NCBI GenBank assembly: GCA_018883485.1
Contig: VEQB01000001.1
Span: forward strand, 1 to 26,593
Direction: 5' to 3'
Source of the DNA: Bacteroidota bacterium
Lineage (GTDB): Bacteria > Bacteroidota > Bacteroidia > UKL13-3
Length of the DNA stretch: 26,593 bases
Position numbers and translations under genes: made by a program. Positions 1-26,593 of the stretch are shown piece by piece (positions within the stretch are counted from its first letter, which is position 1; each line of letters begins with the position of its first letter). The notes below the pieces were generated by a model. It did no database searches. It was not told the DNA's origin and saw only the letters and a program-made list of their open reading frames with translations.

Positions 1-1035
1 GTGCTAAGCTCTGGCTATTTATCGCCTAAAGAGGCAATAAACTTGTTGGATAGCATGAAGCATAGTGCACTCTTCCGCCCAGATCAATACAGTTATTTAC
101 TGTATCCCAATAAAAATCTCCCTAAATTTTTAGAGAAAAACAACATACCTAAAAATGCAATAGAAAAATCAAAGCTTATTCAAATGATGCTTGCTGCTGC
201 AGACAAATCATTAGTTGAGCAAGACATTAAAGGGGAATACCATTTTAATGGCAATTTTAAAAACGCCTCTGATTTGAGTGATGCTATAGCAAAATTAGAC
301 AAGCAGAAGTATGGCGAACTCATTGCTAAAGAAAGACAGGCACTGTTAGAAGTTTTTGAAGCCGTGTTTGATCATAAATCATTTACAGGTCGTTCTGGTA
401 CCTTTTATGGTTACGAAGGGCTTGGCTCAATCTATTGGCATATGGTTTCTAAGCTGCAATTAGCTGTTCAAGAAGTATGTTTACAAGCCTTACAAGCAAA
501 TGAGTCTGCCGAGGTAATAGGTAAACTTTTAGAACATTACTACGAAATCAATGCAGGAATTGGTGTACATAAATCGCCTTCTCTATATGGTGCATTCCCT
601 ACCGACCCATATTCGCACACACCAGCAAACAAAGGTGCGCAACAACCGGGTATGACGGGTCAGGTAAAGGAAGATATTTTAAGTAGATTTGGTGAGTTGG
701 GAGTTTTTGTGGCTGATGGGTGTTTATATTTTAACCCATGCCTTTTGCGTAAAGACGAGTTTACTACTCAAGAACGCACTTTTAATTATGTTACCTTAAA
801 TAAAGAACATAAAACGTTTGCTCCTCCTGTAGGTTCTATTTGTTTTACCTATTGCCAATTACCTGTAATTTATAACTTGTCTGATGAAAATTACCTAGAA
901 ATTGAAATGAAAGATGGCACTTTGATGAAGCAAAATGCTCTCTACTTAAATAGGGAGAATAGCGCACACATTTTTTGTAGAACAGGAGAAATAGCTAAAA
1001 TCACTGTACATATTAAAAAGTCTATTTTAAAGTAA
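1..1035 (+). CDS. Probable GH149 beta-1,3-glucan phosphorylase, C-terminal part (5'-truncated by the window edge)
   Basis: Open frame from base 1. Motifs HKSFTGRSGTFYGYEGLGSIYWHMVSKL and DPYSHTP..GAQQPGMTGQVKEDILSRFGELG match my recollection of the GH149 C-terminal region. The GH17/GH30/MFS neighbourhood is the typical GH149 context. The GTG at base 1 is not a real start. Confidence 0.75.
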   Translation: MLSSGYLSPKEAINLLDSMKHSALFRPDQYSYLLYPNKNLPKFLEKNNIPKNAIEKSKLIQMMLAAADKSLVEQDIKGEYHFNGNFKNASDLSDAIAKLDKQKYGELIAKERQALLEVFEAVFDHKSFTGRSGTFYGYEGLGSIYWHMVSKLQLAVQEVCLQALQANESAEVIGKLLEHYYEINAGIGVHKSPSLYGAFPTDPYSHTPANKGAQQPGMTGQVKEDILSRFGELGVFVADGCLYFNPCLLRKDEFTTQERTFNYVTLNKEHKTFAPPVGSICFTYCQLPVIYNLSDENYLEIEMKDGTLMKQNALYLNRENSAHIFCRTGEIAKITVHIKKSILK

Positions 1036-1039
1036 TAGT

Positions 1040-2302
1040 ATGCCAAAGCTTAGTTTGAAATACTTTTTGTTTCTCTTAATAATAATTAATCTAAGCGCGT
1101 GCAATTTTCAAGACGGCGTCAATAAGGAAAATCATTCTGAGTTTAATATAACTGCCGCTCAAATCTTAGGAGATTCTAACTACATAGCTTTATGTTATGG
1201 AGGTTATAGAACAATTTCTCGAGATACACAACCTACCCTAACTCAACTTAAAGAGGATTTGAGGATAATGCGTGCTATGGGTGCAAAAGTACTCCGAACT
1301 TATAATACCAAATATGCAGAAATAAATAATTTGTTGAAGGCAATTACAACGTTGAAAGAAGAAGACCCAACTTTTGAAATGTATGTAATGCTTGGAGCTT
1401 GGATAGATTGTGAAAATGCTTGGTCTAATGCTGAACCCAATCATGAAAAGGAAAATGAATTAGCCAATGCTGAAGAAATTGCAAGAGCTGTTCAATTGGC
1501 AAATCAATATCCAGCTATAGTAAAAATAATATCTGTTGGTAATGAAGCTATGGTGAAGTGGGCTACTAGTTATTATGTATCGCCAAACATTATTTTAAAA
1601 TGGGTAAATCATTTACAGCAGTTAAAACTAGAAAACAGATTGCCCAAAGATTTATGGATTACATCCTCTGATAATTTCGCTTCTTGGGGCGGTGGAGATT
1701 CTTCTTATTATGTTGATAATTTAAAGAAATTGTACCAAGCTGTGGATTATGTCTCTATTCATACTTATCCCATGCATGACACACATTACAATCCTGTTTT
1801 TTGGGGATTGAAAGCCAGTGAAAAAAGCTTAAACAAAACGGAAAAAATTGATTCGTTGATGGTACGTTCTGTTAACTATGCAAAAGGACAATACTTTAGT
1901 GTAAAAAGTTATATGCATTCAATTGGAGTGGAAAAGCCTATTCATATTGGTGAAACGGGCTGGGCAACTCAATCTGATGGCTTTTATGGAAAGGATGGGT
2001 CGAAGGCTTGTGATGAATATAAATCTGCTAGATATTACCAATTGATGAGGGAATGGACAAATAAAGAGAGAATCACTTGTTTCTTTTTTGAAGCTTTTGA
2101 CGAGAAGTGGAAGGATTCTAAGAATCCCAATGGCTCTGAAAATCATTTTGGATTATTTACCATTGAGGGAAAAGCCAAGAATACTTTATGGGAAATGTGG
2201 GATCAAGGCGCATTTAAAAACTTGACAAGAGATGGTAGACCAATTGAAAAAACTTATAATGGCATAAAAGAGGATTTAATTTATACCGTTGAATTGCCTT
2301 AA
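1040..2302 (+). CDS. GH17 beta-1,3-glucanase/glucosidase, lipoprotein
   Basis: Lipobox LSAC (Cys21). GH17 motifs CYGGYR, LRTY, MLGAWI, acid/base ISVGNEA, nucleophile IHIGETGW, FFFEAFDEKWK and ENHFGLF. Confidence 0.88.
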   Translation: MPKLSLKYFLFLLIIINLSACNFQDGVNKENHSEFNITAAQILGDSNYIALCYGGYRTISRDTQPTLTQLKEDLRIMRAMGAKVLRTYNTKYAEINNLLKAITTLKEEDPTFEMYVMLGAWIDCENAWSNAEPNHEKENELANAEEIARAVQLANQYPAIVKIISVGNEAMVKWATSYYVSPNIILKWVNHLQQLKLENRLPKDLWITSSDNFASWGGGDSSYYVDNLKKLYQAVDYVSIHTYPMHDTHYNPVFWGLKASEKSLNKTEKIDSLMVRSVNYAKGQYFSVKSYMHSIGVEKPIHIGETGWATQSDGFYGKDGSKACDEYKSARYYQLMREWTNKERITCFFFEAFDEKWKDSKNPNGSENHFGLFTIEGKAKNTLWEMWDQGAFKNLTRDGRPIEKTYNGIKEDLIYTVELP

Positions 2303-2318
2303 GGTTAAAAAATAAGAA

Positions 2319-3827
2319 ATGAAAAAAATAAAACCCCACTTCTGTTGCTTTAATTTTATATCATTGGTATTGATTAGTGTGTTTTTTATTCAATGTTCAA
2401 ATGAGGAAAAAATGATTATGAATGTATACGAAACCTCTGAAAGTGGCAATGCACTTACCTTAATCAAAGCGTTTCAAACCGCTGACCAAACTTTAACTAT
2501 TCAGGTTGATCCTGAAAAGCAATTTCAAAAAATTACTGGATTTGGTGGGTCGTTTACTGAAGCCTCTGCTTTTTTATTGAATAAACTAAGCCCAGCCAAT
2601 AGAAAGAAAGTGTTAGATGCCTATTTTAGTGAAGAAGGTGCACGTTATTCTTTAACCAGAACACATATTGCCTCTTGTGATTTTTCTTTAAACAATTATA
2701 CTTACGCCAAAGTTGAGAATGATTTAGACTTAAAACATTTCACCATACAAGATGATAAAGCTGATTTAATTACGATGATTCTGGAAGCGCAAAAAATTTC
2801 TAAGGATGGATTTAAAATTATTGCCTCACCTTGGACTGCCCCACCTTGGATGAAAGACAATAAAAGTTATGTAGGAGGAACACTGTTGCCTCAGTTTAAT
2901 AATGTTTTTGCCTTATATTTTTCTAAATACTTAACTGCCTATAAAAAGGAGGGTATTGATATTTGGGGGGTTACAGTAATTAACGAACCTCATGGAAATG
3001 GCAATAATTGGGAAAGCACTTTATTTTCACCCAAAGAAATGACTGATTTTGTTCAAGATCATTTGGGTCCAAAACTAGAAAAGGATGGTTGGGGTGAGGT
3101 TAAAATTTTTGGCTACGATCAAAACAGAGCAGGCTTAAAAGAATGGGTAGATGAAATGTACCGAGATGAAAAATCATCCAACTATTTTGCTGGTACTGCC
3201 ATTCATTGGTACGAAAGTACCTACGATTATTTTCCTGAGGCCTTGCAATATGCACATAAAAAAGCGCCACAAAAATATTTAATTGAAACCGAAGGCTGTG
3301 TAGATTCAGAAGTGCCAAAATGGAAAGATGACAAATGGTATTGGCAAAAAGAAGCTACGGATTGGGGATGGGATTGGGCAAGTGAAAAGGATAAACATTT
3401 ACACCCAAAATATGCTCCGGTTAATAGATATGCCACAGATATCATTGGTTGTTTAAACAATTATGTGGACGGCTGGATTGATTGGAATATGGTTTTAGAT
3501 ACACAAGGAGGCCCTAATTGGTTTAAAAATTGGTGTGTTGCTCCTGTAATTGTAAGCCCAGAAAAAGATGAAGTTTACTTTACTCCATTGTATTATGTAA
3601 TGGCACATTTTAGTAAATTTATGCGTCCTGGAGCTGTTAAAATTGCTTGTGAAATTAACCACAAAGAAGTGATGGCCACTGCAGTCAAAAATTTGGATGG
3701 CAGTATTGCCATAGTGGTATTTAATCCTACTGAAGAGAAATACAATATTACCATCAACTTAAATAAGCAAACCCAAACGCTTAGCATAGATTCGAAAGCA
3801 TTACAAACAATAGTACTCAATCAATAA
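2319..3827 (+). CDS. GH30 (GH30_1-like) glycoside hydrolase, probable lipoprotein; beta-1,6-glucosidase/debranching activity is plausible
   Basis: GH30 motifs GFGGSFTEAS, RTHIASCDFS, ASPWTAPPWMK, acid/base TVINEP, nucleophile IETEGC, WIDWNMVLD..GGPN and YYVMAHFSKF. N-terminal hydrophobic segment ends FIQC-SNEE. Confidence 0.9.
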   Translation: MKKIKPHFCCFNFISLVLISVFFIQCSNEEKMIMNVYETSESGNALTLIKAFQTADQTLTIQVDPEKQFQKITGFGGSFTEASAFLLNKLSPANRKKVLDAYFSEEGARYSLTRTHIASCDFSLNNYTYAKVENDLDLKHFTIQDDKADLITMILEAQKISKDGFKIIASPWTAPPWMKDNKSYVGGTLLPQFNNVFALYFSKYLTAYKKEGIDIWGVTVINEPHGNGNNWESTLFSPKEMTDFVQDHLGPKLEKDGWGEVKIFGYDQNRAGLKEWVDEMYRDEKSSNYFAGTAIHWYESTYDYFPEALQYAHKKAPQKYLIETEGCVDSEVPKWKDDKWYWQKEATDWGWDWASEKDKHLHPKYAPVNRYATDIIGCLNNYVDGWIDWNMVLDTQGGPNWFKNWCVAPVIVSPEKDEVYFTPLYYVMAHFSKFMRPGAVKIACEINHKEVMATAVKNLDGSIAIVVFNPTEEKYNITINLNKQTQTLSIDSKALQTIVLNQ

Positions 3828-3832
3828 AACCT

Positions 3833-6172
3833 ATGTCCAACCAAACATTAGTAAAAAGAGTTCCTAGATCGCAAAAAATTGCGTTTGGTTTGGGTATGCT
3901 TGCCAATCAAATGTTTCCGGCCGCCCTGGGTATTTTTATAGTAATACTCATTGAAGGCCTTGGGTTTCCGGGTTGGATGTTGGGTATTATCTATTTTGTG
4001 CCCAAGCTATTTGATGCGATAACCGACCCAATAATGGGTTTTATAACCGATAATACTAAGTCGAAATGGGGCCGTAGAAGACACTATGTTTTAATAGGCG
4101 CAATTATCATGGGCTTATCATTTGCTTCCATGTGGCAGTTATATGCAACCAATAGTGTGAATTATAACTTTTTTTACTTCTTGATTTGGTCATTAGTTTT
4201 CTTTCTGGGACTAACCATTTTTAGTGTTCCTTATGTTGCCATGGGCTATGAAATGAGCGATGATTTCCATGAACGAACCGAAATTATGGCCACCGCGCAG
4301 CTTATTGGGCAATTGGCTTGGGTAATTGCTCCTTGGTTTTGGGTAATTATGTACGACCCTAGATTTTTTGAATCAACAGAAATTGCCACCCGAACCCTTG
4401 CCGTCTATGTGGCTATCGGGTGCTCTATTTTGGCTGCTGTGCCCGCTATTTTTATTAATAGTAAATCTACTTTAAATGAAAACTATGAACCTTTAACTTT
4501 AAAAAATATTAGTTCTAGTTTCGACCAAATTATAGAAGGATTTAGAGATGCCTTAAAAATAGAACCTTTCAGAAAATTATGTATTGCTACCTTCCTAATA
4601 TTTAATGCATTTAATACGGTTGCAGGCTTTTCCTTTTTTATTATTAAGTATTTTATCTTTAGTGAAAACCCCGCAAATTTTGGTGTTTGGCCAACGCTTT
4701 TTGGAAGCATTGGTGCCATTATCACCACCATTTTGGTTATTCCAATTGTGTCTCGCATGTCGAAATTAATGGGCAAAAAGAAAGCCTTCATTATCTCGCA
4801 GCTCATATCTATAATTGGATATATTCTATTCTGGTTTTTGTTTGTACCAGGTAAGCCGTATTTGTTCATTTTTGCTTTACCATTTTTCTCGTTTGGTATA
4901 GGTAGTTTGTTTACACTCATGATGTCTATGACATCTGATGTAATTGATATAGATGAGTTAAATACAGGCAAAAGAAGAGAAGGCATTTTTGGCGCTATTT
5001 ATTGGTGGATGGTAAAATTTGGACTAGCCATTGCTGGTTTATTAAGCGGATTAATTTTATCTTTTGTTGCATTTAATTCGGGTGCCGATTCTCAAACTGC
5101 ACAATCTATGTTTGAGTTAAGGTTGTTTTTCTCTGGAATACCCATCTTAGGAACCTTAATAGCCATTTGGGTAATGAAAGATTATGATGTTACAGAAGAG
5201 AAAGCCAGAGAAATAAGCGCAGAATTACATAAACGTAAAAACAAAAATATTCCTCCTTACTTGCAAGGCAAACTACATTCATTGTTACAAAACCTAAATT
5301 TAAATATTATTAATGGTATTGATTACAGCACTAAAAGTGAAGCCGAAATAGAATCTAAGTTTACAGAAGTATTTGATCAAGGCTTACATGGTTTATGCTT
5401 TAGCCCTTATATTGAAGGACAAAAAGCAGGAGATATTTTATCGGCAGAACAAATAAGAAAACGAATAGATATTATTGCACCGCATACAAAATGGATCAGG
5501 ACTTTTTCATCTACTGAAGGAAATGAGTTTATACCTGAAATAGCGTATCAAAAAGGTATTAAAACGATTGTGGGTGCTTGGATAAGCAATGACAAAGAGA
5601 GAAATGAGAGAGAAATCAATGCATTGATTAAACTTGCAAATGCTGGATTGGTTGATATTGCGGCTGTTGGAAATGAAGTATTGCACAGAGGAGAAATTTC
5701 GGAAACCGAATTGATTGATTACATAAATAGAGTGAAAAATTCCATTCCTACTCATATTGAAGTGGGTTATGTGGATGCCTATTATCAATTTATAGAAAGG
5801 CCTAAACTGATAGATGTGTGCGACTTGATTTTATGTAATTTCTATCCTTTTTGGGAAGGTGCAGTTATTGATTATTCAATGTCATATCTTACTAATATGC
5901 TTGATGTAACTAAAGCAATAAGCAATGGTAAAAGGATTATTGTAACAGAAGCAGGATGGCCTAGTTTTGGCGAAACGATTGATAATGCAGTGCCATCAAG
6001 AATTAATGCAATGAAATATTTTATCATTTCACAACAATGGGCAAAAAACAATAACCTAGAACTATTCCATTTCTCTTCATTCGACGAATCATGGAAAGTT
6101 TTGCAAGAAGGTAAAGTTGGAACCTCCTGGGGGTTATGGGATAAAAACGAAAAATTTAAGTATAAAAATTAA
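3833..6172 (+). CDS. Fusion protein: MFS (GPH/MFS_2 sugar:cation symporter) N-terminal domain plus C-terminal GH17 domain
   Basis: About the first 470 aa contain many hydrophobic helices with GPH motifs DAITDPIMGFITDNTKSKWGRRR and DVIDIDELNTGKRREG. The C-terminal domain has CFSPY, WIRTFS, VGAWI, VGNEVL, VTEAGWPS, FDESWK and WGLWDK. One continuous frame. Confidence 0.9.
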   Translation: MSNQTLVKRVPRSQKIAFGLGMLANQMFPAALGIFIVILIEGLGFPGWMLGIIYFVPKLFDAITDPIMGFITDNTKSKWGRRRHYVLIGAIIMGLSFASMWQLYATNSVNYNFFYFLIWSLVFFLGLTIFSVPYVAMGYEMSDDFHERTEIMATAQLIGQLAWVIAPWFWVIMYDPRFFESTEIATRTLAVYVAIGCSILAAVPAIFINSKSTLNENYEPLTLKNISSSFDQIIEGFRDALKIEPFRKLCIATFLIFNAFNTVAGFSFFIIKYFIFSENPANFGVWPTLFGSIGAIITTILVIPIVSRMSKLMGKKKAFIISQLISIIGYILFWFLFVPGKPYLFIFALPFFSFGIGSLFTLMMSMTSDVIDIDELNTGKRREGIFGAIYWWMVKFGLAIAGLLSGLILSFVAFNSGADSQTAQSMFELRLFFSGIPILGTLIAIWVMKDYDVTEEKAREISAELHKRKNKNIPPYLQGKLHSLLQNLNLNIINGIDYSTKSEAEIESKFTEVFDQGLHGLCFSPYIEGQKAGDILSAEQIRKRIDIIAPHTKWIRTFSSTEGNEFIPEIAYQKGIKTIVGAWISNDKERNEREINALIKLANAGLVDIAAVGNEVLHRGEISETELIDYINRVKNSIPTHIEVGYVDAYYQFIERPKLIDVCDLILCNFYPFWEGAVIDYSMSYLTNMLDVTKAISNGKRIIVTEAGWPSFGETIDNAVPSRINAMKYFIISQQWAKNNNLELFHFSSFDESWKVLQEGKVGTSWGLWDKNEKFKYKN

Positions 6173-6182
6173 ACTATAGAAT

Positions 6183-7118
6183 ATGTCATACAGAGAAGGT
6201 CATTTATTTAACGCAGAAAATAAAGAGCATTATTTTCATTCGCAACAAGAGAATAGACTAGAAGTTGAATGGATTAATTATTCAGAACTTACAACAGATG
6301 ATTTAAGAAGTTTATGGATTAAAACCTTGCAAAATGGCATCCATGGCATGTGTTTTAGTATTTATGAAGATGGCCAAAAACCGGGTTCAATCATTACAGA
6401 GTCTCAAGTTGAAAGACGGATTAACATTTTAAAACCGTATGCAAAATGGGTGCGCTCATTTTCTTGCATTGAAGGTAATGAACACATACCTAGAGTGGCT
6501 AAAAAACACGGCATGAAAACACTTGTTGGAGCCTGGTTAGGGGGTGATTTGGAATTGAATGAAAGAGAAATTGAAGCACTAATAGCTATGGCAAAAGAGG
6601 GTTTGGTTGATGTTGCGGCTGTAGGAAATGAAGTGATGTATAGAAAGGATTTGACAGAAGAGCAATTATTAACTTATATCCAAAGGGTGAAAGATGCCAT
6701 TCCCAACATTCCTGTAGGTTATGTAGATGCTTATTATGAATTTTCGCATAGACCAAGAATTACAGAAATTTGCGATGTTATCTTAACTAATTGCTATCCA
6801 TATTGGGAAGGTTGCCCAATAGAATATTCTTTTGAACATATGAAAAGCATGTATGAATCTGCAAAACATGCTGGCCAAGGTAAACGCGTAATCATTACAG
6901 AAACTGGTTGGCCAAGCGAAGGAGGTGCATTTAAGGCATCTATTGCCACTAATGAAAATGCCATGCGCTATTTTATAGATTGCCAAAATTGGTGTAATGC
7001 CAATAACATCGAGAGTTTCTATTTTGCTTCTTTTGATGAGTCGTGGAAAGTAGGGCCAGAAGGTGATGTTGGCGCTTATTGGGGATTGTGGGACAAAAAC
7101 GAAAAAATAAAATTTTAA
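6183..7118 (+). CDS. GH17 glycoside hydrolase without signal peptide; paralogue of the GH17 domain of the upstream fusion
   Basis: CFSIY, WVRSFS, VGAWL, VGNEVM, IITETGWPS, FDESWK, WGLWDKNEK. No hydrophobic N-terminus. Confidence 0.9.
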   Translation: MSYREGHLFNAENKEHYFHSQQENRLEVEWINYSELTTDDLRSLWIKTLQNGIHGMCFSIYEDGQKPGSIITESQVERRINILKPYAKWVRSFSCIEGNEHIPRVAKKHGMKTLVGAWLGGDLELNEREIEALIAMAKEGLVDVAAVGNEVMYRKDLTEEQLLTYIQRVKDAIPNIPVGYVDAYYEFSHRPRITEICDVILTNCYPYWEGCPIEYSFEHMKSMYESAKHAGQGKRVIITETGWPSEGGAFKASIATNENAMRYFIDCQNWCNANNIESFYFASFDESWKVGPEGDVGAYWGLWDKNEKIKF

Positions 7119-8041
7119 TGAATAGTTTTTTTCAGCAGTTTAATTTACCATTTGCCAAAGCTATTTGTTATTCTGGTTTTAGAGATGGACAACAACCAGG
7201 AGGAATTGTTCCATCATATGAAGAGATAAAGGAAGATTTGTTACTTCTTAAGCCTCATTGGAATTATCTTCGCTTGTATGATTGTGACGAGCATGCATTA
7301 ACTGTAATTAAAGTTATTCAAAACGAGAAACTAGACTTTAAAGTAATGCTTGGTGCTTACATTGTAGCAGAAATGAATAATTATGGTTGTCCTTGGGGCG
7401 GTGGCATTTATGAGGAGGAGCAGCTAATAGAAAACATTAAAATTAACAATCAAAGAATAGAACGATTAATAGACTGGTCGAACCAATTCCCCGAAATTAT
7501 CTTTTGTGTTTCTTTAGGGAATGAAGCTTGTGTAGATTGGACAGATCATTATGTGCCAGTCAATCGTGTCATAGAATTTGCCAAAAAAGTGAAACAAAAT
7601 ATTAAACAACCCATCACTTTTTGCGAGAACTATGTTCCATGGCTAAATTACCTCAAACCACTTGTAGCCCATATAGATTTTATTTCAATACACACCTATC
7701 CCGTTTGGGAATACAAACACATACATGAAGCTGTTGATTATACAATAGCAAATTACGAGACGGTGGCTAATCATTACCCTGAAATTCCTATTGTAATAAC
7801 AGAAGCCGGGTGGGCTACCAATTCGCATGGAAGAGGGATTAATACGGAGCATGTTAATGAAGAAAATCAGAAAATGTATTACGAAGATTTGATGCACTGG
7901 TCTGAGAAAAATAATATTTTAACTTTCTTTTTTGAAGCCTTTGATGAAAATTGGAAAGGATCATCCGATCCAATGGAGCCTGAAAAACATTGGGGCGTTT
8001 TTAAAGCAGATAGGACCCCTAAGTTAGTGTTTGAGAAGTAA
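7118..8041 (+). CDS. GH17 glycoside hydrolase without signal peptide
   Basis: ICYSGFRDGQ, LRLYDC, MLGAYI, SLGNEA, VITEAGWAT, FFFEAFDENWK and EKHWGVF. Start placed at ATG 7118, which overlaps the upstream stop (TAATG), rather than the track start at 7079. Confidence 0.88.
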   Translation: MNSFFQQFNLPFAKAICYSGFRDGQQPGGIVPSYEEIKEDLLLLKPHWNYLRLYDCDEHALTVIKVIQNEKLDFKVMLGAYIVAEMNNYGCPWGGGIYEEEQLIENIKINNQRIERLIDWSNQFPEIIFCVSLGNEACVDWTDHYVPVNRVIEFAKKVKQNIKQPITFCENYVPWLNYLKPLVAHIDFISIHTYPVWEYKHIHEAVDYTIANYETVANHYPEIPIVITEAGWATNSHGRGINTEHVNEENQKMYYEDLMHWSEKNNILTFFFEAFDENWKGSSDPMEPEKHWGVFKADRTPKLVFEK

Positions 8042-8045
8042 TATT

Positions 8046-8771
8046 TTATAGCTCAAAAGAAAAGCCTTCCTTTTCTAATGCTCTATAACGTTTTTCATCA
8101 AATTCGAATAGTTGAGCAGGCCGGTGCGAAACATTTTCTTTAGCCTCTTTTAAGGGCTTTAAAATGTTCATCTCTATAATCTTTTTCCTAAAATTCGACT
8201 TGTCAAACTTGTATCCAAGTAATGCCTCATACAATAATTGAAGCTCTAGAAGGGTAAATTTGGGAGGTAGTAATTCAAAACCAGTGGGTTTATGTCTAAC
8301 CTCATCCTTTAAAGTCTCTATTCCCTTTAGTAAAATAGTGTGATGGTCAAAAGCCAATTCTGGTAGGTCATTAATATTAAACCATCTTGCAGATTTTGCC
8401 CAGGAAGATGCAATAGGTTTATAATCCATACTATTTACCAATGAAAAATAACCCACCGTAACCACCCGGTCAAGCGGGTGTCTATCTACACTTCCAAAAG
8501 CGAAAAATTGTTTTAGGTAAATGTTTTTTAATCCAGTGAGCTTCTCCAACACATTGTTAGCGGCATCACATAAGTTTTGCTTTGGCTCTACTAAGTCTCC
8601 TATTAAAGCCCAATTCCCCTTAAATGGCTCCAAACCTCTTTGCACCAGCAATACTTTTATCTCACCTTCTTGATATCCAAATATCACACAATCAACTGAT
8701 AAGCCAAAAACAAAGTAATCGTTTATAGGTAATTTATAGTCGGATATGTAGTATGAATTGGGAAACTTCAT
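8046..8771 (-). CDS. NrtR-family transcriptional regulator (degenerate NUDIX domain plus C-terminal winged HTH)
   Basis: SVDCVIFGY..LLVQRG.EPFKGNWALIG, FG.VDRHPL.RVVTVGY, LAFDH..I, then GFELLPPKFTLLELQ.LYE.LLG..FDKSNFRKK and RPAQLF, the typical NrtR/AraR architecture. Confidence 0.9.
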   Translation of the reverse strand: MKFPNSYYISDYKLPINDYFVFGLSVDCVIFGYQEGEIKVLLVQRGLEPFKGNWALIGDLVEPKQNLCDAANNVLEKLTGLKNIYLKQFFAFGSVDRHPLDRVVTVGYFSLVNSMDYKPIASSWAKSARWFNINDLPELAFDHHTILLKGIETLKDEVRHKPTGFELLPPKFTLLELQLLYEALLGYKFDKSNFRKKIIEMNILKPLKEAKENVSHRPAQLFEFDEKRYRALEKEGFSFEL

Positions 8772-8806
8772 AGCGCAAATTAAGAAGATGTTTTTTATTA
8801 ATTGTA

Positions 8807-8841
8807 AAAGTACTTATAGTATTTTTTACTTTAAGTATTTT
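8807..8841. promoter_or_regulatory. Candidate NrtR-family operator (imperfect palindrome with GT-N7-AC core)
   Basis: AAAGTACTTATAGT-ATTTTTT-ACTTTAAGTATTTT: 12 of 14 arm positions are complementary by hand count, 7-nt spacer, located between the divergent regulator and T9SS genes. Confidence 0.65.
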
Positions 8842-8880
8842 ATTTAAATTGCAACATTAAATTAATAATAAGTTTATAAT

Positions 8881-10722
8881 ATGAAAAAAATCATTACAAC
8901 AAGTTTATTCATACTTATTGCAAGTATTGGATTTTCTCAAAACGCCCCAATTAACTTTGAGCCAGGCGGACAAGGCGCTGCTTGGACATGGACAATATTT
9001 GAAAATGCTTCTAATCCAACATTACAAATTGTTAGTAACCCTAGCGCTTCTGCGCCAAACACATCGAGCAATGTTGCAAAATTCACCGCATTACCAAGTG
9101 GTAAGCCTTGGGCAGGATGTGAGTCCGCTAAAGGAGCAACTCCAGATATTGGTACTTTTACTTTAACTGCCTCAAACGCTATTGTTAAGATGATGGTTTA
9201 TAAAAGTAAAATTAGCGATGTTGGAATTAAATTCGCAAAAAATGATAATTCAGCTATCCAGGAAATCAAAGTTGCTAACACCAAAATCAATGAATGGGAA
9301 GAATTAACATTTGATTTCACATCAAAAATTGGTACGCCAGAGGCATCTAACATTACCCAAATTGTAGTATTCCTAGATTTTTATGCTGGTGCTGCAGATA
9401 GAACTGATACTACTGTTTCTTATTTCGATAATATTACGTTTAATGCAGGAAGTACTTTAGCTGAACCAACTGTGTCTGCAATGGCCCCTACTAAACCTGC
9501 AGCCGATGTTATTTCATTGTTTAGTGGTGCATATAACAATGTTCTTGTTGATACTTGGAGAACAAGCTGGTCTAATGGTACCCTTACAGATATGAAAATA
9601 GGATCTGATTCTGTAAAAAAATATTCTGCTTTAGATTTTGTTGGTATCGAAACAATTGCTAATCAAATTAACATTAGCGCTATGGATATGTTTGAATTTG
9701 ACGTTTGGACTCCAAATTCTACCTCACTTAGGTTCAAATTGGTAGATTTTGGTGCAAATGGAACTTTTGGTGGTGGTGATGACAAAGAGCACGAAACTAC
9801 TGTTACTCCTACTATTAATGGTTGGTTTCATGTGGCAGTGCCAATAGCAAATATGACTGGCCTAACAACTAAATCAAATATTGCACAAATCATTTTTGCT
9901 AGTGCACCTGCTGGTACCTCTGTTGTTTATTTAGATAATATCATATTTAGTAAAGCTCCTGTATTGGCTGAACCAACTGTTGCTGCGCCAACACCTACTA
10001 AACCTGCTGCTGATGTTATTTCTTTGTTTAGTAACGCTTACACAAATGTAACTGTAGATACTTGGAGAACTTCATGGTCTGCAGCTACACTTACCGAAAT
10101 GAAAATTGGAACTGATGACATTAAAAAATACACTGCATTGGATTTTGTTGGTGTTGAAATGGTTGCCAATCAAATTAACATTACTGCAATGGATTCATTT
10201 GAATTTGATGTTTGGACCCCAAATTCTACATCACTTAGATTCAAATTGGTAGATTTTGGTGCTGATGGTGCTTTTGGTGGTGGTGATGACAAAGAACATG
10301 AAACCACTGTAACACCTACTTTAAATGGTTGGAATCACGTTTCAGCAGCAATTTCAGGTATGAGTGGCCTTACCACTAAAGCCAATATCGCTCAACTTGT
10401 TTTTGCAAGTGCGCCTGCAGGTACTTCAATCATATATGTAGATAACGTATTATTTAGCAAAAAGCCTGCAACAGGCATTGCTTCTATCGAAAAAGAAGTA
10501 ATGGGTGTTTATCCAAATCCTGCAAGCAATTCGTTAACTATTCATACCACTAAAGAAATTCAAAGTGTTGTTATCTACAATGCTTTAGGTCAGGTTGTAT
10601 TAACAGCATCACCAAATACCAATGATGTAAACCTTGATATTGCTAGCTTAACAAACGGTTTCTATACTGTTAAAGCTACTATCAATGGTGTAGCTACTTT
10701 CAAGAAAATTATCAAAGAATAA
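8881..10722 (+). CDS. T9SS-secreted protein with three CBM-like beta-sandwich modules (two are tandem repeats) and no recognisable catalytic domain
   Basis: Sec signal peptide, then a module ending WEELTFDF...YFDNITF, then two 169-aa repeats starting AEPTV.AP.PTKPAADVISLFS.AY, then a type A CTD (VYPNPAS...IYNALGQ...LTNGFY...KKIIKE). Confidence 0.85.
   Translation: MKKIITTSLFILIASIGFSQNAPINFEPGGQGAAWTWTIFENASNPTLQIVSNPSASAPNTSSNVAKFTALPSGKPWAGCESAKGATPDIGTFTLTASNAIVKMMVYKSKISDVGIKFAKNDNSAIQEIKVANTKINEWEELTFDFTSKIGTPEASNITQIVVFLDFYAGAADRTDTTVSYFDNITFNAGSTLAEPTVSAMAPTKPAADVISLFSGAYNNVLVDTWRTSWSNGTLTDMKIGSDSVKKYSALDFVGIETIANQINISAMDMFEFDVWTPNSTSLRFKLVDFGANGTFGGGDDKEHETTVTPTINGWFHVAVPIANMTGLTTKSNIAQIIFASAPAGTSVVYLDNIIFSKAPVLAEPTVAAPTPTKPAADVISLFSNAYTNVTVDTWRTSWSAATLTEMKIGTDDIKKYTALDFVGVEMVANQINITAMDSFEFDVWTPNSTSLRFKLVDFGADGAFGGGDDKEHETTVTPTLNGWNHVSAAISGMSGLTTKANIAQLVFASAPAGTSIIYVDNVLFSKKPATGIASIEKEVMGVYPNPASNSLTIHTTKEIQSVVIYNALGQVVLTASPNTNDVNLDIASLTNGFYTVKATINGVATFKKIIKE
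9460..10467 (+). repeat. Intragenic tandem duplication, two units with a 507-bp (169-codon) period
   Basis: GCTGAACCAACTGT starts at 9460 and 9967. Long near-identical DNA stretches are shared, e.g. TTCAAATTGGTAGATTTTGGTGC and GGTGGTGGTGATGACAAAGA. Confidence 0.92.
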
Positions 10723-10740
10723 TTTAGATTTTTAAATATT

Positions 10741-10778
10741 AAAAAAGGGCGATTAGTTAATTCTAATTGCCCTTTTTT
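10741..10778 (+). terminator. Intrinsic terminator downstream of the T9SS gene
   Basis: AAAAAAGGGCGATTAG-TTAATT-CTAATTGCCCTTTTTT hairpin with one G:U pair and a U-tail. Confidence 0.85.
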
Positions 10779-10888
10779 ATTTATGTTCATTTCTATTTCT
10801 AGTTTTAGTGAGGGCAACGTTTAGGTTTTTCTCTAATTCTATTTGCTTTTTCGCTCAGATGTGCTTCAATTTGTGAAAAACAAATACC

Positions 10889-11440
10889 TTGAAAATTATT
10901 GGCATAACCGGAACGCTTGGCGCAGGAAAAGGAACTATTGTTGAATACCTTGTGTCAAATTATGGGTTCAAACATTATTCTGTACGCAGCTATTTAATAG
11001 AATTGATTAAGGCTAAAGGCATAGAAGTAAATAGAGATAGCCTTACCCATACCGCAAATGAATTGAGGGCAGCAAATGGCCCTAGCTTTATTGCAGAACA
11101 ATTGTTTGCTCAAGCTTCGGCAAGTGGCACCAATTGTATTATAGAAAGTATTAGAACAGTTGGAGAAATTACCGCTTTAAAGGCTAAGGGAAACTTTACT
11201 TTATTCTCTGTAGATACGGAAAGAAAAATACGTTACAATCGCATCGTGCTGCGTGGTTCTGAAACTGATAAAATCCCTTATGAAGTATTTGAAGCAAATG
11301 AAGAACGAGAGTTAACAGCAACCGACCCTAATAAGCAGAACCTAAGCGCTTGTATGGCTTTGGCTGATTTTAACTTTAACAACAATGGCACTTTTGAAGA
11401 GCTATTTCAACAACTCGATGCCGTAATTAATAAGTTATAA
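10889..11440 (+). CDS. P-loop nucleotide kinase (NMP kinase / dephospho-CoA kinase-like, UPF0200-like)
   Basis: Walker A IGITGTLGAGKGT, IIESIR, R.IRYNRIVLRG and ADFNFNNNGT. TTG start. Confidence 0.75.
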   Translation: MKIIGITGTLGAGKGTIVEYLVSNYGFKHYSVRSYLIELIKAKGIEVNRDSLTHTANELRAANGPSFIAEQLFAQASASGTNCIIESIRTVGEITALKAKGNFTLFSVDTERKIRYNRIVLRGSETDKIPYEVFEANEERELTATDPNKQNLSACMALADFNFNNNGTFEELFQQLDAVINKL

Positions 11441-11442
11441 GT

Positions 11443-11943
11443 ATGAGTACAACTACAGAAAAATATGTTCGCCCTTCGTGGGATGAATATTTTATGGAAG
11501 TAATGGATGCCATTAGCAAACGCGCAACTTGTGGCCGCGGTAGAAGTGGCTGTGTAATCGCAAAAGGCAATCAGTTGTTGGTAACAGGGTATGTAGGTTC
11601 GCCCATTGGCTTACCGCATTGCGATGATGTGGGACACCAAATGAAAAAGGTAATTCATGAAGATGATAGCATCACAGAGCATTGTGTAAGAACGGTTCAT
11701 GCAGAACAAAATGCCATTTGCCAAGCAGCTAAGAGCGGAGTTGCCTTAGAGGGTTCAACATTATATTGCCGCATGACCCCTTGCAGGGTTTGTGCCATGT
11801 TGATTATTAACTGTGGAATTAAGCGCGTGGTGTGCGAAAGGAAGTACCATGCAGGCGTAGAAAGCGAAAGTATGTTTAAAGCTGCTGGGGTGAGTTTAGA
11901 ATATTTTCATGATGAGATTCAATCTTATGAGAAGCATAAATAA
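11443..11943 (+). CDS. Zn-dependent dCMP deaminase family protein
   Basis: RPSWDEYFM, RATC, zinc motifs HAEQNAI and PCRVC, IINCGIKRVV. Begins 2 bp after the kinase stop. Confidence 0.9.
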   Translation: MSTTTEKYVRPSWDEYFMEVMDAISKRATCGRGRSGCVIAKGNQLLVTGYVGSPIGLPHCDDVGHQMKKVIHEDDSITEHCVRTVHAEQNAICQAAKSGVALEGSTLYCRMTPCRVCAMLIINCGIKRVVCERKYHAGVESESMFKAAGVSLEYFHDEIQSYEKHK

Positions 11944-11946
11944 GCT

Positions 11947-12948
11947 TTAACGGAATACTTTATCCTTAAAATTTGAAACAATTTTTTCTATAATCGCTCC
12001 TGTTTGGTCTGGATAGTTTGCCTCAATTGCTTTACCATTTAACACCCAATTTTGTAAGATAGGAATGGTATCCGAATTTAATTTGTTTGCCACGGTAACA
12101 CCAATTTGTTTCATGGCTGCGGCGTTACATAGTTGTTCATATTGGTTATAAAGAGGGATAGCAAATACTTTCTTTTTTAGGAAAATTGCTTCAGCAGGAC
12201 CCTCAAATCCGCCAGCAGTTAGTAGCCCGTTTCCACTGGCTAGGCTTTTTGTAAATGCTTCATTTTCTATTGGGAAAATATGAACATGTTCATGCCTTTT
12301 GGAAACTTTAGCTTCTTTAGAAAAAACTTGCCATTGTATATCTTTAATAGGTGATAAATGCTTAAGTATGGCGGCATCGCTATGCCCAGTTAAGTAAACT
12401 GTAATATGCTCTTTATTGCCTATTTCTCTATTCCTAATCTCACTTCTAATAACTGGGGTATAAATAAAATCATCAAAACGCTCAAAGTGAAATCCTATGG
12501 CTAGCTTAACTGGAGCATAATTTTTAAGTACTGTCTCGCCAAACCAGTTTCTGTTTATAGGTCGTGGACATTTATCCGAAAGAAAGGAGGCTTGATGACT
12601 CAGCGCAATACAAGGTTTCTTTTTAATCTTACAGGCCCACGCTGTGATAGGTTCAAAATCATTGATAATTAAATCATAGTTCTCTATTGGAAAGTGGAGT
12701 ATATCTTTCAAAAGGCGTATAGGTTTGAACTCCTTTATAGAGGCTAACAGGTTAACATTTCCATGTGTACCAAAGCTAAAACTTAAACCATGTTTTTTGT
12801 ATTTTATGAGTTGGGTTAGCGAAACGTTAGCTTGTGTGCCACTTACCAATATATCCAATTCGCCATGTTGAAGTAGATGGGGAATGATTTCTCTAGCCCT
12901 ACTTAGATGACCATTACCGGTCCCCTGTATGGCGTATAATATTTTCAT
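11947..12948 (-). CDS. GT-B glycosyltransferase, MJ1255/VC2487 type
   Basis: MKILYAIQGTGNGHLSRAR, DLIINDFEPITAWA, AGGFEGPAEA and QYEQLCNAAA. Confidence 0.85.
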   Translation of the reverse strand: MKILYAIQGTGNGHLSRAREIIPHLLQHGELDILVSGTQANVSLTQLIKYKKHGLSFSFGTHGNVNLLASIKEFKPIRLLKDILHFPIENYDLIINDFEPITAWACKIKKKPCIALSHQASFLSDKCPRPINRNWFGETVLKNYAPVKLAIGFHFERFDDFIYTPVIRSEIRNREIGNKEHITVYLTGHSDAAILKHLSPIKDIQWQVFSKEAKVSKRHEHVHIFPIENEAFTKSLASGNGLLTAGGFEGPAEAIFLKKKVFAIPLYNQYEQLCNAAAMKQIGVTVANKLNSDTIPILQNWVLNGKAIEANYPDQTGAIIEKIVSNFKDKVFR

Positions 12949-13759
12949 AGAGTGCGTTCATATGGGGAAGATCTAGTTTTTGCGACTCTTCCAAATCGGG
13001 TTCTTTTTGATGCACATAATCGGTTTGATGGTTGTACAACGACCAATTTCCATCTACGTATTCTAAAGCAGTTAAGTTCTCTATCCAATCCCCAGAATTA
13101 AGATAGAGAACGCTTCCCTTTTCATTAGTATAAGTTGCAATAGCAGGTTGGTGTATATGGCCGCAAATTACATAATCATACCCATTTTGTATAGCAATGT
13201 CGGTAGCTGTTTGTTCAAAATCACTAATAAACTTAATGGCGCCTTTTACACTATTCTTTATTTTTTTAGAAAGTGAAATGGGGCCTTGACCCAATTTTTG
13301 GCTTAGAAAGTTAATAAATGAATTGATAATTATAAGCGTATCATAACCTACTGCACCAAGTTTTGCCAACCATTTAGAATGTTTCATGGTAATATCAAAT
13401 ATGTCTCCATGAAAAATCCATGCTTGTTTACCATCAATATCTAACTTGAGTTTATTGTCTATAGTTAGGTTTCCTAAATTTAAATCTCCAAACTTTCTAA
13501 CCATTTCATCGTGGTTTCCGGTTAGGTAATAAACCTTAGTGCCATTGGCAAGCAATTTAAAGATACGATGAATTACCTTCATGTGTGTATCTGGAAAGTA
13601 GCTTTTGCTAAATTGCCAAATATCAATTATATCTCCATTTAGTACTAAGATTTCTGGGTCTATTGATTTAAGGTAACGGTTGAGTTCCTTAGCGCGGCAG
13701 CCGTATGTGCCCAAATGAACATCCGAAATAACGGCAAGATATAGTTTCCTTTTTTCCAA
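12914..13759 (-). CDS. Calcineurin-like metallophosphoesterase of the LpxH/PlcP (UDP-2,3-diacylglucosamine hydrolase-like) group
   Basis: ISDVHLG, LNGDIIDIW, GNHDE, FHGD.FD, CGHIHQP and NSGDWIENLTALE. TTG start; overlaps the glycosyltransferase start by 35 bp. Confidence 0.88.
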   Translation of the reverse strand: MEKRKLYLAVISDVHLGTYGCRAKELNRYLKSIDPEILVLNGDIIDIWQFSKSYFPDTHMKVIHRIFKLLANGTKVYYLTGNHDEMVRKFGDLNLGNLTIDNKLKLDIDGKQAWIFHGDIFDITMKHSKWLAKLGAVGYDTLIIINSFINFLSQKLGQGPISLSKKIKNSVKGAIKFISDFEQTATDIAIQNGYDYVICGHIHQPAIATYTNEKGSVLYLNSGDWIENLTALEYVDGNWSLYNHQTDYVHQKEPDLEESQKLDLPHMNALYENIIRHTGDR

Positions 13760-13785
13760 AAAATGGAATGCTAATATTCCGAATT

Positions 13786-13793
13786 CAAAAGTA
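13786..13793 (-). promoter_or_regulatory. Bacteroidota -7 promoter element for the phosphoesterase/glycosyltransferase operon
   Basis: TACTTTTG on the minus strand matches TAnnTTTG, 26 nt upstream of the start codon. Confidence 0.55.
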
Positions 13794-13850
13794 GCTGCAA
13801 GGAGGTTGTATAATTGTTAAGCAAATATGAAATTAAGGTTAACCCAAGTT

Positions 13851-14321
13851 TCAATCTTTAGGTTTTGCATGAAATTTAAGTTGTAAACCCATTAGAAAAT
13901 TTCGTAAAATTTGATCTTTACAAACTCTAAACTGTTCTTGTTCTGGCTTGCGAAATAGCGCACTTAGTTCGTGTTTGCTAAAATTAAAATCTGCTAATGC
14001 TAGTATTTGAAGAATGTCTTCATCCTTTAGGTTCAAGGCTATTTTTAACTTGCGAAAAATGATATTGTTGTTCAAGCTTTTTTCGGGCTTTGGTACTTCA
14101 CCTTCCTTCTTGCCTCTTTTTTGAATAATTAATCCGTTTAGAAAAGCAGCTAAATCTATATCATAAATAGGTTTACATTCTGGGTCGTCTTCCTTTTTGA
14201 GCCAATTACTTATCTGCTCTCTGCTGGCAACCAACCCTCCATCTGCAAAAAGTGCCATCATTTGGGTGTCGTTAAAGCTAAATGTAAAGCGCAAGCGGCG
14301 TAAAATGTCGTTGTTATTCAT
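13851..14321 (-). CDS. yehS: DUF1456 / YehS family protein
   Basis: MNNNDILRRLR, LAAFLNGLIIQKRG, LNNNIIFRKLKIAL, SKHELSALFRK and CKDQILRNFL.G. Confidence 0.9.
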   Translation of the reverse strand: MNNNDILRRLRFTFSFNDTQMMALFADGGLVASREQISNWLKKEDDPECKPIYDIDLAAFLNGLIIQKRGKKEGEVPKPEKSLNNNIIFRKLKIALNLKDEDILQILALADFNFSKHELSALFRKPEQEQFRVCKDQILRNFLMGLQLKFHAKPKD

Positions 14322-14332
14322 AGTTGGTTTGG

Positions 14333-14340
14333 CAAATATA
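14333..14340 (-). promoter_or_regulatory. Bacteroidota -7 promoter element for the DUF1456 gene
   Basis: TATATTTG on the minus strand, 11 nt upstream of the ATG. Confidence 0.6.
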
Positions 14341-14383
14341 AGTTTTGAAATTCAACGTTTATTTTTAAATTCGTTATTAAAAT

Positions 14384-15083
14384 ATGAGAAGGGTAGTAAT
14401 TTTTTTTTGTGTTAGTTTTGGCTTTGCCTTATTCTTCTTGGTCCCAAAGCCATTATTTTGGCATGCAAATGGGGTTAAATATTTCTGACTATAATCCGAT
14501 TGAAAATGAAGTATTAAAAACAAAAGGTTTAGAAAGTTTTGCTTATGGTCTAACGTATGAATTTGGATTTAAGAACGGATTAACTATTAATTCGGGTTTG
14601 GGTTTTATTCAAAAGGGATTTATTGGTTATGGTCAATTTGAAACTTATTATTCTGTTCCTGTAGATCCAAATAGTTCAATTGAGAATGTTTATAAATATC
14701 TTGCACTGCCAGTAAGTATTGGTTACAAATTTGGTCGCGACATTAAAATGACAGTTGCTTTAGGTGCAAATACAGGGTATAAAATTCAATCTTATACTAA
14801 AATTCCTTATGAAGCTTTTGGGAGTCGTAGTGGTGTTGATTTAGTTCTTGAAACCACAGAAACTGATTTGCCAATAGATATCTCATTAATGGGTATTCTG
14901 GGTGCGGAATATAAATTACTAAGTCAGGTGTATTTGACTTTTAATGTCAATTATCAAAAAGGTTTAGTTGAAGAGTTTTTTTATGAGGTTGGAAGTACTT
15001 CAGGCGGTTTTCACCATAAGTCAGTTGGTTTTAATCTCGGTTTAAAGGTTGCATTAGGAAATAGTATTAATAATTTTCAATGA
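14384..15083 (+). CDS. Outer-membrane beta-barrel (PorT / OMP_b-brl_2-like) protein whose likely ATG and signal peptide are separated from the main frame by a +1 shift in a T9 tract
   Basis: Main frame 14409-15083 has alternating aromatic/hydrophobic beta-strand motifs (FGMQMGLN, GLTYEFGF, GLGFIQKG, YLALPVSIGYKF, GFNLGLKV). ATG 14384 is in another frame; removing one T from 14400-14408 gives MRRVVIFFVLVLALPYSSWSQ. Confidence 0.7.
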
Positions 15084-15150
15084 TTTTTCGTCATTAAATC
15101 ATATTTTTTAATGAATGGTTTGGTTATCTTCCTCAGGTAATTATAATCAC

Positions 15151-15561
15151 ATGAAAATTAACATTGAAGCCAGCAGCACGATAGCTGAAATTCAGCAAGC
15201 ATTTCACAAGTATTTTCCATTTTTAAAAATCGAGTTTTATAAAGATGGTCATCAGCAAGGCGAAGGCTCTCTTAAAGAGAATACCCTTAATTCGCAGGAA
15301 ATATTAGGAGAGGTTTATACCAATTTTAAACCAGGCGTTTTGCAGCTGAGCGAAGATATGACAGTAAGCGAACTGGAGAACAGCTTTTCTAACGATTTTA
15401 AAGCTTCTGTGCAAGTATTTCATCTGTCTGGCAATCTCTGGTTACAAACCACACGTACAGATCATTTAACCTTGGCTGCCCAAAATGAAAGTGCTAAAGA
15501 CAAGGGCTTAAGAAATGCAGAGCCTATGGTTGATCCAATGGATAGAAGTGAATTGGAGTAA
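15151..15561 (+). CDS. Conserved-looking hypothetical protein of Bacteroidota
   Basis: Clean ORF with FPFLKIEFY, MTVSELE..F, VQVF..SGNLWLQTT.TD.LTL..QN, a pattern I recall from uncharacterised Bacteroidota proteins. ATG 15151 preferred over 15115. Confidence 0.7.
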   Translation: MKINIEASSTIAEIQQAFHKYFPFLKIEFYKDGHQQGEGSLKENTLNSQEILGEVYTNFKPGVLQLSEDMTVSELENSFSNDFKASVQVFHLSGNLWLQTTRTDHLTLAAQNESAKDKGLRNAEPMVDPMDRSELE

Positions 15562-15632
15562 ATGCAATTCCCTGACTTGGAATGGTGAAATTTTGTAGTA
15601 AAATTGCATGGGTATTTAGTGCAATTAAAGAA

Positions 15633-16367
15633 ATGATAAAACAAATTTTAAAAGGTGCTGCAAATCAGTTTGGGAGAGAATTTGGGCGAGCAGGCGCCAA
15701 TCAAATATTAAAGGGTTCAAATTCTTATAATATTACCAATAATAAAGGAAAATATGAAGGAAGAATTAAATCTAGCGACAGTAGTTCTATCAAAATTTAT
15801 AAGGAAATTGAAAAAATTGATTTTGTATCAACAAACAAAGCAAATACCACAAGATTAATTTTAATGATTGATAGTTTTAGTTCTCTATTCAATTTTAAAG
15901 GTGAAGAAACATTAAATGAACTTAACAACATTGTAGATGTGATTAATTTGTTTAGTAACAAATATGAACTTGGACTTAGTTTAATTGATAATTCTTTTGA
16001 GGATAAAATTTTTGATTTATTTAAATTAAAAAGAAGCGAGTTAATATTAAAAATAAGGCAGTTTAATGAGAACCTTAAAAATTATGTTCAATCTAATTTA
16101 GAGGAAGCAGAGAAAAGATTAAAAAACAAAAAAACAGCCATAATTTTAACGATACCCTTGTTGGGAATACAATCGTGGTATTTAGGGGTGCCAGCATTTA
16201 CTATCCTTTCAATTTTGTTCTGTTGGACCATTATTCCGCCCCTCATAAATCTCTTCACGTTTTTTAAGCTCTTATTTATAAGCAAAGAAAAATTTGATTC
16301 AGAATACAATACAAATTATATTTTCCTAAAACAGTTTGAACACGTAGAAATTAATGTTGTAATTTAA
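15633..16367 (+). CDS. AT-rich hypothetical membrane protein with a C-terminal TM2 (NINE)-like domain
   Basis: C-terminus KNKKTAIILTIPLLGIQSWYLG...SILFCWTIIP.LI.....LLFISKEKFDSEYN follows the TM2 pattern (K....A..L...G...FYLG......FCWT.IP.........F...YN). ATG 15633 preferred over 15582. Confidence 0.65.
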   Translation: MIKQILKGAANQFGREFGRAGANQILKGSNSYNITNNKGKYEGRIKSSDSSSIKIYKEIEKIDFVSTNKANTTRLILMIDSFSSLFNFKGEETLNELNNIVDVINLFSNKYELGLSLIDNSFEDKIFDLFKLKRSELILKIRQFNENLKNYVQSNLEEAEKRLKNKKTAIILTIPLLGIQSWYLGVPAFTILSILFCWTIIPPLINLFTFFKLLFISKEKFDSEYNTNYIFLKQFEHVEINVVI

Positions 16368-16490
16368 GAGAAACTTAGAACTAACGTTTATTTATAAAAC
16401 TTCAAATCCATTTTAAGGAAATTTGGACTAGTGCTTCAATTTTATAACCAAAAAAATTACCTGATAGCCAAAAGTTTCAGTATTAAAAAC

Positions 16491-16525
16491 AAAAAAGCCT
16501 TGAATAAACTAATATTCAGGGCTTT
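16491..16525 (-). terminator. Intrinsic terminator downstream of tRNA-Phe (possibly bidirectional)
   Basis: AAAGCCTTGAATA-AACTAA-TATTCAGGGCTTT, 12 of 13 arm positions match, with an A-run on the left giving a U-tail on the minus strand. Confidence 0.7.
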
Positions 16526-16539
16526 ATGTTTTTTATTTG

Positions 16540-16612
16540 TGGTGTGGGAGGGAATCGAACCCCCGACACGAAGATTTTCAGTCTTCTGCTCTACCGACTG
16601 AGCTACCGCACC
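16540..16612 (-). tRNA. trnF: tRNA-Phe (GAA), CCA not encoded
   Basis: Minus strand GGTGCGGTAGCTCAGTCGGTAGAGCAGAAGACTGAAAATCTTCGTGTCGGGGGTTCGATTCCCTCCCACACCA, 73 nt. D arm AGCTCAG..GGTAGAGC, anticodon arm GAAGA-CTGAAAA-TCTTC, T loop TTCGATT. Confidence 0.97.
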
Positions 16613-16642
16613 TTTTCTTCTTTTTTTACGAGAAGAGGAGTG

Positions 16643-16672
16643 CAAAAGTATAGTTTTTAGTGCTTTTTACAA
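16643..16672 (-). promoter_or_regulatory. Bacteroidota sigma-A promoter of the tRNA gene
   Basis: -7 element TACTTTTG (16650-16643) and TTG (16672-16670) separated by 19 nt. Confidence 0.7.
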
Positions 16673-16830
16673 CATTTTTTATCCTTTTTGAGGATTTGCC
16701 TACCTAGTTTGTGTTAAAGTGCCTGAATATCAATATTGGCAATTGCCAAAATGCTGAGCTTATTTTTACGTTTAATGCTTTTAAAATTAAAATTAGTGGT
16801 TTATTTGAAATCTATTCTATGTTAAATTCT

Positions 16831-18105
16831 ATGCATCCTAAAATTCTTCTAACTTTACTTTGTATCCTCTCAGGTACATTTTCTTTAACTGCCCAACAAA
16901 ATAAATGTGGTAGCTACCTTAATAGAAGTGCCAACTGGCAAAAAAAACAAGGGGCCTTAAACCATAACCAAGAAGTAGAGAAAAGTTTACAACTTTACCT
17001 TGCTAGTAATGCGCATTCTTTACATAAAAAGAACAATGTTATTACTATTCCGGTGGTGGTGCATGTTATCTGGAACAATGCAACGCAAAACATTTCTGAT
17101 GCGCAAATACTTTCACAATTGGCAGTTCTGAATAAGGACTTTAGAAAAAGAAATACAGATACGCTAAACCCCAATCATCCATTTGCAAGCAAGGCTGCAG
17201 ATGTAGGTTTTGAGTTTTGTTTAGCCCAAAGAGATCCTTCTGGAAATGCAACTAATGGAATAACCAGAACACAAACCGCTATGCCTAGTTGGATTGAAAA
17301 GGATTGGGATAAAATCAAATTCACTAATGCCGGCGGTAAGAGCAATTGGGATCCTTATAAATATTTAAATATTTGGGTGGTAAGCTTGGCCGATGAAACC
17401 CTAGGATTTGCCACCTTTCCTGATGAACTAGCTGCCGACCCACAATTAGATGGGATAGTGATTAGGCATGAAGCCTTTGGAACTATTGGCACTGCTGGAT
17501 CTGGAGATTATAGTCAGAATGCCAAAGGCAGAACTGCCACGCACGAAATAGGCCATTGGCTTTATTTAAACCATATTTGGGGCGATGATTTTTGTGGCAA
17601 CGATTTTGTAAGCGATACCGAACCTGCAGAAGATGCAAATTATGATTGTCCAAGCTTTCCCTACAATGCCAATAATGCTTGCGGAGCGGGTGCAAACGGA
17701 GAAATGTATATGAATTTCTTAGATTATACAGATGACAATTGTATGAGTATATTTACCTCGGGTCAAGCCAATAGAATGAGAGCTAGCCTTAATAGTCTGC
17801 GCGCACAATTATTAAACTCCACTGCATGCAATCCTGTAAATGGCTTGAACCAAGAATTGATAGATCAGGTTATTGCTATTTATCCTAACCCAGCTCATGA
17901 TTTTGTTACGCTTAAAATGCCAAGCACTAAGCATAAAAATGCGCAAATAATGGTAGTAGATATTTTAGGAAGAACGGTTATAGAAATGAGCACATCTTCA
18001 GAACAAGAGCTTACTATAAATGTTGCTCAACTCAAGGCTGGAACCTATTTTGTAAGCTACAGAAGCGAAGAATTTCAATTTACTAAAAAACTTATTATTC
18101 AATAG
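16831..18105 (+). CDS. M43 (pappalysin/ulilysin-like) zinc metalloprotease, T9SS-secreted
   Basis: Signal peptide, Cys-switch-like KCG, IPVVVHVIW, LNIWV, zinc motif HEIGHWLYLNH, D.VSDTEP, Met-turn region MYMNFLDYTDD.CM..FT.GQ, type A CTD (IYPNPA...). Start is ATG 16819 or 16831, not the track start at 16711. Confidence 0.9.
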   Translation: MHPKILLTLLCILSGTFSLTAQQNKCGSYLNRSANWQKKQGALNHNQEVEKSLQLYLASNAHSLHKKNNVITIPVVVHVIWNNATQNISDAQILSQLAVLNKDFRKRNTDTLNPNHPFASKAADVGFEFCLAQRDPSGNATNGITRTQTAMPSWIEKDWDKIKFTNAGGKSNWDPYKYLNIWVVSLADETLGFATFPDELAADPQLDGIVIRHEAFGTIGTAGSGDYSQNAKGRTATHEIGHWLYLNHIWGDDFCGNDFVSDTEPAEDANYDCPSFPYNANNACGAGANGEMYMNFLDYTDDNCMSIFTSGQANRMRASLNSLRAQLLNSTACNPVNGLNQELIDQVIAIYPNPAHDFVTLKMPSTKHKNAQIMVVDILGRTVIEMSTSSEQELTINVAQLKAGTYFVSYRSEEFQFTKKLIIQ

Positions 18106-18110
18106 CCAAT

Positions 18111-18500
18111 ATGAGAATATCTTTAATTTGTATGCTTTGCATTTTGCTTAGTTTTAATGCTTGCAAAATGTTTACAAAGAAATCTAACAAGGAGAAGCAA
18201 GAGAAAAGTAGGGTTGAACCAATTGCGGCAACGTTTAGGGTTTCCTTTATTAGCAAAGGCTCTGGCACCGATATAAAGGCAAAGCAAACCTTTCGCAATT
18301 TTTTGGCTCAGAACGATAACCAAAAATACCCTTACCAAACATTGCCTTGGGGTAGGGAAGGAGAAATAGATTATTGTTTCGATTTTTCTAAACTTACCCA
18401 AGCAGAACAAGAGGAGTTTAAAACAAAGGTGAAGGAGTTATTAAAAGATTTTGAATTGGTGAGGTACAGGGAAAATGTAAGTTGCAACCCCAAGTCATAA
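18111..18500 (+). CDS. Small hypothetical lipoprotein
   Basis: Signal peptide ending FNAC (Cys18). Mature part has VSFISKGSG.D, PWGREGEIDYC and a C-terminal Cys. Begins 5 bp after the protease stop. Confidence 0.8.
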   Translation: MRISLICMLCILLSFNACKMFTKKSNKEKQEKSRVEPIAATFRVSFISKGSGTDIKAKQTFRNFLAQNDNQKYPYQTLPWGREGEIDYCFDFSKLTQAEQEEFKTKVKELLKDFELVRYRENVSCNPKS

Positions 18501-18529
18501 CCATGGATTGTTTATAGAAATTTTAACTT

Positions 18530-18545
18530 AGTGACTTTTGTCACA
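18530..18545. promoter_or_regulatory. CRP/FNR-like palindromic site
   Basis: AGTGA-CTTTTG-TCACA, 9 of 10 matches to TGTGA-N6-TCACA; also reads as the perfect inverted repeat GTGAC-N4-GTCAC. Confidence 0.55.
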
Positions 18546-18566
18546 ATTTGTTATTATTTTACTAGA

Positions 18567-18574
18567 TACCTTTG
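18567..18574 (+). promoter_or_regulatory. Bacteroidota -7 promoter element in front of the small ORF
   Basis: TACCTTTG is an exact TAnnTTTG match, 3 nt before ATG 18578. Confidence 0.65.
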
Positions 18575-18577
18575 ACC

Positions 18578-18658
18578 ATGCAATTTCCTAAGCCTATAAA
18601 ATTTATCTTAGTATGTTTACTTTGTGTAGGTTTGGCTTATTTGATTACTAAATGCTGA
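18578..18658 (+). CDS. Candidate 26-aa single-helix membrane peptide (not in the ORF track)
   Basis: MQFPKPIKFILVCLLCVGLAYLITKC: basic N-terminus plus a 16-residue uncharged hydrophobic run, flanked by a promoter element and a terminator. Confidence 0.55.
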   Translation: MQFPKPIKFILVCLLCVGLAYLITKC

Positions 18659-18711
18659 GTTCAACAGACCAGTTGCTAAGAAGTAATTCTTATCTATTTA
18701 AATTAAAAAGC

Positions 18712-18750
18712 CATTATTGGTATCCATCACCAATAATGCCTGTTTTTTTT
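18712..18750 (+). terminator. Intrinsic terminator after the small ORF
   Basis: CATTATTGGT-ATCCATC-ACCAATAATG, perfect 10-bp stem, followed by CCTG and a run of 8 T. Confidence 0.75.
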
Positions 18751-18810
18751 ATTAGCTTTAGCAAAATATTAAGAATAATGTAGCTTAATTTAGCTTCCAA
18801 ATATATAAGT

Positions 18811-21645
18811 ATGAAAATATACGCCACCATTTTTGCATTCACTTTTTGTTTTTTATTTGAGAAAGTAGCGGCTTTTAATCCTTCACTTAAGCCTAGCTTT
18901 ATAGAAAATGTGGGGCAGTTTCATAACCAGAATGGAAACTCGGTTAATAATTTAAAGTTTGTTTTACAAAGTAAGGGCCTGTTGGTTCAATTAAAAACCA
19001 CTGGCATTAGCTATGAGCTAAAGGAAAAAGGTAAGATAAGAAGGGTAGATTTGGAGTTTGTTAATGCAAATATTGGAATTAAGATTTATGCCAGTAATAA
19101 GAATCCAGGCATTTTGCAGTATTTAAGTAAGCAAGACCCTACAAAGTCTTATAGTGCGAGCACTTTTCAGAAAGTTGTTTATGAAAATGTTTTCAATGGT
19201 ATAGATTTAGAATGCTTCAGTGGAGAGGGTGAGACTGCTTTTAAATACAATTTTATAGTTCATCCTGGGGCAAATCCTGCCAATATTCAATTGGTAGCCA
19301 AAGGAGCCAATTCTTGTAAAACCAATAGCAATGGTGAGTTAATTATAATGGCTGGCAAAGAAGCCATTAAAGAGAGAATACCAGAGAGTTATTTATTAAG
19401 TTCTGGAGAGTCAGAGAAAAAAGAAGTAAAGGTCAATTATGTTGTTAAGAAAAATAGAATAGGCTTTGAATTGGAGGCTTATGATTATACCAAAACCTTA
19501 GTAATTGATCCTTTGGTTTGGAGCACGTATTATGGAGGCTCTGGTGCAGAACAGCTCTTTGATATGCAATCGGACCAAGATAGTAATATCTATATAGTTG
19601 GCTCTACTTCTTCTCCCAACATTGCCACCACAGGTGCCCATCAGATTTCTTTAGCTGGAAGTCAGGATGTTTTTATGGCAAAATTTACAAAGAATGGGAT
19701 ATTGGTTTGGGCAACTTATTATGGAGGTTCAGGAGCTGATTTTTGTAGTGGTTTCCGTATAAATGCCTCTGGAGAATTGATATTACATGGGCATTCAAAT
19801 TCAAGCACAGGAATTACGAGTTTAGGCAGCTATCAACCTAATTTGGTTCAGGTAAATTCCTATGATGCTTTTATTAGCGCCTTTGATACCAGTGGTATTT
19901 TTAAATGGGGTACTTATTTTGGTGGTTCAAATAACGACCAAGCATCAGGGATGACTATAGACCCATTAAATGGCCAAATCACTATTGTTGGACAAACCAG
20001 TTCAACTGATTTACCGCTGGCCTCCCTAGGATTTCAGCCTACAAATGCTGGATCAACGGATTATTATTTAGCTAGGTTCACCTCTAAGGGCTTTCCCATA
20101 TGGTCTACCTATTATGGCGGGCCTGCCGGAGATCAATATGCTAAAATTACAACAGATGCTAGTGGTAATATTTACATGGCCGGATATACGCCTTCGCAAA
20201 CTGGTTTGGCCTCTGCCAATGCTTATAAAACTATACAGGCACCTGGCTCAATGGATGGTATTTTTGCTATTTTTGATAGTACTGGAAATAGGCGTTATGC
20301 TACCTTCTTTGGAACTGCCTTGTTTGATCAGTTTTATGATATTACCACTGACGGTGCTGGCAAATTATTTATAGTTGGCGAAACCTTCTCTATAGATAGT
20401 ATTGCTACTCCTGGTGCTTATCAAACTGTGCACCAATCTCCCAATCAACGCGATGCAATGCTATTGTCTTTTGATACTTCTGGAGCATTGTTATGGTCAA
20501 CCTATTTTGGTGGAGAAAATCAGGATCTTTGCAGAGTTATCAGATACATTAATGATGGTCACCTCATTTTTGGAGGATATACTTATAGCAAAATTAAAAT
20601 AAGTTCTGTTGATGCTGTAAAGCCAGCAATGACAGATGCTATTGATGGTTTTTATGGCATAATGGGTCTTGATGGTGCCATTAAGTATGCTAGTTATTTT
20701 GGTGGAAACAACTTTGATTTATTGTCGGGTGTTTATGCTTGGTCTAGGTACAAGATTTTGCTTTCTGGTGTATCAATTTCAGATTCATTGTTAAGCACTC
20801 CTGGCGCCTATGTTGAGAAAAAACCAGGCTTGGGTTATGATTTTTTTCTTGCCCGAATTCATATAGATTTACCAGTGGCTGGGCCTTGTGATTTTAAGGC
20901 TGGCTTTACAATGAACCAAACTATACAGTGTAATAAAGGGAACTCTTTTGTATTTAAAGATACAACTACAGTTCCTGGTGTTAGCAGAATATGGGATTTT
21001 GACAACGGGATTTATGGTTCTAACCAAACAGAAAACATAAGTTTTGTTTTTGGCCCTAAGAATTATTTTGATGTAAAACTTACTTTAAGTAATGGTGTAT
21101 GCTCTAGTGAAGCAGTAAATAGAGTTTATATTATTGCTAATCCTGATGTTAAAACAATAACTGGAAGCACCAATGTTAGGCGATTAGAGTTGGCCACCTA
21201 TAGTGTTCCTTTTACCAATGGTTCTACTTACCAATGGATTTATGATAATGGCATTGGTACAAGCAGAAGTAATACCATAAATATACGATGGACAAGCAAA
21301 GGCACCACCAATTTAAAAGTGATAGAAACCAATAATGGGCCATGTGTGGGAGATACCATAAGTTTGCCTATTACCATTGATGCTGCCGTAGGTGAGGAAG
21401 AAATGTTTTTTAATGAAATTAGTGTTTATCCAAATCCACTAAGCTCAAAATTGTTTATTGATTTGCCGCAGGATTTACGAGCTCAAATAAAATTATATGA
21501 TAATTTAGGTAAGGAACAATTGAGTGAAAGCACAATGGGTAATACCCAAATAAACACCGAAAATTTAACACCAGGAATTTACTTTCTTTTGGTTCAAACC
21601 GAGAACAACCAAACCTATAGATTAAAAGTTGAAGTGAGGAGATAG
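18811..21645 (+). CDS. Large T9SS-secreted protein: N-terminal domain, seven SBBP beta-propeller repeats, PKD and PKD-like domains, CTD
   Basis: Signal peptide, FIENVGQ, FKYNFIVHPGANP..IQL, LVIDP, seven (W/Y)xT/S(Y/F)(Y/F)GG-type repeats, PKD-like WDFDNG and TYQWIY, CTD VYPNPL...LTPGIYFL...LKVEVRR. Confidence 0.88.
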   Translation: MKIYATIFAFTFCFLFEKVAAFNPSLKPSFIENVGQFHNQNGNSVNNLKFVLQSKGLLVQLKTTGISYELKEKGKIRRVDLEFVNANIGIKIYASNKNPGILQYLSKQDPTKSYSASTFQKVVYENVFNGIDLECFSGEGETAFKYNFIVHPGANPANIQLVAKGANSCKTNSNGELIIMAGKEAIKERIPESYLLSSGESEKKEVKVNYVVKKNRIGFELEAYDYTKTLVIDPLVWSTYYGGSGAEQLFDMQSDQDSNIYIVGSTSSPNIATTGAHQISLAGSQDVFMAKFTKNGILVWATYYGGSGADFCSGFRINASGELILHGHSNSSTGITSLGSYQPNLVQVNSYDAFISAFDTSGIFKWGTYFGGSNNDQASGMTIDPLNGQITIVGQTSSTDLPLASLGFQPTNAGSTDYYLARFTSKGFPIWSTYYGGPAGDQYAKITTDASGNIYMAGYTPSQTGLASANAYKTIQAPGSMDGIFAIFDSTGNRRYATFFGTALFDQFYDITTDGAGKLFIVGETFSIDSIATPGAYQTVHQSPNQRDAMLLSFDTSGALLWSTYFGGENQDLCRVIRYINDGHLIFGGYTYSKIKISSVDAVKPAMTDAIDGFYGIMGLDGAIKYASYFGGNNFDLLSGVYAWSRYKILLSGVSISDSLLSTPGAYVEKKPGLGYDFFLARIHIDLPVAGPCDFKAGFTMNQTIQCNKGNSFVFKDTTTVPGVSRIWDFDNGIYGSNQTENISFVFGPKNYFDVKLTLSNGVCSSEAVNRVYIIANPDVKTITGSTNVRRLELATYSVPFTNGSTYQWIYDNGIGTSRSNTINIRWTSKGTTNLKVIETNNGPCVGDTISLPITIDAAVGEEEMFFNEISVYPNPLSSKLFIDLPQDLRAQIKLYDNLGKEQLSESTMGNTQINTENLTPGIYFLLVQTENNQTYRLKVEVRR

Positions 21646-21666
21646 GTTTGGAATTGCGTACAAAAG

Positions 21667-21701
21667 AAAAGCCCTGTGTTAGCAATAACACAGGGCTTTT
21701 T
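21667..21701. terminator. Bidirectional intrinsic terminator between the convergent SBBP gene and fbaB
   Basis: AAAAGCCCTGTGTTA-GCAA-TAACACAGGGCTTTT, perfect 15-bp inverted repeat with a GNRA-type loop. Confidence 0.92.
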
Positions 21702-21717
21702 ATTGAAATATGTTTAC

Positions 21718-22770
21718 TTAAGCAATAGTTACACTGCTATCTAAATACACATCTTGAATAGCATTTAACAAAGCAATACCTTCATTCATGGGCTTTTGGA
21801 AGGCTTTTCTACCAGAGATTAATCCTTGGCCACCTGCACGTTTGTTAACCACCGCGGTTGTTACGGCTTCTGCTAAATCTGAGGCTCCTTTGCTTTCTCC
21901 GCCAGAGTTAATTAAACCTTGGCGACCCATATAACAATTGGCTACTTGGTAGCGCGCTAAATCAATTGGATGGTTGCTGCTTAACTCGGTATATACTTTA
22001 CTATGTGTTTTACCAAAGTTAAGGGCAGTATAACCGCCATTATTGGTAGGTAATTTTTGTTTAATGATATCGGCTTGGATAGTTACCCCTAAATGGTTGG
22101 CTTGGCCAGTTAAATCTGCTGAAGTATGGTAATCTACACCGTCTTTTTTGAAGGCATTGTTACGGGTATAGCACCATAAAATAGTAGCCATGCCCAATTC
22201 ATGCGCACGTTCAAATGCTGCTGCTACTTCTTGTATTTGGCGGCCACTTTCGTCTGAACCAAAATAGATGGTAGCACCAACAGCGGTAGCTCCTAAGTTC
22301 CAAGCTTCTTCTACAGAACCAAACATAATTTGGTCGAACTTATTTGGGTAACTTAAAAACTCGTTGTGGTTTAATTTAACAATGAATGGAATTTTATGGG
22401 CATACTTTCTAGAGCAAGCTGCTAAAACACCATAAGTAGAAGCAACCGCATTGCAACCACCTTCAATAGCCAATTTAACAATATTTTCTGGATCAAAGTA
22501 GATTGGGTTTGGAGCAAAAGAGGCACCTGCACTATGCTCAATTCCTTGGTCAACTGGTAAAATAGAAACGTAACCAGAATTTGCTAATCTTCCATGGCCA
22601 TACAAATCTGCAAGGCTTCTTAATACTTGAGGAGAACGATTGCTTTGCATAAAAACACGGTCAATGAAATCGTTTCCCGGTAAATGCAACTGATTTTTTG
22701 AAATGGTTTTACACTCGTGGTTCAGCAGGGTATCTGCACTAGCACCTAGTAATTCTGCTATCTTTGTCAT
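21718..22770 (-). CDS. fbaB: Class I fructose-bisphosphate aldolase (DhnA/FbaB type)
   Basis: [56 protein letters not shown] and [13 protein letters not shown] 22770 gives 350 aa and leaves room for the promoter element. Confidence 0.95.
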
Positions 22771-22791
22771 AAGTTGTTGAATTATTTGGCG

Positions 22792-22799
22792 CAAACATA
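22792..22799 (-). promoter_or_regulatory. Bacteroidota -7 promoter element for fbaB
   Basis: TATGTTTG on the minus strand, 21 nt upstream of ATG 22770. It overlaps the track's TTG start, which argues against that start. Confidence 0.65.
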
Positions 22800-22832
22800 C
22801 ATTTTTTTAGAATAACCTATAAATTTAAACCG

Positions 22833-23252
22833 ATGCAAATATCAATTAATAGAATAAAAAACGAGGACGAGCAAAAAACCGCTTGGGCCATTAGGCATGA
22901 GGTTTTTGTGATTGGACAGAATTGCCCAGAAGAATTGGAATGGGAACATGAAGAGGAATCAATTCACTACCTAGCCTTATTGGATGGAGAACCTGTGGGC
23001 ACTGCTAGGTGGCGTGAAACAGAAAAGGGGATTAAACTAGAGCGCTTTGCTGTTTTAGCAGTAGCCCGAAATAAGGGTATAGGCTCAGCTTTGGTTCAAG
23101 CCTTAACCCAAGAATTAAATGCCGCAGGTAAATTACTTTACTTGCATGCTCAGTTAGAAGCTGCGCCCTTATATGCCAAATTTGGGTTCAAACCTAAAGG
23201 AGATAACTTTTGGGAGGCAGGTATTGAGCACGTGAAGATGGAAAAGGCCTAA
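22833..23252 (+). CDS. GNAT N-acetyltransferase (ElaA/YjcF-like)
   Basis: IRHEVFV..Q, PVGTARWR, KLERFAVL..ARNKGIG, LHAQ..A..LY.KFGF and EAGIEHVKM. Confidence 0.9.
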   Translation: MQISINRIKNEDEQKTAWAIRHEVFVIGQNCPEELEWEHEEESIHYLALLDGEPVGTARWRETEKGIKLERFAVLAVARNKGIGSALVQALTQELNAAGKLLYLHAQLEAAPLYAKFGFKPKGDNFWEAGIEHVKMEKA

Positions 23253-25147
23253 TTTGCAACAGCTACATACATGCCTTTAATTTCTGCAGCATATTTCTGC
23301 TCTACAATCTTGCGCTTAATTTTCTGCGTTGGCGTCATTTCTCCGGCGTCTAAACTAAAGACCCTACGTTTTAAGGCAAAATGTTTTACGCGTTCAAATT
23401 TACCTAAATCTTTAGCATATTTATTTAGGTCCTCCTCAATCCATTTTCTAATATTTTCTTCGCGTATAAAATCATCACTAGCCTCAAAGTAATCTTCTTT
23501 AAACCCAAAAACCTCTTTTATTTCTTCTCTGGAAGGAACAATAATGGCGGTTAAGTATTCTTGATTGTCGCCAATTAAAAAGATTTGCTCTATACGATTC
23601 GACTTTAAATAGGTGTTTTCTATGGGTGTTGGATAAACGTTTTTACCAAAAGAGTTTACCAAAATATTTTTGATCCTATCTGTTATTTTAAGGTAACCTT
23701 TATAGAACTTTCCTACGTCACCTGTATGTAACCAGCCATCTGGATCTATGGCTTCTGCTGTGGCTTCTGGTAAATTCCAATAGCCTTTCATTACGTTTCT
23801 TCCTCTAACTAAAATTTCACCTTCTGGGCTTTCAAAATCTGGCTTAAATGAATCGAAAGTTTGAATGGTAATAATCTCTTTGGTTTCTGGGTTTTGAATG
23901 GCAACTTCATTTAATCTACCCACTCTACCTACCGCGCCAAATACTTGTCTATGGGGCTCGTTAACGGTAACCAAAGGTGAGGTTTCTGTTAAACCATAAC
24001 CTTCGCAAACTAAAACTCCAATGTTGCCAAAGAATTCGCCCACGTGCTGTGGCATGGCGCCTCCACCACTAATCATAATTTTCATGTTGCCACCAAGCTT
24101 CTCTTTTATTTTAGAAAAAACCAATTTTTCGGCAATCATTAACTTTAAAGAAAGCAATGGACCTGGCGTTTTATCTGCTTCTTTTAAGAACCTGCGTTGC
24201 TCCCCTTGGGCAACAGCCCAATTAAATATTTTAAGGCTTAATCCACCTTTAGAGGTTACATTTTTTCTTACTCTTTCTTCAATGCGTTCTAAAAGCCTAG
24301 GTACTGTTAATATTGCAGTTGGCTTTACCTCCTGAATATTCGATGTAAGCGCTTCTAGGCTTTGTGCAAAGGCAATTTGTGTACCAACCACAGTGCTTAA
24401 ATAGTACGTGGCAGTGCGTTCATACACGTGGCACATCGGAAGGAAGGATAAGAAAACATAATCCTTATCTACTATATCAATTAACTCCAAGGCCATTTCC
24501 AAGTCACTCAAGAAATTATCGTGGGTAAGCATGGCTCCTTTTGGTTTGCCGGTAGTTCCCGAGGTGTATAAAAGACAACTTAAATCGTCGCGCTTTACGG
24601 TTATTAGCGCAGCTTCAATGGCATCTTTTAATTGTGGGTACAATGCAGCGCCTTCTTTAATAAGTTGCTGGTAAGAGATTACACCTTCTTCTGGTTTGCT
24701 GGGTTCAAAGGCTGAAATTACATATTTTAGGCTTGGACATTTTGCCCTAATTTTTTGAATTTTCTTTAAGAGAAATGGGGTTCCTACTAAAATACATTTA
24801 GACCCAGAATCATTGATAATGTATTCTATTTCTCCTTCAGCCAAAGTAGGATAAATAGATACATTCACCAAACCCAATTGCATGAGTGCCTGGTCGTAAA
24901 TGATATATTCTGGGCAATTTTCTATAAGCAGAGCGCACATCTCCTGCTTTTTTAAACCCTTATCCATTAGCCAAGCAGATATGGCATTGGCTTCATCCAA
25001 TACTTGTTTATAGCTAATTCCTCTATAACTATCTTTGTTCTTTTCTAACAGATAAATGCTATCAGGAGTTTTGATGTTATTTGCTACATTACGTAAGAAA
25101 TAATGCAAAGACTCGAATTGAAAGTTGAACTTATTTTTTGGTTCCAT
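23249..25147 (-). CDS. fadD: Long-chain fatty acid--CoA ligase (AMP-dependent synthetase)
   Basis: YTSGTTGKPKGAMLTH, LSFLPMCHVYER, EGYGLTETSP, GWLHTGDVG, ITDRIK and MTPTQKIKR. Confidence 0.92.
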   Translation of the reverse strand: MEPKNKFNFQFESLHYFLRNVANNIKTPDSIYLLEKNKDSYRGISYKQVLDEANAISAWLMDKGLKKQEMCALLIENCPEYIIYDQALMQLGLVNVSIYPTLAEGEIEYIINDSGSKCILVGTPFLLKKIQKIRAKCPSLKYVISAFEPSKPEEGVISYQQLIKEGAALYPQLKDAIEAALITVKRDDLSCLLYTSGTTGKPKGAMLTHDNFLSDLEMALELIDIVDKDYVFLSFLPMCHVYERTATYYLSTVVGTQIAFAQSLEALTSNIQEVKPTAILTVPRLLERIEERVRKNVTSKGGLSLKIFNWAVAQGEQRRFLKEADKTPGPLLSLKLMIAEKLVFSKIKEKLGGNMKIMISGGGAMPQHVGEFFGNIGVLVCEGYGLTETSPLVTVNEPHRQVFGAVGRVGRLNEVAIQNPETKEIITIQTFDSFKPDFESPEGEILVRGRNVMKGYWNLPEATAEAIDPDGWLHTGDVGKFYKGYLKITDRIKNILVNSFGKNVYPTPIENTYLKSNRIEQIFLIGDNQEYLTAIIVPSREEIKEVFGFKEDYFEASDDFIREENIRKWIEEDLNKYAKDLGKFERVKHFALKRRVFSLDAGEMTPTQKIKRKIVEQKYAAEIKGMYVAVAN

Positions 25148-25215
25148 TACAATTTATTAACGGTGCGAATAAAGAGATTTTGTCTTTAGGCTTCAAACGA
25201 TATTGCTCAAAAATT

Positions 25216-25245
25216 AAAAAAGTTTTTGCATAAAATGCAAAAACT
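25216..25245 (-). terminator. Probable intrinsic terminator of the kinase-ruvX-def operon
   Basis: AGTTTTTGCA-TAAAA-TGCAAAAACT, perfect 10-bp stem, followed on the minus strand by a T run. Confidence 0.65.
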
Positions 25246-25263
25246 CTTGTTTTAGAATTGGTT

Positions 25264-25818
25264 TTAGCGGGTGGCGGGAATCCGCATTTTATAATCAACA
25301 CGCGCGGCACCCTTAGATATAGCTATCAATTTATTTTTTAGTAAACGCCTTTTTAGTTGCGAAATATGGTCAACAAAAAGTTTCCCTTTACAATGGTCGT
25401 ATTCATGTTGAATTACTCTTGCCGCAATGCCATCATAAGCTTCTTCTATGGTTTCGAAGGTTTCATTTTGATAGCGGATGCGTAATTTAGCATGTCTGCT
25501 TACATTTTCTCTGATGTGCGGAATGCTTAAACAACCTTCTTCATATTCCCATCTTTCGCCGTTTTCTTCTAAGATTTCTGCGTTAATAAATACCTTTTTC
25601 TCATTGGGATAATCTTCGTTTTCAAATGCCTCGGTATCTATAATAAACAAGTTAATGGCTTTCCCAACTTGGGGAGCAGCCAGACCTACACCATGCGCAT
25701 GATACATGGTTTCCCACATATTGGCTATGAGTTCTGCTAATTTTGGATAATCTGGTCCTATGTTCTCTCCTATTTTACGGAGCACAGGATCGCCAAAGGC
25801 AACAATTGGTAAAATCAT
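25264..25818 (-). CDS. def: Peptide deformylase
   Basis: GVGLAAPQVG, EGCLSIP and QHEYDH motifs. Confidence 0.97.
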   Translation of the reverse strand: MILPIVAFGDPVLRKIGENIGPDYPKLAELIANMWETMYHAHGVGLAAPQVGKAINLFIIDTEAFENEDYPNEKKVFINAEILEENGERWEYEEGCLSIPHIRENVSRHAKLRIRYQNETFETIEEAYDGIAARVIQHEYDHCKGKLFVDHISQLKRRLLKNKLIAISKGAARVDYKMRIPATR

Positions 25819-25820
25819 AT

Positions 25821-26237
25821 TTAATAACTATTGGCTTCCATATAGGACTGAAGAATCAATACAGCGCTAATTTGGTCGATGTTTCCCTTTTTTTGCCGGT
25901 CTTTTTTCTTCATTCCCATTTCTACCATCGCGTGCGAGGCCATTCTTGAGGTTAGGCGTTCGTCTACACGATGAATAGGTGTTTTTGGAAACGATTTAGC
26001 CAACAAAGATATAAATTTTTCTGTAGCTGGCGCAGATTCCGAATCTGTACCGTCCATTTGTAAGGGTTTTCCTACAACAAAAGCCTCTACTTCTTCTTTG
26101 CTGCAGTAATTTTTTAGCCAAACAATGGCTTCATGCGCTGCAACTGTAGCTAAACTAGAGGCAATTATTTTTAGTGGGTCGGTAACTGCCAACCCAATTC
26201 TTTTGGTACCAAAATCTATGGCTAAAATTCTTCCCAT
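25821..26237 (-). CDS. ruvX: RuvX/YqgF Holliday-junction-resolvase-like ribonuclease
   Basis: ILAIDFGTKRIGLAVTD, VVGKP, DERLTS and IDQISAVLILQSY. Confidence 0.95.
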   Translation of the reverse strand: MGRILAIDFGTKRIGLAVTDPLKIIASSLATVAAHEAIVWLKNYCSKEEVEAFVVGKPLQMDGTDSESAPATEKFISLLAKSFPKTPIHRVDERLTSRMASHAMVEMGMKKKDRQKKGNIDQISAVLILQSYMEANSY

Positions 26238-26593
26238 TATTCGGCTGCTAAGATAATTCTAAACGTGGTACCTTTACCTAGTTCTGAATGGCGCACATAA
26301 ATTTGCCCTTTATGGTATTGCTCAATAATGCGTTTTACCAAAGATAAACCTAATCCCCAGCCACGTTTTTTTGTGGTGTAGCCTGGTTTAAAAACGGTTT
26401 TAAATTTGTTCCTGGGTATTCCTTTTCCAGTATCACTTATATCAATATAAACGTGGGTTTTATCATGATTTAGTAGCACGGTAAGTTTGCCTTTTCCGTC
26501 CATGGCGTCTACCGCATTTTTGCAAACATTCTCTATTACCCACTCAAATAAGGGAATGTTAATTTTAGCCCAATTTCCTGGTTTACCTATTTC
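26237..26593 (-). CDS. Sensor histidine kinase, C-terminal HATPase_c domain (5'-truncated by the window edge)
   Basis: Frame stays open to the window end: ...LFEWVIENVCKNAVDAM (N box), ISDTGKGI (G1), VFKPGYTTK..GWGLGL (F/G2) and GKGTTF. Confidence 0.9.
   Translation of the reverse strand, partial: EIGKPGNWAKINIPLFEWVIENVCKNAVDAMDGKGKLTVLLNHDKTHVYIDISDTGKGIPRNKFKTVFKPGYTTKKRGWGLGLSLVKRIIEQYHKGQIYVRHSELGKGTTFRIILAAE

Follow-up and report, generated by a model that had tools for sequence, protein, structure and literature searches.

The window is the whole stretch of 26,593 nucleotides that was analysed, and the features described here lie in a 310-bp gap in its gene track. To the left of the gap are the gene for a T9SS-secreted M43 peptidase (16711–18105) and, directly after it, a 129-aa ORF (18111–18500); to the right is the gene for a DUF7948/SBBP/PKD T9SS protein (18811–21645). 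The 129-aa ORF, called a lipoprotein in the first-pass annotation, matched no Pfam family and gave only noise against NCBIfam.

Within the gap, a CRP-type inverted repeat, AGTGAC-TTTT-GTCACA, occupies 18530–18545 (centre, 18537.5). Its perfect arms, GTGAC and GTCAC, span 18531–18544 as read from the sequence, and in the form aGTGA-CTTTTG-TCACA it matches the consensus TGTGA-N6-TCACA at 9/10 positions. The repeat is followed on the plus strand by a match to the Bacteroidota sigma-A −7 box, TACCTTTG (18567–18574), and by a small ORF of 26 codons plus stop (18578–18658; ATG at 18578, TGA at 18656–18658) that would encode MQFPKPIKFILVCLLCVGLAYLITKC. A structure scan places an intrinsic plus-strand terminator at 18712–18750, in which a hairpin of 10 pairs with a 7-nt loop (18712–18738) is followed by CCTG and T8. 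The terminator appears to be bidirectional, with an A5 run upstream and an 11-pair minus-strand terminator also called by the scan. Finally, a −7-like box, TATATTTG, lies on the minus strand at 18798–18805. The first-pass annotation had combined these elements into a stand-alone transcription unit for a three-cysteine membrane peptide, and the palindrome, the −7 box, the ATG and its ORF, the hairpin with its T8 tail and the minus-strand box were all recovered where it had placed them.

Neither the palindrome nor the −7 motif is significant by itself. GTGAC-N4-GTCAC occurs exactly once in the 2.84-Mb assembly to which the window belongs (G000), where about one occurrence is expected from the base composition by our own estimate, and TAnnTTTG occurs 44 times in the window compared with 45 ± 6 times in shuffled sequences. 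The set of elements nevertheless stands above chance, because relatives show the elements in the same order and at the same spacing.

A DNA search of congeners revealed the arrangement from which the window elements appear to derive. The genome G011 was 86% identical over window positions 18531–18653, from the palindrome through the ORF, and G003 and G006 matched over the palindrome region in the same search. In G011, the ORF corresponds to a gene for a 31-aa peptide ending in …LITKLIQFFN, which is followed after 18 nt by a 69-aa gene of the family PF11127 (YgaP-like_TM, DUF2892; E = 3.5e-22) and then by a terminator and an orthologue of the DUF7948 gene seen in the window. The order in G003 is a Crp-family gene for 220 aa, the palindrome GGTGACCAATGTCACC, the box TACCTTTG, a homologous 35-aa ORF and DUF2892. 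DUF2892 is present in 17/25 genomes of the genus, and an N4 palindrome of the GTGAC or GTAAC type regularly lies upstream of it together with a −7 box, whether or not the small ORF is present. The −7 box is conserved in G011, G003, G068 and G070, in each case 3 nt before the ATG. Where the peptide gene is present it is closely packed against DUF2892 (gap of 8–40 nt), and many DUF2892 loci have a plain leader of about 45 nt instead of the peptide ORF. These comparisons indicate that the window elements are homologous to a conserved Bacteroidota module consisting of regulator, palindrome, −7 box, peptide, DUF2892 and terminator.

In relatives, a tRNA-Phe(GAA) gene adjoins the module (L002, 1181–1254; L004, 1292–1365; L003, 2306–2379). 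Its position in the window is taken by the M43 peptidase gene and the 129-aa ORF, and therefore the upstream flank has been rearranged as well.

The spacing within the module is tightly constrained. Among 48 distinct homologous sites, the palindrome centre lay 36.5 nt from the G of the −7 box in 23, 37.5 nt in 12 and 35.5 nt in 4, and the window shows the modal value of 36.5 nt. In the promoter maps of Flavobacterium, the −7 box occupies −12 to −5 and is separated by 4–5 nt from the start site (PMC6847099, PMC9723704), the G of the box being at −5 (PMC6847099). Since the G lies at −5 and the spacing is conserved, the operators are expected at −41.5 or −42.5, which is a class-II geometry, and the window palindrome is predicted to be centred at −41.5 from its start site. 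The proposal of a CRP-type operator at the class-II distance is supported: the operator is conserved, it lies at that predicted distance upstream of a Bacteroidota −7 promoter, and a Crp-family gene ends there in several relatives.

The same promoters appear to leave little room for a 5′ leader. In 18 of the 30 cases with an exact −7 box, the peptide ATG follows the box after 3–5 nt, most often 4 nt, so that leaderless mRNAs are predicted; the gap in the clade of the window is 3 nt. The almost leaderless mRNA that had been suggested for the window is consistent with this, as an ATG 3 nt after the −7 box would fit a leaderless or nearly leaderless transcript. As a counterpoint, with the G at −5 the predicted start in the window falls on 18579, 1 nt inside the ATG. 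The leaderless reading of the window copy would therefore require initiation at A18578, on the assumption of a 3-nt gap instead of the usual 4–5 nt.

For the protein that reads the site, the relatives suggest a candidate. A same-strand Crp-family gene lies upstream in 38 of the collected loci, and in G003, G010 and G007 this gene ends at the palindrome; the stop codon of the G003 gene is inside it. Orthologues of this adjacent regulator (at least 60% identity) were found only in these three genomes. The G003 protein (220 aa; PF13545, PF00027 and PF00325) lacks a Cys cluster of the FNR type, and A-R-E-V-V-T-R is the sequence of its recognition helix. The oxygen-sensing FNR suggested earlier finds no counterpart in the regulators next to the site, which are without the Cys cluster. 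All further perfect sites in G003, G007 and G010 lie within genes, and so the adjacent regulator appears to be dedicated to a single promoter. The idea that the site might be shared by a set of genes, to be found by a genome scan for GTGAC-N4-GTCAC, likewise came to nothing, as the window site is the sole one in its genome. A regulon defined by the looser GTGAY-N4-RTCAC was also rejected, the extra sites in G003, G007 and G010 being intragenic and without promoters.

In the assembly of the window, which is 84% complete, no orthologue of the adjacent regulator was found, and the best match to the G003 regulator was a paralogue of about 30% identity. Two Crp-family proteins are encoded there, the FNR-like protein of C338 and this paralogue on contig C487. 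In G011, the FNR-like protein is the only Crp-family protein found, and the palindrome is perfect nonetheless (GTTAC-N4-GTAAC). Any assignment of a reader to sites that have lost the adjacent regulator is therefore tentative. The C338 type (L176, about 1213–1728; L175 in G011) is a conserved FNR-like regulator of 236 aa; its N-terminal part carries a Cys cluster, C-x2-C ... C, and its recognition helix is of the form E-T-V-I-R.

The C487 regulator (L006, 1–300 and 241–882, minus strand) has 213 aa and the helix SSRVVISRLLKQME. Its gene ends just before TGTAACAAATGTAACT and a −7-like CACCTTTG, which are followed by a permease-like gene that we take, from its N-terminus judged by eye, to belong to the TauE/SafE-type sulfite exporter family. 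The operator there, TGTAAC-N4-GTAACT, differs from that of the window at a core position. Regulator, operator and target are laid out as in the DUF2892 module, and this locus may be regarded as a sister module kept in the genome of the window. A code relating the recognition helix to the half-site (RE..R with GTGAC versus RV..SR or E..SR with GTAAC) was also considered and abandoned, as the adjacent regulators did not sort cleanly.

The alignment with G011 also shows what distinguishes the window copy from the intact module. The two sequences are colinear through the first base of codon 26 in the peptide gene (18653), after which about 215–230 nt are missing from the window, and homology resumes at 18669–18690 with the end of the G011 DUF2892 gene (CPVPKK*). 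This plus-strand remnant, which includes the stop codon TAA at 18684–18686, is identical to G011 at 20/22 nt, and none of 2000 shuffled sequences scored as high. The junction zone, where about 215 bp are absent relative to G011 in the pairwise alignment, corresponds to 18654–18668 on the plus strand. Peptide codons 1–25 match G011. Because the alignment breaks at codon 26 and resumes in the 3′ end of DUF2892, the Cys of codon 26 and the stop codon are products of the junction. By this comparison, a deletion is seen to have joined codon 25 of the peptide gene to the final codons of DUF2892 and thereby created the third Cys and the stop. The terminator follows the remnant stop by 25 nt in the window and the intact DUF2892 stop by 23 nt in G011; as the G011 terminator occupies the equivalent position after DUF2892, the hairpin is the operon's own terminator. 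DUF2892 (PF11127) itself had no match anywhere in the 84%-complete assembly; a copy of it, or of the regulator gene, may lie in the part of the genome that is not assembled.

These results revise several parts of the original description. The unit is not stand-alone in origin, since the ancestral unit is a two-gene operon of peptide and DUF2892 from which the window copy arose by a deletion of about 215 bp. The three-Cys character of the peptide does not hold, as only the CxxC pair is conserved and the third Cys marks the deletion junction. The terminator, in turn, does not simply belong to the protease genes upstream.

A misassembly was ruled out as the source of the deletion, because contigs from three other studies bridge it without a gap, including a 9.7-kb contig that is 3.7% divergent. 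The divergent haplotype carries five substitutions in the unit, namely C18544A at a core position of the operator, the peptide changes F3L and P6S, and two synonymous changes. These changes are compatible with relaxed constraint, in so far as such small numbers allow. Separately, positions 18609–18940 show 0 differences in 332 nt relative to this otherwise ~3.7%-divergent haplotype (runs X3 and X5), where about 12 would be expected. The invariant stretch includes the junction of the deletion, the terminator and the first part of the DUF7948 gene, and could have arisen if recombination was recent or if the deleted allele underwent a sweep.

Upstream of the palindrome, the plus-strand stretch 18503–18530 resembles the end of the regulator gene. 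The match to G003 starts at 18503, where the G003 sequence encodes the C-terminus ...QDGLFIEILLR*, and the window stretch would correspond to about nine last codons (HGLFIEILT*), in a frame that differs from that of the upstream 129-aa ORF. With about 28 nt of similarity, we assign it with moderate confidence as a 3′ remnant of the regulator gene. In G006 and G014 (L004, L014), which are without the adjacent regulator, a ATAGAAWTWTTTTA-like stretch that corresponds to the last codons of the regulator is kept just 5′ of the palindrome (~60 nt upstream). This stretch may either be a deletion remnant that arose repeatedly or belong to an extended operator or an UP-like element.

The peptide itself belongs to a family that extends far beyond the genus. 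In an alignment of five congeners, K..LVC..C is invariant. In the 13-sequence alignment A3, L-x-C-x-x-C is invariant and the K/R three residues before the Leu nearly so. The window peptide, which is placed in the family by alignments A2 and A3 and by the profile HMM (E = 4e-14), keeps the core K8-F-I-L-V-C13-L-L-C16. It ends in ...LITKC* where G011 has ...LITKLIQFFN, and has lost the C-terminal polar tail (I/L)(Q/E)xx. The family members have a median length of 31 aa and one hydrophobic helix, and in nearly all cases they occur as a single copy per genome in fixed synteny with DUF2892. The pairwise dN/dS values within the family are 0.09–0.52, which indicates, from codon substitution patterns, that the family is under purifying selection. 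The suggestion of a small membrane peptide ORF was supported both by its occurrence in relatives and by the codon-conservation test (dN/dS < 1).

A profile search of the order, which comprises a single family, added members from three more genera; in all of these, a palindrome and a −7 box precede the peptide gene and DUF2892 follows it directly. At the level of the class, the family was present in 46/401 sampled genomes and 30/199 genera, and DUF2892 followed the peptide gene in at least 21 of 29 inspected loci. Conversely, among the best 80 DUF2892 loci in GTDB species genomes, 50 had a family ORF within 260 nt upstream; the taxa of the paired loci include Chitinophagaceae, Sediminibacterium, Saprospiraceae, Flavobacteriales, Cytophagales and Gracilimonas. 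When 1.84 billion representatives were searched with the profile, 186 clusters were obtained at E ≤ 1e-3, mostly of 29–37 aa. All ten cluster members that were looked up were unnamed or 'hypothetical protein', and no Pfam or NCBIfam model matched four family peptides. These results indicate that the family is undescribed but widespread, a real gene family that annotation pipelines overlook.

Taken with the deletion, the comparisons suggest that 18503–18750 is probably a decayed remnant of a conserved, Crp-controlled peptide-DUF2892 operon of Bacteroidota, in which the palindrome would now be an orphan operator, with orthologous palindromes in relatives. Such a relic would no longer be under selection. 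A gene-decay product accounts for the otherwise empty 310-bp gap, and this reading is mostly deflationary for the window. Several features run counter to it: neither haplotype interrupts the truncated ORF with a stop, its 26 aa are not below the shortest natural family members (25–26 aa), and the operator, the −7 box and the terminator are intact, so that residual expression or some function of the relic is conceivable.

The same features favor a functional unit in which the 26-aa peptide is transcribed, inserted into the membrane and used alone, perhaps under a paralogous Crp-family protein; the fixation of the deleted allele in samples of at least three other studies and the presence of the C487 paralogue with its related operator point in the same direction. 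We nevertheless consider this unlikely. The partner gene that adjoins the peptide in most homologous loci is gone, as is the cognate regulator, the conserved (I/L)(Q/E) tail has been lost, one haplotype combines the core operator mutation with two non-synonymous changes among its five substitutions, and the operator next to the paralogue gene deviates at a core position.

A further explanation is that the ORF is a regulatory leader whose translation tunes DUF2892, for example by sensing Cys or thiols, with a functionless peptide product. The position directly 5′ of DUF2892 with short gaps, and the plain leader that takes its place in many other loci, would suit such an element, whereas the conservation of sequence, length, hydrophobic helix and invariant CxxC in at least 30 genera, at the dN/dS values given above, is typical of a functional membrane peptide. 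As no conserved attenuator structure was seen between the peptide gene and DUF2892 either, this explanation is very improbable. That the unit is an sRNA or a type I toxin-antitoxin pair with an antisense RNA from the minus strand, as its shortness, its strong hairpin terminator that also reads on the minus strand and the −7-like box at 18805–18798 had suggested, is exceedingly improbable, given that an Rfam scan of 17500–19500 at E ≤ 10 returned only sub-threshold noise, the RNA fold z-score is only −2.15 and dominated by the terminator, the substitutions among homologues follow the codon structure, the gene is single-copy and in fixed synteny with DUF2892 instead of mobile or multi-copy, and no antisense partner was found. 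The minus-strand TATATTTG was rejected as an antisense promoter, since the motif occurs at chance frequency (44 vs 45 expected), and is most likely a chance match; it lies within the stretch 18609–18940, which does not vary among the sampled haplotypes.

On the reading of the window as a relic, the intact form and its decay may be outlined as follows. We infer that a Crp-family dimer binds the GTGAC/GTAAC-N4 palindrome at about −41.5 and activates in the class-II manner, driving a sigma-A promoter whose −7 box lies 3–5 nt before the AUG. The product would be a leaderless or nearly leaderless bicistronic mRNA that is ended by the intrinsic terminator. Its first cistron would give a peptide of about 31 aa with a single helix, predicted to be N-in, and a CxxC near the cytoplasmic end of the helix; the second would give a two-helix DUF2892 (YgaP-like) membrane protein of about 68 aa with a Cys pair of its own in the conserved C-P...C motif. 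In the lineage of the window, the adjacent regulator gene would have been lost first, and the deletion of about 215 bp would then have joined codon 25 of the peptide gene to roughly the last ten codons of DUF2892, leaving the operator, the promoter, the truncated 26-aa ORF and the terminator.

The gene neighborhood gives some indication of the role of the intact module. A rhodanese-fused pyridine-nucleotide disulfide oxidoreductase (Pyr_redox_2 plus rhodanese) lies downstream in 16 loci, and in Limnovirga soli a thioredoxin gene follows DUF2892. In Azospira, DUF2892 is induced about 10-fold by H2S (PMC5358917); in Bradyrhizobium, a DUF2892 gene in an oxidoreductase-trxC operon is listed as NnrR-dependent (PMC6710368); and YgaP of E. 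coli is a membrane sulfurtransferase that forms dimers (PMC4730233). Because of the thioredoxin and rhodanese-disulfide reductase neighbors and the published induction of DUF2892, the most economical reading is that the intact module would serve under thiol, persulfide or sulfide stress and that the CxxC peptide would partner DUF2892 in it. A complex prediction for the G003 peptide and the G003 DUF2892 protein gave a score of 0.01 with low pLDDT, a result that speaks neither for nor against the pairing. The broadest version of this proposal holds that the phylum-wide leaderless K/R-x-x-L-V-C-x-x-C peptides are thiol- or metal-reactive subunits of a DUF2892 complex, under a dedicated Crp-family sensor and in response to sulfide or persulfide stress, and that the window copy is retained as a working stand-alone gene; we regard it, taken as a whole, as quite unlikely.

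The promoter of the module resembles the class II promoters of the CRP/FNR family, such as that of E. coli CRP at galP1 or those with FNR at −41.5, in the Crp-family HTH gene beside the site in relatives, the (T)GTGA-N6-TCAC(A) repeat, the predicted centre at −41.5 or −42.5 and the very tight spacing to the downstream element of the promoter. It differs in that the promoter is of the Bacteroidota TAnnTTTG −7 type and in that the regulator appears to have a single target instead of a regulon and has no FNR Cys cluster; in the window, moreover, the cognate regulator is missing.

In E. coli, YgaP combines a rhodanese and a DUF2892 domain and is encoded in the ygaVP operon, which is regulated by the ArsR-type protein YgaV. 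The second gene of the intact module likewise belongs to PF11127 (YgaP-like_TM), and the neighbors of the module are frequently rhodanese, thioredoxin and disulfide-reductase genes. In contrast to YgaP, the DUF2892 protein of the module stands alone at about 68 aa without a rhodanese domain, it is preceded by a CxxC mini-peptide that is absent in E. coli, and it would be controlled by a Crp-family protein; the window keeps only about 22 nt of the gene.

The small proteins CydX (with cytochrome bd), KdpF and AcrZ, which are about 30 aa long, have one hydrophobic helix, are encoded beside a membrane-protein gene and are routinely missed in annotation, offer a parallel, as the module peptide is also about 30 aa, has a single helix and adjoins a membrane-protein gene. 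It has no sequence relationship to them, and differs in its invariant intramembrane CxxC, its predicted leaderless position as the first gene and the putative nature of its association with DUF2892. With the type I toxins Hok, TisB and Ibs, the peptide shares a short hydrophobic sequence in an apparently empty intergenic gap. Unlike these toxins, it has no conserved antisense RNA and occurs as a single, vertically conserved copy in synteny with a partner gene over a phylum-level range; together with the missing Rfam match, this speaks against the type I toxin or sRNA that the first-pass annotation had considered.

The transferable discovery is the undescribed peptide family with its stereotyped promoter, which is of the Crp type and probably leaderless. 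It offers a handle on the function of stand-alone DUF2892 proteins, on one-target Crp-family regulators in Bacteroidota, and on leaderless translation in a phylum without Shine-Dalgarno sequences.

One genome, G090, has two peptide-DUF2892 cassettes (L046 on C102 and L065 on C122). In one of them, the peptide ORF carries an in-frame TAA after the start of the CxxC helix while DUF2892 is intact, which makes it another case of small-gene decay.
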